A stretch of 64,000 bases of DNA from IMG/VR virus record IMGVR_UViG_3300049259_000177, positions 1 to 64,000 of that record. One strand, given 5' to 3'. This document shows positions 1 to 64,000 of this stretch, piece after piece. This stretch comes from a virus. The position numbers and the translations under genes were made by a program. Below the pieces are notes generated by a model. The model ran no database searches. It was not told where the DNA came from and was given only the letters and a program-made list of their open reading frames with translations. The first letter of the stretch is position 1. Each line of letters opens with the position of its first letter.

Positions 1-44
1 GGGTTCTTGCGCCCGGTGACCGGGTTGGTCTTGGTGAGGTTCAC
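1..44 (-). CDS. hypothetical protein, 5' part only (MNLTKTNPVTGRKN...)
   Basis: GTG at 44 behind ACAGGAG RBS, hairpin B and a box-A promoter; runs off the window. Confidence 0.7.
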   Translation of the reverse strand, partial: MNLTKTNPVTGRKN

Positions 45-123
45 GTGAGGCTCCTGTCTTGGGCGGCGGGTCGCTCTCCCACCGATGCAAGCATCGTACA
101 CCCGCTTAGCGTCCTTGAGTCAA
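45..123 (-). promoter_or_regulatory. box-A promoter cassette 1 with leader hairpin B
   Basis: TTGACT-N19-TACGAT with CGCTAAGCGGGT in the spacer; hairpin ggtggg-AGAGCGA-cccgcc at 65-83; RBS 51-59. Confidence 0.85.
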
Positions 124-169
124 CCTCCCCGAAGATTCCGGCGCCAGTGCGGGTAGCCGATGCACGTCG

Positions 170-547
170 TCAGGAATCGACGAGAACGACCGGCCCGGCG
201 ACCTCGATCCGGGCGGTGATCGCAGGGAAGCGCTCGCGGGCGGCAGCGAGCGCAGCGTCGAAGTCGAGGTCCGCGTCGAAGATGAAGTTGGCGTTGGAGT
301 TGCCACGCTTGTCCTGGCTGTAGTCGTGCATCGCAAGCGCCGTCCAGCCGTCGCGGTGGTGCAGCAGGGCAGCCGACTGCGCGGTTGTGGACTTCGGGGG
401 CAACTGTCCGTCGATGCGCTCGAACGGCCCCGCCCGGTTGTAGCCGAAGGTGCCCGAGTCGTCCCGGTAGTCGGGCTGCTTGCCGTTGGGCAGCCACAGG
501 AAGTGGCCGAGGTGGGCGTCCCAGCACCCGAAGAACACGGCGATCAT
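170..547 (-). CDS. hypothetical protein
   Basis: MIAVFFGCWD start overlaps upstream stop (ATGA); protein-like composition. Confidence 0.75.
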   Translation of the reverse strand: MIAVFFGCWDAHLGHFLWLPNGKQPDYRDDSGTFGYNRAGPFERIDGQLPPKSTTAQSAALLHHRDGWTALAMHDYSQDKRGNSNANFIFDADLDFDAALAAARERFPAITARIEVAGPVVLVDS

Positions 548-1281
548 GTTGCGCCCCCCGGGCGCGGGTGATCGACTACCCACGCGACGCGCGCCATCTC
601 GGCTCGGACGTGCGGCTCCGTGCACGCCTCCGGGCACTTGTCGCCGCCGTACTCGCCCTGACAACGGCAGCCGCACCCGTGGCACGAGCCGTGGTCGTCG
701 GCCCGGCAGCGGAAGCAGCCGATGCAGCCGTAGAGCCCCGGCAGGCCCTCGTCCATCGCGACCAGCGCCGTCGTGTAGTCGTAGTCGGCGACGACATGCT
801 CGCCTTCCCAGCGCCACTGCGGCGGCTGGATCTGCGGCTTGCCGTCGGCGTCGCGGTGGGTATCGTGCTCGACCTCGTTCCGCGCCCGGATGCGGCTCTC
901 CTCCCGGCCGACGCGGTCGGCGAGCGCGGCGAGATCGGCGTCGGCGTCGCGGTCTTCGTCGACCGTCTCCCACAGCCTGCCGGTCTGGATCTTGATGAGC
1001 ACGTCGAGGAACGCCGCGAGCAGGTGCACCGGGCAGTAATCCCATGTCTCGGTCGGCTCGGGGCCACCCTGCACGTGTAGGCGCCACGGCGCGGAGGCCC
1101 GACAGTGCTCGGCGGTTTCGCACGTCGTCGGCTCGACGATGGCCTCGACCATGACGGTGATGTCGTCGAAATGGTCCGAGATCAGGTGCACGCGCGGATC
1201 GTCGGGGTCGTTGAGGTCTGATGCCGACGGGCACGCCGCCGCATGCTGTTCGTCGAGCGACGTGCCCGTCGGCGGGGTCAC
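544..1281 (-). CDS. hypothetical Cys-rich protein
   Basis: GTGA overlap with upstream stop; CxxC clusters near C-terminus. Confidence 0.7.
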   Translation of the reverse strand: MTPPTGTSLDEQHAAACPSASDLNDPDDPRVHLISDHFDDITVMVEAIVEPTTCETAEHCRASAPWRLHVQGGPEPTETWDYCPVHLLAAFLDVLIKIQTGRLWETVDEDRDADADLAALADRVGREESRIRARNEVEHDTHRDADGKPQIQPPQWRWEGEHVVADYDYTTALVAMDEGLPGLYGCIGCFRCRADDHGSCHGCGCRCQGEYGGDKCPEACTEPHVRAEMARVAWVVDHPRPGGAT

Positions 1282-1637
1282 GGCTGCTTCGCGGACGTCG
1301 GCGGGTGCACCTTGCCGACCTCGGTGTAGCCGAGCGGTTGCACGTTGTTGAACGCTGGGCCCGGCTCGGAGTAGATGAGCATCTGCTGGCCTTGGCCGGT
1401 CGTCCATTCGAGGTACTTGCCGGTGTTCGCGTCCTGGGCGTAGTAACGCTGGCAGTCACCGCCGGAGTAGAACGCCGCATCGACCGACGGGTCCTGGATG
1501 AGCAGGTTGCCATCACTGTCGTCGCGCACGTGCTGTGTAGGCGTGAGCGAGACGCAGTACGACACGGGCAGGCCGCGCGTCACGTAGTAGCCGACCGGAT
1601 CCCCATTGACGTTGCGCAGGTAGCTCTTGCGGCTCAT
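1278..1637 (-). CDS. hypothetical protein
   Basis: ORF track; translationally coupled. Confidence 0.7.
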   Translation of the reverse strand: MSRKSYLRNVNGDPVGYYVTRGLPVSYCVSLTPTQHVRDDSDGNLLIQDPSVDAAFYSGGDCQRYYAQDANTGKYLEWTTGQGQQMLIYSEPGPAFNNVQPLGYTEVGKVHPPTSAKQP

Positions 1638-1680
1638 CGGATGCCGTCCTCTCGTACCTTGCTCTCGGCATTCTCGACCA

Positions 1681-1893
1681 TCACATCTCCCGGTGACGCT
1701 GGCCGCGAAGGTACTGCGCGATGACCTCGCCAGTGCTCTCGTTGACGACGCGCTGAACCTGCCGAGAGGTGTGCGACATCGCCATGCCTCTACGTCGGGC
1801 GGCGTTCTTGCTCAGCCCACGCGGAGCCAAGTCGTCGTTGCGGAAACCGCCCCACGTCGGGTCGTAGCGCTCGACGCGAAACGTGTCAGCCAC
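1681..1893 (-). CDS. hypothetical protein
   Basis: ORF track; fits gene tiling. Confidence 0.6.
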   Translation of the reverse strand: MADTFRVERYDPTWGGFRNDDLAPRGLSKNAARRRGMAMSHTSRQVQRVVNESTGEVIAQYLRGQRHREM

Positions 1894-2218
1894 GGCCGGG
1901 GCTCAACTCGCGGATACGAGCGACCCCGTGCGTGCCGCCCGGCCCGAGCCGGGCATGGTTGGCGCGCAACTTCGCCGTGCACGGGGTACACGCACGTAGG
2001 GTGATCCACTCGTGGGTACCGGCCTGATAGATGACTACCTCGTAGACCTGCTGCCGTTCGCAGCCGACAAAGATCCGAGAGTGGCAGTCGCCCTCGCGGC
2101 CCTCATCACGAACTGGGCGCGGGCTCTCCGGCGTAGTGTGCGGCGGCAGTTGGTAGTCGTGGTCGAACAAGCCCGGGCCGCACGAGCCGGTGCCTTGCTG
2201 TTCGAGAACGTCTCTCAT
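1886..2218 (-). CDS. hypothetical Cys/His protein
   Basis: MRDVLEQQG start with ATGA overlap. Confidence 0.6.
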   Translation of the reverse strand: MRDVLEQQGTGSCGPGLFDHDYQLPPHTTPESPRPVRDEGREGDCHSRIFVGCERQQVYEVVIYQAGTHEWITLRACTPCTAKLRANHARLGPGGTHGVARIRELSPGRG

Positions 2219-2388
2219 CGCCCCACGACCATGCGTGCGGACTCTGGGTGCGTCTCGTACGGGGGCCACGGCAGCCGCGCCACCGCGTCGAGGCGGAGCG
2301 ACGGTGACATCACCTCGCCGTAGACCTCCACCTCCATCCGGGCGGACCGGAGCAGGCAGCGCACCCAGTCCTGGGTCGTCCGCCTCAT
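2215..2388 (-). CDS. small hypothetical protein (57 aa, MRRTTQDW)
   Basis: read by eye; ATGA overlaps at both ends. Confidence 0.55.
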   Translation of the reverse strand: MRRTTQDWVRCLLRSARMEVEVYGEVMSPSLRLDAVARLPWPPYETHPESARMVVGR

Positions 2389-2894
2389 GACTGCTCGGTC
2401 TCAGCGGGCGGTGGCTGTCCGGTGCGCTCCTGTTTGGTGACGAGGCGCCGAACCGCGCGCCCGAGGATCTCGTCGTCGACGTTGAGCGGCTCGCCGTCAC
2501 TGCGGGCTTTGGTTCGGGCTTCGGCTTCACGCAGATGGTCGTAATCGTTCATGACGAACGGCCCGTCGGCGTAGCCGAGCGCGGCGAGCAGTGGTCGCAA
2601 GGCCCGCCACCCACCGACCGGCACGTGCTGCATCCGACAGAAGTCGTGGACGCCGAACATCCGATCGAGTGGAAGCACGCAGTGCCCGAGGTTCGGGAAG
2701 ATCAGCCACCGGCGCCCCCGGTGCTCGGCGATGACAGTCACGTAGCGGGTGCCGTCCCCGGGTGCGTAGACGACTTCGCGGTTGCCCTCGCGCAGTCCGT
2801 ACGCGGCGAGTACCGGGTCGGCGACCTCATGCGCCCAGTCGGTCAGCCACGCACGTTCGGCAAGAGAGCCTGGCGGGAACGGCGTCGGAGTCAT
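2385..2894 (-). CDS. hypothetical protein
   Basis: coupled ORF. Confidence 0.75.
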   Translation of the reverse strand: MTPTPFPPGSLAERAWLTDWAHEVADPVLAAYGLREGNREVVYAPGDGTRYVTVIAEHRGRRWLIFPNLGHCVLPLDRMFGVHDFCRMQHVPVGGWRALRPLLAALGYADGPFVMNDYDHLREAEARTKARSDGEPLNVDDEILGRAVRRLVTKQERTGQPPPAETEQS

Positions 2895-3274
2895 GCGGGC
2901 GGTCCTTGCTCGCCGCCTGGCACGGAGCGCACACCAGACGCCTTCCGGGCGGGCTCAGAAGGCTCCGTTGACTGCCCGGCGAGTTCTTCGGCCACGGTCG
3001 CCGCGCCGATCGGCACGACACCGTCCGGGGTGATCTCGTGGCTGGCGCGGTCCTCGACCGGCAGGCCGAGGGAGAGTCTCTGCATGGCGGCTTCGGCGTC
3101 GAACATGAGCGCCCGCAGGACGCTCGCTTCCTCGGCGGTGGTGAACGACGCGTCGACGGTCACCCGGTGGCGGCTTGCCGTGACGGCGGCGGCGCGGTTC
3201 TTCGCGGCACGCTCGCTCGTGTACCAGCGCACGACGGTGCCGTCGGAGATGGTCGGGGTGACAGTGACGATCAT
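2891..3274 (-). CDS. hypothetical protein
   Basis: coupled ORF with AAAGGA RBS. Confidence 0.75.
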   Translation of the reverse strand: MIVTVTPTISDGTVVRWYTSERAAKNRAAAVTASRHRVTVDASFTTAEEASVLRALMFDAEAAMQRLSLGLPVEDRASHEITPDGVVPIGAATVAEELAGQSTEPSEPARKASGVRSVPGGEQGPPA

Positions 3275-3456
3275 CCTTTGATGACCTCCCAGCCTCCGCA
3301 GCGATTGCCGTTGACGTCCATGAGCACCGCGCGGGTGCCGACGACCGCGCCAGCGGCGTCGACCTGCTCGGCGGCTTCGCGGAGCAGGCGCGCGGTTTCG
3401 GCGGCCGGGTCGTCGAACGCGGCACCGGACATCTTGAGAGACAGGACGAACTGCAT
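3271..3456 (-). CDS. small hypothetical protein
   Basis: coupled ORF ending in a DxNGNxxG motif. Confidence 0.75.
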   Translation of the reverse strand: MQFVLSLKMSGAAFDDPAAETARLLREAAEQVDAAGAVVGTRAVLMDVNGNRCGGWEVIKG

Positions 3457-3480
3457 GATGGCTCCGAAGCGTAGGGCCGG

Positions 3481-4158
3481 TCAGCGACCGCTTGGCGCGT
3501 CAGCCGTCGACGAGTCGCGGATCTCTAGCAGGCGGTGCAGGGCGACAATCGGCGCCGTGTCCAGTGGCAGGTCGATCGCGTGCATGGTGAACCCGTCCTC
3601 GCCGGGCTCCCAGGAGATCTCGTGCCCGCACGGGGCGAACCGGGCGGTGGTGCGGACCGGCTCCTGCTTGGCGATCGTGCCGGGCACTTCGAGGATCGGG
3701 CCGCCCGGCCAGGCAGGCGCGGTCTCGACGACGTCGCGGTACTCGGTGTCGATCTGCCAGGACTCGACGAGTCGCTCGCAGTCGTCGGCCGGGCACAGCG
3801 CGTAGGTACGGGTGAGGCCAAGCGCCCTGCTCGCGCGCTCAACCGCTGCCTTCGCGGCCGGGTCCTCGGCAATGACGCGGTCGGCGATCCGGTTGACGCC
3901 GTGCCAGACCGACGTGTGGTGCATCCCGAACACACGGCCCAACGCGGGCAGTGACAGGTTCGTGCGGACTCGGCACAGGTACATCGCGACGTGCCGAGCC
4001 CATACGAGGCCAGCCATCCGTCGGTCGCCGGTGATGTCGGCCGGGGTGAAGCCGAAGGTCTCGGCGGTCACTTGGATGATGCGCTCGGCCTGGATCTCCC
4101 CGGCGGTGGCCTCGGGCTCGGCGGGTGTGCAGCAGCCGTCGCCGGTGTGCTCATGCAC
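3481..4158 (-). CDS. DnaA C-terminal (domain IV) HTH protein with extra C-terminal domain
   Basis: IIQVTAETFGFTPADITGDRR-x4-VWARHVAMYL-x5-LSLPALGRVFG-x-HHTSVWHGVNRI matches the DnaA domain IV pattern; no AAA+ domain. Confidence 0.85.
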   Translation of the reverse strand: MHEHTGDGCCTPAEPEATAGEIQAERIIQVTAETFGFTPADITGDRRMAGLVWARHVAMYLCRVRTNLSLPALGRVFGMHHTSVWHGVNRIADRVIAEDPAAKAAVERASRALGLTRTYALCPADDCERLVESWQIDTEYRDVVETAPAWPGGPILEVPGTIAKQEPVRTTARFAPCGHEISWEPGEDGFTMHAIDLPLDTAPIVALHRLLEIRDSSTADAPSGR

Positions 4159-4435
4159 CGGATTGCTCGCGTTCCTGCCACTCACGCATCCTGCCTTCCG
4201 GTCCGAGTTCGTAGAGCCGCTTGCACTCGGGACAGACCGGGAACTGCTTGGGATCACGGGTCGGCACCCACACTTTGCCGCAGAGCGCGACGACGGGCTC
4301 GCCGGTCAGCGCGGACTCGGTGGCTTTGCTCTTGTCGACGTAGTGCGCGAACCGTTCGTGGTCGCCGTCGTCGAGTCGGTAGTCGGGCTTGCCGGTGGTG
4401 GTCGTGCCGTGCTCGGTCAGGGTCTCCGTTGTCAT
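4151..4435 (-). CDS. DUF3039-family protein
   Basis: GDHERFAHYV...ESALTGEPVVALCGKVWVP.RDP..FPVCPECK, a conserved actinobacterial family. Confidence 0.85.
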   Translation of the reverse strand: MTTETLTEHGTTTTGKPDYRLDDGDHERFAHYVDKSKATESALTGEPVVALCGKVWVPTRDPKQFPVCPECKRLYELGPEGRMREWQEREQSGA

Positions 4436-4893
4436 GGGCGCATCACGTCCAGTGCCATGAGGCGGGCCGTAAGGCCCTCCCACTCGTCGAGGGTGGCGGC
4501 CAGCAGTCCCAGTCCGCCGGACACGTGCTGGAACCCGGCCTCGTGCAACTTCGCGCGCACAGTCTCCCATCGTTGCTCCCGCGCCGCCTGCTCATCGCGC
4601 TTCTCCTGCGCGGCTACACATGCCTGCGCATAGGTCGCCGGGGTGTAGAGCCGCGACGGGCTCCCGACCCTGACGATCTCGCCATCGGTGACGAGCCGCT
4701 GGATCGCGCGGGTCACCCGACCTTGGAAGGTGCGGCCGGGATGGTAGGGGCCGGTGTATCCCAGTTGCGCCATGACGCGGCGTTCGACGTCGGCCGAGTG
4801 GACATGACCGCGCTCGGCGATCGTGTCGGTCAGGCACAGCCGGGCAGCGTCGAGCACGTTCTCCCACGGCTCGTCATAGAGCGGGTGCGTCAC
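4432..4893 (-). CDS. hypothetical protein, possible winged helix
   Basis: VTRAIQRLVTDGEIVRVG resembles a wHTH wing. Confidence 0.65.
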   Translation of the reverse strand: MTHPLYDEPWENVLDAARLCLTDTIAERGHVHSADVERRVMAQLGYTGPYHPGRTFQGRVTRAIQRLVTDGEIVRVGSPSRLYTPATYAQACVAAQEKRDEQAAREQRWETVRAKLHEAGFQHVSGGLGLLAATLDEWEGLTARLMALDVMRP

Positions 4894-5252
4894 GACTCGT
4901 CCATCCCTCGCACCCAGCCGATCACGTCGGGCCAGCGCTTCGACGGGATCGCGTTGTCGATCCCTGCGATGCGACCAGCCTCGTGCATGTTGTGCCGCTT
5001 GGCACTGAGGTTGCGCTGGGCAGCCCGAAGCGCCTCGATGGCCTCGGCGACACCTGCCTCGGCCTCACGGAAGTCACGCACGGCGGTGACGAGCGGGCCC
5101 GTCGTGGCGACCGTCGGTTTGTCACCAACCGTCCAGCCCTTCGGGTAGGTCGCCCCGCAGTTGTTGACCGCGCAGTAGCGCTCGGGGATCGAGCCGTCGG
5201 CGATCGGCGCGTCGAACCACCGGTGAATGTGCCGGTCCGTGGTGGCGGTCAT
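4890..5252 (-). CDS. hypothetical protein
   Basis: coupled ORF; N-terminal H-H-C-C motif. Confidence 0.7.
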   Translation of the reverse strand: MTATTDRHIHRWFDAPIADGSIPERYCAVNNCGATYPKGWTVGDKPTVATTGPLVTAVRDFREAEAGVAEAIEALRAAQRNLSAKRHNMHEAGRIAGIDNAIPSKRWPDVIGWVRGMDES

Positions 5253-5458
5253 GTCGTTGCTCCTGCTCGCTCCTGCTCCCGCCGAGTGGCGAGGTCGTCG
5301 TAGAAGTCGGCGCGGTTGTGCTCTTGCGCCGCTATCTCCTCGTGCCGCCGTGCATCCTCGCGCGCACTCTTCGCCATCTTGCGCAGGACAGCGGGCGGAG
5401 CCGGGTGCGGGAATCTCGCCTCGGCGCGAAAGTAGGGCGGTGCCGGGTCGTACGTCAC
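5249..5458 (-). CDS. hypothetical protein
   Basis: GTGA overlap start. Confidence 0.6.
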   Translation of the reverse strand: MTYDPAPPYFRAEARFPHPAPPAVLRKMAKSAREDARRHEEIAAQEHNRADFYDDLATRREQERAGATT

Positions 5459-5673
5459 AGCCACATCACAGCCAATAGTTGGTCGACCTCGGCTCCGAGC
5501 CGGTGGACGATGCCCATGACGTCCTCGCCGGTGCGAGCGGCAAGCCAGATCGCCATGCCGTACGCGACGTCGAAGCCGGCGCGCTCGACGCGGGTCGTTG
5601 CGTGCTTGCGGTCGGTGACGAGTTGGCGCATGAGCCGCGCCTCGACGTCGGGCACTTGCAGGGCGTGGCTCAC
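5455..5673 (-). CDS. hypothetical protein
   Basis: coupled ORF. Confidence 0.65.
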   Translation of the reverse strand: MSHALQVPDVEARLMRQLVTDRKHATTRVERAGFDVAYGMAIWLAARTGEDVMGIVHRLGAEVDQLLAVMWL

Positions 5674-5895
5674 TTCGGTTCCCCCGTCGTCCAGTCGCGG
5701 CCGGTACGGGCCTCGTAGCGCTCCTCAACCTCGTCGAGTACCTGCCAGGCGATCCAGGCGAGCACGGACCCGGCGGTCAGGATGCCCAGCGCGGCGATCA
5801 TGTCTCCTCACAGTCATGGCCGTAGGCCCACTCGTTCGGGTCGTCGTCGGTCGTCCATTCGCGCTTGCACTCCGGGCAGCGGTAAGCAACGGTCG

Positions 5896-6219
5896 TCATG
5901 CGGGACTCCTGTCCCTGACTGGGTCAGCGCGGTGACCACAGTCCTCCGCCGGACCGTTGCAGGTTGCGCAGGTCGACTGTCGCAGGTAGACCCCGTTGAC
6001 CTCGATGAGTTCCACCCAGCGTTCGGTCGCCAGTCCCGCGTCATGCACCATCGGCCAGCGATCGCTGTCCAGCGTCACCGAGCCGGGCAGGTGGCCGCTG
6101 GCGAAGATCGCCGGGATCTCCCCGGCGCGCAGCAAGTGCAGCGGCTCGCTGATCGTCGTGTAGGACGTCCAGCGACGACTGCCGCGACGGCGGACCTCGA
6201 AGGGGCGGCGCGTGCTCAT
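5896..6219 (-). CDS. hypothetical protein
   Basis: MSTRRPFEV start with ATGA overlap. Confidence 0.65.
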   Translation of the reverse strand: MSTRRPFEVRRRGSRRWTSYTTISEPLHLLRAGEIPAIFASGHLPGSVTLDSDRWPMVHDAGLATERWVELIEVNGVYLRQSTCATCNGPAEDCGHRADPVRDRSPA

Positions 6220-6617
6220 CGCCCCATCGCCTCCGTCACGGTCTTCGCCGTCCAGAAACAGTCGCGTTCGACGACCCACTGCAATGTTCCGGTGCCGACG
6301 AGGCCCTGGGTGTTACCGGTCGGCGTGTACGAGCCGGACGGCCGGACCTCCTCCAACTCGGGCAGGAAGATCGAGCCCCACTCGCCGTCCGGGCACATCG
6401 GCGAGCGGACGATACCGAACGCCATGCCGGTCTCCCAGTCGGCTTCGGTGATCCACCAGTCGAAGCCGCCGACGAAGTAGTGCACGTGCACCGCCTGGCC
6501 GAATGGATCGTCGCTGTCGGCGGTCGAGTGCAGCGCTGGCACCTTCGTGCGGACGTCTTTCGGCGGGTAGAAGTTGTGGCCGCGCGTGCGGCGCTGGGTC
6601 TCGGCTGGCAGCGTCAT
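6216..6617 (-). CDS. DUF2958-like protein
   Basis: YF...DWWITE......AFG.V.....EWGSI.L.ELE...VERD.FW pattern. Confidence 0.75.
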   Translation of the reverse strand: MTLPAETQRRTRGHNFYPPKDVRTKVPALHSTADSDDPFGQAVHVHYFVGGFDWWITEADWETGMAFGIVRSPMCPDGEWGSIFLPELEEVRPSGSYTPTGNTQGLVGTGTLQWVVERDCFWTAKTVTEAMGR

Positions 6618-6850
6618 GACGCGCGCTCCACCTTGGCGCGTAGCGTGCTGCCGTCGGTGCCGTGCCACACGCGGGTGTAGACGTCGCCTTCGCGATGTGG
6701 CTGGGCGCCGTGGAAGATGATGCCAGCGGTGCGGGCGGCTTCGCGGACGACGGCTTCGCTCGCTCGGATACCGGCGTTGAACACGCGCCGGGTCTCCTCG
6801 TGGACGGGCATGGGCTCATCATCGGCGGTGACGGTGACAAGAATGCTCAT
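6614..6850 (-). CDS. hypothetical protein, first gene of box-A operon 2
   Basis: ATG 6850 after ACAGGAG. Confidence 0.75.
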   Translation of the reverse strand: MSILVTVTADDEPMPVHEETRRVFNAGIRASEAVVREAARTAGIIFHGAQPHREGDVYTRVWHGTDGSTLRAKVERAS

Positions 6851-6926
6851 GGTCAGTGCTCCTGTCTGCGCGGGTCGCTCTCCCGCGTCCGGCTCATCGT
6901 ACACCCGCTTAGCATGGTCCCGTCAA
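6851..6926 (-). promoter_or_regulatory. box-A promoter cassette 2 with hairpin B
   Basis: TTGACG-N19-TACGAT, GCTAAGCGGGT; hairpin cgcggg-AGAGCGA-cccgcg at 6869-6887. Confidence 0.85.
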
Positions 6927-7285
6927 GGAAGCGCCCAAACAGCCGGGCCGCGCGTCGCGACCAGCCAGACGCCCCGCTTGTAGATCCGGTCATAGACCCG
7001 CCACTCGTAGTAACGGCAGCCGTCTAGTGGCCCCCAGGGGCGCTGGCGGTGGATCTTGTGACCTTCGCCCAGGCTGACCTGCCATAGATCCCAGGCGGGC
7101 ACGTCCGGGTGCAGTGCGCCGGACAACTGCCACGCCCAGTGCGGGTTCTCCGCCAGGCAAACGTAGGGCGCCCGCCAGCCAGGCGAGGAGACCGTCGGCG
7201 CCCGGCCGGGGACGAGCCCGAGGCGCTCGATCGAGGCGCGACGCGACGTCGGCGACCAGTGGTAGAGCGGCGGGTGTGGTCTCAC
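6923..7285 (-). CDS. putative ADP-ribosyltransferase-fold protein (Tpt1/KptA-like)
   Basis: LYHWS...SIERLGLVP...YVCLA...YEW spacing. Confidence 0.55.
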   Translation of the reverse strand: MRPHPPLYHWSPTSRRASIERLGLVPGRAPTVSSPGWRAPYVCLAENPHWAWQLSGALHPDVPAWDLWQVSLGEGHKIHRQRPWGPLDGCRYYEWRVYDRIYKRGVWLVATRGPAVWALP

Positions 7286-7491
7286 CGAGGCGCCGCCAGG
7301 CAGACGAGGACCCGACCGGTGCCCTTGCACGGCGTGCACTGCCGCCGCTTGAGCGCCACGAGAGCGTCGGCGGGCCAGCGCCACCACGGCGCGCGCATCC
7401 GGCGCAGGTGGCGCACTCCGACGATCTGGAACCAGCCTTTGCCCTGGCAGTCCTCGCATGACAACGTCCAGTAGCCGTCGACGACCTTCAC
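7282..7491 (-). CDS. small zinc-finger protein (CxxCxGxG x2)
   Basis: CEDCQGKG and CTPCKGTG. Confidence 0.6.
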   Translation of the reverse strand: MKVVDGYWTLSCEDCQGKGWFQIVGVRHLRRMRAPWWRWPADALVALKRRQCTPCKGTGRVLVCLAAPR

Positions 7492-7649
7492 CGCAGCAGT
7501 GTCAGCACGACGGCCGTCGCGGCGGTCAGCGCGAGAACCTGCACCGATTGCCGGTTGTCCCGGGTGACCCACGCGACGCGGGCGAGCACGAGCAGGAGGA
7601 TCGTGCACGCGAGCCATGCCCTCACGACGTCATCGCCTGGTCACGTTGC

Positions 7650-7937
7650 TCAGCCGCCGCCTTCCCGGCACAGTTTCAGCACGGCGAGGACCTGCTCGCG
7701 GCGGACACGCACGTGGCAGGTCCGCCACCGACCGGACGCCGGGTCGACGATCTCGCCCTCGATCCAGACCTCGCCGCGCATCCCAACGTCGAACATGAGG
7801 GTCTCGCGCACCTCGTCGGGGACGCGGCCGGTGCCGAAGATCGCCTTGATCCACTCCGGCGCGGTCTCGCGCTCGGCCTGGTCGACCTCGATCCGGGTGA
7901 TCGAGCGGCCCATGCTCGTGCGGGGCTCGACGATCAT
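7650..7937 (-). CDS. hypothetical protein
   Basis: MIVEPRTS start with overlap. Confidence 0.65.
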   Translation of the reverse strand: MIVEPRTSMGRSITRIEVDQAERETAPEWIKAIFGTGRVPDEVRETLMFDVGMRGEVWIEGEIVDPASGRWRTCHVRVRREQVLAVLKLCREGGG

Positions 7938-8443
7938 CGGGTGCCCGCCTCCCCGGCTGCGAACCGGCCGATCGCAGCGCGCTGGCTGTAGCGCGGGTCG
8001 GCCTCGGCGATCGCGCAGCGCTTCGCGTGCTCGGCGAGCGAGCGGCGGTCCCACGGGCCGTAGGAGTCGTTGCGGGCGGCCACCTCGAACGCGATGTCGG
8101 AGCGGTAGCGCTTGAACGTCTCAGCGGCGTAGAGCCGCTCGAACTCGCGCCGCTCCCAGGCCTGGCGGATGACCGGGTCGCAGCAGATGACGCCGTCACT
8201 GCCCTCGATCTCGACCCACGCGTGCGGGTTGACCGGCGGCAGCGGGAGCCCGTGCATCTCCGGCCAGTGGCGCATGCCCTCGGCCCGATCCGGGTGCAAC
8301 AGGCCGTGCACGAGGAACATGCGGCGGCCGAACCGGTCGAGGTTGTACAGCACGAACTCCATCGCGAGGGTGTAGCACTGCCCGGCGCGCTCGGCGAGAT
8401 CCTCCGAGCCCGGCCACATCGCGAGCACCGTCGGCGGCGTCAC
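7934..8443 (-). CDS. transglutaminase-like (papain fold) protein
   Basis: GQCY...LVHG...HAWVE...DP gives a Cys-His-Asp triad. Confidence 0.6.
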   Translation of the reverse strand: MTPPTVLAMWPGSEDLAERAGQCYTLAMEFVLYNLDRFGRRMFLVHGLLHPDRAEGMRHWPEMHGLPLPPVNPHAWVEIEGSDGVICCDPVIRQAWERREFERLYAAETFKRYRSDIAFEVAARNDSYGPWDRRSLAEHAKRCAIAEADPRYSQRAAIGRFAAGEAGTR

Positions 8444-8643
8444 AGTGGGACCAACTCGGAGACGACGACGGTTGTTGTGATGCGGTGATCGAGCAATGGA
8501 GCGTAGACGGCGACGTCCTCGCTGACGGCGAACGTGCGCGCCTTGTCTTCGACAGTGAACCGGCGCGAGCGCTCGGGCGCGTCCGGCGGGAACCACACAA
8601 CGACCCATTCCTCGACGGTCGTCACGGCCTCGTCGGGGGTCAT
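8440..8643 (-). CDS. hypothetical protein
   Basis: coupled ORF. Confidence 0.65.
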   Translation of the reverse strand: MTPDEAVTTVEEWVVVWFPPDAPERSRRFTVEDKARTFAVSEDVAVYAPLLDHRITTTVVVSELVPL

Positions 8644-8915
8644 TGCGCTACCTCGACAAGCACTGGTGTCTCACAGGCGCCATCGGTGCCGACCTTGACG
8701 GTGAAGGCGCGCAGCGCTGCCCACCCGAGCGGCTCGTGGCGGGTCAGTCGCTTGTGCATGCGAAGCGCGCAGTTCGCGGCGGTCGCCTGACTGCGATGCG
8801 TATGTCCGCAGATCTCGCCGGGGAGCGCAACGACGGTCGTCGGGGTCACGGCGGCGGCAAAGTAGGCGCGACCCATGCCGGTGACGGTCGGCTTCTCGAT
8901 CATGACGACGGCCAC
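8640..8915 (-). CDS. hypothetical protein (CGHxHRS..A..C motif)
   Basis: coupled ORF. Confidence 0.65.
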   Translation of the reverse strand: MAVVMIEKPTVTGMGRAYFAAAVTPTTVVALPGEICGHTHRSQATAANCALRMHKRLTRHEPLGWAALRAFTVKVGTDGACETPVLVEVAQ

Positions 8916-9163
8916 CCCTTCCAGCCGTCGGCGGCGCCCTTATCTAGCGCTTCCTGGGGCGTGAGGCCCTGCCGCGTGAGCCAGCCACCTTCGCCTTTGC
9001 TGCGCATGACGATGGCCCTCACGCCGACAGCGCGCGCAACGCGGACGGCCTCGATGGTGACGTCGTCGCTGGTCGTGATGTCCGGCGTCGGGATGACAAG
9101 CCCGGGGATCGCTGTCTCGGTAGCGTGACTCAGCAGGATCGCGTACTCGTAGCGGGTGGTCAT
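8900..9163 (-). CDS. hypothetical protein
   Basis: MTTRYEY start with ATGA overlap. Confidence 0.65.
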   Translation of the reverse strand: MTTRYEYAILLSHATETAIPGLVIPTPDITTSDDVTIEAVRVARAVGVRAIVMRSKGEGGWLTRQGLTPQEALDKGAADGWKGWPSS

Positions 9164-9474
9164 CGGCGTGCCTTCCGCCACAGCCAGCGCAGCAGGGTGA
9201 ACAGCCCGGGGACTTCGGGCTTCGTCGGTATCGGCTCCCAGTCGGATGCCCTCTCGTTGCGCATCTCCCACCGCGACTTGTCGCAGGTCCGCTGCCGACT
9301 CTTTACGTGCTCTGCGGCAACGAGTAGCGCGGCACGGACCTTGTTGTCCGGCGTACCCACGGAGGCGCAGGTGAGCCAGCCGTGCATCTCGTGGAAGGCG
9401 TCAGCGTTGCCGTCCATGTACGCCTCACCAAGTGAGAGGTAGAACGGCTTGTCGTCAAGTTCGGCTGTCATCAT
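9160..9474 (-). CDS. hypothetical protein
   Basis: coupled ORF. Confidence 0.6.
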   Translation of the reverse strand: MMTAELDDKPFYLSLGEAYMDGNADAFHEMHGWLTCASVGTPDNKVRAALLVAAEHVKSRQRTCDKSRWEMRNERASDWEPIPTKPEVPGLFTLLRWLWRKARR

Positions 9475-9710
9475 GTGCGGGCTCCAAATCGGTCGCGCAG
9501 GAACGTGACCACGAGCGTCCACGTCTCCTCGCTGGCGGTGACGCGCTTACCACGGCGGCGGGACAGTTCGGCGAGGGCGCAGCGGCGCACCTCGTCACAG
9601 ACGGCGCCGTCTCGCAGGGTGACGTGGTGGTTTCCCGCGTTGACGATGATCTGCTCAAGGTCGGTCGCCTTCGCCTCGCGGGCGGCCTGGTCGGCCCAGC
9701 GGTTAGCCAT
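9471..9710 (-). CDS. hypothetical protein
   Basis: coupled ORF. Confidence 0.6.
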   Translation of the reverse strand: MANRWADQAAREAKATDLEQIIVNAGNHHVTLRDGAVCDEVRRCALAELSRRRGKRVTASEETWTLVVTFLRDRFGART

Positions 9711-9933
9711 TCGACGGTCCCACATTGAACTCGAACGAGAACGGCGCAGCCATGTCGCCAGGGAGTGGCTTCATGCGTGATCCGGGCGGCGCGCCGACGT
9801 CGCCCGTGTGGCTGTGGCCGACTGCGCGTGCGCCCTGCCGGTCCCGGCACTCGTCGCAGTAGCCGTCTTCCTGTGTGGCTCGGTTCGAGCAGGCGATGTG
9901 GCAGCGGCACAGCAGCCGCTCGTCGACGATCAC
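9703..9933 (-). CDS. small Cys-rich protein
   Basis: C-x3-C...C-x2-C. Confidence 0.55.
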   Translation of the reverse strand: MIVDERLLCRCHIACSNRATQEDGYCDECRDRQGARAVGHSHTGDVGAPPGSRMKPLPGDMAAPFSFEFNVGPSNG

Positions 9934-10118
9934 GGTGTGCTCGCGTCGCGGGCTGCGTCGTATGCGCGACCTCTTGTGCCGAGGGCACGTTCGACCGCCG
10001 ACCGTGCTTGGTCGTAGGAGAACTCGATCTCCTGCCACGCGGCGCGCTGTTTGATCGCCGCTTCGAGGGCGTCGAGTCGTCGCAGGATGACTGCGGTCTG
10101 ACCGTCCACGTCAGTCAC
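9930..10118 (-). CDS. hypothetical protein
   Basis: fits gene tiling. Confidence 0.55.
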   Translation of the reverse strand: MTDVDGQTAVILRRLDALEAAIKQRAAWQEIEFSYDQARSAVERALGTRGRAYDAARDASTP

Positions 10119-10422
10119 CCACCGAATAGGCGCGGACCTCGTAGACCTCGCGCTGCGTCTCATCCTCGACGCGCTCGTTCTCGACGGACACGACCGTCAG
10201 GTCGTCGAATGAGATCTCGTCTTCCTGCAAGGCTTCCCGGGCCTCGTCCATGAACTCGGCAGCGCCGAGGGTGTCGAGCGCATCCTCGGCGGTCAGCACT
10301 TCGCCATGCTCGGCGTGCAGAACGCCGCTTGCGCAGCGCATTGCCCACGCCTTCCGTGGCTGCCAATCCGGGTCCACGTTGTCAAACGTCGACCCCCAGG
10401 CTCCGTCCGGCATGTTGCTCAT
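10111..10422 (-). CDS. acidic hypothetical protein
   Basis: MSNMPDGAW start. Confidence 0.65.
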   Translation of the reverse strand: MSNMPDGAWGSTFDNVDPDWQPRKAWAMRCASGVLHAEHGEVLTAEDALDTLGAAEFMDEAREALQEDEISFDDLTVVSVENERVEDETQREVYEVRAYSVGD

Positions 10423-10510
10423 CGGCGGCTCATGCAGCGCATATCGGCTGCCATTTCGGCCAGCGTGATTCGCTCGACGGCCACACTGCTCTGGGCATCT
10501 CCGGTTGCCG

Positions 10511-10894
10511 TCATGACTCCCTCCCGTGGGCCTGCTCGTGCAGTCGGTCCAGGTCCCACGGTCCAGTCTGGCGACCGTCGACGGTGACCCAGGTGAAGCC
10601 GTACTTGCGGACGACCTCGGCGTGAATGTCATGGTGGGCTATCAGGTGCCAGGCGAGGCGGGGTGTGAACCGGTCGAACGCCTGCCGCGTGGCGCGGGCG
10701 TTGTTGGTGATGCGCTGGTCTGAGCCGAGCGCACGGAGGACCGACTTGCGCAGCCGCTCGATCTCGCGCTCGGCGAACTTCACGCGCACGTCGGCGCCGG
10801 GCATGTCGGGGATCTCGCGGGCGGTCTGCTCGCGGAACCATGCCGTGTCCTTGCCCCGTGTCGGACCGGAGCGGCGGGCGCGGGCGGTTCTCAC
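10511..10894 (-). CDS. hypothetical protein
   Basis: coupled ORF. Confidence 0.7.
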   Translation of the reverse strand: MRTARARRSGPTRGKDTAWFREQTAREIPDMPGADVRVKFAEREIERLRKSVLRALGSDQRITNNARATRQAFDRFTPRLAWHLIAHHDIHAEVVRKYGFTWVTVDGRQTGPWDLDRLHEQAHGRES

Positions 10895-11175
10895 TCCGCA
10901 CCGCCGATCAGCAGGGCCCGGATAGCGGCCTCGCCGCGCGCGGACAGGCCGTCATCGGCAGTTCTGCCCGTACCGACGAGGTCTCCGATACGGGAGCCGT
11001 CCTGGTTGACGACGATCGACGCGAACACGGCGCGCGGGGCATTCGCAGACAGTCTCCCCGCTTGGCCTTCGACGATGACCTCGTATCGGCCGCGCCAGCC
11101 GGACTTCCAGGCGCGGTAGCCAGCGGCGCGCAGGTCGGCGATCAGTTGTCCGACGGGCGTGAGTGCGGTGGTCAT
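10891..11175 (-). CDS. hypothetical protein, first gene of box-A operon 3
   Basis: ATG 11175 after AGGAGG. Confidence 0.75.
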   Translation of the reverse strand: MTTALTPVGQLIADLRAAGYRAWKSGWRGRYEVIVEGQAGRLSANAPRAVFASIVVNQDGSRIGDLVGTGRTADDGLSARGEAAIRALLIGGAE

Positions 11176-11246
11176 CCTGTCCTCCTGTGGTGGCCGGTCG
11201 CTCTCCGGTCCCACGTAGCGTATACCCGCTTAGCGTCGGCGTGCAA
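11176..11246 (-). promoter_or_regulatory. box-A promoter cassette 3 with hairpin B
   Basis: TTGCAC-N18-TACGCT; hairpin ccgg-AGAGCGA-ccgg at 11194-11208. Confidence 0.85.
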
Positions 11247-11318
11247 GCCGAACGCCCGGGTTGCCGATATCCGCGCCCCGGCGGGTCCGCAATCAGCAGA
11301 TCTGAACGCGCGGGTAGG

Positions 11319-11528
11319 TCACCGGTTCTGCTGCCGCGACTTGCGCGCCGCCTTGTTCGCGGCGCGGCGCTTCTCGATGCTGCGCATCTGCTGGACGGTT
11401 CGTGACAGCGCCTCGATCGTCTCCCGATCACCGATGACCTCGACGACGTCGGAGGGCTTCTCGTGCGGCTTGAGGTCTGCCAGGGCTTCCGCCATCGTCG
11501 GGTAGACCTGACCGGTGTTGATGTTCAT
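11319..11528 (-). CDS. hypothetical basic protein
   Basis: MNINTG start with TGATG overlap. Confidence 0.65.
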   Translation of the reverse strand: MNINTGQVYPTMAEALADLKPHEKPSDVVEVIGDRETIEALSRTVQQMRSIEKRRAANKAARKSRQQNR

Positions 11529-11830
11529 CACTTCTCCGTCTCTTTGTAGCCGCGCCACTCGCGGACCTCGTTGGGCTTCATCGGTTGGCCGGGCTTCATC
11601 GCGACGGCCAACTCGTCGGGCAGCACGCCTTCGGCGTACAACTGCCGAGTGATCGCGCCCTCGTCGGAGCCGGTGATGATGTAGACGACGGTGCCCGCGA
11701 GCGCCGGGTCGAGGTCGCCGAGATCCACCCGGATCGGGTCGCCCGCGCGCATCCGCTCGATGTTGTGGTCGGTGATGCCGAGCAAGATGCCGGTCTTGCC
11801 GGACTTCATCGTCATCCGCGCCTTGATCAT
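11528..11830 (-). CDS. hypothetical protein
   Basis: coupled ORF. Confidence 0.75.
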   Translation of the reverse strand: MIKARMTMKSGKTGILLGITDHNIERMRAGDPIRVDLGDLDPALAGTVVYIITGSDEGAITRQLYAEGVLPDELAVAMKPGQPMKPNEVREWRGYKETEK

Positions 11831-12456
11831 GGCACCACGTACTCGGCTGGCAGAAGATCGTCGATGCGGCCGACGATCTCGGCGGCTTCGGCGACGAGCC
11901 CGGCGACCGCCGACGGGACCTCGTGCGGCTCATCCGATACATCAGCGAGTTCGGGTCGCTGTAGCCGGACGCTCTCGTACAGGACGAAGTGGCGGCGCTG
12001 GGTGACGAGCAGGGCACCGCGCGACTGCGGCAACGGCGCATAGCGTGCCTCGCATTCGCCGGGCTCGTCGACGTTCTCGGCGGCGCAGCAGTTCGGGCGC
12101 TGGCAGTGCCGCCACCGCGACGTCGTGCCGTTGTCGTGCCGGTCCGACGTGCCGCCGCACATGCACGTGCGCCACTCGCCCCAGTCGTGCCCCTGGGCCG
12201 TGCAGAACCGCGTGGCGGTGCATGTCTTGCACAGCAGGATCTCGGCGCCGTCGGGTTCGGTGAGGGTCCAGCCCCAGTTGTCTTCGTTCGCGTCCTCATC
12301 GGTGTCGCCGTCGCCGGTCGGCGGCAGCCCGATCAGGTACATCAGCGCTTCGGTGCGGTCCTTGAAGTGCGGCATGCCGTCGAAATCGCCGTCCTGCCAG
12401 CCGTCGCCGCAGTCGTCGCACTTCGCGGTACAGCAGGCCACCTCGGTGATTGGCAC
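11827..12456 (-). CDS. Cys-rich (zinc-binding) hypothetical protein
   Basis: multiple CxxC and GHDW motifs. Confidence 0.7.
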   Translation of the reverse strand: MPITEVACCTAKCDDCGDGWQDGDFDGMPHFKDRTEALMYLIGLPPTGDGDTDEDANEDNWGWTLTEPDGAEILLCKTCTATRFCTAQGHDWGEWRTCMCGGTSDRHDNGTTSRWRHCQRPNCCAAENVDEPGECEARYAPLPQSRGALLVTQRRHFVLYESVRLQRPELADVSDEPHEVPSAVAGLVAEAAEIVGRIDDLLPAEYVVP

Positions 12457-12484
12457 TACTCGGCCCTCCTTGACTGTCTGGTCT

Positions 12485-12724
12485 TCATCGGTGACCCCCG
12501 ATCACGATGCGCGGCTTGAGTGGCGGCCGGATGGCGTCGCGGATCTGTCCGCGCAATGTTGGCGGGACGTCGAGCATGCCCAGTCGGATGAGACTGCTGC
12601 TCGCGTCGAAGGCCATCCACTGACCGGTCAGCGGCATGTAGTCGATACGGGTGACGACCCGCTGGCACCACACGAAGAACTCGCTCGGTTCGAGCACCGC
12701 GACGACGCGCGCCTGAACCTTCAC
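12485..12724 (-). CDS. hypothetical protein
   Basis: GTGA overlap start. Confidence 0.55.
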   Translation of the reverse strand: MKVQARVVAVLEPSEFFVWCQRVVTRIDYMPLTGQWMAFDASSSLIRLGMLDVPPTLRGQIRDAIRPPLKPRIVIGGHR

Positions 12725-12879
12725 GAGTCGTCGCGGTGATGGCTCACGACCTCGGCGATCGAGGAACAGAGGACGAACCCGAAGCCGGTGCCGACAATCA
12801 CGGCGCCGCCGAGTGTGTGGCCGACGAGCATCCCGACGGACATGACGCCGATGCCGAGCAGTATTCCGATCGTGGTCAT
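12721..12879 (-). CDS. small two-TM membrane protein
   Basis: MTTIGILLGIGVMSVG... hydrophobic. Confidence 0.6.
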   Translation of the reverse strand: MTTIGILLGIGVMSVGMLVGHTLGGAVIVGTGFGFVLCSSIAEVVSHHRDDS

Positions 12880-13033
12880 CGGCGGTCCCAGGGCAGCGGT
12901 CGGAAGCGGTGCAGGGCGGCGCGCTCGTTGAGTCGAGTGACCGCCTCGTCGCATTCGCGCGCGGCTTTCGCAACAACAGGGTCCTCTTCCTCCAACCGGC
13001 GCAGCGACTCGGTGAGCGTCACCCACTCGCCGG

Positions 13034-13332
13034 TCACGGGAACCTCGCGACGAGGTCGGACATGAGCGGGGAACGGAACACGTGCCAGGCGCCGTCGCCG
13101 CCCGCACAGACGGCCGAGCCGGCGAACACCCAGCCGGACGGGCCGTTGATCGGCTGGCCGGTGCCGAACAGACGCAGGCGCATCTTCTCCCCGGGCACCG
13201 GCATGCGGTGCTCGATCCAGACGGTCGGCGCCACGTCGTCCGGCCGCTGCGCGGCGACGAGGCGCACCGTGCCGACCGCACGTCGATCTCGGCTTCCACG
13301 CCGAACGCGTACTTGTAGATGATCGTCGTCAT
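13034..13332 (-). pseudogene. conserved phage small protein split by a 1-bp frameshift near 13278
   Basis: MTTIIYKY...EIDV in one frame continues as VGTVRLV..Q..VW..GTG..WHVF in another. Confidence 0.65.
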
Positions 13333-13334
13333 CG

Positions 13335-13604
13335 TCACAGCCCGAACAGGTTGCGGATGAAGTCGCCGTCGTCGGGCGGGACGAACAAGAACGCGCTCGG
13401 GTCGTGCGCCCACGTGCTCTTGCGGCGCTCGCCGGAGTAGTCGACGAGGTTCGCGGTCAGGTTCTCCGGGTCGTGATCCGGGCAGGGCGACTCGTCGACG
13501 TGATGCGGGCACAGGTCAAGCCACACGCCGTCGCTGTCGCGTAGCACCGTCATCGGCGCGCTGCACAGCACGACGTGCTCCTCGGCCTTGACGAGCGCGG
13601 TCAC
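13335..13604 (-). CDS. hypothetical protein
   Basis: GTGA overlap start. Confidence 0.6.
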   Translation of the reverse strand: MTALVKAEEHVVLCSAPMTVLRDSDGVWLDLCPHHVDESPCPDHDPENLTANLVDYSGERRKSTWAHDPSAFLFVPPDDGDFIRNLFGL

Positions 13605-13912
13605 GACTGCGTCACCGGCCCCATGATGACGACCGGGAACTTGAGGTGCTCCATATCGTCGGGCTCCATTCCACTGCACTCATCGCAGCGGTACGGTCCG
13701 TCTCTGGCGACCTCGCCTTGCCACGGACTGTCGAAGAACACGTCCTCGTGCTCGGCGTACGGACCGGTCAGGGTGATGAGGAACGGTTGGCCGCCGTTAT
13801 CGACGCCGACCGCGACCGGGTGTACGCCGGACTCGTTGAGCCCGTCAAGATGTGCGCGCAACGCATCCTCGTCTTCGAGGATCATCCGGTGCGGCAGGAC
13901 GACGTCAGGCAT
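13601..13912 (-). CDS. hypothetical protein
   Basis: MPDVVLP start. Confidence 0.65.
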   Translation of the reverse strand: MPDVVLPHRMILEDEDALRAHLDGLNESGVHPVAVGVDNGGQPFLITLTGPYAEHEDVFFDSPWQGEVARDGPYRCDECSGMEPDDMEHLKFPVVIMGPVTQS

Positions 13913-14591
13913 CCCAGCCCCACGACGTGCTGCCGTCGAACTTGTCCGGCCCGGCCTGCTGGTCGATGTAGACCATGTGCGTCGCGAACCGCGCGAACGC
14001 GATGCCGAGCAACGCACCGACGATGCCGAAGAACACCCGCTGCCATACCGCGTAGGTGTGGTCGGCGTAGACCGCGATGCCGACATGGACGAGCGCGAGC
14101 CCGGCGAGTAACAGCGCGGTAAGCGCGTCGATCATCATGCCCCAGTGCGAGTAGCGCGGCGAGCGGAAACGCGGGCGCTGCAAGGCGGTGATCCACTCGA
14201 CGCGGTTGCCCTGCTCGTCGTAGCCGAGGTGCATGTGGTCGTCGACGAGTTTGCCGAACTCGTCGCGCTGGATCCCGTGCAGGCAGCGCACACCTTCGAG
14301 GGTGCGCGGGCAATCGTAGGCACCCTTCGATGCGCCGACCGGTTCGAGCAGCGCACGCAGCCGTTTCGGCACGGTCGACGAGGCGGGCGGGAGCGGCGGG
14401 GTGTCCTCGACGGGCATGGGTCCAGTGTCCGCGTAGTCGGCCTGTTCGTGGAGCATCACGGCCAGTTCGCGCGCCGCGTCCGGGGAAAGCACCACGGCGC
14501 CGGGTCGGTTGCCGGTGAGGGTGAGCGACACGCACGCGTTGCCGTGGGCAACGCTGGCCCGGCCGCCGAACAGCGCGTCGACGTCTAGCAC
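13905..14591 (-). CDS. hypothetical protein with C-terminal two-TM segment (may be two genes; internal ATG at 14138)
   Basis: single open frame from GTG 14591. Confidence 0.55.
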   Translation of the reverse strand: MLDVDALFGGRASVAHGNACVSLTLTGNRPGAVVLSPDAARELAVMLHEQADYADTGPMPVEDTPPLPPASSTVPKRLRALLEPVGASKGAYDCPRTLEGVRCLHGIQRDEFGKLVDDHMHLGYDEQGNRVEWITALQRPRFRSPRYSHWGMMIDALTALLLAGLALVHVGIAVYADHTYAVWQRVFFGIVGALLGIAFARFATHMVYIDQQAGPDKFDGSTSWGWDA

Positions 14592-15133
14592 GCCGCCCGC
14601 TCGGCCTCGGTGAGCGACGCCCAGCACTTGCCCTTGACACCGCCGACCGGCGTGCCGGGTTCGAGCGGCGCGGCCATCCGGCGCACGTGCAGCGCCTTCG
14701 CGCGCTTGACGGCTCCGTCGGCGGTGAGCGCCCGGCGCGCGTTGCACGAGCAGCCGGGCACTGCCATCTCCGCCTGCCACGGCCGGTGCGGGCGACGGAT
14801 AAGCCTTACGCGGCGCCATAAGGCTTGCCGGTAAGCCTTACGGGACGAGCGGACCGTGACCGGATGGATCGTGTCGACGGTCACTCGGCCGGTAAGCGCC
14901 CGCCACAGCAGTTCCCGCGTCGGCCACCACTTGTGGGTCCACCACCCGATCCGGTAGGCGGTGGTCGGCGGGTTCAGTGAGCCCCGTTCGACGCCGAGCA
15001 CCACGAGGCCGTCGTCGCGTCGGCGTTGCAGGGTGTTCTCGATCGCGACGCGCTGGCCGAGGTTCCTCGGCTCCATCTCCTCGACGTAGCGCTGAATGTC
15101 CGGGTCGATCCGGCCGTGCGTCGGGTCCCTCAA
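14585..15133 (-). CDS. hypothetical basic protein
   Basis: TTGA overlap start. Confidence 0.6.
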   Translation of the reverse strand: MRDPTHGRIDPDIQRYVEEMEPRNLGQRVAIENTLQRRRDDGLVVLGVERGSLNPPTTAYRIGWWTHKWWPTRELLWRALTGRVTVDTIHPVTVRSSRKAYRQALWRRVRLIRRPHRPWQAEMAVPGCSCNARRALTADGAVKRAKALHVRRMAAPLEPGTPVGGVKGKCWASLTEAERAAC

Positions 15134-15366
15134 TCGACGGCCCTCCCACCCTGGCCGGGCCTGCCGCGCGCCACGCCGGAGCCGGAAGCCGCCGCCCGCT
15201 CGCGGGCCCGACGTCTTGCGTCCTGCCAGTCGGTGTAGCCGTCGTAGAGCCGTTCCTTCTCCCACGCCCGGCGCCGGTAGTCGGCGTTGCGCAGCGGTGC
15301 GAGCAGGCACACCCACAGCGCGCCGTTCGCGCCGCACAGCAGACCGGCGATCGCGGCGGCGGTCAT
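15130..15366 (-). CDS. small membrane protein
   Basis: N-terminal TM segment. Confidence 0.6.
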   Translation of the reverse strand: MTAAAIAGLLCGANGALWVCLLAPLRNADYRRRAWEKERLYDGYTDWQDARRRARERAAASGSGVARGRPGQGGRAVD

Positions 15367-15683
15367 GCCGTCTGCTCGCGGGCCTTCGCCGTAACCTCGT
15401 CGTCGTGCCACGGGTCCAGGCAGAGGTTGACCTCGCCGCCGTCGGCTTGCATGGCCGGATGCAGGTTCGGCGCCTTCGAGTCGCAGCGTGGACAGCGCGG
15501 CGGTTTCGACAGGAGCCCGGCGAGCGGCACGTCCGGTAGGGAGCCGACCCGGTAGATCGTCGCGGGCATGTCGGTCGACTCGTTGCCGTAGTGGTCGACG
15601 GCGACGACGCGGCACGAGTCGGAGGCACGCAGCACGTCAGCGTCGTCTTCCTCCATCCGCAGGAGCACGGTGACCTCAGCCAT
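15363..15683 (-). CDS. hypothetical protein with CPRC...C...H motif
   Basis: coupled ORF. Confidence 0.65.
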   Translation of the reverse strand: MAEVTVLLRMEEDDADVLRASDSCRVVAVDHYGNESTDMPATIYRVGSLPDVPLAGLLSKPPRCPRCDSKAPNLHPAMQADGGEVNLCLDPWHDDEVTAKAREQTA

Positions 15684-16842
15684 CGGAGCGCTCCCCGACA
15701 CCGAGCCCGTGCGTGTCGACGAGTTCGACCTTGACCTCGCCGTGCTCGATCTCAGGATGCTCGGCGTTGAGGTGTTCGTGCAGGGCGGCGCCGAGTTCCC
15801 GGCTGGCCGGAGCGGCGATGCGCCGCTCCGGGTGGTGGCCGACCTCGACAACGAACGACTCGCCGCAGGTCGGGCAGGAAGTGACGACCGCGAGATCGAG
15901 CGGACCGTCGGCGAACTCGACCGGCTCGACCGGTGGTGGCGGCGGGACGCGCTGCCAGCCCGCTTCGCGCATCTCTTGCTCGTCGAGGGTCTCGATCGTG
16001 ATGCCCAGGTTGTCGGGCAGCGCGAGCATCAGCGCCGCACCGGCTTCGGCGCGCAGCAGGTTGCCGAGACCGTCGAACTCCGAGGCGTCGACGGCGGCGG
16101 CTTCGCTGATGTGCAGCACGACGACCCGGCCCTGCATGTCGAGGGAACCGAGGACCTGGCGCGCGGTCTCGGTCATCAGCGCCCGCCAGTTGTCCGGCAG
16201 AGCCTCCCACAACGTCTGCGTCTCTTCCGGCACGCGCAGGTCGAAATCGGGCGCGAGGCGCTGGTAGGTGTCGTGGAACAGCCGCGCGACGGTAACGGCG
16301 GCGCGGTCCACCCGGGTCGGCTCGACGATGCGCAGCCCGTCGTCGAGGATGGCGTCGACCGCGAGGCGCGCGACGTGGGCGGCATACGTCGCGCACTTGC
16401 CGACGTGCCCGCACTCATCCGGAGCCGGGTGCCCGCCGACGACAGGCCCGAGCGCGGTCGCGACGGTCTTCCAGGCGATCCAGCGCGGCTGCTGCGACTG
16501 GCGCGGGTCGGCGGGCACCCATTCGCGCTCCGGCTCGCCTTCGGTTTGCTCGCGGATGATCGCGGGCTCACGGAACGCGGCGGTCGCATGGTCGGTGTCG
16601 ATGAGGTACTCGACGGCGACGATCTGTTCGCGGACCTGCGGCGGCCAGGTCTGCGGTGGCTCACCTTCGGCGATGGCGAAGCCGTGCGAGTTCGCCCACG
16701 TGCGCGGGTCGACCCACTTGCCGTCGGCGGCCTTGATCGCGAGCGCGTTGAGCGCCCGCACGCCAGGGGTGACGTCGAAGGTGGTGCCGTCGAGCGGGCC
16801 GCCTTCGCACGTGACCGTGACAGTGTCCGTCGTCTCCGTCAT
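15676..16842 (-). CDS. multidomain hypothetical protein (probably leaderless)
   Basis: GGPLDG motif, C-terminal CPTC...H..H; ATG 7 nt after a -10 element. Confidence 0.75.
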   Translation of the reverse strand: MTETTDTVTVTCEGGPLDGTTFDVTPGVRALNALAIKAADGKWVDPRTWANSHGFAIAEGEPPQTWPPQVREQIVAVEYLIDTDHATAAFREPAIIREQTEGEPEREWVPADPRQSQQPRWIAWKTVATALGPVVGGHPAPDECGHVGKCATYAAHVARLAVDAILDDGLRIVEPTRVDRAAVTVARLFHDTYQRLAPDFDLRVPEETQTLWEALPDNWRALMTETARQVLGSLDMQGRVVVLHISEAAAVDASEFDGLGNLLRAEAGAALMLALPDNLGITIETLDEQEMREAGWQRVPPPPPVEPVEFADGPLDLAVVTSCPTCGESFVVEVGHHPERRIAAPASRELGAALHEHLNAEHPEIEHGEVKVELVDTHGLGVGERSDG

Positions 16843-16849
16843 GGCGAGC

Positions 16850-16884
16850 AGACTAGAGCCCACGGAGCCGCTAGTGGCGCGTCA
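16850..16884 (-). promoter_or_regulatory. class-C promoter
   Basis: TGACGCG-N22-TAGTCT-N7-ATG. Confidence 0.7.
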
Positions 16885-17602
16885 CTCCGCGACGTCGGTT
16901 GATCGTCGGCTGCGGGCTCGACGGGTCGATTCCCCGCTGCTTGCACTCCTGCTCCCAGGTGCGCAACAAGGCCGCGTACCGGCGTGCGTGGACGAACACG
17001 CGGGTCATCGGTGGACGGCGCCCGTTCTCGATCTTGCTCAGTGCGGTGTGGCCGATGCCGAGATGCTGCTCGACAGCGGTGGTGGTGATGCGCAGGGCTC
17101 GGCGCATGTTCTTCGCCTTACCGGAGGAGACCATCTCGGCGACGTAGCAGCGGTCATCCTCGGTCTCGCGACGGTACTGCTCGGCCTTCTCTCGCATCGC
17201 AGCGCGGGCGGCACGGCGTGCGACTATCGCCCGGCCGGTGTCACTCGCCAGGTAGCGGGCTCGGCGCCGCGCCGACTGGTCGGCGCGGCGCTGCGTGCAG
17301 CCGGGGCAGTCGGGGTCTGTCGTCACCCCGGGATGCAGGCGGTGTCGGTAGCGCCACAGACGGTTGTGCCCGGGCCACCAGTCCTCGTGGCCGTAGAGGC
17401 GGCGCAACGTCGACGGTGACGTGGTGAGCCTCCGCGCGGCCTCGACGACGCCGTACTCGCGGACGAGGCGGCGAACTTCGGTCCTGCTGATCTGGACACC
17501 GCCGCCGGTGCACCATGTGGTGCTGTGCGGGCGGTGGTGCGGGCGGAGCGCGCCGGTCGCGAAGGTGCCGACCTCGCGGTGACAAGTCGGACACGAACGC
17601 AT
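16871..17602 (-). CDS. zinc-ribbon plus XRE-type HTH regulator
   Basis: N-terminal CPTC..H..C; C-terminal LRITTTAVEQHLGIGHTALSKIENGRR. Confidence 0.75.
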   Translation of the reverse strand: MRSCPTCHREVGTFATGALRPHHRPHSTTWCTGGGVQISRTEVRRLVREYGVVEAARRLTTSPSTLRRLYGHEDWWPGHNRLWRYRHRLHPGVTTDPDCPGCTQRRADQSARRRARYLASDTGRAIVARRAARAAMREKAEQYRRETEDDRCYVAEMVSSGKAKNMRRALRITTTAVEQHLGIGHTALSKIENGRRPPMTRVFVHARRYAALLRTWEQECKQRGIDPSSPQPTINRRRGVTRH

Positions 17603-17608
17603 GCCGAG

Positions 17609-17654
17609 ACGTTACGCCGTGACGCGCCTTCGGTGCCGCGTCATGTGGGACGGT
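17609..17654. promoter_or_regulatory. overlapping divergent class-C promoter pair
   Basis: inverted TGACGCG/CGCGTCA, each N22 from a -10 (TAACGT, GACGGT) lying 6 nt before an ATG. Confidence 0.75.
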
Positions 17655-17660
17655 GACGTC

Positions 17661-18044
17661 ATGTGCACAGCAACAACCACCGTCAGCCCATACACCGGGC
17701 ACGGCCATCTCGTCTCCGGGCTCAGCGACAAAGGCTGGGACAAGCCGGACGCCGTCGCCCGGTGCGGCGGGGTCGGGATCTGCCCCTCGTGCTCGACGGA
17801 TGCCGCGCGCATCAAGATGGCGACCCGGGAGAGCCCCGAGCCGGGCCAGCCGCATTCGATCGACTCGGACCCGGAGTTCTACTCCGGGCTCACCATGTGG
17901 GGGACAGCGGTCTCTGCGCAGGTCAGCGACACGACGGTCGTCCTGCATCCGACGAACAGCCTCCTCGACGTCGAGATGCCACACACCGACGCCCGACGCT
18001 TGCGCGACCTGCTCAACGTCGCGACCGCACGCGGGTACCTGTAG
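17661..18044 (+). CDS. hypothetical protein
   Basis: GHGH...ARCGG..IC..C motif; leaderless start. Confidence 0.7.
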   Translation: MCTATTTVSPYTGHGHLVSGLSDKGWDKPDAVARCGGVGICPSCSTDAARIKMATRESPEPGQPHSIDSDPEFYSGLTMWGTAVSAQVSDTTVVLHPTNSLLDVEMPHTDARRLRDLLNVATARGYL

Positions 18045-18046
18045 CC

Positions 18047-18256
18047 GTGGAGGTCCCCTACACCGGCACCCGGATCGACCCGCAGGACGGCGGCTTGGTC
18101 CACGTCTACGCCGATCCGGAGACAGGTGTGGTCGTGCTGGACGTGAACGACGCCTCCGGCGACGCCACGACGGTCCGGCTCGCGCCGGAAGAGGCGGCGA
18201 TCCTCGCGGTGAACCTGCTGCGTGACCGCTCGATGCTCGTAAACGGTTCGGGATGA
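18047..18256 (+). CDS. hypothetical protein
   Basis: fits gene tiling. Confidence 0.6.
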   Translation: MEVPYTGTRIDPQDGGLVHVYADPETGVVVLDVNDASGDATTVRLAPEEAAILAVNLLRDRSMLVNGSG

Positions 18257-18858
18257 AGCAGCGCGTAGTGCTCGCGGCGACCGTTGCGATTGGCGGCGTC
18301 GCGATTGGTGTCGGTGTCGCCGCCTCGCAAGGTGGACCGGCGGTACGCACGACGGTTGCGGCCAGCGCCCCGCCGTCGAGCCTGCCGTCGAGCCTCGTGC
18401 TGCCACCGCGCTGGACCGCGACGCTGGACTACGTGATCGACGGTGATACGCAGCGGGTGATCGTCGACCTCGGTGGCGTCACCGGCTACAACGACCGGGC
18501 GTTGTGGAGTCATCTCGACGTCGTCGGCCACCGGTTGCTCGTCGACGTCGACGTCCGTGACGAAGGGATCAATGCCGCCGAGCACGACACCGCTGCCGGG
18601 AAGGCGGCGATCTCCTGGTCCAAGGCGTGGTTCCTGGTCAACCCTGGCCCGTACACGCTGACGACGACCGAGACCGATGCCGGGGCGTTCGACAAGTACG
18701 GCCGGTTCCTCGGCGTCATCACCGCGAAAGACGGCCGGACCTACAACGTCGACGCGGTGCATGCGGGCTACGCGTCCCCGTACGCCGGTACCGGGACGAA
18801 GCCGGTGCCGGGATATCCGCCGACACTGGCGCCAAATGTCAGCCCGGCATACGGCTGA
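18253..18858 (+). CDS. secreted or membrane-anchored thermonuclease (SNase-like)
   Basis: N-terminal signal/TM; VIDGDT, R.EGINAAE, DKYGRFLG, GYA motifs. Confidence 0.8.
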   Translation: MKQRVVLAATVAIGGVAIGVGVAASQGGPAVRTTVAASAPPSSLPSSLVLPPRWTATLDYVIDGDTQRVIVDLGGVTGYNDRALWSHLDVVGHRLLVDVDVRDEGINAAEHDTAAGKAAISWSKAWFLVNPGPYTLTTTETDAGAFDKYGRFLGVITAKDGRTYNVDAVHAGYASPYAGTGTKPVPGYPPTLAPNVSPAYG

Positions 18859-18887
18859 GGTTGAGACATCAAGCAGATGGAGGGGCA

Positions 18888-19139
18888 GTGGCACTGACCT
18901 GGAACATGAAGTTCACCCGCGACAGCCAGGGCCGGGCGACGAAGGTCGTCGGCACCACGAAGGTGAACAGCCGACCGGCAAGCATGGAGATCACCCGCAA
19001 GCGGGTGCGCCTCTCGATCGAGGGCACGATCAGCGCTGCGACACCGGAGCGCCTCGCCGAGTTCGCGCAGGTCGCCGCCAACATGCAGAACGACATGGAG
19101 GCGCAGTTCGCCCGGGGCGGCGCCCCGCTGCCCGGGTGA
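18888..19139 (+). CDS. hypothetical protein
   Basis: GGAGG RBS and GTG. Confidence 0.7.
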   Translation: MALTWNMKFTRDSQGRATKVVGTTKVNSRPASMEITRKRVRLSIEGTISAATPERLAEFAQVAANMQNDMEAQFARGGAPLPG

Positions 19140-19441
19140 GTCACGCCACCCTGTACGTGCGCTTCGCTGACGGCGCGGTCCGCTACGGCTGGTACGACGG
19201 CTCGAACGACGTCGTGCTCGCGCCGTTGTTCGACACGCCACAGGAGGTGTGGGCTCGCCGCCCGCAGACCGGCGCTCACGGTCACGGCGGCGAGCCGGTG
19301 CGGTTGGCAACCGACTACGGCGGTGGGTCGTCCTGGGACGGCCGGGCGACCCACGAGCACGTCATCGACGGCGGCGCGCAGGACTGGCCGGGCTACGAGG
19401 CGGGGCTGCCGACCTGGGCGCGTTACCCGGACAGCCGGTGA
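19136..19441 (+). CDS. hypothetical protein
   Basis: GTGA overlap. Confidence 0.7.
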   Translation: MSHATLYVRFADGAVRYGWYDGSNDVVLAPLFDTPQEVWARRPQTGAHGHGGEPVRLATDYGGGSSWDGRATHEHVIDGGAQDWPGYEAGLPTWARYPDSR

Positions 19442-19830
19442 GGTGGTACTGGAAGTACCGCCGCTGGTTGCACCGCGATTGGAACTGGGGGAAGCGCCGC
19501 CCGCTCACGGGCTCCCATGACGTCGGCCGCTGGTCGGCGAGCGTCGACGTGACCGGATTGAACGTCCCGCAGGTCAAGGTCTACGGCGAAGGCGAGGACT
19601 ACGCCTACGTCATGATCGGCTACGGCTCGCCGGGCAGCGATCCGGTGCTGCGCCTCGAAGTCGACCTTGAAGGCACCGCGCTCGGGCGGGCGATCGCATG
19701 GACGTGGTGGCGGGCCCGGCAGGCCCGGCACTGGGACTGGCGTCGTGAAGCGCCGCAGACTACTGCGGCGGCGGCAGAATCGACGGGTGAAGACGAGCCT
19801 GACGAACGAGGAACTCCGGTCGCTGAGTAA
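19438..19830 (+). CDS. hypothetical protein
   Basis: GTGA overlap. Confidence 0.65.
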   Translation: MRWYWKYRRWLHRDWNWGKRRPLTGSHDVGRWSASVDVTGLNVPQVKVYGEGEDYAYVMIGYGSPGSDPVLRLEVDLEGTALGRAIAWTWWRARQARHWDWRREAPQTTAAAAESTGEDEPDERGTPVAE

Positions 19831-20116
19831 GCGACTGGAAGACACGTACGGCGACGACTCGATCCCGACGATCGAGACGCACTACCTGCGCGGCGAGCAC
19901 GACGAGCCCGGCGCCCCGTTCCTGTGCGCGTACTCACGACCGTTGACGATGGGCCAGCATGACTGCCGGTACCGACGCCGGGACCCGGTCGTGATGTGGC
20001 TGCACGTGCACTTCACCGGCCACGGCTTGTCATTCGTCGGCGGCACGACCCCGGAGCGGGTGCTCGCCATGCTCGATGCCGGGACGTTGGAGCGCACGCC
20101 GGTGGGGGCGCGCTGA
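19787..20116 (+). CDS. hypothetical protein
   Basis: fits gene tiling. Confidence 0.6.
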   Translation: MKTSLTNEELRSLSKRLEDTYGDDSIPTIETHYLRGEHDEPGAPFLCAYSRPLTMGQHDCRYRRRDPVVMWLHVHFTGHGLSFVGGTTPERVLAMLDAGTLERTPVGAR

Positions 20117-20298
20117 TGAGCATCAGCCCCAAGCAGCGCGACGTGCTCGATCAACTGACGATCGCCGGTGCGTTGACTCTCGACGAGTTGAAGGCGCGGC
20201 TCGGCGCCGGTCACGGTGTGACCCAGGCGCTCGTTGCGCTCGTCCGCCGCCGGATGGTCGCAGTGACCGACGACGGCAAGTACCGGCGCACCCTGTGA
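20116..20298 (+). CDS. small winged-helix DNA-binding protein
   Basis: QRDVLDQL..AGALTLDELKARL...VTQALVALVRRRMV. Confidence 0.65.
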   Translation: MSISPKQRDVLDQLTIAGALTLDELKARLGAGHGVTQALVALVRRRMVAVTDDGKYRRTL

Positions 20299-20771
20299 GG
20301 TGTCCTGAAGTCCTCGGGCTCCCGTTCGACTCGGGTCCACTGCCGGAGCCGCGCTGCCCGGTGTGCGGCGGCTGGATCGTCCGGCCGGTGCCGCCGCCGG
20401 ACAAGCGGATCACCTACGTGGTGAAGCGTGAGCGCTGGGTGAAGATCGGCATGACCGGCAACCCACCTGCCACGCCAGCGGCGGAGTCGCTCGCGGACGT
20501 GCTGCGCGACGTGCGCGCGTGGGCGCGGCAGGGCCCGTCGGCGGTCAACTGGTCGAACCCGGGTGGCGCGCCGCCGTGGGGCACGCTCGTCGAGTCCGGC
20601 AACCCGATCTGCCGTGGCTGCGGCGTGCGACTGCTCACTCTCGGCTTCAACTGGGTGGACGAGGTAACCGGTAGCCGGATCTGCGGCGGCGACCCGGGCA
20701 CTGTGGATCAGTCCCACCAGTCCGGACCACCGCCGCCGTCCGCGCTGTCAGCGATCGACGCGACGCCTTAG
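20295..20771 (+). CDS. mosaic protein containing a truncated GIY-YIG/T5orf172-like motif
   Basis: TYVVK..RWVKIGMTGNP followed by unrelated sequence. Confidence 0.55.
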   Translation: MRCPEVLGLPFDSGPLPEPRCPVCGGWIVRPVPPPDKRITYVVKRERWVKIGMTGNPPATPAAESLADVLRDVRAWARQGPSAVNWSNPGGAPPWGTLVESGNPICRGCGVRLLTLGFNWVDEVTGSRICGGDPGTVDQSHQSGPPPPSALSAIDATP

Positions 20772-21880
20772 TCGTCGAGCACGGCGTCGTCTACGGGCAG
20801 GCCGGTGAGACTGCGCAGCGTGCATGCGACGGCCTGCACGATCTCGCGCTTCGCATGGGCGCTCAGGTCGACACGGGTAGCGCTCGGCGCGGGCATGTAG
20901 TGCATCACGTCCCACTGACCCGGCATGTCCGGCACCGGGACGCCGTCGACGGTGAGACCGCCGTCCTTCCAGCGGACGAAGAACTTGCCGCGCGGGTGCA
21001 CCGGCCGGAGGTAGCCCTGCCGGATGAGATGGCCGATCGTTGTTGACAGTGGTGCCTTCGTCACCTCATGGAGCGCAGCGACGGCGTCGTAGTACGCCTC
21101 CGCGCCGGAGCGCTGTGCGCCGGTCACGACCGCTTCGCCTTTGCCTTGTTCGGCGAGCCACGTGACGCCTTGGTGGATCGGCACCTCGCTCTTGTCGGCG
21201 TCGGGCCAGCCCAGTTGACGCAGCGTCTCGCGGGCGGACACGCACTCGTTCCAGAACCATGAGCGTTCGCGCAGCGCCCACTGTAGGTAGTCCTCGCCGG
21301 GCTCTGGTTTGATCTCGTCGCCGCCGGTGCCGACCTCGTAGTCCTCGGGGAACGGCGTCGAGGTGTCGTCGATCGTGAAGATCGTGCCGCCGTCGTCGAA
21401 GCCGATGCCAGGTGCGACGACCGCGCCGGACTCCTCGCGGCGCAGCCACATCGACGCGGGGCGGCCCTGAGCATCGGTCCACAGGGCCCACGTCCGATCG
21501 GCGTCCTCGACCATGACGCCCTGCCCACCGGCGACGCGTTCGAGCCGCAGTGCGTCCAGTTCGACGTGGCTGGGCGCCGAGCCGATGACCATCGAGCCGA
21601 TCGTGAGATCAAGGCGGCCGATCGCGTCGAGCGCGGCCGGGTCTTCGGTGCCGTGCGAGGTGTGGACGTGGCCGGTCTTGCTGTCGTGCCCGGGGATCGC
21701 CACGTGCTCGTGAATGACGGTGACGACCCAGTCTCGGCCGCCCATGTAGTGAGCGTCGACCTTGCCGACGACCCGGCTCGGGTCGCGCACGCCGTCGAGC
21801 ATCTCGGGGCCGGTGTCGACCCACTCGTCCATGCAGGCGGCGAGGTTCTTGGTCTCGGTGCGGATAACATGGCTGTGCAT
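20768..21880 (-). CDS. hypothetical protein (370 aa)
   Basis: long ORF with GGAGG RBS. Confidence 0.8.
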   Translation of the reverse strand: MHSHVIRTETKNLAACMDEWVDTGPEMLDGVRDPSRVVGKVDAHYMGGRDWVVTVIHEHVAIPGHDSKTGHVHTSHGTEDPAALDAIGRLDLTIGSMVIGSAPSHVELDALRLERVAGGQGVMVEDADRTWALWTDAQGRPASMWLRREESGAVVAPGIGFDDGGTIFTIDDTSTPFPEDYEVGTGGDEIKPEPGEDYLQWALRERSWFWNECVSARETLRQLGWPDADKSEVPIHQGVTWLAEQGKGEAVVTGAQRSGAEAYYDAVAALHEVTKAPLSTTIGHLIRQGYLRPVHPRGKFFVRWKDGGLTVDGVPVPDMPGQWDVMHYMPAPSATRVDLSAHAKREIVQAVACTLRSLTGLPVDDAVLDD

Positions 21881-21899
21881 AGGGGCCTCCCTGGCTCCT

Positions 21900-22098
21900 C
21901 CGGCCTCGAAGTCACTTATCGAGGGCTCCGGTGAAGGTGCCAGCGTCGCACAGGTGTCCCCGGATCTCGGGCAGACTGTCCGGCTTTTGCGGACAGATCC
22001 GGCCGGTGCGGCGAGGCCCAGCGGGAGCAGAGTGTCGTCGCCACGCGGGCTCGCTCTGGCGGCACAGCCGCCTCGTCATCCGTCGCCGGGCCTCGCCG
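21900..22098 (-). ncRNA. structured intergenic RNA or long leader (candidate)
   Basis: 15-bp stem 22084-22098/22009-22023 with a G-U valid only on minus; nested hairpins. Confidence 0.45.
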
Positions 22099-22132
22099 GA
22101 CAGAATGTCACGGTCAGGCGTCTTAGGTGGGT

Positions 22133-22441
22133 GTGGACACACACGACGCCATCACCAGACTCGCCACCCTGCTCGCCGAGATCACCGCTTGCTCGCATGA
22201 CACGCTCGGGACCAGTCGAGCCCAGCGGATCAACGCCTGCTGCTTCGAGATCGTGAGGGCGATGGACTTTCACCCGGACCCGCCACCGCGACAAGGGGGC
22301 ATGACGACCGAACCTTGTCCACATGTGGACAACCTCTGTGGAGATCTCTGTCCAACCGACACGACCGAGCGGTGTGTCCGGCCTACCGAACACTCAGGGC
22401 CGTGGCACGAAGGCGAGCGGCTGCGCTGGCGGCGCGCCTGA
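22133..22441 (+). CDS. hypothetical protein with C-C-H-H motif
   Basis: ORF fills the gap between convergent and divergent genes. Confidence 0.55.
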   Translation: MDTHDAITRLATLLAEITACSHDTLGTSRAQRINACCFEIVRAMDFHPDPPPRQGGMTTEPCPHVDNLCGDLCPTDTTERCVRPTEHSGPWHEGERLRWRRA

Positions 22442-22450
22442 CGCCGTCGC

Positions 22451-23191
22451 TCAGGTACACGTGCCAGCGGGCCCGTGGACGAACGCCTCCGGGTTGGCGG
22501 GCCACGGGTTGGCGTCTTTGGCGGGCACGATGTGCGCCGGGCTCGTGCACCGGATGTGCTCCCCGGCGAGGTGGGCACTGCCGGTGCAGGCGAAGCCCTC
22601 GGTGACGCGCGGCAGGCCGGTGAGGGCGCGCAGGTCGTTGAGCCTGTCGAGGTAGGTGAGCACCCGGTCGGTGGGCTCGGCGCTGACCATGCCGCCGTCG
22701 TCGCAGAGTCGCTGCTCGCTCGTGTACGGGTCCGGCCGGAAACGGCCGTCGACAGGCCCGGCATCCTCGATCTTGTCGGGCCCCGGGGCGGTCCGGGCGA
22801 GGCGGCGCATGTCGTTCTCGAACCACGTGAGCACCCCGCCCCGGCGCCAGACGCCGACCTCGACGATGTTCTGTCCGAGCAGGCCGAAGAACACCGGCCG
22901 GGTGTTGAGCACGATCCAGCGCGACGTCGCCCGGCCGTCTGTGATCGCCTGGCGGGCCACGTCCGGCATCGTGTCCGGGTCGCGCACCCAGGTGGCAGTG
23001 AGGAACGAGCCGAGCGGCGGCGGGAGCAGCAGGTCGACCATCGGCTGCTTGCCGAAGTTCACGGCGATCTCGACCGGGCCGACCGCAAGCCGGTGCTGCC
23101 CGCTCTTGCGCCGGGCCCGCTCGAAGCGGATGAAGCCGTCCGGCATGAGCGCGAGCCCGGTCAGGACGACGGTGCCAACGAGACGCTTCAC
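22451..23191 (-). CDS. hypothetical protein
   Basis: GGAGGAG RBS, GTGA overlap. Confidence 0.7.
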   Translation of the reverse strand: MKRLVGTVVLTGLALMPDGFIRFERARRKSGQHRLAVGPVEIAVNFGKQPMVDLLLPPPLGSFLTATWVRDPDTMPDVARQAITDGRATSRWIVLNTRPVFFGLLGQNIVEVGVWRRGGVLTWFENDMRRLARTAPGPDKIEDAGPVDGRFRPDPYTSEQRLCDDGGMVSAEPTDRVLTYLDRLNDLRALTGLPRVTEGFACTGSAHLAGEHIRCTSPAHIVPAKDANPWPANPEAFVHGPAGTCT

Positions 23192-23448
23192 GCGCTCCTC
23201 CGGGTGTAGTCCGCCGAGCCGTGCCGCTCGGACGCTAAGCGGGTAATCTCTGCGGGCCGTGGCCGGGTCCACCGATGACTGACCACGAAGCCGACGACGA
23301 CCGCGCCGACCCCGGCGAGCAGGGCCGTCGCGCCGGTGACGACGGCCAGCGTCGCCGTCAGGGCACCGGCTCCCGTCAGGGCGACCCCGGCGGCGCGCCG
23401 GGCTGGATGAATGGTCCGTTCGAGGCGGCGGGGCGCCGTGGCGGTCAC
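23188..23448 (-). CDS. two-TM membrane protein
   Basis: hydrophobic core; coupled to upstream gene. Confidence 0.7.
   Translation of the reverse strand: MTATAPRRLERTIHPARRAAGVALTGAGALTATLAVVTGATALLAGVGAVVVGFVVSHRWTRPRPAEITRLASERHGSADYTRRSA
23221..23249 (+). promoter_or_regulatory. intragenic box-A promoter facing antisense into the terminase-small-subunit-like gene
   Basis: GTGCCG-N17-TAATCT with perfect CGCTAAGCGGGT. Confidence 0.55.
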
Positions 23449-24149
23449 GAGGACTCACTATCGCTCTCGACGATCTCTGTGTCCACCGGGGCCGCGTCGC
23501 CTTCGCCTGCCGGTAGCGCGGCCTGCTCGCGCTGCCACGCGAAGGACTCGGCGAGTCGGTCCGCGAGCGACGCCAGCGCCGTCCGGTCCGTCACCTCGAT
23601 CGGGCCGCCACCCGGACCCGACACCTCAAGGTGATGTTGCTGCACCTGACGGCCGAACTGGCTCGGGAACGCCCGCTCGATCCACCACTGCGCCGCCTTC
23701 CAGTCCGGCCCGGCGTACGTCCGCGTCTCGACGAAGCCACCCTCGGCCGTGTGACTTCGCGTATGGGACAGCAACGTCCCGCCACGCGCCACCTTGTCGA
23801 CGATCTCAAGCATCTCGCCCAGCCGCTTCGCCCGCACACGCGAGACGGCGTCCAGTAAGTCCACATAGGGCCACTGTTCGGGCCTGGGTGTGGGGTTGGG
23901 GTTCTCGGGGGTCGCGAGCGCGGAGAGCCGGTCGAGTTCGGTGGCGGCTCGGTTGGCCCAGTTGTAGAACGTGGACCGGGAGATCCCTGCCGCGTCGCAG
24001 GCTGTCTCGACGGAGTACCCGGCGGCGAAGGCTTTGATGAGCCGGTCGCGGACGCCTTTCTCGACGAGGCGTGAGGGCCGCGCCTGGGGTTGGCGTGCCG
24101 AGTGGCCGGACCGCTCGGAGTGACGGCGGGCCTTGGTCGCGCGGGACAC
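23445..24149 (-). CDS. terminase small subunit-like HTH protein
   Basis: AGYSVETACDAAGISRSTFYNW, DWKAAQWWIER.FP..FGR, EVSGPGGGPIEV. Confidence 0.7.
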   Translation of the reverse strand: MSRATKARRHSERSGHSARQPQARPSRLVEKGVRDRLIKAFAAGYSVETACDAAGISRSTFYNWANRAATELDRLSALATPENPNPTPRPEQWPYVDLLDAVSRVRAKRLGEMLEIVDKVARGGTLLSHTRSHTAEGGFVETRTYAGPDWKAAQWWIERAFPSQFGRQVQQHHLEVSGPGGGPIEVTDRTALASLADRLAESFAWQREQAALPAGEGDAAPVDTEIVESDSESS

Positions 24150-24192
24150 GGGCGGGATCTCCTCGGTGGGGCTGTGGCGGCGTGCTCGGACG

Positions 24193-24227
24193 AGTCTGCC
24201 CCGAATGATGCCCGGTGGGGCGCGTCA
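24193..24227 (-). promoter_or_regulatory. class-C promoter of the terS-like gene
   Basis: TGACGCG-N22-CAGACT. Confidence 0.65.
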
Positions 24228-24311
24228 CCGCACCTTCTACGGCTTGGACGCGCAGGGCCCGACGTGCCACGGGATCCGTGGTGCTGCCGGGGGAGGTCCG
24301 GCCGTCCCGTT

Positions 24312-24698
24312 CTAACTCAACGGGCGCCGGATGGTGAGAGCGAGGTGCTCGTCGGGCCGGAAGTCGGTGACGTCGAACGGGCCGGGCTCGTCGCGCTCCC
24401 ACTCGACGGTGCGGACGCCGAGAGCCGGGTCGGCGCCGACCATCACGAACGGGCACGAGGTGCAGTGGACGACGGTGAGCACGGTGCCGCCAGTGGTCGG
24501 CGGTTCGGACGGGGAGCAGGTCATCGGGGCCGAGCAGTGCGGGCAGGTCACCTGCGCACCTCCGATCCGATAGAGCGGCCCGGACGCGCTGGTCATAGGG
24601 GTGTCGTCACCGGTATGAGCGGCGGCGTCTTCCTGGCCGATGCGGCGCGCCGGGCCGAGAGCATCGTAACCCGCCGGGTGGCAGGTGTGGCGCTTCAC
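24312..24698 (-). CDS. zinc-ribbon hypothetical protein (alternative start 24596)
   Basis: CPHC...CTSC. Confidence 0.6.
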   Translation of the reverse strand: MKRHTCHPAGYDALGPARRIGQEDAAAHTGDDTPMTSASGPLYRIGGAQVTCPHCSAPMTCSPSEPPTTGGTVLTVVHCTSCPFVMVGADPALGVRTVEWERDEPGPFDVTDFRPDEHLALTIRRPLS

Positions 24699-25051
24699 GA
24701 CGAAGCCGCGTCGACCCAGCGGCCGGAGCGGACATGACCGTGGCAGCCGGGCAGCGGTGAGCAGCGGGAGCCGTTGGCGTGCAGGGGCAACGAGGTGTCG
24801 GACTGGTCGCGGGCCCGGTGCCACAGACTCGGGGAGATCGTGAGGTGCTCGACGTCATCCGGACCGCCGGAGACGAGAACGTGCCGGGCGACGATCGGCG
24901 GCGAGGCGTCCGGCACGCTCACCCAGGCGACGTAGCCACCACCGGCACAGACCTCGAAATCCTCCGGGTGCTCATGGCGCTCGATCAGCCCGACGATCGC
25001 GCCGTTGTGGGAGAACCACATGCCTACGTGGCCGCCGCCGAGGTCGATCAC
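24695..25051 (-). CDS. DUF6527-like protein
   Basis: LTISPSL...CHGHVRSGRW motif. Confidence 0.55.
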   Translation of the reverse strand: MIDLGGGHVGMWFSHNGAIVGLIERHEHPEDFEVCAGGGYVAWVSVPDASPPIVARHVLVSGGPDDVEHLTISPSLWHRARDQSDTSLPLHANGSRCSPLPGCHGHVRSGRWVDAASS

Positions 25052-25254
25052 GACTTGTCGCGGTTGACAACGGCGGTCAGCAGGGTGTTGGCGGCGCCGA
25101 GGATCAGCGCCAGCCAGGACAACCCGAGAATCCCTTGGGGCTCGTGCTTGAAGACCGTGAGCGAGGTCAGCGGCCAGCCGACGAGCGACACGGCGAGAGT
25201 CACCCAGGCGAGCCAGACGATCCAGGCGTTGCGACGGTCCTGCTTGCCGGGCAT
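25048..25254 (-). CDS. two-TM membrane protein (leaderless, class-C promoter 25261-25294)
   Basis: two hydrophobic segments; TCGACTCGCCACTA-N14-GACACT-N6-ATG. Confidence 0.7.
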   Translation of the reverse strand: MPGKQDRRNAWIVWLAWVTLAVSLVGWPLTSLTVFKHEPQGILGLSWLALILGAANTLLTAVVNRDKS

Positions 25255-25279
25255 ACAGACAGTGTCCGGGCGGCGACCG

Positions 25280-25480
25280 CTAGTGGCGAGTCGAGGCGCT
25301 GGCAACCTTTCTTGACGTAGTCTCGGCCGGAACGGCGGTGGCATCCGGGTCCGGTTCGTGGCCGGTCATCAGGTGGCCGCGCTCCAGGACACAGGTACGC
25401 CAGACCAGCCCGTCGACGTCCTCGTCGACGCGGGGGGCCTCACGCCAGCGGAAGCCGCAGCGTTTGCCGTGCTCGTGCAT
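25280..25480 (-). CDS. small C-C-H-H protein
   Basis: ACAGGAG RBS; downstream of box-A promoter 4. Confidence 0.65.
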   Translation of the reverse strand: MHEHGKRCGFRWREAPRVDEDVDGLVWRTCVLERGHLMTGHEPDPDATAVPAETTSRKVASASTRH

Positions 25481-25525
25481 GATGTGCTCCTGTTCGCCTG
25501 GGCACGCTCGTCCCAGGTCAAGCGG

Positions 25526-25555
25526 AGCGTACACCCGCTTAGCGTGTAGTGGCAA
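25526..25555 (-). promoter_or_regulatory. box-A promoter 4 (no hairpin B)
   Basis: TTGCCA-N18-TACGCT; the box supplies the TAA stop of the upstream gene. Confidence 0.8.
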
Positions 25556-25748
25556 GCCCGCGCGCGGCGTCGGAGGCGATCAGGGCCCGGGCGGCACGAG
25601 CGAGGCACTCGTCGCAGTCGGCGCGGCCGTGCGAGCAGGCAGCGGACAGCCCGGCGCGGCGGGCTGCCTCGCGGATGGCGATGTCGAGCGGGTCCGGCCG
25701 GAACGACTCCGGCAGGTCGGCCGTGGTCCACGTGCGCGCAGGGGCCAT
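25539..25748 (-). CDS. hypothetical protein
   Basis: ACAGGAGG RBS. Confidence 0.7.
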   Translation of the reverse strand: MAPARTWTTADLPESFRPDPLDIAIREAARRAGLSAACSHGRADCDECLARAARALIASDAARGLATTR

Positions 25749-25801
25749 CGTGGGGGCCTCCTGTCTATCGGGCGAGCCCGGGGTGAGGTTCGCTGACACA
25801 C

Positions 25802-25855
25802 AGGATGGTGCCCATCCGCTTAGCAGTCAATGCGTTACGGATTACGGATTACGGG
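25802..25855 (-). promoter_or_regulatory. variant box-A promoter with upstream 7-bp tandem repeat x3
   Basis: TTGACT-N17-CATCCT containing GCTAAGCGGAT; TTACGG(A/G) x3 at 25835-25855. Confidence 0.6.
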
Positions 25856-25875
25856 TTCGACCGAAAGGTCGAGGA

Positions 25876-26106
25876 TCAGTTGGTCAGGCGGATGCCCGGC
25901 CATGCCGGTCCGGTGTGCCGGTGCTGGCGTAGCAACAGCGCTCGGGCCTTGGCGTCGACCTCGGGCGGCGGAATGACGGGCCGGAGCCGTTTGAGCGCCG
26001 CGACCACCTCGCGGACCAGCCGGGCGAACACCTGAGCCATTCGGCGCCCGGCATCGGCGATCGCAGCCATGAGAGCACGCACGCGTTCGCGCTCCTCGTC
26101 GGTCAT
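25876..26106 (-). CDS. hypothetical protein
   Basis: GAGGAGG RBS. Confidence 0.7.
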   Translation of the reverse strand: MTDEERERVRALMAAIADAGRRMAQVFARLVREVVAALKRLRPVIPPPEVDAKARALLLRQHRHTGPAWPGIRLTN

Positions 26107-26127
26107 CCAAGGCCTCCTCGTGGGTGG

Positions 26128-26315
26128 GGCGGGGAGCCCGGTGCCACCAGTGCGAGCGAAGCGACCCGCTCACAGCCCGGCCCGGCGAGCCGGACGACCT
26201 TACCAACCCCTCCGGGGCGCCTGATCTTGCAAGCCGGGTTCCCCGCCGACGGCACCGGCCCCTGGCCTGGGCCCGGCTCGCCGTCTGGCCGTCACCGTGT
26301 GCACCGGCGACGGCC
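26128..26315 (-). ncRNA. pseudoknotted structured RNA or leader (candidate)
   Basis: 11-, 11- and 14-bp helices, two of them crossing; starts just after class-C promoter 26323-26357. Confidence 0.5.
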
Positions 26316-26404
26316 CGCCTTGAATCTAGGGCCGAGTGTCCTCGACGTGGCGCATCAACGAAGCACGAGCCAGGACTTGCGCGGGATTAACGCGCGAATT
26401 TTCG

Positions 26405-26498
26405 GCCGACTGTCGGCACCCTTTGTAAGTAAGCAACCGGTTGCTTACTTACAAAAGCGCCCCGGCCGGGGGTTGCTTGTGGCAAGCAACTTACTTAC
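26405..26498. repeat. AT-rich palindrome cluster including a perfect 34-bp palindrome
   Basis: TTTGTAAGTAAGCAACCGGTTGCTTACTTACAAA at 26422-26455; further inverted repeats at 26405-26417, 26460-26471, 26472-26490. Confidence 0.9.
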
Positions 26499-26721
26499 GT
26501 GGCACGTCGGGCGTCGGGCGTGGTTTCGACAGGGTGAACCGCACGAGTGACACGCTCACGCCCAATCGGCGGGCGATCTCCGGCGGGCGCAGCGAAGCGT
26601 CCTCGACGCGCATGTCGTGGATGGCGGCATCGCGGCGGGCTCGGGCACAGGCGGCAGCCGACTCGTGGCGCTGCTCGTCGGCGATTGCCTGCTTCGCGCG
26701 AACCTCCGGGGTGGCGCTCAC
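26491..26721 (-). CDS. small HTH DNA-binding protein
   Basis: RDAAIHDM.....PPEIARRLGVSVSLVR. Confidence 0.75.
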   Translation of the reverse strand: MSATPEVRAKQAIADEQRHESAAACARARRDAAIHDMRVEDASLRPPEIARRLGVSVSLVRFTLSKPRPTPDVPRK

Positions 26722-27296
26722 GGGGTGATCACGGGCAGTGGGCCCAGGTGATAGGGGTCGCCGGGTGCGGGCAGGTACGCGCCGACGCACGGCAACAACA
26801 GGACCCGGCGCCCACCGTAGAGCACGACCGGCACGTCGTCGGGTTCGAGGTTGTTCTCCCGGTCGATCAGCCAGCCGAGCGCGCGGGCGGTGTTGCGGTT
26901 GCTCTCGATCCATCCGTGCACGCCGGTGGTGCCGTCGCCGGTGACCGCGAGCAGGTTCGCCAGCGAGTTCGTGTTCGGCCGGTCGGTGCCGCCCATCCCG
27001 CGCGCTCGCCGGTGGTGCGCGCTCCATCGCCCGGCCCGCAGTGGCGCACCGGTGACCTCGCACCGGCCGCCGCAGCGCAGGATCAGCATGTTGCGCACAG
27101 CCGACCATTCGGCCCGGTCGAGGTGCGCCTTCGGGAACGGCGCCGAGTTGCCCCAGTCCAGCCCGCATGAGCAGACGTAGGACAGGTCACCGTCGGCGTC
27201 CCAGGGCAGGGCTCCACCGCAGTGTGGGCAGCGCGACTCGGTGACGATCGGCCGATTGCCGGTGTCACGGAACGCCGGTGATTTCACCCGACCCAT
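26718..27296 (-). CDS. HNH endonuclease
   Basis: RCGGRCE...HHRRARGMGG...NLLAV.G.GTTG.HGWIE. Confidence 0.8.
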   Translation of the reverse strand: MGRVKSPAFRDTGNRPIVTESRCPHCGGALPWDADGDLSYVCSCGLDWGNSAPFPKAHLDRAEWSAVRNMLILRCGGRCEVTGAPLRAGRWSAHHRRARGMGGTDRPNTNSLANLLAVTGDGTTGVHGWIESNRNTARALGWLIDRENNLEPDDVPVVLYGGRRVLLLPCVGAYLPAPGDPYHLGPLPVITP

Positions 27297-27520
27297 CGGA
27301 CCCGGCCTCGCAGGTCGACGTGCTGGCGCGCGCCGCAGCGTTGGCAGACGACGTGACTGGCGTCGACGTGCACGGCCGCGCCGGTACCGCCGGTGACGAA
27401 CGCCACCGAGTCGACCGTCGCCTTGTCGATGATCTTGAGCGGCCGGTGGTGCGCGATGCGGCAGGCGGTGCGGCGGATGGCTTGCTTGATGTCCTGCCAC
27501 AGTGGCCCCGGGTTCACCAC
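27284..27520 (-). CDS. small zinc-ribbon protein
   Basis: C...H...CQRCG. Confidence 0.6.
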   Translation of the reverse strand: MVNPGPLWQDIKQAIRRTACRIAHHRPLKIIDKATVDSVAFVTGGTGAAVHVDASHVVCQRCGARQHVDLRGRVRWVG

Positions 27521-28242
27521 GTCATCTCACCGCCGTCGATGCGCTCGCCGGACACCTTGAGCACGGTGCAGTCGTCGAGGAGGCGTTGAACGATCGGGTC
27601 GCCGTAGCGCTCGACAAGCCCGTCGTAGCCGAGGTTGGTCGTCGATGCGGTCCGTAGCCCCTCCCGGTTGCGATGGTCGAGGACCCGCTGCAACTGCTCC
27701 AACGTCCACGCGGACACCTGCTCCCGGCCGATGTCGTCGAGCACGAGTAGTCCGACACCGGTCGCCCGGTGGTAGGCGGTGTCATCACCATCGGGACGCA
27801 GTGCCGCGTTGAGGTCCGCGAGCGACCACGCGGCTGCGTAGCCGCCCTCGGCGACATAGGTGTTGCCCAGGGCATAGACCCCGAAGGTCTTGCCGTGGCG
27901 ACTGGGACCGGCGAGCAGCAGGTTCAGCGCCTTCGGGTCCTCGCCGACGGCGAGCGCGAGCCAGTCGCGCAGCAGAGCGGGTCGTTGCTGCGGCCGTAGC
28001 GCGTCCAGGCTGGCGTTCACGTACCGGCGTGGCAACCGGCCCCGCCAGACCCATTCGCGCGCTTCCTGCTGGCGGCGCTGGCGCTCAGCCGCGTCCTCGG
28101 CGGGCTCGACGGTCTCGGCCGGAGCGGGCTCGACGTCACCGAACCGGTCCCGCACCTCCGCCATGATCTTGCCGAACGGCATCGGACCGGCATCTTCGAG
28201 CGCGGCACGCACCGGCTCGGGTGCGTGGCGGTGCATTCTCAC
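27514..28242 (-). CDS. DnaC/IstB-like ATPase (helicase loader)
   Basis: Walker A GPSRHGKT, Walker B LLVLDDIG, TTN motif; LPRRY..ASL. Confidence 0.9.
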   Translation of the reverse strand: MRMHRHAPEPVRAALEDAGPMPFGKIMAEVRDRFGDVEPAPAETVEPAEDAAERQRRQQEAREWVWRGRLPRRYVNASLDALRPQQRPALLRDWLALAVGEDPKALNLLLAGPSRHGKTFGVYALGNTYVAEGGYAAAWSLADLNAALRPDGDDTAYHRATGVGLLVLDDIGREQVSAWTLEQLQRVLDHRNREGLRTASTTNLGYDGLVERYGDPIVQRLLDDCTVLKVSGERIDGGEMTW

Positions 28243-29162
28243 CCGGTCTCCTCGAACATCGCCCGCTGCTCCTGGCGCAACGTGTCCTGTCCAGTGTCGA
28301 CGTGCTTGGTCGCAACCTGCCGCGTCACCCCGCCCAACGACGACTTGCCTTCACGCATCGCCCGGCAGGCGCGATCGAGTTGGGCAGTCGACGGCCAGAC
28401 CGTGTCGTCGCGGGTCTTTATCGCCCGCAATGCGTCAGCGATTTCTCGCTGAGTGAACCCTGAGCGTCGGGCCCCACGGATGAGGTTGCGGAAGCCCGGG
28501 AACCCTGAGCCCCTCCCGGCAGTCACCGGCTTCGGATCGAGGCCCTCCCACCACCACGTCGCGACCTCGTCAGCCTCTTGCTCGGGCGTCTTCTCCCCGG
28601 CCGCCTGCGTCGCAGGCGGATCTTTGGTTCCCTCGGTAGTTGCTACCTCGGTAGTGGTTCCTTCTGTACTTACTCCACCCGGGTTTCCCGCATCCGGGTC
28701 GCCCGCATCCGGGTCGCCCGGTTCCTGAGAATCCGTGTCTGGAACGCTCGAAGGGCTCGGATTCTCCGGTTCCTGAGAATCCGTGTCTGGCGATGACCTG
28801 GGCGTTTGCTTGTCCTCGGCGCCCTCCTGTTTGTTGTCCGCGCCACCCTTGCCGTCAGCGTTGAGTGCGTAGCGGGTGCGGCGCAGGTTGCCCTCGTAGT
28901 AAGGCTCGCGCTCCATGAGGTCGGCGACGGCTAACTCCCTCAGCGCGGTATAGATGGCATCACGACCCTCTTTGAACACCGTCGCGAGGTGGTTCGCGCG
29001 GCACGTCCAGCCATCAGGGCGCCCGATCAAGTAGACGAAGATGCCCCAGGCGCGGGCGCTGAGTTTGCCGTCGGCGGGGAGCAGGTCGTTGTAGACCACG
29101 GTGTAGCCGCGCCGCCGTCGCACGACGATGCCGGGACCACCCTGTTCGACTTCCTCCGTCAT
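28239..29162 (-). CDS. replication initiator (replisome organiser, N-terminal wHTH)
   Basis: YTVVYN...LSARAWGIFVYL..RPDGW...EGRDAIYTALREL; upstream of DnaC; internal repeats. Confidence 0.85.
   Translation of the reverse strand: MTEEVEQGGPGIVVRRRRGYTVVYNDLLPADGKLSARAWGIFVYLIGRPDGWTCRANHLATVFKEGRDAIYTALRELAVADLMEREPYYEGNLRRTRYALNADGKGGADNKQEGAEDKQTPRSSPDTDSQEPENPSPSSVPDTDSQEPGDPDAGDPDAGNPGGVSTEGTTTEVATTEGTKDPPATQAAGEKTPEQEADEVATWWWEGLDPKPVTAGRGSGFPGFRNLIRGARRSGFTQREIADALRAIKTRDDTVWPSTAQLDRACRAMREGKSSLGGVTRQVATKHVDTGQDTLRQEQRAMFEETG
28621..28790. repeat. iteron-like repeats, putative replication origin
   Basis: 25-bp repeat at 28718-28742/28766-28790, tandem 15-mer at 28687-28716, adjacent AT-richer tract. 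Confidence 0.7.
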
Positions 29163-29602
29163 GCGGCTCGCCATTCTTCGAGTAGGCGTCGGCCCTTCGA
29201 GGAGTTGCAGGGTTGGCACGCCAGCACGAGGTTGTCTGCTCCATTGCCGCCGCCTCGGCTGCGCGGCACGACGTGATCGACGGTGTGCGCCCAGATCGGT
29301 AGCGGGGCGGCACAGTAAGCGCATCCAAAGCCGTCCCGCAAGCCAAGAGTCACGTACCGGCGCACCTTGACCGGGAGGTTCTTCGGTCCCGGCCACTCCG
29401 AGCCCTTGGCGATCTGCTTCAACGTGAAGGTGAGGCCGACACCCTCAGCAAGCGCCAGCATCTCCCGCACGTACTCCACGTCCAGTGCGGCGGAGCAGTA
29501 CCCACACGACCGACAACAGCCATGTGGATCAGCCTCGCTCCGAGGCCGCGTCAAGTCGACGGCGACCCACTCATCGGGCGGGGCTGACAGCGCGATGCTC
29601 AC
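29159..29602 (-). CDS. HNH endonuclease (McrA-like)
   Basis: RDG..CAYC...TVDHVVPRSRGG....DNLVLACQPCNSSKG. Confidence 0.9.
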   Translation of the reverse strand: MSIALSAPPDEWVAVDLTRPRSEADPHGCCRSCGYCSAALDVEYVREMLALAEGVGLTFTLKQIAKGSEWPGPKNLPVKVRRYVTLGLRDGFGCAYCAAPLPIWAHTVDHVVPRSRGGGNGADNLVLACQPCNSSKGRRLLEEWRAA

Positions 29603-30090
29603 CGGGGCTCCGCCTCCTCCTGGGCCGCCTTGGCGATGCGGTGCAGTAGATCGCGGGCGGCGCGCAGTTCGTCGGCCTGCTGGGCGACACGGAACCCCGG
29701 TCCGTCCCCGAGCCGCTTGGTGGCAGCAGTGAACGCGACGTCGACATCGGTCGGCGAACTGAGCAGCGATCGCCAGCCTTCCGTGACCTGGGTGTAGCGC
29801 GGATGGTCAGACTGCTCCGCGAGCCACTGGGCGGTCTGCTCGGCCGACTCCTCCTGCTTGACGTGCTGGTCGCGGGTGAGCGCTCGGGCCTGGTCGACGG
29901 CCGCGACGAGGGCGACGTCGGCCCGCGCCAGAGCAACGTCGTACTCCCCGCCGAGTTCCCCGCCGAGCACATCGACCACGAGCCCCTTCGGGCAACCGGT
30001 CACCGCCTCGATCACCGCCTCGGTGATGCCGATGCAGCCAAGCAGCCGGACGACCCGGGCAACATCGGCAGAGACCGGGCCGTCGTTCAC
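29599..30090 (-). CDS. hypothetical protein
   Basis: coupled ORF. Confidence 0.7.
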   Translation of the reverse strand: MNDGPVSADVARVVRLLGCIGITEAVIEAVTGCPKGLVVDVLGGELGGEYDVALARADVALVAAVDQARALTRDQHVKQEESAEQTAQWLAEQSDHPRYTQVTEGWRSLLSSPTDVDVAFTAATKRLGDGPGFRVAQQADELRAARDLLHRIAKAAQEEAEPR

Positions 30091-30449
30091 AACGCGACGC
30101 CGACGTCACCGGCTTCGACGGCGCGTTCGAGATCCCCTCGCATCTTGCGGCGCTGCCGCGCGGACGCGGCCCCCCACACGCCTTCCGGGGTGCGGGTCGT
30201 CTGCGAGTAGGCGAGACACTCGTCGGCGACCGAGCAGCGCTGGCACAGCCGTTTGGCGGCAGTGGCCTTGCGGTGCTTCGGCGGGAAGAACGCGTCTGGG
30301 TCGATGCCATCGACACACAGGGCGTCGTCCATCCAGTCGGTGTTTCCGGCGTCGGCTGGGAACAGTAGCGACCAGTCGAAATCGTCCGGCAACTGTAGTG
30401 GCGTGCTCGCCACCTCCGGTACGAACTCGGTCTCGGCTTCGATCGTCAC
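30087..30449 (-). CDS. whiB: WhiB-family transcription factor
   Basis: W..DALC....PDAFFP....AKRLC.RC.V..ECL.Y......GVWG....QRR. Confidence 0.92.
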   Translation of the reverse strand: MTIEAETEFVPEVASTPLQLPDDFDWSLLFPADAGNTDWMDDALCVDGIDPDAFFPPKHRKATAAKRLCQRCSVADECLAYSQTTRTPEGVWGAASARQRRKMRGDLERAVEAGDVGVAL

Positions 30450-31840
30450 GCGGTCACCGCCTGCTGGTCGTCGGGGGTTGCTAGCGGCACCACGGCGTCA
30501 GGGGCGCTGGCGAGCACTTCCTCGGGGGTCGGGGGCTTGGGCTTGCCGGGCCGCTTCGCGGCGCGGACCGGCTTGACCGAGGTCCACTTGTCTCGGCGCT
30601 TCGGCGGGTCCGGCAAGGCGGCAAGTCGTGGCCGCGCGTCGTCGGGCTCGTCGAACAAGCCCTCCAATTGGGCAACGCGTTTCTTCGGGTCCGGCATCCA
30701 CCGTCCGCTCTCGCCGACCTCGAACGCGCCGTAGGTGTCCGGCGGCACGCCATCGAGCAGCGCGAGCCCCTCTTTCTCCTGCCTCTCGGCGGCGGACTTG
30801 CGCTGCTTGGCGTCGTACGTCGCGGCGGCGAAGTATTCGACCTCGACCGGGTCGACGTCTTCACCGAGCACCGTCAACGACTCCGGTGAGCGGCCGAGCG
30901 CCTTCGCTTTCGGAATGTTCCAGCAGTGACTACGAGCAAAACAGCCCCGGCAGATGCCGTCGGTGCTCGGCCCGGAGCGGGTGCGCGGCAGGTGACCACC
31001 GGCGTCGAGTGTCGCGGCATAGCCGAGCAGCCGATCGAGGGCCTGCTGTGCACGCTCCTCGTCGTAGGGCCGGGCGAAGACCTCGTCGTGGCCGTTCTCG
31101 CGCTTGATGTAGACGAGCCGCACGGTGTGCACCGGGAAGCCCATGCGGATCATCGCCAGCGCGTAGATGTAGACCTGCTCCCACGTCTCCTCGTCGGGCC
31201 CCTCGTCGCCGAGATGGTCCCACTTCCAGTTGCCTGCCGTCTTCCCGTCATCGAGGGTCATCGTGACCGGGTCGTAGCGGTCGAGCCGGGTGTTCTTCGA
31301 GTCCAGTCCCGGCACTTGCACGACGTACTCGTGCAGACGCCACGGGTAGAGCACCTCGGAGACGTTCACCCAGTCGCGGTGGACCATCGCGCCGATGCGC
31401 GCGGGTCGCTTGTCTTCCGGGTCCGGCTTGAAACCCTCCGGTGGTCGCTCGCGGTACTCGATCGCCTTGGGGCAGTTCGCTGTGTCCGACGGCCCGATGC
31501 CGAGAGTGCCTTCGGCGCGCGGGGTGCGCTTGGCGCGCTCGCGCCGCTCGAACTCCCGCAGTTCGTCGCCGAAGGTCATCTCCGATGCGTTGAGGGCTTT
31601 CTCGACGAGCACGTCGACGACGTCGCGCCGGTAGCGAGCACAGCCGGTGCGGGGGCACTTGCCGGATCGACTGGTACCGGTGTGCTCCCAGCGTGGCGCA
31701 CTACAGACACACGGTTCGGGCGCCGGGCCCATCGGAGTGTCCGAGTCGGTGAGCCGGGCGAGCACGCGCTCGCGCGCCTGCTCGATCGGTAGTCGGCGTA
31801 GCCTTGGTGGCAACACCGGTTGCTCGACAATGGTGGTCAC
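30446..31840 (-). CDS. Cas4/RecE-like PD-(D/E)xK exonuclease
   Basis: PS....CPK..Y, G..VH, LD...DGKT, Q..IY, C..C.....C; N-terminal zinc motif. Confidence 0.8.
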   Translation of the reverse strand: MTTIVEQPVLPPRLRRLPIEQARERVLARLTDSDTPMGPAPEPCVCSAPRWEHTGTSRSGKCPRTGCARYRRDVVDVLVEKALNASEMTFGDELREFERRERAKRTPRAEGTLGIGPSDTANCPKAIEYRERPPEGFKPDPEDKRPARIGAMVHRDWVNVSEVLYPWRLHEYVVQVPGLDSKNTRLDRYDPVTMTLDDGKTAGNWKWDHLGDEGPDEETWEQVYIYALAMIRMGFPVHTVRLVYIKRENGHDEVFARPYDEERAQQALDRLLGYAATLDAGGHLPRTRSGPSTDGICRGCFARSHCWNIPKAKALGRSPESLTVLGEDVDPVEVEYFAAATYDAKQRKSAAERQEKEGLALLDGVPPDTYGAFEVGESGRWMPDPKKRVAQLEGLFDEPDDARPRLAALPDPPKRRDKWTSVKPVRAAKRPGKPKPPTPEEVLASAPDAVVPLATPDDQQAVTA

Positions 31841-31857
31841 GTCGATCCTCCTGACTT

Positions 31858-32049
31858 GCCGGGGTTCGCTCTCCCCGGCGGGGGTGGCGGCTGAGGTCGA
31901 GACGCGGGACGCTACGCCTCGGCCTCACTAACGTCGCGTCGAGCGGCGCTAAGTGGGTGTGCTTTCACAGTAGGGGAACCTAGCGCACCCCGCCGACAGA
32001 AACCGACAACCCGTTACGGGTTGTCGGTTCGGCGTGTCGGGTGTACGGT
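31858..32049. promoter_or_regulatory. divergent control region
   Basis: hairpin B 31858-31879, class-C promoter 31909-31942, box-A variant 31947-31959, 29-bp palindrome 32001-32029, TTGTCG-N17-TACGGT 32021-32049. Confidence 0.75.
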
Positions 32050-32103
32050 CTCAGCACCTTGTCGGGCACCGGCCCGGCCACCACGAGCAAGAGGAGTGTC
32101 GTC

Positions 32104-32706
32104 ATGCACACCGTCAAGGCACGCCCGATCACCGTCGCCGACGTCGAGGTCGGCCGCAAGATCCTCCACGCACACGGCGTCGGCTACGTCGACGCGGAGG
32201 TTGTCAACGTCCGTACCAAAGAGCGCGTCCGCCGTGAGGGTGGCGACCGGGGCCCTGTCGTCGAGACCGGAACCGAGACCCACTTCGGCATCCGCAGCGC
32301 CACCGGCTACGAGACGGGCGGTGCGTTCTATCCGGCGTTCCTGCCGCCGCAGTCCCGTGGCTCGGACCCTGGTCTGTCCTTCCTTGTTCCCGACGAGGAC
32401 GGCGAGATCGAGGCGCCGGTGCTCGACTACATCGGCTGCGTCACCCGAGGCATCGGACTCAACGTGTTCATCCGTGACGAGACCGACCCGGAGGTCGCCG
32501 CTAAGCGGGTGCGCGAAGCGCTCGGCGATGCCGGACTGGAAGTCATCGGCGACGCCGTGACCTGCGTACCCGTCACCGAGCAACGTGTCGTTATCTACGA
32601 CATCGGCAACGACAGCCCTCGGGGCGTCTGCTTCGAGCACGAGTCGTCGACGATCTCCAAGCGCAGTGCGTACCGCACCGACTACCTGCCCGTCGGGGCT
32701 CAGTGA
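32104..32706 (+). CDS. hypothetical protein
   Basis: AGAGGAG RBS; contains a box-A copy at 32499-32511. Confidence 0.75.
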   Translation: MHTVKARPITVADVEVGRKILHAHGVGYVDAEVVNVRTKERVRREGGDRGPVVETGTETHFGIRSATGYETGGAFYPAFLPPQSRGSDPGLSFLVPDEDGEIEAPVLDYIGCVTRGIGLNVFIRDETDPEVAAKRVREALGDAGLEVIGDAVTCVPVTEQRVVIYDIGNDSPRGVCFEHESSTISKRSAYRTDYLPVGAQ

Positions 32707-33086
32707 CCGAGGGCGAACGCGAGGGCTGGCCGAAAGGCTGGCCCTCGCCGGTGCTGGACCCGACGATGCACCCCCGAGTCATGGAGATCTGCGACCCGGA
32801 CACCTCGGAGGTGCTCGGCGGCGCGGTTTTCGGTGAGGACGACGAGTACGTCATCGTGAACCCGGCGACGCTTGCGACGCTGCGTGACTTCCCCACCTGC
32901 CATGTCGCCAGCGGGCCGCCACAGATGCCGCCCTGGCGGGTCGAAACGCCGGTCTACGCGGCGCTGGTCGACACGCTCGGCATCGAGCCCGTCGGCGTAG
33001 CCGCACGGCAGTGGACCGACGTGATCGCGAACGCGGTCTGGCACGACACCGGCGTGTCCTGGGATCGGCTTGCACTCTCACGCTAA
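32703..33086 (+). CDS. hypothetical protein
   Basis: GTGA overlap; stop lies inside box A. Confidence 0.7.
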   Translation: MTEGEREGWPKGWPSPVLDPTMHPRVMEICDPDTSEVLGGAVFGEDDEYVIVNPATLATLRDFPTCHVASGPPQMPPWRVETPVYAALVDTLGIEPVGVAARQWTDVIANAVWHDTGVSWDRLALSR

Positions 33087-33134
33087 GCGGGTGTACGATG
33101 AGCCGACGCGGGAGAGCGACCCGCCGGACAGGAG
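33070..33134 (+). promoter_or_regulatory. box-A promoter cassette with hairpin B
   Basis: TTGCAC-N18-TACGAT; gcggg-AGAGCGA-cccgc at 33108-33124; ACAGGAG. Confidence 0.88.
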
Positions 33135-33142
33135 ACAGGGCA

Positions 33143-34111
33143 ATGATCGAGAACCTCGCCACCGCAACACCTTCCGAGATCGACACCGTGCTTGCCGACC
33201 TCTACGACAAGGCGTGGGCGCTGGGCATGGAGTGCTCGCGCCGTGTCGACGCCGTGTTCTACGAGGCCGGTGCAAAGCGGGTCAGCCGCAGCGCCCGCCA
33301 CCGCGACTGGAACATGACGCTCGACGAGGCGACGGCCGTCGTCGAGGCCAGGGCCAGCGAGGGCAACGAGAAGTCCTGGGAGCGCGCAGGCGCACAGCAC
33401 GTGCTCGACGCTCTCGCCGACGCCCGCAAGGCCTCCGCTGCCAACCGTGACGAGCAGGCCCCCCTGCACGCCGAGTTCACCCGGCGTGGCGGCTGGACCC
33501 GCGCGTTCCTCGTCGTCACTCAGGGCACCGGCCATGTTCATTCGTCGATGCACTGCTCGACCTGCTTCGACACGACCCAGTTCGCCTGGCTCCCCGAGTT
33601 GTCCGGCAGCGACGAGACCGCCATCGTGGCCGCCGCCGGTCAGGACGCCTGCACCGTCTGCTACCCGAGTGCGCCGGTCGACACCGCAGGCCCGCGCAGC
33701 ATCTACTCGAAGGGCGAGCGCAAGACGGCCGAGGAGCGCGCGACCTGGCAGGCCGAACTCGCCGAGAAGCGCGCCGTGCGGGAAGCCAAGGCGATCTATG
33801 ACGTGGACGGCTCGACGCTCCGCGACGGCCACGGCTTCGAGATCAAGACCGAGCGCACCGCGCAGACCGTCTATGTCAACGCCGCCGCCGATGCCATCCG
33901 CTACGCAGCCGAGGCCGAGGGGCCGATCGCCTCGTGGGTTACCCGGGGCCACGACGAGTACCGGGCGCACCTGCGCACGCTGGCAGTCGAGTACGCCGCA
34001 CAGGCCGAGCGCGTCCTGGCCGCCCTTGCCGCCAAGCGGGCCACGACGGTCGAGGAGCAGCGCGAGGCGCTGGCCCGCAAGGTTTCCGCCAAGGTCAAGC
34101 AGAACGCCTGA
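33143..34111 (+). CDS. hypothetical protein with H-x-H..C..C / C..C metal motif
   Basis: GWTRAFLV...GHVHSSMHCSTC...CTVCYPSAP. Confidence 0.85.
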   Translation: MIENLATATPSEIDTVLADLYDKAWALGMECSRRVDAVFYEAGAKRVSRSARHRDWNMTLDEATAVVEARASEGNEKSWERAGAQHVLDALADARKASAANRDEQAPLHAEFTRRGGWTRAFLVVTQGTGHVHSSMHCSTCFDTTQFAWLPELSGSDETAIVAAAGQDACTVCYPSAPVDTAGPRSIYSKGERKTAEERATWQAELAEKRAVREAKAIYDVDGSTLRDGHGFEIKTERTAQTVYVNAAADAIRYAAEAEGPIASWVTRGHDEYRAHLRTLAVEYAAQAERVLAALAAKRATTVEEQREALARKVSAKVKQNA

Positions 34112-34123
34112 GCGCAAACCACT

Positions 34124-34158
34124 AAGGGCCCTGGGCAAGTCGCCCGGGGCCCTTTCTT
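34124..34158. terminator. hairpin terminator between convergent genes
   Basis: AAGGGCCCTGGGC-aagtc-GCCCGGGGCCCTT followed by TCTT. Confidence 0.8.
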
Positions 34159-34426
34159 ACTGTCCGGGCTCGTTGAGAGCCTCGATGTGCGCCTTGAACT
34201 CGGCGTCACTGCGTTTCTTGATCGCGGCAGGACCCTTGCTCTTGTTCTTGACGTCGATGAAATTCCGGCCCATCTGCATCGGGGTGTCGGCGTCGATAAG
34301 CATGACGGGGTCCCCCTTACCTGCCCGAGCGCTGACCTGCCCGATGGCGTCCTGCTCGGTCTCGCCGTACACCTCGCAGATGTGGATGATCTCGCCGCTG
34401 CCCGGGTCGTACTCGATGTACTTCAT
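34157..34426 (-). CDS. small tail-fibre-associated protein
   Basis: last gene of the fibre operon, ATGA overlap. Confidence 0.65.
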   Translation of the reverse strand: MKYIEYDPGSGEIIHICEVYGETEQDAIGQVSARAGKGDPVMLIDADTPMQMGRNFIDVKNKSKGPAAIKKRSDAEFKAHIEALNEPGQ

Positions 34427-34764
34427 ACGTACTCCACCACTTCGTAGGAGATGGCGACGCCGCCCGAGTTGTTGACGTTGTTGAACCACGACAACGTGTT
34501 AGCGCTCGCGAGTTGCAGGTATCCCGCCACGGCGCCGCTCGCGCTGCTGTTGATCGCCGCGATGTTGATGAACGCCGACAGTAGGTTCACCTCCGCCTTT
34601 GCGGGGTTCACACTGGTCGGCAGGATGATCGTGGAGGTCAGGCCCGCCGACGTGGACTGGGGCTGGGCGACGCCCCGGATAACCTGCCTGATGACGGAGG
34701 TGCCCGCCGCGCTCGCGGCGCTACCGGCCGACAGTTTCGTGCTGCCAATCGTTTGCAGCGGCAT
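34423..34764 (-). CDS. minor tail / fibre-tip protein
   Basis: beta-rich, S/A/G/N composition, ends YEVVEYV. Confidence 0.7.
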   Translation of the reverse strand: MPLQTIGSTKLSAGSAASAAGTSVIRQVIRGVAQPQSTSAGLTSTIILPTSVNPAKAEVNLLSAFINIAAINSSASGAVAGYLQLASANTLSWFNNVNNSGGVAISYEVVEYV

Positions 34765-35738
34765 CAGGTCGTCACCACTCCCGATGCGTTCAGCGTGCAG
34801 CCCGGTCCGTTCGCCGACGCGGCGAGCACCTCGTTTGCGGCCATCGGCTGGCGCAGTTGGTACTGGCTGGTCGACTTGGCCGGAACGACCAGTCCGGGCA
34901 CGAGGATCGAGCCGCCGTCCTTGACGCGGAACGTGTGCTCGTACAGGTCGTCGTTGACCATCTCGATCTCGGTGATGGTGGTCGACACTCCGGCGCCACC
35001 GGAGGTATAGAGCGCCGTCGGCGGCGCCGCTTGCGGCGCCGCCGGGACAAGGAAGTTGGCGTACACGTAACCGGTGCCGACGTTGTTGTAGACCTGTGAC
35101 GCGAGGCTCTGTGTTCCCGCCGTCACCATGCTCCGATAGAAGAGGTACAGGTAGGCGCCAGCCGCCGCCGGGCCGCCGCCGACAAGGGTCCAGCCCGTCG
35201 GCGTGGTCACGGTGGCGGAGTTGCTGACGTGCACCTGCACGGCGGTGCCGAAACTCTTGGCGAACAGGTTGGGCGAGGAGGCAACACTCGTGCCTCCTGT
35301 CACCGTAACCCGGCTGAGCGCATACCAGCCGAGCACCGGGTCGCCGCCGGAGTAGACGGCGTAGACGAGTTGCGCTGAGTTGGTATTCGCGAAGCCGGGG
35401 GTCCACACGAACATCGTCGCCTCGTTGCCGTCGGCGACTTTGTAGTAGATCCACACGCTGCCGACAGCGGCGCTCTGTCCCCCGGGATAGAGCGGCCCAA
35501 TGCGGGTGTAACTCGCGAGCGCGCTGTCATCCTGTGTCGCCCCGGGGATAGATGATGACGAAGCGACGGTGAAGGCCAGGATGACGAAGTCGCCCGGCAG
35601 GATCGTCCCGAGTGTCACACCGTAGGACTGCGCGGAGCCGAGATTGCTGAGCCCGCTGGTACGTAGCGCGGGAGCGACCGGGGCGCTGTCGACGACGGCA
35701 GCGGCGCACAGCCGGGTCGGCGCAGCGGAGGCGACCAT
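34764..35738 (-). CDS. minor tail protein
   Basis: repeated P.GWT../VWIYYKVA beta-domains. Confidence 0.75.
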   Translation of the reverse strand: MVASAAPTRLCAAAVVDSAPVAPALRTSGLSNLGSAQSYGVTLGTILPGDFVILAFTVASSSSIPGATQDDSALASYTRIGPLYPGGQSAAVGSVWIYYKVADGNEATMFVWTPGFANTNSAQLVYAVYSGGDPVLGWYALSRVTVTGGTSVASSPNLFAKSFGTAVQVHVSNSATVTTPTGWTLVGGGPAAAGAYLYLFYRSMVTAGTQSLASQVYNNVGTGYVYANFLVPAAPQAAPPTALYTSGGAGVSTTITEIEMVNDDLYEHTFRVKDGGSILVPGLVVPAKSTSQYQLRQPMAANEVLAASANGPGCTLNASGVVTT

Positions 35739-36806
35739 CTACCACGCTCCCATGAACGTCATGGTCGCCTCGGCGTAGTACTCGACGTCGGTGACGAAGC
35801 GCTGCCACACACCGCCAGGCACCCCCGCGTCAGTACCGTCGCCACCCTCGAAGTGCCGGTACCACAGGGTGCCGGGGTTGGTGCCGGTCATGTGCTCGGC
35901 GATTTGGAACCCGTAGTTGTTGTTCTTGTTCTGATGACGCACTTGAAGCACGAGCCACCAGTCCGGCTGGTTATCGCCGAGCGGCGTGTGCTGCACGTTG
36001 CCCGACCCGTTGTAGAACCCGCTCATCCGATTCTGCAACGTGTTCATGTCGGGGTTGCCGCCAGCGTTCGACGGAAGCGAGGCGGTCAGGTTTGGCTGAT
36101 TGATGAAGTCCAGCGGGCCGAAGTACTTGTCGTTGGCTCCCCCGACCCGCGACGACATGTCAAGGGCTCCGGCGAGACTGAGCCCGGCACGGGCGAGGCC
36201 GCCCGCGACGCGCGTCTGGCCGGGCGTGAGCGCATCGCCGTTGCAGGTGAACACCGGGGAGTTCGCGATGTCGCCGTTGCGGACCGCGAGGAGCAGCCAG
36301 TTGGACGGCGGCGGCTCCCACGTGCCGGTGTAGGCCGCGATGTAGAAGTTACCGGGGACCGAGTTCTGGACGTCGCCGACGGGCAGCGCGTAGTAGAGCG
36401 CCTCCCACAAGTTGAGTACCACACCCTGCGCGGTCCAGTTCCGGGCGGGGGCGCCGCCGACCACGTTCAGAGGTGTCCCGGCGGCGGGCACCGTGATGTC
36501 GAAGTAGCCGCTCGTAGCCGCGTCGGTGGCGTGCCCGGCGGAGATGACGATGAAGCGCTGCGTCCAACTGAGGCTGTAGTTGACGTCGAGGGAGACGACG
36601 CCACCGCCGGTCACGTTGAACCCGGCCCGCAGTCCGTAGAGCGCGGACGGCGGGGGGGTGCCGAGGACCACCGGGGTGCCGCCAGGCGCGAGGGTGTAGA
36701 CCTGGCCGCCTTTGACGTAGAGCAGGGTGCCCTGACCTGCGGCCGGGGCGGCCGGGTCGGCGGCGTTCTCACCGAGGAGCAGGGCTCCCGAGACGGGTAG
36801 GGCCAC
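35739..36806 (-). CDS. tail fibre / receptor-binding protein
   Basis: C-terminal knob-like SGFY...QIA...LWYR...W motif. Confidence 0.75.
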   Translation of the reverse strand: MALPVSGALLLGENAADPAAPAAGQGTLLYVKGGQVYTLAPGGTPVVLGTPPPSALYGLRAGFNVTGGGVVSLDVNYSLSWTQRFIVISAGHATDAATSGYFDITVPAAGTPLNVVGGAPARNWTAQGVVLNLWEALYYALPVGDVQNSVPGNFYIAAYTGTWEPPPSNWLLLAVRNGDIANSPVFTCNGDALTPGQTRVAGGLARAGLSLAGALDMSSRVGGANDKYFGPLDFINQPNLTASLPSNAGGNPDMNTLQNRMSGFYNGSGNVQHTPLGDNQPDWWLVLQVRHQNKNNNYGFQIAEHMTGTNPGTLWYRHFEGGDGTDAGVPGGVWQRFVTDVEYYAEATMTFMGAW

Positions 36807-36811
36807 CCTGA

Positions 36812-38227
36812 CTAGACCTTGCCGCTCACGACGACGTGGTAGGCGTTGAGCGCCGGAGGCGTACCGAAACGCAGCGTGATGGTGTTCGCGTCGGTGACGT
36901 CCCACTCGGTCAACGTGTTCTTGCCGTCGGAGTTGCGCCGCACCGACACGGCGGCGACCTGCGTGCTGCCGAGGTTGTGCGGGATCGCGTACACAGTCGC
37001 AGCCCCGTCGCCGACATCCTGCTCGTAGGCGCGGACCGCCCCGGAGATCTTCGAGACGGCGATCGCGGCGGCGGCCGCAACGTCCGCATTGACGATGGTT
37101 CCGTCGGCGATCTTCGCTGACGTGACGGCACCGTCGGCGATGTTGGTCGTGCCGATCGCCAGTGCTGCGATGTCAGTGCCGACGATGGTTCCGTCGGCGA
37201 TCTTCGCTGACGTGACGGCACCGTCGGCGATCTTCGCGTTGGTGATCGCAAGGTCGGCGACGTTGGTAGTGGCGATCGTCAGGTTGGCGATCTTCGCGCC
37301 AGTGATCGTCGCGTCCTGCATGTCACCGGCGACGATCGTCCCGTCGGCGATGTGTGCGCTCGTCACACCACCGGCGGCGAGACCGATCTGCGGGTTGACG
37401 CCGCCGGTCGAGGTGATCGGCCCAGCGCCGGTGACGGATTGCACGCCGTCGACGGGGCTCTGAAGTTCCTGCCAGTTGGCGAGGACCGTCGGGTCGGCGC
37501 CTTGCAGGATGAACGAGTCGTGGATGTCGGTTCGGATCGCGACGTCGCCGGGCTCGGCAGCGAGCGCGAGCATCGCGGCCTGGCTGGCGACGACAAACGT
37601 GTTGGTGATCGCGAGCGCCGGAAGCAGGCCGGTCGGCAGTAGTCCGTTCGCGTCGAGCCCGGCGAAGCCGTTGGCGACGTTGCGGCCACCGACGATGTTG
37701 GTGACGCGTGCATCGGTGGCGAAAGCGAAGTCGGAGATCGTCGCGGCGGTCTGCGTGCCCGTGTGGTTGGCGCGGGCGAGCGGGTCGACCGCCAGTTTGC
37801 TCAGCAGGATCGCGGCACCGGCCGCAATGTCGGCGTCGACGATGTTGAGCGCGGCCAGTTTCGCTTTCGCGATTGCGGCACCGGCCGCAATGTCGGCGTC
37901 GACGATGGTTCCGTCGGCGATCTTCGCTGACGTGACGGCACCGTCGGCGATCTTGCCGGTGGTCACGGCGAGCGGAGCGACCGTCGGGTTCGGGTAGTTG
38001 CCCGCCAGGTCGCCTCCGGCCGGGCCGGACGGAGCGGTCGAGCCGAACACGACGGACTGTACCTGCGCGCCGTCCCAGTAGCGGATCTGGTCGGTCGAGG
38101 TGTTGTACCAGACCCGGCCCTCGTCGGCGGCTATCAGCCCGGACGGGTCGGCGGCGAGCGCCTGCAACTTGAGGTTGAAGATCTGGAACCCCGCCATGTC
38201 GAGGTTGTTGGTTGCCGGGATAGCCAC
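36812..38227 (-). CDS. tail fibre protein with VTSAKIADGT repeats
   Basis: 10-aa repeats, NGFAGLDANG, ASQAAMLALAAEPGDVAIRTD, C-terminal HNLG domain. Confidence 0.85.
   Translation of the reverse strand: MAIPATNNLDMAGFQIFNLKLQALAADPSGLIAADEGRVWYNTSTDQIRYWDGAQVQSVVFGSTAPSGPAGGDLAGNYPNPTVAPLAVTTGKIADGAVTSAKIADGTIVDADIAAGAAIAKAKLAALNIVDADIAAGAAILLSKLAVDPLARANHTGTQTAATISDFAFATDARVTNIVGGRNVANGFAGLDANGLLPTGLLPALAITNTFVVASQAAMLALAAEPGDVAIRTDIHDSFILQGADPTVLANWQELQSPVDGVQSVTGAGPITSTGGVNPQIGLAAGGVTSAHIADGTIVAGDMQDATITGAKIANLTIATTNVADLAITNAKIADGAVTSAKIADGTIVGTDIAALAIGTTNIADGAVTSAKIADGTIVNADVAAAAAIAVSKISGAVRAYEQDVGDGAATVYAIPHNLGSTQVAAVSVRRNSDGKNTLTEWDVTDANTITLRFGTPPALNAYHVVVSGKV
37091..37951. repeat. three identical 51-bp direct repeats
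   Basis: 37091-37141, 37181-37231, 37901-37951. Confidence 0.9.
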
Positions 38228-38235
38228 CGTTGCTC

Positions 38236-38904
38236 CTAGATCTCGACGCTGCCGGACATCGGTGCACCGAAACGGACCTGCACAGTGTCCGCGTCGACGT
38301 ATTCCAGGTCGACCATTCGCAGTTCGCGGCCGGTCGAGTCGCGGACGGTCACCGGGAGGATCGCGTGCTTGTTGTGCTGGATCGTCCAGACTGCGCTCGG
38401 CATCGGCACGTCGTAGTGGTCGCGCTGGTAGGCGCCGAACGGACCGGGCTCGCCCTGGATGCCCTGCTCTCCCCGCTCTCCCTGGTCGCCTTTGGAGGAC
38501 CACAGCCGCCAGTACACCGAGTCGAAGGCGGCCATCGGCGGCAGGTCGATCGGCGTGCCCCACGTCGCGCCGTCGAAGTGCACGAGGGACTGCGCCACGT
38601 ACGCCGTGCCGGGCTGCCACTCGCCGGTGTCGACCCACGGGGGACCCGGCGGGCCCGTGCGACCCGGCGGGCCCGGCTGGCCGGTATCGAGCACAGTGAC
38701 GTCGGTTTCGACGTCGGCGCTGCCGTCAACAGGGATCGTCGAGCCCGCTGGCTGGTCGCCGACCACGACAAGGCTCGGGGCGCCCGGCGCAGGCTCCTCG
38801 GTGACGACGCCGGGCTCTGGGTCGGCGTCCTCGACGACGACAGTCGTCGGCGGCGGCTCCGGGTCGCCGACGACGACGATCGAGCCGTCGGAACCGGCCG
38901 TCAC
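38236..38904 (-). CDS. collagen-like minor tail protein with CBM5/12-like module
   Basis: GXY runs; GEWQPGTAY...VHFDGATW; WTIQHN C-terminal domain. Confidence 0.75.
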   Translation of the reverse strand: MTAGSDGSIVVVGDPEPPPTTVVVEDADPEPGVVTEEPAPGAPSLVVVGDQPAGSTIPVDGSADVETDVTVLDTGQPGPPGRTGPPGPPWVDTGEWQPGTAYVAQSLVHFDGATWGTPIDLPPMAAFDSVYWRLWSSKGDQGERGEQGIQGEPGPFGAYQRDHYDVPMPSAVWTIQHNKHAILPVTVRDSTGRELRMVDLEYVDADTVQVRFGAPMSGSVEI

Positions 38905-39284
38905 ACCGTCACCCTCGGGCGAGTGACGCTCGTGTCGATGGACTGCGCCCCGGCGGCGAACTTCACCGGCACGCCGCCGTCCGGCGGATAGAGGAACAGG
39001 TCGTAGACACCGGCACGCCGCACGGTCCAGCCCTGCTCCTCGGCGAGCGTGAGCGTGATCGTCCCGGCCGGGCCACCCAGTTCGATCAGGCCCTCGCCGT
39101 CACCCGGAGCCGTGTCGAAGGCGACGATCAGGTGACTGTCACCGGCCGCCGGGCGAGACTCGGCCCGGGCGGTGTAATCGGAGATGTCGACCGGGCTACC
39201 GTCGGCGTGCTCCCAGGTGAACGGCAGCCGGAACGGCAGGCCCCACGTGATCGTGAAGTCGTGCACGACGATCGGCTTGGTCAC
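38901..39284 (-). CDS. BppU-N-like fibre/baseplate adaptor
   Basis: PVDISDYTA...GTITLTL...GVYDL; leaderless after class-C promoter 39291-39325. Confidence 0.65.
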   Translation of the reverse strand: MTKPIVVHDFTITWGLPFRLPFTWEHADGSPVDISDYTARAESRPAAGDSHLIVAFDTAPGDGEGLIELGGPAGTITLTLAEEQGWTVRRAGVYDLFLYPPDGGVPVKFAAGAQSIDTSVTRPRVTV

Positions 39285-39331
39285 GAGAGCAGGCTCCCCG
39301 ATCGAGGGGGTTAGTGTCGCCCCGACCCCGC

Positions 39332-39399
39332 TTGCGCTCTCACGCTAAGCGGGTGTACGGTCTTGGTTGTGCGGGAGAGCGACCCGCCGGACAGGAGAC
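39332..39399 (+). promoter_or_regulatory. box-A promoter cassette with hairpin B
   Basis: TTGCGC-N18-TACGGT; hairpin 39371-39387; 29 nt identical to the 33108 cassette. Confidence 0.88.
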
Positions 39400-39403
39400 G
39401 ATC

Positions 39404-39757
39404 ATGGCGAAAGGCAACTGGCGCCGCCGGGACTTCGGCTGGCTGCGCGCCGACGGCGAGGCGTTCCTAGAGCGAGGCGCCCCAATGAGCGACACCGGCA
39501 AGCCCGCGTGGCTGGTCTGGATTCGCGCGCTCGACAGCGAGATCGAGATCGGCGAGGGCGGCACCGTGCTTACCCGCGATGGCTGCGACCCGGTCCGCGC
39601 GCTCGGCGAACTGTGCGGCAACGAGCCGTCGCAGGTCCGCCCCGACGGCCCGTGGTTCATTCACCGTGGCGACGAGGGCTGGCTGGCCGACGCGAAGGCC
39701 GCCGCCGAATACCACCTCGCGCGTCGTGACGAGAAGGCCGACGCGGTGACGCGCTAG
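39404..39757 (+). CDS. hypothetical protein
   Basis: ATG after ACAGGAG. Confidence 0.8.
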   Translation: MAKGNWRRRDFGWLRADGEAFLERGAPMSDTGKPAWLVWIRALDSEIEIGEGGTVLTRDGCDPVRALGELCGNEPSQVRPDGPWFIHRGDEGWLADAKAAAEYHLARRDEKADAVTR

Positions 39758-39809
39758 ACCAGCGCCGACGTGACCTACGGTGGCCGGGAGATCTCGACGA
39801 GAGGACGCC

Positions 39810-40205
39810 ATGACCACCGACGCCGCACCGCTCACCCGGGCCAAGGCCGTCATTCGCAAGCAGCCCGCAGCAGACGGCAGGGGCCAGCCGTGGGAAGCGC
39901 ACGGCTGGCAGTGCCCGTGCGGCAGCGACAACGGCAAGACCGTGATAGCGACGAAGCAGGACGCGGAGAACGCCGCCGACCAGCACACTCGCGAGTACCA
40001 CCTGTCGACGGTGCTTGCCGACCTCGGGTCGCTGCACAGCCGCGACCAACTCAAGGTGGGCGCCACGTTCGTCGGCGACATCGTGCGCTTCGTCAAGGAA
40101 ACCGAGAAGGGCACCTACGTCGAGACTGCCGCGCACGGCCGCTACGTCATCGACGATTCGAGTCAGGCGAAGCCGTACACCGATGGCCCAGCGCGGCCGG
40201 AGTAG
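39810..40205 (+). CDS. hypothetical protein (class-C promoter 39748-39781)
   Basis: GAGAGGA RBS; C-x-C..H motif. Confidence 0.7.
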   Translation: MTTDAAPLTRAKAVIRKQPAADGRGQPWEAHGWQCPCGSDNGKTVIATKQDAENAADQHTREYHLSTVLADLGSLHSRDQLKVGATFVGDIVRFVKETEKGTYVETAAHGRYVIDDSSQAKPYTDGPARPE

Positions 40206-40527
40206 CCGCCGGGCCGAGGAACTGCAACGCGAGGCGCTCGACGAGAAGGCGAAGCCTGTCCGGCTCGAATGCGTGCCGTGCGGGCACCGGTGGCGGATGC
40301 AGCGGCACGACACGTGGAACGAGACCTGCCACGCGGCCGTGAGGTTCCTCGACCAGCACCAACAGACTTGCGAGGCGTATCAGCGTCTCGCCGAACGGAT
40401 GGCAGCGGAGGCCGCAGGTGATCCCAGCACTGGGCAAGGCGACGTACCCGGACGAGAGCAAGGCGACGCCAGTGCCGATCCTGTTCCTCGACACCGAAAC
40501 TACGTCCCTGCGCCCGCCGTGGCGTAG
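40183..40527 (+). CDS. zinc-finger hypothetical protein
   Basis: CVPC...H...C. Confidence 0.55.
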   Translation: MAQRGRSSRRAEELQREALDEKAKPVRLECVPCGHRWRMQRHDTWNETCHAAVRFLDQHQQTCEAYQRLAERMAAEAAGDPSTGQGDVPGREQGDASADPVPRHRNYVPAPAVA

Positions 40528-41092
40528 CGCACCTCGGCGGCCGTGGGAGATCGGCGCGATCCGACGCGAGACGAACGGCTCCGAGCAGGAGTGGCAGTGC
40601 TTCGTCGAGGACGTCGACCTGACCGACGCTGACCCGATGTCACTGTCGTTCGGCCGGTTCTATGACCGACACCCGCAGTACGCGGGTCATATTGTCCACG
40701 ACCCGGACGCGCGAGTGCGTCGTGACGGCGCGGGCTGGCGGATGGACTCAGAGGCCGAAGTCGCGCTGCTCGTCGAGTGGCTCGCGCGCGGCGCCCATAT
40801 CGTGGGCACCGTGCCCGACTTCGACGTGACGACGGGCGACCAGATGCTTGAGCGTTGGGGGCTCGCGTGGCCCGCGCACTACCACCTGATCTGCGCCGAA
40901 GTGTACGCAGCCGGAGCGATCGGCTGGGTGCCGCCGTACGATTCGAAGGAACTCTCGCTGGCGTTGGGCGTCGACCCGTCGGCGTACACCGCACACGAAG
41001 CGCTGGAAGACGCTCGCTGGGCGAGGGATCTTTTCGACGCCACCCGGACGCATACCGGCACTCGCGTCGCTCAGCCGTCGACGCGACACTAA
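40472..41092 (+). CDS. DnaQ-like (DEDDh) 3'-5' exonuclease
   Basis: FLDTETT, P.FD, HEALEDA. Confidence 0.85.
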   Translation: MPILFLDTETTSLRPPWRSAPRRPWEIGAIRRETNGSEQEWQCFVEDVDLTDADPMSLSFGRFYDRHPQYAGHIVHDPDARVRRDGAGWRMDSEAEVALLVEWLARGAHIVGTVPDFDVTTGDQMLERWGLAWPAHYHLICAEVYAAGAIGWVPPYDSKELSLALGVDPSAYTAHEALEDARWARDLFDATRTHTGTRVAQPSTRH

Positions 41093-41170
41093 CCAGCCCC
41101 TCGGGGGACGCTACGCGCGGCACAGTAGTCGCGCCGCGACGCCTTCCGCCATGCACCGAGGAGCGCACCC

Positions 41171-41893
41171 GTGGCAGTCACCACCCACAACGGCCGTACC
41201 TTCGACCGGCGCGTGCACTTCGACGAGAAGTCGCGCGCGTTCCCGATCCGCACCGTCATCGGGCCGGTCGCACGAGTGCCGAAGCAGTGGCGTCCCGGCA
41301 TGACCCTGGACCAAGGCGAGGAAGGCACTTGCGTAGGCCACGGCTGGGAGGCTGAACTACTCGCCAGCCCGGTGCGAGTGAAGGTTGCCGATGCGGCGGC
41401 CGGTCACCAACAAGCCGTCGGGATCTACGAGCGCGCAAAGCAACTCGACGACGAGCCGGGCGAGGCGTACGAGGGCACCTCGGTGATCGCCGGTGCGAAA
41501 GTGCTCGTGGAGCGCGGCTACATGGCGGAGTACCGGTGGGCGTTCGGCATCGACGACCTGATCGACGCCGTCGTCGCGCACGGCCCGGTGGTCGTCGGCA
41601 CCGACTGGCACGACGGCATGTATCAAACGCGGCCCAGCGGGTTGATAGAGGTCGGTGGGCCGGTCGTCGGCGGCCATTGCTGGTTGATCTACGGCTACCA
41701 CCCCGCCATGCGCATCCGGGGCGAGGACTGGAAAGCGCGATACGAGGTCCTGCGTATGAGGAATTCATGGGGGCCGACCTATGGACTCGGAGGTTCCGGG
41801 CTCATCAAGGTCGAGGACATGGACGCCCTGCTGAAAGCGCAGGGTGAATGCTGCGTCCCCACTCGCCGAGCCTACGGACCAGCCGCCGCTTAA
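41171..41893 (+). CDS. papain-like (C1-type) cysteine peptidase
   Basis: DQG.EGTCVG, GGHC.LIYGY, RNSWG give Q-C-H-N catalytic set; class-C promoter 41078-41112. Confidence 0.85.
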   Translation: MAVTTHNGRTFDRRVHFDEKSRAFPIRTVIGPVARVPKQWRPGMTLDQGEEGTCVGHGWEAELLASPVRVKVADAAAGHQQAVGIYERAKQLDDEPGEAYEGTSVIAGAKVLVERGYMAEYRWAFGIDDLIDAVVAHGPVVVGTDWHDGMYQTRPSGLIEVGGPVVGGHCWLIYGYHPAMRIRGEDWKARYEVLRMRNSWGPTYGLGGSGLIKVEDMDALLKAQGECCVPTRRAYGPAAA

Positions 41894-42036
41894 GGGCCGC
41901 GCCGCCCGCCCTGCACAGCCAGTCCGATCAGCCAGATCACGAGCATGACCAGCGCGACCCACCACAGGACGTGCACGGCAAAGCCGACGCCGCCGAGGAT
42001 CAGCGCGAGCAGTAAGACCAGCAGGAGAGCGCCCAT
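41890..42036 (-). CDS. small actinobacterial hydrophobic membrane protein (48 aa)
   Basis: MGALLLVLLLALILGGVGFAVHVLWWVALVMLVIWLIG; ATG 7 nt after TAACGT. Confidence 0.75.
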   Translation of the reverse strand: MGALLLVLLLALILGGVGFAVHVLWWVALVMLVIWLIGLAVQGGRRGP

Positions 42037-42046
42037 ACTCGGCACG

Positions 42047-43633
42047 TTACCCGGCTGGGCCCTCGCCAACGCCTGCTTCGAGGTCCGCCACGGTGTGGAT
42101 GGGGTCGTCGCGGTAGAACCCGCAGCCGGGAGCCTGGCACTCCGGGTTCGACTTACGCCGCTTGTCCTGCATGAACTCGTGTGGGCCGTCGACCTCCTGC
42201 TCGGCCTCCGGGGTGTGTGCCACCTCGGGCGCCTGGGCGTCAGGAGCGGGCTCCGCCGTTGTCGGCTCGGCGGCGGCCACGGCTTCGCTGTCAGCGGCAC
42301 CGTCGACAATCTCCGCGTCCTCGACGTCGCCGGGCTCGCCCGCGTCCTCGCCGCCGGTGCCGGACAGTACGGCGTCCAGGTCGGCGATCACCGGCGCGGA
42401 CTCGTCGCTCGCCCACACGGCGTAACGTTCCGCCTCGGCCCGGCGGGATTCGTCGCCGCGCAGTTTCTCGACGATCATCGAACGAAAGCCGTGCACCATC
42501 GGCGCAAGCGCGTTCAAGGGGAAGTCCTCGATGTTCTGTCGCCGGGCACGCACGAAGCGGCTGGCGAGTCCCGCCGGGGTGTTGCCCATCTGCTCGGCCT
42601 GCCACCCAAGTTCTACGAGCCAGGCGGCCCGGGCGGCTTTCTCGTCGAGTACCTCGCCCGTCGTCCCGTCGACGGGCTCCTGCTGCTCAGCGGTGGCGTC
42701 GGCGGGCTTCCCTGGCTCCGTCGGCGGTTCCGGGGCCGCAGCGGGTTCCTGAGGGGCACCGGGGGCCGTCTGCGCCGCCTTGGCACGAGCGAACGCTTCC
42801 TTGCGCTGCGCGGCCCGCTCTCGCTCCTCCCGGGCCTTCTCCTCCATGTCGGCGCGGTGCATCTCCTCAAAGGTGACAGTCCCAGCGAACTCGTCGGGGA
42901 ACACCTTGCGCAGCACCAGTGCTTCACTGCATTTCGCAAGCATGTGGTGGAAGCCCTTCTGCCACATCTCGCCGAGTTCCATGATCTGCGTGCCGTCCTC
43001 GCCGACGACCGGCACCTTGCGACGACTACCCTGTGCGCCCTGCCACTCGAACTTCGGGTAGAGCGGCGCGTACATGCCCCAGTGGGCGACGGCGTCGGAG
43101 ACGACCATCTGGCCGAAAGCATCGTAGTGACGGATGACGGCCTTGGCTGCGCCCGGGTAGCCCCGCGATTCGGGCCACTCGTCGTACCACACGCGCTGCA
43201 TGACGCCGGTGGCCTCGTTGTAGCGCCAGCAAGCGGGGTCGTCGTCGTCGCCGGTCCACAGCCAGGTGGCGGAGCCGACGAGGAGTCTGGTGCGGGCAGC
43301 GATCGTGCGATACCCATCAATCCCGACCTGAATGGTGAACTTTGCCTTGTCGCCCTCGCCACGCTGAATGAGGTACGCCTGCCTGCGCCACGGATCTACG
43401 TTCATCCGCTGGCAGACGTGCAGGAAGACTCTGAGGTGCGGGCGGGCGCGCTCATCGTCCGGGTTGGCGTTGGTGATTGCCGACAGCGCGGCTTTCTGCT
43501 CCGGGGTGAGCCGGGTCTGGTTCGGTTCGAGGGTCAGCGAGCCAAGGGTGACTACACCTTCCGGCTCAGGAATCTCGTCGGTGGTCGGGATCTGCTGTTC
43601 CTGCGGTGGCGCCTCGGCCGTAGTGCTGGTCAC
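42047..43633 (-). CDS. bet: Bet/RecT-family single-strand annealing recombinase with long C-terminal extension
   Basis: DPWRRQAYLI.R...TIQVGIDGYRTIA.R...MW.K...MLAKCSEALVLRKVFP. Confidence 0.9.
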   Translation of the reverse strand: MTSTTAEAPPQEQQIPTTDEIPEPEGVVTLGSLTLEPNQTRLTPEQKAALSAITNANPDDERARPHLRVFLHVCQRMNVDPWRRQAYLIQRGEGDKAKFTIQVGIDGYRTIAARTRLLVGSATWLWTGDDDDPACWRYNEATGVMQRVWYDEWPESRGYPGAAKAVIRHYDAFGQMVVSDAVAHWGMYAPLYPKFEWQGAQGSRRKVPVVGEDGTQIMELGEMWQKGFHHMLAKCSEALVLRKVFPDEFAGTVTFEEMHRADMEEKAREERERAAQRKEAFARAKAAQTAPGAPQEPAAAPEPPTEPGKPADATAEQQEPVDGTTGEVLDEKAARAAWLVELGWQAEQMGNTPAGLASRFVRARRQNIEDFPLNALAPMVHGFRSMIVEKLRGDESRRAEAERYAVWASDESAPVIADLDAVLSGTGGEDAGEPGDVEDAEIVDGAADSEAVAAAEPTTAEPAPDAQAPEVAHTPEAEQEVDGPHEFMQDKRRKSNPECQAPGCGFYRDDPIHTVADLEAGVGEGPAG

Positions 43634-44013
43634 GTGCTCCTCCTGGTTGCCGGGTCGCTCTCCGGCGATCGGTCTGTCCTCGATGATGGGGTACGGGTAC
43701 GACAGTTTGGCGCGACATAGTCATTCGCAAGTTGCAGCACGACGTTGCACGCGATGGCCCACAGGTCGGGCCGGGCCTGCCGCAACCGGAGGGCGCGCGC
43801 GACCTCGCGGCGCTTGTCCTCGGGAATGCGCTGCCAGCACATCGCGCACACGACGTTGCCGTAGCGCACGGACAGGCCGCAGCCATGTGTCGGACAGTGG
43901 TGACGGCCACGGGTCTCGACGAACGGCTGGGTATAGACGCCGGGCGCCCGCCACTCGCGTGGCTGGGTCTCCGGCGGCAGTTCTTCGAGGTAGGCGATCT
44001 CGGCGGCGGTCAT
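43630..44013 (-). CDS. zinc-finger hypothetical protein
   Basis: CP..GC...C..CW..IP. Confidence 0.65.
   Translation of the reverse strand: MTAAEIAYLEELPPETQPREWRAPGVYTQPFVETRGRHHCPTHGCGLSVRYGNVVCAMCWQRIPEDKRREVARALRLRQARPDLWAIACNVVLQLANDYVAPNCRTRTPSSRTDRSPESDPATRRST
43636..43716 (-). promoter_or_regulatory. class-C promoter plus hairpin-B leader of bet
   Basis: GTCGCG-N22-CATCAT; gccgg-AGAGCGAC-ccggc at 43649-43666; AGGAGG. Confidence 0.75.
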
Positions 44014-44057
44014 GTCGGGGCGCCGGACCCGTAACGGCCTATGCGGAAGGGCGCCGC

Positions 44058-44369
44058 TCACCGCGAGCAGGCGCCGGTGTGCCCGGGCGGCTTGCGCGGC
44101 CCCGGTTCACCGGCGGGGTCGCCGATGCCGCAGAAGGGGCACAGCGCACGCTCGCGCTCGGAAGAGGCGAGCATCTCGACGACGATGCGGCGGGTCAGGT
44201 CGTGCGGCAACCGAACCCCGGCAGCCTCAGCGGCGCCGGACCACTCCTCCTCGGTGAAGTGCGCAGCCTTGTCGGCGGTGATGTCCATGCCGGACAGCCG
44301 CAGGTACAGACTGAACGCCTTGTTGCGGCGCGCGACCGTCTCGCGCTCCTCGGCGACGGTGGTGATCAC
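44058..44369 (-). CDS. hypothetical protein
   Basis: AGGAGG RBS; first gene after box-A promoter. Confidence 0.75.
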   Translation of the reverse strand: MITTVAEERETVARRNKAFSLYLRLSGMDITADKAAHFTEEEWSGAAEAAGVRLPHDLTRRIVVEMLASSERERALCPFCGIGDPAGEPGPRKPPGHTGACSR

Positions 44370-44377
44370 GGATCTCT

Positions 44378-44447
44378 CCTCCTGGCGGGCCGGTTCGCTC
44401 GCCAGCCCTCACCACGGAGTGTACCCGCTTAGCGTGACAGTCCGCAA
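44378..44447 (-). promoter_or_regulatory. box-A promoter cassette with hairpin-B variant
   Basis: TTGCGG-N18-TACACT; gggctgg-CGAGCGAA-ccggccc at 44387-44408. Confidence 0.8.
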
Positions 44448-44463
44448 CAAGGGATTGCAGCAG

Positions 44464-44607
44464 GGCCCGCCCTGGCGAGTACGTGTGCCGGGTCATCGGG
44501 GGAGCGACCCCTCGCCGACACTCGGCCACTGTCCCGGCCAGGAGGGGGACCGAAGTCCCACACTTTTCACCGGGGAGCGCCTCGTGACGTGACCGCCAGG
44601 ACGAGCC
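44464..44607 (-). ncRNA. stand-alone structured small RNA (candidate)
   Basis: 14-bp closing stem with 2 G-U, cUUCGg hairpin, own promoter TTGAGC-N18-TATCCT at 44623-44652. Confidence 0.6.
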
Positions 44608-44634
44608 ATCTGTGCAGCGATCAGGATAGGGCCG

Positions 44635-45105
44635 TTACACGCCTCCGCTCAATGATGCGCTCCGGCGTTTCGCCGTTGGTGACGCCGTGGCACCTTCGAT
44701 CTTCTGTGTCACCTTCACCTTCGACCAGAACTCACGGTAGGTGGTCTGGCTGGCGACGAGCACGGTACCGATGGTGGCGATGAGGGTCTGTCCGTGCCCG
44801 ATGGTGCCGTCGACTACGCAGGTGATGACCGCGACGGCGACCGCGACGGCAGCGCCGACGAGAGTTCGGGTGGTCGTCGACCAGTGCGGTTGCTGAATGA
44901 TCGCGACGATCGGCGGGGAAATTACGCCCACCACGAGCCCCCACAGTGCCGTGGTCGTGACGATCGAGCCTGCGCTGTCCGCTGGGGGAGCCTTGCCGGT
45001 GGTGGCATACGCGGTGTGCTGCGCAGTGACGAGCAACAGGAGGCACGTAGCGAGCAGGACGAGGAACCTGATCACCCACGAACGCTGCCATAGTCGGACG
45101 AACAT
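44635..45105 (-). CDS. holin
   Basis: several TM segments; VGVISPPIVAIIQQPHWS motif; basic C-terminus. Confidence 0.75.
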   Translation of the reverse strand: MFVRLWQRSWVIRFLVLLATCLLLLVTAQHTAYATTGKAPPADSAGSIVTTTALWGLVVGVISPPIVAIIQQPHWSTTTRTLVGAAVAVAVAVITCVVDGTIGHGQTLIATIGTVLVASQTTYREFWSKVKVTQKIEGATASPTAKRRSASLSGGV

Positions 45106-45116
45106 GCTGGACCTCC

Positions 45117-45656
45117 TCAGTAGCCGAAGCCGTAGAAGTAGAACCCGATTGGGTCGATGGCGAGGGTGTGGGGCGGCAGACGTACCAAGCATCTGCCGTC
45201 CAGGGGGCTGTAGGCCGTGCACGAAGACTGGCTGGGAGTGGGGGACGGGCTGTGCGGATGGTGGCTAGGGTGCGGCTTGGGTGAGCGATGGCTCGGGCTC
45301 GGTGACGGTGGCGGTTCAGACTGAGGTTGCGGCGTCGAAGGTCGCTGGGCCTGCTGCTCGATCTGCCGGATCATCTGCGGGCTGACCCCAGCGTTCTTGA
45401 GTGCATGACGGAACGCAGCCAACTGCCGATTCGCGCTTCCTATCCGGCCACTGAGCGCCTCGACCTGGCGGTTGGAGTGGCGCAGCGCGTCGAGCGCCCG
45501 GTCGAGACGCCGCCCATTCTGCTGGCTGCTCTCGTACGCCGAGTAGATGCCGTAGATAGCGACCGCGACGATGGCGAGTGCCGCAACTCGTCTCCATAAG
45601 GGCCCACTGCCCCGGGCGCGGGCATAGGTGGCTCGCGCTCGGTCACGTGTGGTCAC
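45117..45656 (-). CDS. TM plus coiled-coil plus Pro-rich lysis-associated protein
   Basis: architecture and position next to holin. Confidence 0.65.
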   Translation of the reverse strand: MTTRDRARATYARARGSGPLWRRVAALAIVAVAIYGIYSAYESSQQNGRRLDRALDALRHSNRQVEALSGRIGSANRQLAAFRHALKNAGVSPQMIRQIEQQAQRPSTPQPQSEPPPSPSPSHRSPKPHPSHHPHSPSPTPSQSSCTAYSPLDGRCLVRLPPHTLAIDPIGFYFYGFGY

Positions 45657-45958
45657 GAGTGACCTCCGTTCTTGCGTTTCTCGTCGGCCCCGAACACAAG
45701 CGGCAAGCCCGTGAGGGAGACGCCGACGGCAACCGCAGCCGGGTCGACTTTCTTGGACAGGAACACCTCGTGGACGATGATCGCCATACCCGCGAGGAAG
45801 GCGATCACGTCGCGGACGGTGGCGAATCCTGTCGGCAGCCGGATGGTGATGCTCCGGCCGCGCCGAGGCGGTTCCGGTTCCGGTTCCGGAGGTGCCGTGA
45901 CCTTGCGTGGCGCACGCTTAGCCGGTGTGCGCTTCACGGGCTGCTTACGCTCGGTCAC
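45653..45958 (-). CDS. two-TM membrane protein (leaderless, class-C promoter 45966-46000)
   Basis: hydrophobic segments; TAACCT-N7-GTG. Confidence 0.7.
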   Translation of the reverse strand: MTERKQPVKRTPAKRAPRKVTAPPEPEPEPPRRGRSITIRLPTGFATVRDVIAFLAGMAIIVHEVFLSKKVDPAAVAVGVSLTGLPLVFGADEKRKNGGHS

Positions 45959-45985
45959 GCACCGAAGGTTAGGCGCGGAGTCTGG

Positions 45986-46438
45986 TTAGCGTCGCCCCGT
46001 CGCCTTGCGCGGCGAGGCTTTCTTGACGGCCGGTTTCTGTCCGTCCGCCGTCGGCGTAGGCCGGGGTTCGACCGGCGGTAGTTGCTCTCGCTGCCGTGTC
46101 TTGCGCGAGCCGTGCTGGCCGTCCTGCAACCGGGCGATCTGCGCGAGCAGGCGCTCCCGCTCCTCGTCCCACTGGGCCTTCTCGCTGACGTAGCGCTGGG
46201 CCAAGGTGTTCAGTGACGCCCGCGCCTGCGCCTCGCGGTCGAGCCCTTGGAGCATCTGGTCGCGGACGACTTCGATCGACGCGTCCTTGACGGCATCGGC
46301 GCTGACGTCGAGATTCAGCGCGCCCCCTGGCGCTGGCGGCGCAGGAGCCGGTTGTTGCGCGGTCCGGTCGGCGACGCGCTCGACGGCTGTCTTCGCTGCC
46401 GCGACTGCGGCCTCGACGTCCGGGTCGGGTTCAGGCAT
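45986..46438 (-). CDS. coiled-coil hypothetical protein (class-C promoter 46446-46479)
   Basis: heptad-like C-terminal half; leaderless start. Confidence 0.7.
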   Translation of the reverse strand: MPEPDPDVEAAVAAAKTAVERVADRTAQQPAPAPPAPGGALNLDVSADAVKDASIEVVRDQMLQGLDREAQARASLNTLAQRYVSEKAQWDEERERLLAQIARLQDGQHGSRKTRQREQLPPVEPRPTPTADGQKPAVKKASPRKATGRR

Positions 46439-46477
46439 GCACGGCATGCTTGCACACGCTGTCCCGAGCCTGGCGCA

Positions 46478-49400
46478 TCACGCGGCGGCGAGAGCGTCGA
46501 CCTGCTTGCGTAGCGTTGCGATCTCCGCCTTGAGCGCAGCGAGGTCGGCGTCGTGCTCCTTGACGATCGGGAGCAGCGGAACCCAGCCCCGGGCGTAGTC
46601 GACGCTGTCGACGCTGTCGAGGTAGTGGATGACGAGTTCGTCGAGACCGGCCGCCCACACCTCCTCGGCGATCAGCCCCCACTGCAACTGCTCGTTGGGC
46701 TCCTCGTCGTCGAACAGGTCAGTGCGCCAGTTGTACTCGACGGCACGGGCCTTGAAGATGCGGCGCGGGTCGGACAGGTCGGCGATGTTCTGCTTGAACC
46801 GTTCAGAGGATGAGATCTTGCCGAGCCTGAATGGCGAGCCAGACCCCCAGATCGTCGACGCATTGTTGGTCGTATATCCGTTGATCGTGTCGGCGCCGTA
46901 GAACGCCACGCCGGTCAACTCGAAGTTGGCGTTACAGGAGATGGTGCCACCACCGTTGTTGATCTGGCCGACGGCGTTGATCGCGTAGCCGCCCATGCCC
47001 AGCCCGCCGGTGATCGACGGGCTGGCGAGCGTGACACCGGAGATGGTGTGGCCGTTGCCGACGACGTCGGTGCCGAGGTAGATCCCCGTACCGATGCTGC
47101 CAAGGCTGACCGACCCGTTTATGGACACCGATTGGTTGGCTGCGCCGATACTGATCAGGCCGTTGCTTTGCATGATGATCAGCGAGCCTGCGTTGACCAG
47201 CGTCAATGACGTGCCGCCGCTGTAGCCGATACCAGCCGAGCCGCCGGAAGAGTTGTAGAAGTAGATGGTGTCGGCACCACTGCTGCTGATCTCGACGCGC
47301 GCACCTGACGCGGCGGTGCGGATCAGGCCGCCGGTGATCGTCCCGCCGGTGACCGAGATGAACGGCGCACCGCCGCTGATCGCCATAGTGGCGACTTCGA
47401 TGCCACCGGAGTCGAAAACATGAAAGCCGGAGCCGTTCATCTCGGTGCGTGCGCCGGAGTCGGCGGTCTTGATGCGCGCGGACACCGTGACGTCCGCCGT
47501 CAGGAGACCGGCGATGAGCGAGCCGACGCTGACCGTCGCGATCTTCGCCGCCTGAATGGTCGCGTCGACGATCTTGGCGTTGGTGATCGTCGCGTCACCG
47601 ATCTTGGCGTTGATGATCGTGCCGTCGGCGATCTGCGCGGTGCCGATAGCGGCGTTGGCGATCTGCGCGGTGCCGACAGCGGCGTTGGCGATCTTGGCTG
47701 TGACGATCGACGCGTCAGCGATGTTCGCCGTCCCGACGGCAAGGGCGCCGATCTTCGCGTTGGTGATCGCCGCGTCCGCGATCTTCGCCGTGGTGATCGC
47801 CGCGTCCGCGATCTGTGCCGATCCGACCACTCGCCGCAACTGGATGTCGTCCACCCAGATCGAGGACCCGGCGGGGGAGGTGTTGAGCGCCCAAACCGAC
47901 AGCAGCATCTCTTGCATACCGGCAGGCACCACGAACAAGCCCTCGTACTTCGCTGTCGCGACGCCGACAGCCGTCGGGGCGATCGGCGTCGCGCTCAGTG
48001 TGGCCGCCGCGTTGAACATGGTCACTTGCAGCATCGCCCCGGCCACTGAACCGCGAGCCTGTATCGAGATGTACCACACGTCACCGGGCGTGGTGCCTAT
48101 CGTCCCTTGGGGCGCAGCGGTGACCAGGATCGCGCTGTTGCTGGTGGCGGCCGTTCCCGAAGGTGTCAGTTTCATCGACTTCGAGCCGTTGATCGGCGCG
48201 GCTACATCCAATGCGACGGCGCCCGAGTATCCCGATGCAACCCCGGACTTCCAGCCTGCCGCCATCGTCGGTGCGGCGGACGATACTTCCTCGAAGCCGG
48301 GGTTGAGCAGCACGTTGTCGGACAGTGCGCCGACGGTCAACTTCTCGGTGCTGACGGCACCGGAGGCGATCTGTGTCGCCGTAATGGCGCCCGCAGCGAT
48401 CAAGCCGGTGGTGATCGCGCCGGTGATGATCTTCGGCGTGGTGATCGCACCGTCGGCGATCTGCGCCGTCACCGTGACCTTGCGCATCTCCACGGCATCG
48501 ACGCATAGGTAGTTCCCGGTATTCGGGTGCGAGTTATAGACGACGACCTGGGCGTAACTGGCTCCGGCGGGCGCTGTCCGCTGACCCTCGTAGACTTGGT
48601 CGTTCTTCGTGCCACCGGGGCCGCCGACATTGCTCAGGTAATCGACTGAACCGATCAGGCTCTTGTTGCCGTCGTACCAATTGACGCGCAGATAGATGCC
48701 GTTGGTCACGGCAGTGGTGTTGCCGTAGAGCATGCGCAGAAAGTAAGCCGCGCCGCCTTGGACAGGAATGAAGTCCGACCAGATGGAGGTCCAACTCGCC
48801 GGATCGGCGAACAACACGGCATATTGCTGCCCCGACGTCGCCCGTGCGGCGCTGAGTTCCAAGTAGGAGTTCGCCTGATTGGAGGTGTCCGCGTTGTTGT
48901 ACCAGCGCGCAATATTCAACGTGTTACCGGTCGGTGCGTTTAGTGCGACGCCGATGTCCTCGAAAGAGGAGTTCGGCAGGAGGTTGTCGCCGATGGCCCC
49001 GATGGTCAGTTTCTCGGCAGTCACCGCCCCGGCGGCGATCTGAGTAGCCGTGACCGCCCCGGCGGCAAGGACTGCTGTGGTAACGCTGCCTGCGATGAGT
49101 TTGGGGGTGGAGATCGAGCCGTCGGCGATCTGCGTCGACGTGACTGCGTTCGCCGCAATGATTGCAGAGGTGACCGAGTTGACCGCGAGCACAGCAGTCG
49201 TGACGCTGCCAGCAGCGAGTTGGGTGGTGCCGACCGTGCCGGGCAGGATCTCATCGGGCATCGGCGAATAGGCTGTGGCGACATTACCTCGCTCGATCTG
49301 TAGCCCGTCGAAGTAAACGCCCGCGCCAGTTGTGCCGTAGAGACGCAGGTCGACAGACGTTGTCGTCGGTCCGGAGGTGAGCGGGATCTCGATGATCTGC

Positions 49401-51796
49401 CACTGGTCTGTCTTGGACCAGTCCACCGAGACGGTTGGCAACGCGACGTAGACGCCCGGGTGGGACCAGTCGATAACCCATACGGGAGAGGAGATTCCGC
49501 TCGCCGGTGCCGCTACGTTCGGCGGCGCCATCGCTGCGGTCACACCGGCCGGTATCCAGACGGCCATGCTGAACGTGTACTCGGTGCTCGGCTTTACTGC
49601 GTACGTCTTCGCGGCGTAATGGTCATGGGCTGTGTCCGGGTTCACCACGTGTAGGACGCGTACGCCGTGGAATGGACTCGGATGGTCGGTTGGGTCCGTC
49701 AGGACCGCTGAGAAACTGGTACCCCATCCAGTCAGCGAACCGGATTCGAACGACGAGTCGGGAGCGATGTTGCCGCCGCCGATCGTCACGTCCAGCGCGA
49801 CGGGTGTCACGGCCTTGGCGGCGATCTGCGCGGCAGTGACGGCGCCAGCGGCGATCTCGGCGGTGGCGACCGCATTCGCTTGAATGACGCGGGCGTCGAT
49901 CGCGTCGGTGGCAATCTTCGCGTTGGTTATCGCCGCGTCATTGATGTCGGCGGCGACCAGTGGCGGAACGACGCCCCCGGCGATGTCGGACGGCGTGCTC
50001 ATGTTGCCGGACCGGTCGACCGCGACGAAGCGGACGTAGACGGTGTCGCCCGCACCACCGACGGCGATCGAGGTGCTGGGTCCGATGAGGCTGTCGATGA
50101 TCTGCACGCCCGGGTCGGTGATGGCGAAGTTGTTGGACGCGGACGCATACACGTCGGTGTGGGAGAAGTCGGCGGACATTGGGTTGCCGCCGGAGTCCAG
50201 TCCATCCCAGGTGACGCGGAGCACGCCGAGGTAAGGCTCAGTGACGGGCGTGCTCGGCTTGTTGGGCGGCGTCGTATCTTCGGCGAGCAGGATCGCTTCG
50301 CTCTCGGTCCAGGCGCCTTCGTTGCCGCCGAAGTCGACTGCGCGCACGCGGGCGGTGAACAGATGTCCGACCGGCAGGCTCGACAGGAACATGACGGTGC
50401 CGTCGTTGAACTGCTCGGCGCCGGTCCAGCCGTTCGAGTCGATGCGGTAGGCGACGTCGTAGTGCCCGAAATCGTCGAAGGCGGAGCCGTCCGTGTTCTC
50501 GGTGACGTCGGTCCACGAGATCGTCGCCTGCGCTTCGGTCTGACCGGCGGCGTCGACGTACGCAGCGGAGGAGACGTCGACGGCGAGCGGCGCGGCCGGG
50601 AAGGTGACGTCCGGCCCCTCTTTCTTCGGCTGCGGCGCGCGTGTGTTCGACGTCGAGCCGTTGAGAATGCCGTCGATCTTGCGTTGCAGCCGCATCGAGA
50701 TCTCGACGATGAGGTCGTTGAGTTCGATCGACGTGCTCTGTAATCCGTCCTGGCTGAACACGCGCGCGATGGTGCGCACGCGCTGCGGTGCCCAGCCAGT
50801 GTCGTCGTCGGTGCGCCGCTGGTCGTAGCGGACGTAGTCGCCGAGGTAGTAGTCGACGGAGGGCGTCGGTGCGCCTTCGCCGCCAGGAATGTAGACGAGG
50901 GTGATCGCTTCACTCGTCGCCTGATAACTCGCCGCCTCGACTTCGCCTATAGCCTGCAAGGTGCCGAGGTCGGTGACGCCGCCACGACCGTCGTACGCTT
51001 CGCGGCGACGACCGGACCAGTTCGGCGTGGCTTCCTCGGCGAGCGCGCCTTCATCGCCGACGAGCAGCACCGTCGAGCGCTTGGTACGCCGCGACCGCAC
51101 GCGCGGGCCCTGGGTGACGGACTGACCGAGCCGGAAGATGACGTCGGGGCGGTCGGTGCCGCCGGGCCCGGTGTCCGGTACGAACATCTGCAACGTCATG
51201 CCGTTCATGCGGAAGTCGGCCCAGGCGTTGTCCGCGAACCCTTGCAGCACCTTGAGGTAGTCGCTGCCCGTGTCGTAGGTGATCGTGTACTGCTTCGGCC
51301 ACGGCTGCCCGGCGGAGTCGTTGACGGCGTCGAAGTCGTAGGAGACGTCCTGCAACGCGCCGCGCGCCTTCGCCTTCGAGATCAGGTCGTGCATGATCTG
51401 ACCGGGGGTGGCGTCGGCGAACCCTTGATGCGGGTCGAGGTTGATGACCGGACCGCCCGGGACGTGATCGGCCGGGAAGACGATCGGGTCTTCGAGCAGC
51501 GCAAGGACGCCACGTCCGCCGAACGTCGTCGTCATCGTCGGCTTCGGCTGCTTCGCCGGATCGTCGCTGTCGTCTTCGAGCAGGTACCAGTCGGGCTGGA
51601 TTACCCCGTCGACGACGGGGACGAGGACCGCTTCGTCGAGGTCGATCAGCGCCGAGCCGACGCCGAGCAGCGGGTACTCGGCAGACAGCGCACCGGTTCC
51701 GTTGAACTCTTCCTGGATGCTCGCGGAGGTGAACTCGGACAGGCGGCCGATGTAGGTGGTGCCGTCTATCTCGTAGATGTCGAAGTACACGCCCAT
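46478..51796 (-). CDS. large minor tail protein (Tal-type hub, FN3, three CBM-like domains, S74 chaperone)
   Basis: follows Dit; three N...N.SFE repeats; ITNAKIAD repeats; SSERFKQNI...WGLIAEEV plus coiled coil. Confidence 0.9.
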   Translation of the reverse strand: MGVYFDIYEIDGTTYIGRLSEFTSASIQEEFNGTGALSAEYPLLGVGSALIDLDEAVLVPVVDGVIQPDWYLLEDDSDDPAKQPKPTMTTTFGGRGVLALLEDPIVFPADHVPGGPVINLDPHQGFADATPGQIMHDLISKAKARGALQDVSYDFDAVNDSAGQPWPKQYTITYDTGSDYLKVLQGFADNAWADFRMNGMTLQMFVPDTGPGGTDRPDVIFRLGQSVTQGPRVRSRRTKRSTVLLVGDEGALAEEATPNWSGRRREAYDGRGGVTDLGTLQAIGEVEAASYQATSEAITLVYIPGGEGAPTPSVDYYLGDYVRYDQRRTDDDTGWAPQRVRTIARVFSQDGLQSTSIELNDLIVEISMRLQRKIDGILNGSTSNTRAPQPKKEGPDVTFPAAPLAVDVSSAAYVDAAGQTEAQATISWTDVTENTDGSAFDDFGHYDVAYRIDSNGWTGAEQFNDGTVMFLSSLPVGHLFTARVRAVDFGGNEGAWTESEAILLAEDTTPPNKPSTPVTEPYLGVLRVTWDGLDSGGNPMSADFSHTDVYASASNNFAITDPGVQIIDSLIGPSTSIAVGGAGDTVYVRFVAVDRSGNMSTPSDIAGGVVPPLVAADINDAAITNAKIATDAIDARVIQANAVATAEIAAGAVTAAQIAAKAVTPVALDVTIGGGNIAPDSSFESGSLTGWGTSFSAVLTDPTDHPSPFHGVRVLHVVNPDTAHDHYAAKTYAVKPSTEYTFSMAVWIPAGVTAAMAPPNVAAPASGISSPVWVIDWSHPGVYVALPTVSVDWSKTDQWQIIEIPLTSGPTTTSVDLRLYGTTGAGVYFDGLQIERGNVATAYSPMPDEILPGTVGTTQLAAGSVTTAVLAVNSVTSAIIAANAVTSTQIADGSISTPKLIAGSVTTAVLAAGAVTATQIAAGAVTAEKLTIGAIGDNLLPNSSFEDIGVALNAPTGNTLNIARWYNNADTSNQANSYLELSAARATSGQQYAVLFADPASWTSIWSDFIPVQGGAAYFLRMLYGNTTAVTNGIYLRVNWYDGNKSLIGSVDYLSNVGGPGGTKNDQVYEGQRTAPAGASYAQVVVYNSHPNTGNYLCVDAVEMRKVTVTAQIADGAITTPKIITGAITTGLIAAGAITATQIASGAVSTEKLTVGALSDNVLLNPGFEEVSSAAPTMAAGWKSGVASGYSGAVALDVAAPINGSKSMKLTPSGTAATSNSAILVTAAPQGTIGTTPGDVWYISIQARGSVAGAMLQVTMFNAAATLSATPIAPTAVGVATAKYEGLFVVPAGMQEMLLSVWALNTSPAGSSIWVDDIQLRRVVGSAQIADAAITTAKIADAAITNAKIGALAVGTANIADASIVTAKIANAAVGTAQIANAAIGTAQIADGTIINAKIGDATITNAKIVDATIQAAKIATVSVGSLIAGLLTADVTVSARIKTADSGARTEMNGSGFHVFDSGGIEVATMAISGGAPFISVTGGTITGGLIRTAASGARVEISSSGADTIYFYNSSGGSAGIGYSGGTSLTLVNAGSLIIMQSNGLISIGAANQSVSINGSVSLGSIGTGIYLGTDVVGNGHTISGVTLASPSITGGLGMGGYAINAVGQINNGGGTISCNANFELTGVAFYGADTINGYTTNNASTIWGSGSPFRLGKISSSERFKQNIADLSDPRRIFKARAVEYNWRTDLFDDEEPNEQLQWGLIAEEVWAAGLDELVIHYLDSVDSVDYARGWVPLLPIVKEHDADLAALKAEIATLRKQVDALAAA

Positions 51797-52630
51797 CTAC
51801 ACGAGCCAAGCAGGAGTGCCGGTGACGGTCAGTTTCGTGGTGGCACCGCCGCCGGTGCCGCGCAGTTGAAGCGACGGGGTGTTGCCCGGCCGGGCGGGTG
51901 GCACGTTGTGATAGCGGGCGCCGCTGTAGCGCAGGTGCCCGAGGTTGGGCACGAAGCCGCCGAGCCCGGTTGCACCCCATCCGTCGCTGCCACCGCCGAC
52001 GACGATCGACTCACCGGCCGGGATCGCTCCGTCATAGGTCCACCAGTCGCCGTCGCCATCGGTGGTGGCGATAACGAGAGGGTTGTTGATCGGGCCGTCG
52101 ACCTGAGTGGTGAGACGTTCCTGCGGTGCGGTGACGGCAGCGAACGAGGTGAGCGCGAGCGCCTGCGGCAGACCGGGACCTGCGACGGTTGCGTCGGTGA
52201 CGGGACCTGCGTCGTCCCACCACACGCCATCCGGCACCTGCACCTCGATGGCGGCGCGGATGCCAAGGTTGCCGATCGGCGTCGGCTCGATCGCGGCAAT
52301 GACCTCGCCGTAGCAGTAGCGCGCGCCGCCTCCGGCGAGTGTGCGCCTGTAGCGCTGCAACCTATGTCCGGGCGTGACGGCGCGCAGAAAGAGGTCCCAC
52401 CACTGCTCGACGAGAGAGCGCGTGTCATCGCCGAGCCAGATATTGAGGGTGAAGGTGCCCTGGTCGAACTGCTTGGGTGCCCACAGTTGGCCGGTGCGAT
52501 TGGCGACCTGGCCGTTTTGCCCGCGCTTGGCCGGGCTGCGGTACAAGCCGCTGCGCATCTCGACGTCGCGCAACCAGCCGTCGGTCAACAGCCAGTCATC
52601 CACCCACCAGTCTTCACGTTGATCGGTCAT
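51797..52630 (-). CDS. distal tail protein (Dit)
   Basis: directly follows tape measure; size and composition. Confidence 0.8.
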   Translation of the reverse strand: MTDQREDWWVDDWLLTDGWLRDVEMRSGLYRSPAKRGQNGQVANRTGQLWAPKQFDQGTFTLNIWLGDDTRSLVEQWWDLFLRAVTPGHRLQRYRRTLAGGGARYCYGEVIAAIEPTPIGNLGIRAAIEVQVPDGVWWDDAGPVTDATVAGPGLPQALALTSFAAVTAPQERLTTQVDGPINNPLVIATTDGDGDWWTYDGAIPAGESIVVGGGSDGWGATGLGGFVPNLGHLRYSGARYHNVPPARPGNTPSLQLRGTGGGATTKLTVTGTPAWLV

Positions 52631-55600
52631 GGGCCGAAGACCCCGATGTCCGCCATCGCTCGCAGCCGCCGGTTGATCGAGTCGCTCGCGGGCTCGGCGA
52701 CCGGATTGTTGGTGACGATCGCCCCTTCCTCGAAGACCACGCCACGATCCTGCACGACTATCGGCCTCGGTTGTGTCTCACCACGCGCCGCACCGACGAG
52801 CGTGTCCAGTGAACTCGGTGCGGCCACCGCGAGTACATCGCCACCGAGTCCGTTGAGCCGGTCGATGAGGTCATCGCCGAGGAACGCGCGGGCTTTCTCT
52901 GTGAGGACGGCTTCTCCACCGAGTGCACGGATGACCCGCTCACCCCTACCCGGGATGACACCGCCGGTGTGGTAACCGACGTAGGAGCCGCCGGACATCA
53001 TCGCGGCGATGCCGGCGATGCCGGGGATGGCGCCGATGCCGCCGTAGCGGCTGACGCCATAGTTGAGACCGGCGAAGACGTTGGCGTACGGGTCGGTCGA
53101 CACGCCGTAGGAGAACGGGCCGGTGCGCGCGTACTTGCCTGCGTACTTCGCGAACGTCGAGTCGATGACCTGCGCGAGCCCGACGGAGGGGTGCCCGGCC
53201 TGCCAGTTCGAGTCCCACTTGTTGACACTCTCCGGGTCGCCGGAGGACTCGCCGCTGATGAGCCGCAGCACGTACGGCGTCCACTTCGTCGACTGGCCGA
53301 GTTCGGTAAGTACCGAGTCGACCAACGACGACCAGCGCGTGACGTCGCCGGTGAGGCCTGACGTCGAAGGCGAGGGACCGGTCGGGTCGCCGGTGCCCTT
53401 GGCGGCAGCGTCTTTCTTGCCGAGCAGGTCGAGCACGCCGTCGATGAGTTGGTTCATCATGCCGCCGAGGGCCCCGGTGTATACCGGCGGCGCGTGCAAG
53501 TTCGCGTTGATGAGGTGCCGGACGGGGACGAATGCCGCCGTCAGCGCTTTCCTGAGCCCCCCAACGGCCAGGTTCTTCAAGGCGCCGACCGCGTCGCCGA
53601 ACACGTCCTTGACGGCGCCGGTGACGCCGGTGACGCCGTGCCACACCGAGCCAGCGGCGCCCTTGATGTCGTGCCAGATGCCACCGATGCCGAACGCCGG
53701 GGAACCGTCCGCCCCGACCGTCGGGCCCGGCGCGGGCGCGGCGGCGACGCGGGCGGAGAAGGTGGAGTTGATCGCGTGGATGGCGGGCGCTCCACCGAGC
53801 CCGCGCACCGCTTCCGGCACGAGGATGCCCTCGCCGGGAGACACAAGTGCGCGGACGGTGTCGCGGCCGGGTGCGTAGCCGGGGATGACGCCGCCGTGCG
53901 CGAACTTGCCCTCGGGTAAGGGCGGCAGGTTGACGAGGTCGGCGACCTTGTTCCAGGCCCAGCGGATGCCGTTGTTGTAGACGGTGTTGACGACGAACCG
54001 GACCGGCGCCTCGGCGACAGACTTGAGTCGCCCCCAAATCTGGCCGATCGCGCTGACCGTCGTACGGAAGGCGCCCTTGATGTCATTGAGCACATTGGAG
54101 ATCGCCGTCTTCGCCGCCCCGAACATGCTGTCGGCGGCGTTCTTGAGGCCGGTCCAGAACGTCGACCAGCCGGACGACAGTGTGTTCCAGGCGCCCGTGA
54201 ACAGGCCCTTGATCCCGCCCCATATCGTGTCGATCACCGTCTTCACGGCGCCCCACAGGTCGCGCGCGACGGTCTTGAGGCCGGTCCAGAACGCCTGCCA
54301 CCCGGCGGAGATGACCTTCCACTCGGTCAGGTACAGCGCCTTGATCCCGTCCCACACTGCCGCGATGGCGTCCCGCACGCCATGCCAGATCGCGAGACCG
54401 ACGGTCTTGAGGCCGGTCCAGAACGCCTGCCACCCGGCGGAGATGACCTTGAAGGCGTCGGCGAAGACGGCCTTCGTCTGCTCCCAGTGCTTCGCGATGA
54501 ACACGAACGCAAGACCGAGCGGGCCGGTGAGGATCGCGAACAGGTACGGCCAGTTGTCCTTGACCCAGTTCCAGACGAATTCCGCTGCTTCCTTCACTGC
54601 GTCGAAGGCACCGGTCACGATCTTGCGGAAGGTGTCGCTGCGCTGCCACAGCACGACAAAGGCGGCTCCGAGCGCGACGACGAGCCCGATGATGAGGACG
54701 ATCGGGTTCGCGTCCATCGCCGCATTCAGGAGCCATTGCGCGGCGGCTACGGCCTTCGCGGCGGCAGCCTGGGCGAGTTCGGCGGCGGTAGCAGCGATCG
54801 TGCGTGCGCGGACGATGAGGAACTGCGCAGCCGTCTTCGCCAACGCACCGGCGGACAGGGCCATGTTCTTGAGGAACGTCCCGGTCCGCTTGCCCGCGTT
54901 GAGCAGCGCGTCGCCCGCCAACTTCGCTCCGCGCGCGAGTTTGCCGCCGAGCGTCGACGCCGCATTGCTGCCGGAGGTTTCGACGTCATCGAGGGCCTTT
55001 TTCTTCGCCTGGTCCTTCGGCAGTTCCTTGTCGATCTCTTTGGTGGACAAGCCGAGCGCGCCACGGAACTTGTCCCACAACTTCGACGCGCCCGGCACCT
55101 TCGACATGATGCCGCCGAGTTTCGAACCGAGTTTGCCGATGGCGCCGACGGTCAGCCCGATGCCGGTCGCTGCACCACCGATGGCGAGCAGGCCGAGCAC
55201 GAACTGATGAATGCCGGGCACCTTCACGATCGCGTTGACCGCGCGCAGGATCAGGTCGAGGGAACGGGCGGCGGCGGTCAGCGCACCCGACCCGCCGCCG
55301 AGGTCGCCGAACAACTGGGCGACGGTCGTGAGCAGTTGCACGAAGGCCGGGCCGAACGAGGTGCTCATCGACTGCAACGCGGTGACGAGCGCGGGCACGA
55401 ACTTGGTCGTCACTTGGTCGATCAACGTCGCGGTCGACTTGTCGGCGCCGATCTTGCCGATACCAGCGACAAGGCCGTCGAACAACCGGCCGAGCGCCTT
55501 CACGCCGGGGACCGCGTTATCGAAGTAGGTCTTGAGGGCGTTGCCCCCAGTCGTGCCGGGCTCGGTGATCGCCTTGAGTTTCTCGACGGACTTGTCGAGC

Positions 55601-57687
55601 GCGGTGAACAACTGGCGTCCTGCGGGTGCCGCCGCCTGGCCGATGTTGTGCAGTGCACCGAACAGGTCCTTGAACAGATCCCACAGCATCGAGCCCGCGT
55701 CATACGCGCGCTGGAAGAACCCGGTCAGTCCGGCGCCGGGGCCTTGCATCTCGCGCTGCACGTGCACGAGGTCGGAGAGGTTCTGTGCGCCGATTGCGAT
55801 GTTCTTCGCGAACTTCTCGACGAACGGGCCTGCGGCGACGGTCAGGTCGCGGATGATCCGCAGGATCGGGTCGAGCGCGCCACCGAGGCTTTGCAGCACG
55901 CGCACGTTCGAGTCGGTGATGGTTGCGAAGTCGCGCCGCCACGGACCAGAGGAGACCATCGTGAGCGCGCGATCGGCGACGCCGCCCATTACGCCACCGG
56001 TCTTCGATAGCAACGCGTCGAAGTTCGGCAGCAGGCGCATCGCAGCGGTGAGGCCGTCCTGCAACGGCGGCAGAAACGCCTCCTGCGCACTTGAGCGCAG
56101 GCTCTTGAGTTTCGGTTCGAGGGTGTTGGTGAGGAACTTCGCGAACGACTGACCGGCGGGGCCGAGGCCCTTGAGCGCCGCCGTCGCGGCGGCGGCGGTC
56201 GTCGACTGCTTCGCCTCGGCATCGGTCTGCGCCTTCACCGCCTGCGTCAGCGCATCCTGGGCTTCCTGGATGCGCTGGGCTGCGTCTCGGTTGGCGATCG
56301 CCTGCTCGCGCTGCGCGTCGGCGACGGCACGCTCGGCGTTGGCGATGTTCTCGGATCGTTGCAGCCGCTCGCGTTCGAGTTGACGTTCCTGATCGGCGAC
56401 GGAGCGGTTCGCGTCCTGCACCTTGCGCTTTGCGTCGACGACGTTCTTCGCGCCGTTGACGCCCGCCTTCTCGGCATCAGCCGCCTCTTTCTTCAAGGCG
56501 GCGTTCTGCTCTTGGGCTTCCTTGTAGCGCTGGACCGCCTCGTCGTACTGCAACTGCGCCTCTTTGCGGTCCAGGTCGGTCGATGTCGCTGACCGGTTGA
56601 CCGCGTCGAGGTTCTGCTGCGCCTGTTCCAGTGCCAACTCGGCGGAACGTTCGCTCAGGGCCGCGTCGGCGAGTTTGTCGGCGTACGCCTCAAGGTCGGC
56701 CTTCGCCTGCACCCGGGCCGCGTTGAGGTCCTCCTGTGCGTAGGTCGCGCTGCGTTGCGCGTCAGCCAGGGACCGCTCCGCGTCGGCGACCTGCTGGTTA
56801 CCGGTACGGATCGCGTCGTCGCGGCTCTGCTCGGCTTGCTGAACCCGCTCCGCACCGGTGATCGTCGCCTGGTCGGCCTGCTCATGGGCGTCCCGCAGGG
56901 CTCGCTGCGCGGCGACGATGCGCTGCGCGGCTGCCTCCTGCGCGGCGGCGCTCGACGTCGCCGTACTGCCCGACTTGGCCTGCTCGGCGTTCATTGCCTT
57001 GACGGCCTTGCCGATGCCGAGGAACGACGCGACGACCGGCGCGAGACCCTGCACGATCGCGCCGCCGATCGCGGGCAGGGTGGCGAGCAGGTTCACCGCC
57101 GGTGCGGCGGCGGACACGAGCGAGATCAGCCCGGCGCCGAGTTGCGCGACGGCCGCGACGGCGACCTCGATCCCGGCGGCGATCGCCGGGAACTTCATCA
57201 GCGACAGGATCGCGGACGAGCCGGAGAGCAGTGCCGAGTAGTCGAAGTCGACGCTGATCTTCGAGCGGCGGTTGCGTGCCGCCCGGTCGATCTCCGCGTC
57301 GGCCTTCTCGGCGTCCGCGTCGACCTCAAGGGTCATCTTGCGGTCGCGTGCGATCCGGTCGATCTCGGCTTCGGCGGCGCTCGTGTCCGCGTCGACGTCG
57401 ACTGTGATGGTGCCCGCGCTGCGCTGCGCTTGCAGGACAGCGGCTTTGAGGTCGGCGACGAGGCGACCCTTGTCGATCGTGACCGGGATCGAGAGCGACG
57501 CGCGGGTCTCCTTGGCGGCCCGGTTGAGGTCGGCTTGCAGTCGCCGTGCGTCGATCTCCGCCTGCACTCGCGCGCGTACGCCGCGCACCTCGGCGTCGAT
57601 CTTGCGTTGCAGGTCCCGGCCGAACCCGGTCGTGTCGCTGCCGACCTCGACGTAGAGCCCGCCAGCGCGGACGTCCTGCTCGGTCAT
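52627..57687 (-). CDS. tape measure protein with C-terminal lytic transglycosylase
   Basis: 1686 aa Ala-rich coiled coil, Trp-periodic repeats, ESSGDP..VN.WDSN..AGHPSVGL.Q.I..TF. Confidence 0.95.
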   Translation of the reverse strand: MTEQDVRAGGLYVEVGSDTTGFGRDLQRKIDAEVRGVRARVQAEIDARRLQADLNRAAKETRASLSIPVTIDKGRLVADLKAAVLQAQRSAGTITVDVDADTSAAEAEIDRIARDRKMTLEVDADAEKADAEIDRAARNRRSKISVDFDYSALLSGSSAILSLMKFPAIAAGIEVAVAAVAQLGAGLISLVSAAAPAVNLLATLPAIGGAIVQGLAPVVASFLGIGKAVKAMNAEQAKSGSTATSSAAAQEAAAQRIVAAQRALRDAHEQADQATITGAERVQQAEQSRDDAIRTGNQQVADAERSLADAQRSATYAQEDLNAARVQAKADLEAYADKLADAALSERSAELALEQAQQNLDAVNRSATSTDLDRKEAQLQYDEAVQRYKEAQEQNAALKKEAADAEKAGVNGAKNVVDAKRKVQDANRSVADQERQLERERLQRSENIANAERAVADAQREQAIANRDAAQRIQEAQDALTQAVKAQTDAEAKQSTTAAAATAALKGLGPAGQSFAKFLTNTLEPKLKSLRSSAQEAFLPPLQDGLTAAMRLLPNFDALLSKTGGVMGGVADRALTMVSSGPWRRDFATITDSNVRVLQSLGGALDPILRIIRDLTVAAGPFVEKFAKNIAIGAQNLSDLVHVQREMQGPGAGLTGFFQRAYDAGSMLWDLFKDLFGALHNIGQAAAPAGRQLFTALDKSVEKLKAITEPGTTGGNALKTYFDNAVPGVKALGRLFDGLVAGIGKIGADKSTATLIDQVTTKFVPALVTALQSMSTSFGPAFVQLLTTVAQLFGDLGGGSGALTAAARSLDLILRAVNAIVKVPGIHQFVLGLLAIGGAATGIGLTVGAIGKLGSKLGGIMSKVPGASKLWDKFRGALGLSTKEIDKELPKDQAKKKALDDVETSGSNAASTLGGKLARGAKLAGDALLNAGKRTGTFLKNMALSAGALAKTAAQFLIVRARTIAATAAELAQAAAAKAVAAAQWLLNAAMDANPIVLIIGLVVALGAAFVVLWQRSDTFRKIVTGAFDAVKEAAEFVWNWVKDNWPYLFAILTGPLGLAFVFIAKHWEQTKAVFADAFKVISAGWQAFWTGLKTVGLAIWHGVRDAIAAVWDGIKALYLTEWKVISAGWQAFWTGLKTVARDLWGAVKTVIDTIWGGIKGLFTGAWNTLSSGWSTFWTGLKNAADSMFGAAKTAISNVLNDIKGAFRTTVSAIGQIWGRLKSVAEAPVRFVVNTVYNNGIRWAWNKVADLVNLPPLPEGKFAHGGVIPGYAPGRDTVRALVSPGEGILVPEAVRGLGGAPAIHAINSTFSARVAAAPAPGPTVGADGSPAFGIGGIWHDIKGAAGSVWHGVTGVTGAVKDVFGDAVGALKNLAVGGLRKALTAAFVPVRHLINANLHAPPVYTGALGGMMNQLIDGVLDLLGKKDAAAKGTGDPTGPSPSTSGLTGDVTRWSSLVDSVLTELGQSTKWTPYVLRLISGESSGDPESVNKWDSNWQAGHPSVGLAQVIDSTFAKYAGKYARTGPFSYGVSTDPYANVFAGLNYGVSRYGGIGAIPGIAGIAAMMSGGSYVGYHTGGVIPGRGERVIRALGGEAVLTEKARAFLGDDLIDRLNGLGGDVLAVAAPSSLDTLVGAARGETQPRPIVVQDRGVVFEEGAIVTNNPVAEPASDSINRRLRAMADIGVFGP

Positions 57688-58543
57688 GCCACCACCCGCA
57701 CCGAGCGCTGGGTGGCCTTGAGGACGCTCACGACCCGCTTCACGCCACTACTGCCGTCACCGGTGAGGTGTGCGGGGCGCGGCACCTTGCGAGGCTTCTT
57801 ACGCCGCATATCCGCCGCCAGCACCGACACCTCCTCGATCAGTTGCGCCAGCAGTTCCGTGTTCAGCGTCCAGCGGTCGAGGCTGCGGTCTTCGGGCTTG
57901 GTGCGGACCAAGGCATCCGCAGGCAGCCCTCGGACGTAGACGATCAGCCGTCGGACGCCGATGAAGCCTTCCTGGTCCGGGTCTTTCCAGACGCCCCGGA
58001 GGTCGACCCCGGGGTAGTGGTGAGCGAAGTCTGCTTCGAGGTCCCCTCCCCGCTCGTCGACGAGTCGGAGGACTGCAAGGCTTCCCCCAGGCCCACCCCG
58101 TACTGGCGGAACACGCCCTTCGCGAATTCGGCAACGTCTTCTCGCGTCGGTCGCGCGGCGACGAACTTGTTGTAGCCCTCCGGGTACTCCTCGGAGTTGA
58201 GCAGCCGACGGCCCGACTCGACGATGGCGTCGATCAACTCCGACGGCAGCGTCGGGCGAGCCACGAGCAGGTCGATGAGCAGCGACGTCGCGGCCATCGC
58301 CTGGTCGCGGTCGCTGGCCTGCTGCATGTCCACGGCCTTACGGATGAGCAGTGCGATGTCGAGATCGAGCAACTTGACGGGCTCGAACACGTCGAGCGGC
58401 AACTCGACCGGCAGCGCCGCGATGGTCTCGCCGCCGAGGCGGATCGGAGTCGGCGCGCCTTTCGCTTCGCGGCGTGTGGCGCGGGCGCGGTCGAGGTCGA
58501 TGACGTTCTCGTCGAACGGCGCCGGAGCGTTTGGTGCGGTCAT
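57684..58543 (-). CDS. tail assembly chaperone, -1 frameshifted long form (G-T)
   Basis: GGGGGAA at 58088-58082; -1 frame reads DLEADFAHHYPGVDL...RRLIVYVRGLP to stop at 57684. Confidence 0.85.
57944..58543 (-). CDS. tail assembly chaperone, short form (G)
   Basis: between major tail and tape measure genes; AAAGGA RBS. Confidence 0.85.
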   Translation of the reverse strand: MTAPNAPAPFDENVIDLDRARATRREAKGAPTPIRLGGETIAALPVELPLDVFEPVKLLDLDIALLIRKAVDMQQASDRDQAMAATSLLIDLLVARPTLPSELIDAIVESGRRLLNSEEYPEGYNKFVAARPTREDVAEFAKGVFRQYGVGLGEALQSSDSSTSGEGTSKQTSLTTTPGSTSGASGKTRTRKASSASDG

Positions 58544-58579
58544 CTTGTGGCGTCCTTTCGTCTACCGGGGTCAGCACGG

Positions 58580-58670
58580 AGATTACGGATGGACGGGGGT
58601 AGCGTCGCGTCGAGCGCGCTCCAAGTAGGGGCGTGATCCTGCCGCAAAGGTCTGACGCTCGTCGCGTCGA
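58580..58670 (-). promoter_or_regulatory. tandem class-C promoters
   Basis: TCGACGCGACGCTA-N14-TAATCT and TCGACGCGACGAGC-N15-CAGGAT. Confidence 0.7.
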
Positions 58671-58685
58671 GCCCGTCGGGGGCGA

Positions 58686-58960
58686 CGGCTGCGGACCCCA
58701 GCCGCGCTGCACAGCCGCCGCCACCCAGTGGATGCGCCCCGAGGCCGCCACAGCCGGGGACGCTGCTCGACCGTAAGGGGCCGCACGACACAACGTCGTG
58801 CTGGGCGCGCTGACCTCTAGTTCGAGGCGGCGGCGCCATAGCCCCGCACCCGGGACTTGCCGGTGAACGGATGACACGCTGTTGGCCCGCCAGAGCGGTC
58901 GATCAACCGCTCTAGACGGGCCAGCAGGTCAGCGCGTTGCGCCTCAGTCAGATTGCATCC
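58686..58960 (-). ncRNA. large multi-stem RNA downstream of the major tail gene (candidate)
   Basis: 11-bp long-range helix 58806-58816/58926-58936, long hairpin 58883-58923 with minus-strand G-U pairs, closing GGATGC/GCATCC. Confidence 0.55.
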
Positions 58961-59542
58961 TTATGCAGCGAGTGGGTCAAACGCAGGATCGTCCGTTACG
59001 TCATACCACGGGTCACCGACGTCGCTGCCCAAAATTGACAGCCGCAGCGGGAGGGTGGACTCCGCCGTCTTGTGCCACTGCTGGGTGACACCTTCGGACT
59101 GCATGCACTTCGGCACGATCCGGCGGTAGTGCTTGGTGCCGTCGGTGACCTCGATGATCGCGGCGACGTTGGTCCGGCCGCCGATGGCGGGTGGGCTGAA
59201 CTTGTAGTACGGGGCGCCGCCGCCGCTGGGCGTCACCGAGGTGACCGTGCCGCCACCGTAGACGGACTTGAAGTTGTCTCCCGACCACTCCTGCAAGTCG
59301 ACCTGCACCGTCGCGGCGTCGGTCGTCTGGAACCGGCGGGTCGGGTAATTCGACTGATGAGAGTTGACCTCCTGGAAGCCAGGGTTGGTCGCCCATTCCA
59401 GCGAGTCCGGCGTGAACAGACCGACGTCCTTCCATGCCGGATCGAGAGTGGCGACGGGGCCGTCCGGTGCGATGGTGCCGACGGGGGCCAGGTAGACCCG
59501 CGCCATCTGCGCGACTGTGATGCGAGTGGCGTCACCGGCCAC
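58961..59542 (-). CDS. major tail protein
   Basis: VYLAPVGT..P......W.DVG....D pattern; strong AGGAGG; class-C promoter 59585-59618. Confidence 0.9.
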   Translation of the reverse strand: MAGDATRITVAQMARVYLAPVGTIAPDGPVATLDPAWKDVGLFTPDSLEWATNPGFQEVNSHQSNYPTRRFQTTDAATVQVDLQEWSGDNFKSVYGGGTVTSVTPSGGGAPYYKFSPPAIGGRTNVAAIIEVTDGTKHYRRIVPKCMQSEGVTQQWHKTAESTLPLRLSILGSDVGDPWYDVTDDPAFDPLAA

Positions 59543-59587
59543 GGTGTACCTCCTGCGGAGATCGACGACGGGTCATCTGTGGGGAGA

Positions 59588-60142
59588 TTAGGTGGCGGCT
59601 GGCTTAGTGTCGCGTCGAGCGAAAGCACTACGCCGGTCCGCCTTCGGCGCCGTCTCCATCGCGCGAACAGCACTCGCTCCCATCTGCTCGGTCGGCAGCG
59701 GGGGGTGCAGGAACACCTGCACGCTGGACAGGTAACGGGGCTGCCCGTTGGGCAGCGGCACCCATCCGAGCGAGCCGTCCGCGCCGATGTTCGTCACGAC
59801 CGGCTCCCCTGGCATGCTCGGTGTCTCCGGCACCCCGGCGACCTCCTGCAACGCGACGAGCAGCAGGCGGCGCAGCGCGGCGGCGCCAGGACGGCCGTCG
59901 AGGTCGCCAACCGCCTCGACCTGCACGATCGGGGACATGAGCCAGCGCAGACCCCGCAGCGACCCGCCGGGGGGGTCGGAAACGATCAGTCGCGGGTAGG
60001 GGACGACGTTACGCAGCCCGATGTGATCGTCGACGTCGTCGTCGGCTGTGAATCCGAGTTCCGTTTTGACCTTGTCGCTACCGCGCAGTCTCGCGACGAC
60101 CACTGCGACGGGGTCGGCCGCCGCGAGGTCGATGTCGGGCAT
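59588..60142 (-). CDS. tail terminator
   Basis: synteny immediately upstream of major tail; P.GQPRY motif. Confidence 0.75.
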   Translation of the reverse strand: MPDIDLAAADPVAVVVARLRGSDKVKTELGFTADDDVDDHIGLRNVVPYPRLIVSDPPGGSLRGLRWLMSPIVQVEAVGDLDGRPGAAALRRLLLVALQEVAGVPETPSMPGEPVVTNIGADGSLGWVPLPNGQPRYLSSVQVFLHPPLPTEQMGASAVRAMETAPKADRRSAFARRDTKPAAT

Positions 60143-60144
60143 GC

Positions 60145-60471
60145 TCAGGCAGTCGGCTCCGGTACGGGCACGGCGTCACCGGCCATCTCGGAGACGACCT
60201 TCTCGGCCGCTTCCCGGTCGATGCCGAGTGCACCGGCAACAGCGTCCGGGTCCTCCGGGTCGACCTGTGCGTAGCCCGCGTTGATGATCGCGCGCGCCAC
60301 GTGCGGGTACACGTCGATCTCGTCGCCGACCGGATAGTCCTCGTCCCTGGCGTCGAGCCCGAGCCCGGCCTGGTACGTCGGGCCGATCGGGTGCGCCAAC
60401 GTCAGTCGGACCTTGCCCTCCTGGGGCTCGGCAGCCGACCGGCGACGACTTGTTGTCTTCGTAGGTGCCAC
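60145..60471 (-). CDS. small virion-associated protein (GDEIDV...INAGYA domain)
   Basis: AGGAGG RBS; class-C promoter 60504-60538. Confidence 0.75.
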   Translation of the reverse strand: MAPTKTTSRRRSAAEPQEGKVRLTLAHPIGPTYQAGLGLDARDEDYPVGDEIDVYPHVARAIINAGYAQVDPEDPDAVAGALGIDREAAEKVVSEMAGDAVPVPEPTA

Positions 60472-60544
60472 GGGTCCTCCTGATCACAGTGCGGTCGAGG
60501 GGCAGCGTAGGGCGGTCAGGGCACTAGCGTCACGTCGACAGTGC

Positions 60545-61297
60545 TTACGCGGCGGCCGTCCCGGCAAACAGGTCAACGACATCACGGACGTTGACCCCGT
60601 CGAAGACCGAGGAGTGGTCTCTGCCCGCGATGACACGCAGTGCCATGTGCGGGTCGTTGACCGCGTTCACGAATGCCTGCGACTGCGCCAGCGGCACGGT
60701 CGTGTCCGCGTCGCCGTGGTAGATGCGGACCGGCGGCAATCCCCGGTAGTTGGCAGGCTCGCCGATCGGGGCGTGACCGACGATCCCCGCCGCCCAACCA
60801 GCCGATCCGCCGTAGTCGGCCTCGATCTCGGGAGCATACGTCGCCTTGCCCACCGACGTGTCGTGGAAGTAGGCGAGATCGGTCGCGGGTGCGAACACAC
60901 ATGCCGCCTTGACCAGTGTCGGGTTGCGCTTCACCCAGTTCAGCGCCGCCAAGCCGCCCATCGACCAGCCGAGCACGCACACCTTCGGGCTCGCGACGTG
61001 GATCGTGTTGAGCAGGTAGTTGTAGGCGGCCGTCAGATCGGTCATCTCTGCGTCGTCAGCCCACGGCGTCGGCCCGCCAGCGTCGATCGACAGCACCGTG
61101 AATCCCGCGAGCGCCAGCGCCAGCGTGAATCCCCCGGACCCGCTACCCGCCGACTGGAACTGCAACGAGGTGCCGCCGTGGCCGTGGACGGCAATCACGC
61201 CGACGCTGCTCCCGTCCCGCTTGGCGCGTTTCGGTTCGGTCAGCACACTCGACTCGCCCGCGCTGTACGCACCGACCGCGTAGGCCGCGACGGTCAT
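60545..61297 (-). CDS. alpha/beta hydrolase (esterase)
   Basis: VHGHGG, GWSMGG, HGDAD..VP, DH give Ser-Asp-His triad. Confidence 0.9.
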   Translation of the reverse strand: MTVAAYAVGAYSAGESSVLTEPKRAKRDGSSVGVIAVHGHGGTSLQFQSAGSGSGGFTLALALAGFTVLSIDAGGPTPWADDAEMTDLTAAYNYLLNTIHVASPKVCVLGWSMGGLAALNWVKRNPTLVKAACVFAPATDLAYFHDTSVGKATYAPEIEADYGGSAGWAAGIVGHAPIGEPANYRGLPPVRIYHGDADTTVPLAQSQAFVNAVNDPHMALRVIAGRDHSSVFDGVNVRDVVDLFAGTAAA

Positions 61298-62460
61298 CGC
61301 TCGACCGCCTCGATCATGCTCTCGACGCCCGGCACATCCCGACCGTAACAGCCCATCGCCAGACCAACCTTGTTGGTGAGCATCTGCGCTCTGAAGGTGT
61401 AGTTCTGGCCTTGCACCGGCTGGAACCGCCAGGTCAGGAAGAACGAGCCGTAGTATTGCTGGCCCGACGCGATCGCCGATGCGTTGGTCTTGGTGTCACG
61501 GCTGGTGATAGATGCGTCGGCGTTGACCTCGGCCAACACCGCCGAGAATCGGCTGACCGTACCTGCTACGACCGTACCGAGGCTGATCGCCAGCACCACG
61601 CTCAACTGGATCTTGATGGGACGGACCCCACCGACGACACCGATCTGCAACCCGGGGATGTCGTGCGCGTTCCCATCCGCCGCATTCGCCTGCGACAGCG
61701 AAGTAGCAAGGAACGCGTAGGCCAGTTCCCGTCCACCGGTGTTGTTAACCGCAGTCGTGTTCGCCGCGATTGCTGCCGCGTTCGCCTGCTCCGCCGCTGT
61801 TGCCCGTGCGACTTCGGCTGTCAAGTCCGTGATCAGCGCGCGCAGGTTGATGGCGGCGGTGTTGGCAGCCTCCGCCGCCTGTGCCCGGTTCGTCTCGGCG
61901 GTCAGGTCGGTGATCAGCGCGCGCAGGTTGATGGCGGCCTGCATCGCCGCCGCGCCGGACTCGTCGCCGCGCAGTTGGGCGTCGATCTCGGCGAGCGTGT
62001 CAAGCGCGACGTCCAGGGTTCCGCCGGTCAGCGCCGAAAGTTGCGCGTTGACGTACGCCCGGTCGCCGTGCACGTCCGGTGCACTGACGTGCGCGGCGAG
62101 CACGCTGTCCCCGTGAGCCCGGTCGCCGTGTGGGTCGGCAGCGGTCTCGTGCGCGGTGATACGCGGTCCTGCGACCGGGTCGGTCTCCGCCGTGATGCCA
62201 CCGCCCGGGCCACTACCGCCGAGTGTCGCGGGGTCGACGCCTTCGGCGAGCATTGTGTCGGCGTTCCAGGTCAGCACTTCGCGGTCTTGCAGCGTCGCGT
62301 AGTCGGCGAAGATGTTGCGCGGTCCGGTGACCAGCGGCGTGTCCGCGTCGGCGTACTGCGCGTAGCCAGCGTTGACCAGCCGCCGCGCGTCCTCATCGGC
62401 GACGTCGATGACGTCGCCGACATGATGACCCTGCCACGGACTTGAGAACTTGACCCTCAC
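61294..62460 (-). CDS. head/neck fibre-like protein
   Basis: N-terminal GDVIDV...LVNAGYA; H...DPHGDRA repeats; LDTLAEI..L; AE..RA..AE coiled coil; beta C-terminus. Confidence 0.75.
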   Translation of the reverse strand: MRVKFSSPWQGHHVGDVIDVADEDARRLVNAGYAQYADADTPLVTGPRNIFADYATLQDREVLTWNADTMLAEGVDPATLGGSGPGGGITAETDPVAGPRITAHETAADPHGDRAHGDSVLAAHVSAPDVHGDRAYVNAQLSALTGGTLDVALDTLAEIDAQLRGDESGAAAMQAAINLRALITDLTAETNRAQAAEAANTAAINLRALITDLTAEVARATAAEQANAAAIAANTTAVNNTGGRELAYAFLATSLSQANAADGNAHDIPGLQIGVVGGVRPIKIQLSVVLAISLGTVVAGTVSRFSAVLAEVNADASITSRDTKTNASAIASGQQYYGSFFLTWRFQPVQGQNYTFRAQMLTNKVGLAMGCYGRDVPGVESMIEAVER

Positions 62461-62996
62461 TGGCTTACCTCCCGCTGACGTGTCTCGACGGCAACAACTT
62501 CGAGCGCGTGGTGCATGAAGTGGGTGCCGACGTCCTCGTCGGTCCCGTACTCACTCTCGGCGGCGCGTGGGAACGTGCAGCGCACGCTGGCCTTCACCGA
62601 CGTGCCCGCGACTGTCGTCGGGCTACGCTCAATGTGTCGGGCGAGTTCGTTGGGCAGCACGACGCTCTCACAGCGACAGTGAATCCGGTTTCCGATCGGC
62701 AGGTCCGGGTCGCCGGGACGGCGGGCGAGGTCGAAGCCAGCACGGATGTCGTTGGCGTCGTTGCCGGTGTTGACCTTTGGGATCTTGTAGCGAAGATTCG
62801 ACGGGACTTCCTGGCCGTCGGCGTAGACATGGCTGGGCCGCACCTTCTCGTCCCGGCGGGTGAGCCACGTCTTCGCGTCCGGGGCACCGCGCTTGGCTTC
62901 GGTCTCGACGCGGACCGTGAGATGGTCGACATAGGGCCGCACGATCTTGGCGGCGACGAGAGTGTCTAGTCCGGCGGTCATCTCGAAGCGACTCAT
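62457..62996 (-). CDS. HK97-gp10-like neck protein with inserted Mu-F-like motif
   Basis: AKRGAP...SEYGT....HFM..AL flanking KTW....D.KVRPSH...DGQ...PGDP....NRIHCRC. Confidence 0.65.
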   Translation of the reverse strand: MSRFEMTAGLDTLVAAKIVRPYVDHLTVRVETEAKRGAPDAKTWLTRRDEKVRPSHVYADGQEVPSNLRYKIPKVNTGNDANDIRAGFDLARRPGDPDLPIGNRIHCRCESVVLPNELARHIERSPTTVAGTSVKASVRCTFPRAAESEYGTDEDVGTHFMHHALEVVAVETRQREVSQ

Positions 62997-63373
62997 GGCG
63001 TCGTGCTCACCCCGACCCGGATCTGCCCTTGGATGCGCACGTAGTTGACGCTGGCGTCCTCGCTGTGCCGGATGTTGTCGGCAGTGCGGATGAACCACTC
63101 GCGGCCAGTGGCGACGTCGACGGGGTTGCCGTCGTCGTCGAGTTGGTACTCGACGACGAGGTCCTTCGGCTTCATCGGCCACAACGCCGGATCGACAGAG
63201 ATGTTGTAGATGCTCTCGCCGCCTTGCAGGTTCGCGCCGCCGCCGGTGACCCGCCCTGGGTAGGCGGGCGTTGGGTCGGCCCAGCCGCCGGGCACGAGGT
63301 CACCGTGACTGTCCGGCGTCAAGTCTTCCTGACGACGTAGCGCGAGCGCTGTGTTCGGCAGCAAAACGCTCAT
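62993..63373 (-). CDS. head-to-tail stopper
   Basis: synteny; D.HGD....W motif. Confidence 0.65.
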   Translation of the reverse strand: MSVLLPNTALALRRQEDLTPDSHGDLVPGGWADPTPAYPGRVTGGGANLQGGESIYNISVDPALWPMKPKDLVVEYQLDDDGNPVDVATGREWFIRTADNIRHSEDASVNYVRIQGQIRVGVSTTP

Positions 63374-63999
63374 AGCCGAATGACCCTGCTGCGGCCGGGG
63401 CGGATGAACACTCGCCGCCCGGCGAGGCGCCACCGGTCGAGGCTCTTGAGCGTGGGGGCGCCGTTGGTCGCCTGTGGGCCTGCTTGTGCGCGGCTACTGG
63501 CGAGGCTCTCGACACCGCCTGGGGTCAGGTACTCGTAGGAGATCGACTGGCCCTCGACGGAGACGCTGCGCACCCGCTGCGCTTTCTTGCCCTGCATCGA
63601 CTGCCACAGCCGCACCACGTCCCCACTGCGCAGCACCGTGTTCTCGATGTAACGCCGGACCGGCAGGTAGATCGGCTGGGTGGCGTCGATGCCCGCGATG
63701 TAGGTGATGGTGTAGCGCCCAGTGGGCTGGCCTGAGATCGGGTCGGCCTCCGGTTCGGCGGAGGTGATCGAGATGACCTTCGACTCGCGCAGGCGCCAAC
63801 CATCGGGATAGGCGATACGGCCGGTCTCGATGAACGTCGTCGGCGTGATCGGGCGCCCCAAGTAGCCCTCGACCTCAGCCTGTGCGTCGTAGATGGCGCC
63901 GGTGATGATTTCGGTGGAAGTGTCGTCAAGCGGCTGGCTAAGGCCGAGTCGGATGGCGATCTTCTCGACCGGGACGACGAGCGGGCACGGTTCCTCGAA
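63370..63999 (-). CDS. head-to-tail adaptor (5' end beyond window)
   Basis: frame open to window end; AI.DA.AEVEGYLGR, ITY.AG, SVSVEGQSISY. Confidence 0.75.
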   Translation of the reverse strand, partial: FEEPCPLVVPVEKIAIRLGLSQPLDDTSTEIITGAIYDAQAEVEGYLGRPITPTTFIETGRIAYPDGWRLRESKVISITSAEPEADPISGQPTGRYTITYIAGIDATQPIYLPVRRYIENTVLRSGDVVRLWQSMQGKKAQRVRSVSVEGQSISYEYLTPGGVESLASSRAQAGPQATNGAPTLKSLDRWRLAGRRVFIRPGRSRVIRL

Positions 64000-64000
64000 G

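Follow-up and report, generated by a model that had tools for sequence, protein, structure and literature searches.

The window analysed here, a stretch of 64,000 nucleotides from the 114.6-kb genome of an uncultured high-GC phage, contains a real structured non-coding element on its minus strand, with structure above the level expected by chance. The motifs of this element that are both conserved and unpaired are those of the phage's own start-associated leader cassette in reverse complement. We propose that the element acts as an "anti-leader" RNA, read on the gene strand and pairing with the cassette leaders, a reading to which we assign a probability of roughly 0.4. The element and its surroundings comprise the following features, in window coordinates, with L002 denoting a related contig described below.

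44635..45105, minus strand: membrane-like 156-aa ORF, last gene after the tail fibre (GC3 frame plot, translation)
44623..44652, minus strand: promoter-like hexamers proposed earlier, TTGAGC (44652-44647), N18, TATCCT (44628-44623), read from the sequence
44464..44607, minus strand: whole structured element, about 144 nt, consisting of closing helix P1, a variable junction (P2) and arms P3 and P4 (folds, orthologue, collinear similarity)
44594..44607, minus strand: 5' strand of P1, GGCUCGUCCUGGCG, pairs with 44464-44477
44575..44593, minus strand: variable junction or P2, 19 nt, with GUCANNAGGNGCU common to the window and L002
44533..44574, minus strand: P3 arm, with basal stem CCCGGU/GCCGGG, internal loop and apical hairpin GGGAC-UUCG-GUCCC (44559-44546)
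44485..44521, minus strand: P4 arm, with basal stem GUGUCGG/CCGGCAC (44521-44515 / 44491-44485) and cap GGGG-UCGCU-CCCC (44511-44499)
44464..44477, minus strand: 3' strand of P1, CGCCAGGGCGGGCC, pairs with 44594-44607
44418..44447, minus strand: box-A promoter of the RecT operon, TTGCGG (44447-44442), 18-nt spacer, TACACT (44423-44418)
44376..44408, minus strand: leader hairpin B' of the 103-aa gene, GGGCUGG-CGAGCGAA-CCGGCCC (44408-44387), and Shine-Dalgarno sequence AGGAGGAG (44383-44376)
42047..44369, minus strand: downstream operon of a 103-aa gene (44369-44058), a Cys-rich 143-aa gene (44061-43630) and a 528-aa RecT (43633-42047)

Position and fold of the element

The element lies at the late-to-early boundary of the genome, 3' of the late tail-fibre and membrane-protein genes, and is followed immediately by the early box-A promoter that serves the RecT operon. 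It had been described in an earlier note as standing between a holin gene and a box-A promoter. The promoter is there, with its -35 hexamer 17 nt and its box-A motif 29 nt downstream of the element, while the upstream gene is a 156-aa membrane-like ORF whose translation looks like a signal peptide with transmembrane segments and which has no Pfam or PHROG match, so that "holin" is a putative label. The genome of 114.6 kb has about 13 good copies of ACGCTAAGCGGGTGTAC, and this box-A promoter, which holds ACGCTAAGCGGG in its 18-nt spacer, is one of them. Within the downstream operon, RecT carries its own hairpin B and Shine-Dalgarno sequence, which fall within the last part of the 143-aa gene (43666-43649).

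On the minus strand, a stretch of 147 nt covering the element folds at -82.2 kcal/mol (z -3.15), a value that none of 200 shuffles equals; on the plus strand the same 147 nt reach -73.1 kcal/mol (z -2.09). The structural parts reported earlier are all present on the minus strand: the closing helix at 44607-44594 / 44477-44464, the GGGAC-UUCG-GUCCC hairpin of P3 and the P4 arm with its cap. P1 contains two G-U pairs whose plus-strand equivalents are C-A mismatches. When G-U pairs are counted, and with one extra G-U pair, P1 forms a run of 15 bp, where the longest run in 300 shuffles of the gap is 14; its longest Watson-Crick-only run, of 7 bp, lacks significance. Since P1 is significant only with its G-U pairs, this signal exists only as minus-strand RNA. 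In P3, the internal loop sets AAAAG (44567-44563) opposite CCCUCCU (44546-44540), an anti-Shine-Dalgarno sequence that is predicted to be partly exposed, with CC alone unpaired within CCUCCU. The P4 loop UCGCU (44507-44503) has a predicted unpaired probability of 0.96-1.0 in both the window and L002.

The element had also been called stand-alone, with its own promoter, and this part of the description found no support. The letters TTGAGC-N18-TATCCT are present at 44652-44623, but they match 8 of 12 consensus positions, which is under the threshold of the promoter scan, and the scan did not report them. The -35 hexamer falls within the last codons of the upstream 156-aa ORF. L002 reads TGGCGA at the place of the -10 hexamer, which is thus not conserved, and the scan detected no promoter-like site at the corresponding position of that locus. 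No terminator-like site was found by scanning either strand of the element's locus or of the L002 locus, and the 3' end of P1 is followed by CUGCUGCAAUCCC, with no U-tract. Given the lack of a convincing promoter or terminator of its own, we infer that the RNA would be made by read-through from the upstream genes, possibly aided by the weak promoter.

The third-position GC profile is flat across the gap at 44370-44634, with no codon periodicity, and the sole minus-strand ORF in the element, of 38 aa (44609-44493), has no counterpart in L002, in agreement with the earlier view that there is no credible ORF. It is far-fetched, in our view, that this ORF encodes a small peptide translated nearly leaderless from the weak promoter. 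Its ATG does stand 13 nt after the TATCCT hexamer, and leaderless translation is common in Actinobacteria; against this, the frame lacks a Shine-Dalgarno sequence along with codon periodicity, its product is Arg/Pro/Gly-rich, as is typical of random GC-rich frames, and comparison by eye found no similar ORF at the same place in L002.

Searches for known classes agree with the earlier statements that the element is not a tRNA and belongs to no known family. ARAGORN reported 0 tRNA or tmRNA genes and no cloverleaf in the whole window. The covariance models of Rfam 15, which include 6C, riboswitches, Y-RNA-like RNAs and retron msr, gave no match across the window at gathering thresholds, and a riboswitch or other Rfam family was rejected on this ground; at E <= 10 over 44300-44800, the single match was a chance snoRNA fragment outside the element. 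A retron non-coding RNA was rejected because the neighbours (the 103-aa and 143-aa ORFs, RecT, small ORFs and the tail fibre) have no reverse-transcriptase domain. We also rejected a candidate second copy at 26128-26315, where UCGCU is inside a stem and the CCUCCU..UCGCUC arrangement is missing.

Comparison with related phages

The comparative evidence comes from two sequences, the window and the metagenome contig L002, which carries an orthologous element at 247-437 (plus strand). Gene order is the same in both, running from the end of a membrane-protein gene through a structured gap, a box-A promoter and a leader hairpin to RecT. The RecT of L002 is 52% identical to that of the window over the N-terminal domain, the box-A-like motif reads GCTAAGCGCGGTGTACGAT, and the RecT leader has the hairpin GGCCAGG-GCGAGCGAT-CCTGGCC and a Shine-Dalgarno sequence. 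The two gaps are collinearly similar, with a score of 225 versus 140 +/- 17 for shuffles (0 of 1000 as high). This score exceeds those of all 1146 real segments, the highest of which is 217, and the reverse complement scores 124.

The L002 element folds with a z of -4.05 and has P3 and P4 in the window's order. Its closing helix, of 13 perfect bp and 4 more, was reached by 0 of 300 shuffles. The structural conservation on which the earlier note had made its proposal depend is seen as the same architecture at the same position (n = 2). The antisense MFE of the L002 element is slightly lower than the sense MFE (-92.6 vs -88.8), and its junction or P2 is about 49 nt long with two extra hairpins, compared with 19 nt in the window. 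The closing helices of the two phages share no sequence and may have arisen independently.

P3 is about 67% identical between the two phages over 49 nt, and the spacing from AAAAGYG to CCCUCCU is 14 nt in both. Two changes in its basal stem are both-sided (CCGG/CCGG versus CUGG/CCAG). The tip of P4, UCGCUCCCC, is common to both phages, and together with AAAAGYG-N14-CCCUCCU it makes up the blocks conserved in sequence, which are the single-stranded parts of the structure. A structure-guided alignment of the two sequences, which is self-fitted, shows both-sided changes in 18 of its 48 consensus pairs; on this alignment, fitted as it is to the structure, Alifold gives -56.2 for the gene strand versus -45.9 for the other strand. 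The consensus from an unbiased MAFFT alignment is weak on both strands (-24.6 and -20.7). Mirroring the shared fold onto the other strand loses 5 pairs in the window and 3 pairs in L002. A covariance-model search, of the kind proposed earlier as a check, went the other way: with the window's element as its single input sequence, the model misses the L002 element (8 bits, E 0.38).

The flanking repeats could instead act at the level of DNA, as a protein-binding site, as inversion or MITE-like inverted repeats, or as operators for the box-A promoter. The near-perfect repeats flanking the L002 element would fit this, as would the different placement of the module relative to a hairpin in the two phages. 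In the window, though, the repeat is significant only with G-U pairs, and unlike transposon ends or recombinase sites the flanking repeats share no sequence between the phages. There is no recombinase nearby, each genome has one copy, and the other box-A promoters are without such a module. We consider a DNA-level role very unlikely.

Beyond L002, the next relative is the IMG/VR locus L030, where the inverted hairpin simply leads a divergent gene of 339 aa, one that the window phage lacks. Because the hairpin leads a gene there, the complementarity described below follows from the origin of the element and is by itself no proof of antisense function. L030 is likely to represent the ancestral state, with an inverted hairpin B and Shine-Dalgarno sequence serving the divergent gene, and the element could accordingly be a functionless, decaying relic of that leader, with folds that are by-products of GC-rich sequence. 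Many GC-rich loci in the genome do fold well: in a genome-wide scan of 147-nt windows, the element's own 147 nt ranked 30th of 6186 window-strands, a notable but not unique position, with about a dozen further loci equalling or exceeding its stability. The weakness of the covariance model and of the MAFFT-based consensus points the same way. Neutral DNA should, however, be scrambled at a distance where RecT is only 52% identical, and the collinear similarity is still significant, the motifs keep identical spacing, and each phage has a significantly long closing helix. The two orphan copies also share GGGGAGCGA, which sets them apart from the working cassettes (GGGAGAGCGA / GGGCGAGCGA). We therefore regard a relic as quite improbable.

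Searches for further relatives covered several collections. RecT as a single query had no match in IMG/VR, and RecT alignment searches of IMG/VR, JGI metagenomes and GTDB genomes returned only L002, L030 and distant RecTs. Closer RecT relatives (P0005-P0009, 60-73% identity) are on short Logan and JGI contigs. A DNA search of the phage GenBank collection and a tblastn search with the 103-aa protein gave no match, and the window's neighbour proteins had no tblastn match in any relative locus compared. Among pattern scans of IMG/VR, the exact box-A motif was found on 1 contig, which is unrelated, and AAAAGYG..CCCTCCT..TCGCTCCCC had 0 matches. The pattern of hairpin B with a Shine-Dalgarno sequence recovered the lineage members G002-G004 and G011; RecT is present only in G011, and none of the four carries an orphan module.

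Complementarity to the leader cassette

The start-associated cassette of this phage comprises a hairpin, its (A/C)GAGCGA loop conserved and its stem covarying between copies, and then a Shine-Dalgarno sequence and a start codon; about 16 such cassettes are found in the genome. Only one inverted, gene-less copy exists. The P4 sequence GGGUCGCUC (44510-44502) is complementary at every position to GAGCGACCC, a leader-hairpin motif which occurs 7 times in the window versus 2.4 expected and is located in leader hairpins beside Shine-Dalgarno sequences. In addition, CCUCCUGG complements CCAGGAGG of the ribosome-binding sites of the 103-aa gene and RecT. RNAduplex run on whole sequences was uninformative, returning giant duplexes only. 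That the motifs complement the phage's own leader cassette ties the element to defined targets and shows its origin to be an inverted leader. Among the candidate targets of the P4 loop, leader hairpin B' of the 103-aa gene is the nearest.

An inverted leader can also be read on its own strand, where the relevant feature is the following.

44497..44567, plus strand: hairpin-B-like cGGGG-GAGCGA-CCCCucg (44497-44514), 25 nt, AGGAGG (44540-44545), small hairpin, TTTT (44564-44567)

Neither an ORF nor a start codon is present after it. This plus-strand sequence could specify a functional RNA of about 75-80 nt, a gene-less orphan leader that acts as a decoy for a leader binder or as an antisense start into the late genes. 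Such an RNA would have hairpin B at its 5' end, a start-less Shine-Dalgarno sequence as a 5' stabiliser (STAB-SD-like) and a weak terminator made of a hairpin and UUUU. Both phages have the order GGGGAGCGA, 25-27 nt, AGGAGG, a 4-5-bp hairpin, N2-4 and UUUU on the plus strand, and the stem of the small hairpin differs between them (GGGAC/GUCCC vs GGUG/CACC). In the window, TTGCAG (44455-44460), N19 and TACGTG (44480-44485), which lie 11 nt before the hairpin, are similar to TTGCAC-N18-TACGAT of the cassette promoters, and because the L030 hairpin leads a gene in the equivalent direction, the lineage does have a promoter of this orientation. The plus-strand RNA would nevertheless leave P1 and the bases of P3 and P4 unexplained, as they lie outside the short RNA or are cut by it; they are kept with compensatory changes, and all of their G-U pairs become A-C mismatches on that strand. 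L002 has no comparable promoter, the terminator fails the scan criteria with its 4 U and 4-5-bp stem, and the RNA would oppose the direction of every neighbouring gene. The Cluster K analogue considered below likewise favours the gene strand. On balance we find a plus-strand RNA unlikely.

A further reading keeps the gene strand and assigns no base-pairing role. The element would then be a 3'-end structure of the late operon (a terminator, RNase site, exonuclease barrier or insulator) that separates late read-through from the early RecT promoter. Its place directly after the last late gene and before the promoter in both phages, and the long helix joining its two ends, speak for this reading. 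L002 has an extra strong hairpin (187-228), then UUGUGCUCU, between the gene end and the element, and the best, non-significant match of the covariance model aligns the window's P1 to this hairpin. What a 3'-end structure does not explain is why the conserved blocks are the single-stranded ones, or why there is exact complementarity to the loop and Shine-Dalgarno sequence of the leader, and no U-tract follows P1. We judge this reading unlikely. If the element were only a 3'-end structure or a relic, it would be an ordinary structured intergenic region.

Proposed action and comparison with known systems

The anti-leader RNA that we propose would have derived from an inverted copy of the phage's start-associated leader, the GAGCGA-loop hairpin followed by a Shine-Dalgarno sequence. 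Its gene strand would thus bear the complements of both parts, UCGCU(C) in the apical loop of P4 and CCUCCU in the internal loop of P3. The 14-15-bp closing helix, whose structure is kept and whose sequence is not, would hold the ends together and may serve as a processing or stabilising stalk. The P4 loop would kiss the GAGCGA loop of leader hairpins, and up to 9 bp could form (GGGUCGCUC with GAGCGACCC). In cis, it would first target the hairpin that lies about 110 nt further along the read-through transcripts, and the approximately 16 cassette-bearing genes would be further targets in trans. The outcome would be lower translation or stability of the targets while late transcription runs. If this is true, one small RNA would turn a whole gene class down or up in a compact manner.

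The proposal has partial precedents among known RNAs. The c4 RNA of phages P1 and P7 is a small structured antisense repressor that is encoded upstream of its targets and cut from a longer transcript, and its exposed short sequences pair with complementary sites beside a downstream ribosome-binding site. The element shows no likeness to c4 in sequence or fold, and Rfam gave no match. While c4 controls one operon (icd/ant), the motif complementary to the element is on about 16 leaders, and processing and pairing of the element are predictions. Kissing loops are used by the antisense RNAs of the plasmids ColE1 (RNA I/RNA II) and R1 (CopA/CopT), and the actinobacterial 6C sRNA pairs C-rich loops with G-rich ribosome-binding regions. 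As in these systems, a GC-rich hairpin loop of 5-9 nt, complementary to a target loop, would initiate recognition, and like 6C the element has a C-rich anti-Shine-Dalgarno stretch. It differs from 6C in that neither the 6C model nor any other Rfam model matches it and its anti-Shine-Dalgarno sequence is only partly unpaired, and from the plasmid systems in that it is not encoded opposite its target. Long helices formed from RNA flanks are known from the processing stalks around rRNAs and from the RNase III sites of phage T7. The element is alike in having a flank helix within a polycistronic RNA, conserved in structure over sequence; its helix of 14-17 bp is shorter than typical RNase III substrates, and its cleavage is hypothetical.

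The closest comparison is with the Cluster K mycobacteriophages, in which start-associated motifs (SAS), one of them in reverse orientation, were described in 2011 (PMC3203893). Such start-associated repeats of actinophages have been known since then, and the function of SAS and ESAS motifs was still called undefined in papers of 2024-2025. Like the window's cassette, SAS are phage-specific motifs just before the start codons of 13-19 mostly non-structural genes, and an inverted repeat or a hairpin often precedes the Shine-Dalgarno sequence. In Anaya and six relatives, a non-coding gap contains a conserved hairpin, formed on the gene strand, with the reverse SAS in its apical loop.

Anaya 59850-59903, plus strand: Cluster K reverse-SAS hairpin, with loop CCUCCUAUCCC

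This hairpin is kept in 128 records, and 8 of 8 one-sided stem changes stay G-U on the gene strand. The location of the reverse SAS in a hairpin loop matches that of the complementary motif in the window's P4 loop. The motifs themselves are unrelated: the SAS consensus GGGATAGGAGCCC is 13 bp long and stands 3-7 bp before start codons in Cluster K, and the window holds one 2-mismatch match to it versus 1.3 expected. The conserved part of the window's cassette is a GAGCGA hairpin loop upstream of an ordinary Shine-Dalgarno sequence, often with a box-A promoter, and its reverse copy is embedded in a multi-helix fold of about 145 nt, whereas that of Cluster K is in a single hairpin. By this comparison the SAS system is an analogue belonging to a different family.

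What the window adds to these motifs is a concrete candidate partner RNA, with a loop that is the exact complement of the hairpin before about 16 genes; if the pairing is real, this would be the first mechanistic handle on motifs of the SAS/ESAS type. The fuller claim, that actinophages have dedicated anti-leader RNAs, here a repurposed inverted leader that switches about 16 genes by kissing, and that the same logic arose independently in Cluster K, we put forward tentatively and think doubtful as a whole. Cluster K mycobacteriophages are in culture and amenable to routine genetics and RNA-seq, so the same idea can be checked in them.

Gene order and start-associated leader cassettes

The virus record, whose first 64 kb make up the window, spans 114,594 bp at ~66% GC and is estimated to be 88% complete. 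We found no close cultured phage, and RecT homologues with 60-73% identity exist; relatives of this RecT suggest that the host is actinobacterial. Third-position GC frame plots and Pfam/PHROG scans place all genes around the element, a structured non-coding stretch at 44464-44607, on the minus strand.

Genes and gap around the element
51796-46478, minus: tail fibre, 1772 aa (GC frame plot, Pfam/PHROG)
45105-44635, minus: 156-aa membrane-like protein, last of four small ORFs after the tail fibre, no family match
44634-44370, minus: 265-nt gap without codon periodicity (third-position GC frame plot)
43633-42047, minus: RecT, 528 aa, preceded by a 103-aa gene and a Cys-rich 143-aa gene

RecT (42047-43633, minus) is unusually long, and its C-terminal extension is conserved, with an invariant H..C..C..H-type end (H485, C499, C504, H513) in all close relatives that looks like a zinc-binding tail; the 143-aa protein ahead of it is likewise Cys/His-rich. 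Two tail-fibre genes have in common 30-nt periodic repeats (GATCGCCGCGTC...GGCGATCTT...; 37059-37980 and 47508-49939), which suggests that both fibres repeat a unit of 10 residues.

The box-A promoter motif of the earlier note belongs to a genuine promoter cassette (TTGCAC-N18-TACGAT, spacer ACGCTAAGCGGGTG) present in ~13 good copies in the genome, one of which, at 44447-44418, separates the element from the 103-aa gene. After most box-A cassettes comes a hairpin whose loop, (A/C)GAGCGA, is conserved; (A)CAGGAG and then a start codon come next. From copy to copy the stems vary yet stay paired (GCGGG/CCCGC, CCGGGG/CCCCGG, GCGCGG/CCGCGC, GGCCG/CGGCC). We counted ~16 units of hairpin, Shine-Dalgarno and start codon in the whole genome; most of them come after a box-A promoter, and some lack one, such as that ahead of RecT (43666-43649), which lies within the last part of the 143-aa gene. 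None was seen among the structural genes at 46-64 kb.

Start-associated units in the window
64-84, 6869-6887, 11194-11208, 31858-31879, 43649-43666, 44387-44408, minus: start-associated units
33108-33124, 39371-39387, plus: start-associated units

Fold of the element

All helices that had been listed for the element were found on the minus strand, where the 147-nt fold reaches -82.2 kcal/mol (z -3.15; plus strand, z -2.09). The closing helix, P1, has 15 bp with G-U pairs counted, a length reached by 0 of 300 shuffles; since its longest Watson-Crick-only run, 7 bp, is not significant, P1 is meaningful solely as minus-strand RNA. A reading in which the element acts at the DNA level is less likely. 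The view that it belongs to no known family and is not a tRNA stands, as neither an Rfam family nor a tRNA was found. The promoter proposed for it, TTGAGC-N18-TATCCT, fared less well, matching 8 of 12 consensus positions; no consensus promoter was found, nor any terminator for the element.

Genome-wide, the element ranks 30th of 6186 window-strands, which is good but not unique. Loci folding at least as well in the GC-corrected 147-nt scan lie at 58783-59003 and 31884-32030 in the window and, beyond it, at 66812-67106 (-), 98188-98408, 94118-94264 (+), 73546-73692 (-), 109214-109360 (+) and 75766-75912; two further hits, 37138-37321 and 47535-47681, correspond to repeats in the coding sequence of the fibre genes. 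The leader-like region at 26120-26320 (-) folds strongly (-125 kcal/mol, z -2.9) and was rejected as a second copy of the element, having GGGUCGCUUCGCUCG in a stem rather than a loop and lacking the CCUCCU..UCGCUC arrangement.

Conservation and descent from an inverted leader

Alignment-based scans gave two relatives usable for locus comparison: L002, a 4-kb JGI metagenome contig (RecT identity 52% across the N-terminal domain), and L030, a section of the 126,865-bp IMG/VR provirus 2932604667_000002 (RecT identity 43%). At this locus the order of features in L002 matches that in the window: a gene for a hydrophobic protein ends, and then come a ~280-nt gap, the box-A-like motif GCTAAGCGCGGTGTACGAT, the leader hairpin (GGCCAGG-GCGAGCGAT-CCTGGCC), a Shine-Dalgarno and RecT. 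Collinear alignment of the two gaps scored 225 versus 140 +/- 17 for shuffles, none of 1000 scoring as high; the maximum among 1146 real segments was 217, and the reverse complement scored 124. Folded alone, L002:246-436 gives z -4.05 and carries its hairpins in the window's order inside a closing helix of 13 perfect bp plus 4 more, reached by 0 of 300 shuffles.

The P1 helices of the two phages are unrelated in sequence. The P3 arm region is ~67% identical (GUCANNAGGNGCU ... GGU(G)AAAAGYG, 14 nt, then CCCUCCU), and the tip of the P4 arm, UCGCUCCCC, is common to both. Compensatory changes occur in the basal stems of P3 (CCGG/CCGG versus CUGG/CCAG) and P4 (GUGUCGG/CCGGCAC versus CUGUGGG/UCCACAG), and both-sided changes in 18 of 48 consensus pairs of a structure-guided alignment that we fitted to the two sequences. 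On this fitted alignment Alifold favours the RecT strand (-56.2 versus -45.9). The shared fold has fewer pairs when mirrored onto the opposite strand. MAFFT-based consensus folds were weak on both strands, a covariance model built from the window sequence alone did not retrieve L002, and in L002 the MFE is slightly lower for the antisense than for the sense strand. The element is real and, from this comparison of two orthologues, probably functional.

L002 also has, at 184-236 between its upstream gene and the element, a strong hairpin (CUGGCGAGUCGUGGGG...CCCCACGACGCCCAG) with UUGUGCUCU after it; the hairpin's 5' arm resembles the 5' strand of the window's P1 at 12 of 16 positions. A 14-mer at the upstream gene end, GGCG(N)TGTAACGGCC, is common to both and occurs once in the window phage's genome.

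Read from the other strand, the motifs common to the two phages are GGGGAGCGA, the core of hairpin B (the leader hairpin), and AGGAGGG, a Shine-Dalgarno, ~25-27 nt apart, with no start codon or ORF after them in the window phage or L002. That the element encodes a small peptide is less likely. L030 has the equivalent inverted hairpin (loop CGAGCGA) ahead of ACAGGAG and ATG, where it serves as a working leader for a divergent 339-aa gene; this gene is absent from the window phage's genome. Because the opposite-strand motifs are orphaned and the L030 equivalent leads a real gene, the element is the descendant of an inverted start-associated leader that lost its gene, and it is the only orphan inverted leader in the window phage's genome. 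The divergent promoter region of L030 (4781-4998) has hairpin-B leaders on both RecT and the 339-aa gene (function unknown), and the divergent leader's hairpin-to-Shine-Dalgarno gap, ~30 nt, is unusually long, as in the orphan copies.

Across the two orthologues compared, the element is under selection, since similarity persists where divergence should scramble neutral DNA, motif spacing is identical, and both orphan copies have GGGGAGCGA, unlike working cassettes, and are wrapped in significant long helices. A relic is a less likely reading. The four conserved motifs would be neatly accounted for by a plus-strand orphan-leader sRNA made of hairpin B, the Shine-Dalgarno as stabiliser and a weak hairpin-plus-UUUU terminator; this is unlikely, as it leaves P1, the basal helices of P3 and P4 and their G-U pairs without explanation. 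Less likely still is a structure that serves only as a 3' end, processing site or insulator, which agrees with the element's position but is at odds with the nature of the conserved bases.

Proposed pairing with leader hairpins and the Cluster K parallel

The apical loop of P4 reads UCGCU(C) on the gene strand, exactly complementary to the GAGCGA of the leader loop, and is predicted to be unpaired (probability ~1.0) in both the window phage and L002. Up to 9 bp could form (GGGUCGCUC with GAGCGACCC); several cassettes, including that of RecT, contain the complementary 9-mer. CCUCCU(GG) is complementary to ribosome-binding sites and only partly exposed. Because the P4 loop is exposed and exactly complementary to the leader loop, we favour a gene-strand RNA that would act on leader hairpins, with putative transcription and pairing, at a probability of roughly 0.4. 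Such an RNA would be produced by read-through of late genes, because neither a terminator nor a conserved promoter belongs to the element itself; with P1 as a clamp on its ends, the RNA could kiss the leader hairpin ~110 nt downstream in cis and other leader hairpins in trans. On this reading the element would be an RNA of the antisense/kissing-loop kind; it falls outside every described family.

The closest known system to these start-associated units is the start-associated sequences (SAS/ESAS) of Cluster K mycobacteriophages (PMC3203893), with no sequence relation between the two. In Mycobacterium phage Anaya (JF704106) the single reverse-oriented SAS is in the gp96-gp97 gap; read on the gene strand as CCUCCUAUCCC, it forms part of the apical loop in a long hairpin (L139:39850-39903 = 59849-59902; fold z -3.99). 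The hairpin segment is retained by 128 Cluster K records, some of which annotate a hypothetical protein over it. Its 16-bp stem is conserved in seven diverse phages (L139-L145), where each of the 8 one-sided changes still allows a G-U pair in gene-strand RNA. The pattern suggests that Cluster K phages have an "anti-SAS" RNA read from the gene strand. By analogy, not homology, the parallel makes both the anti-leader reading of the element and its assignment to the gene strand more plausible.
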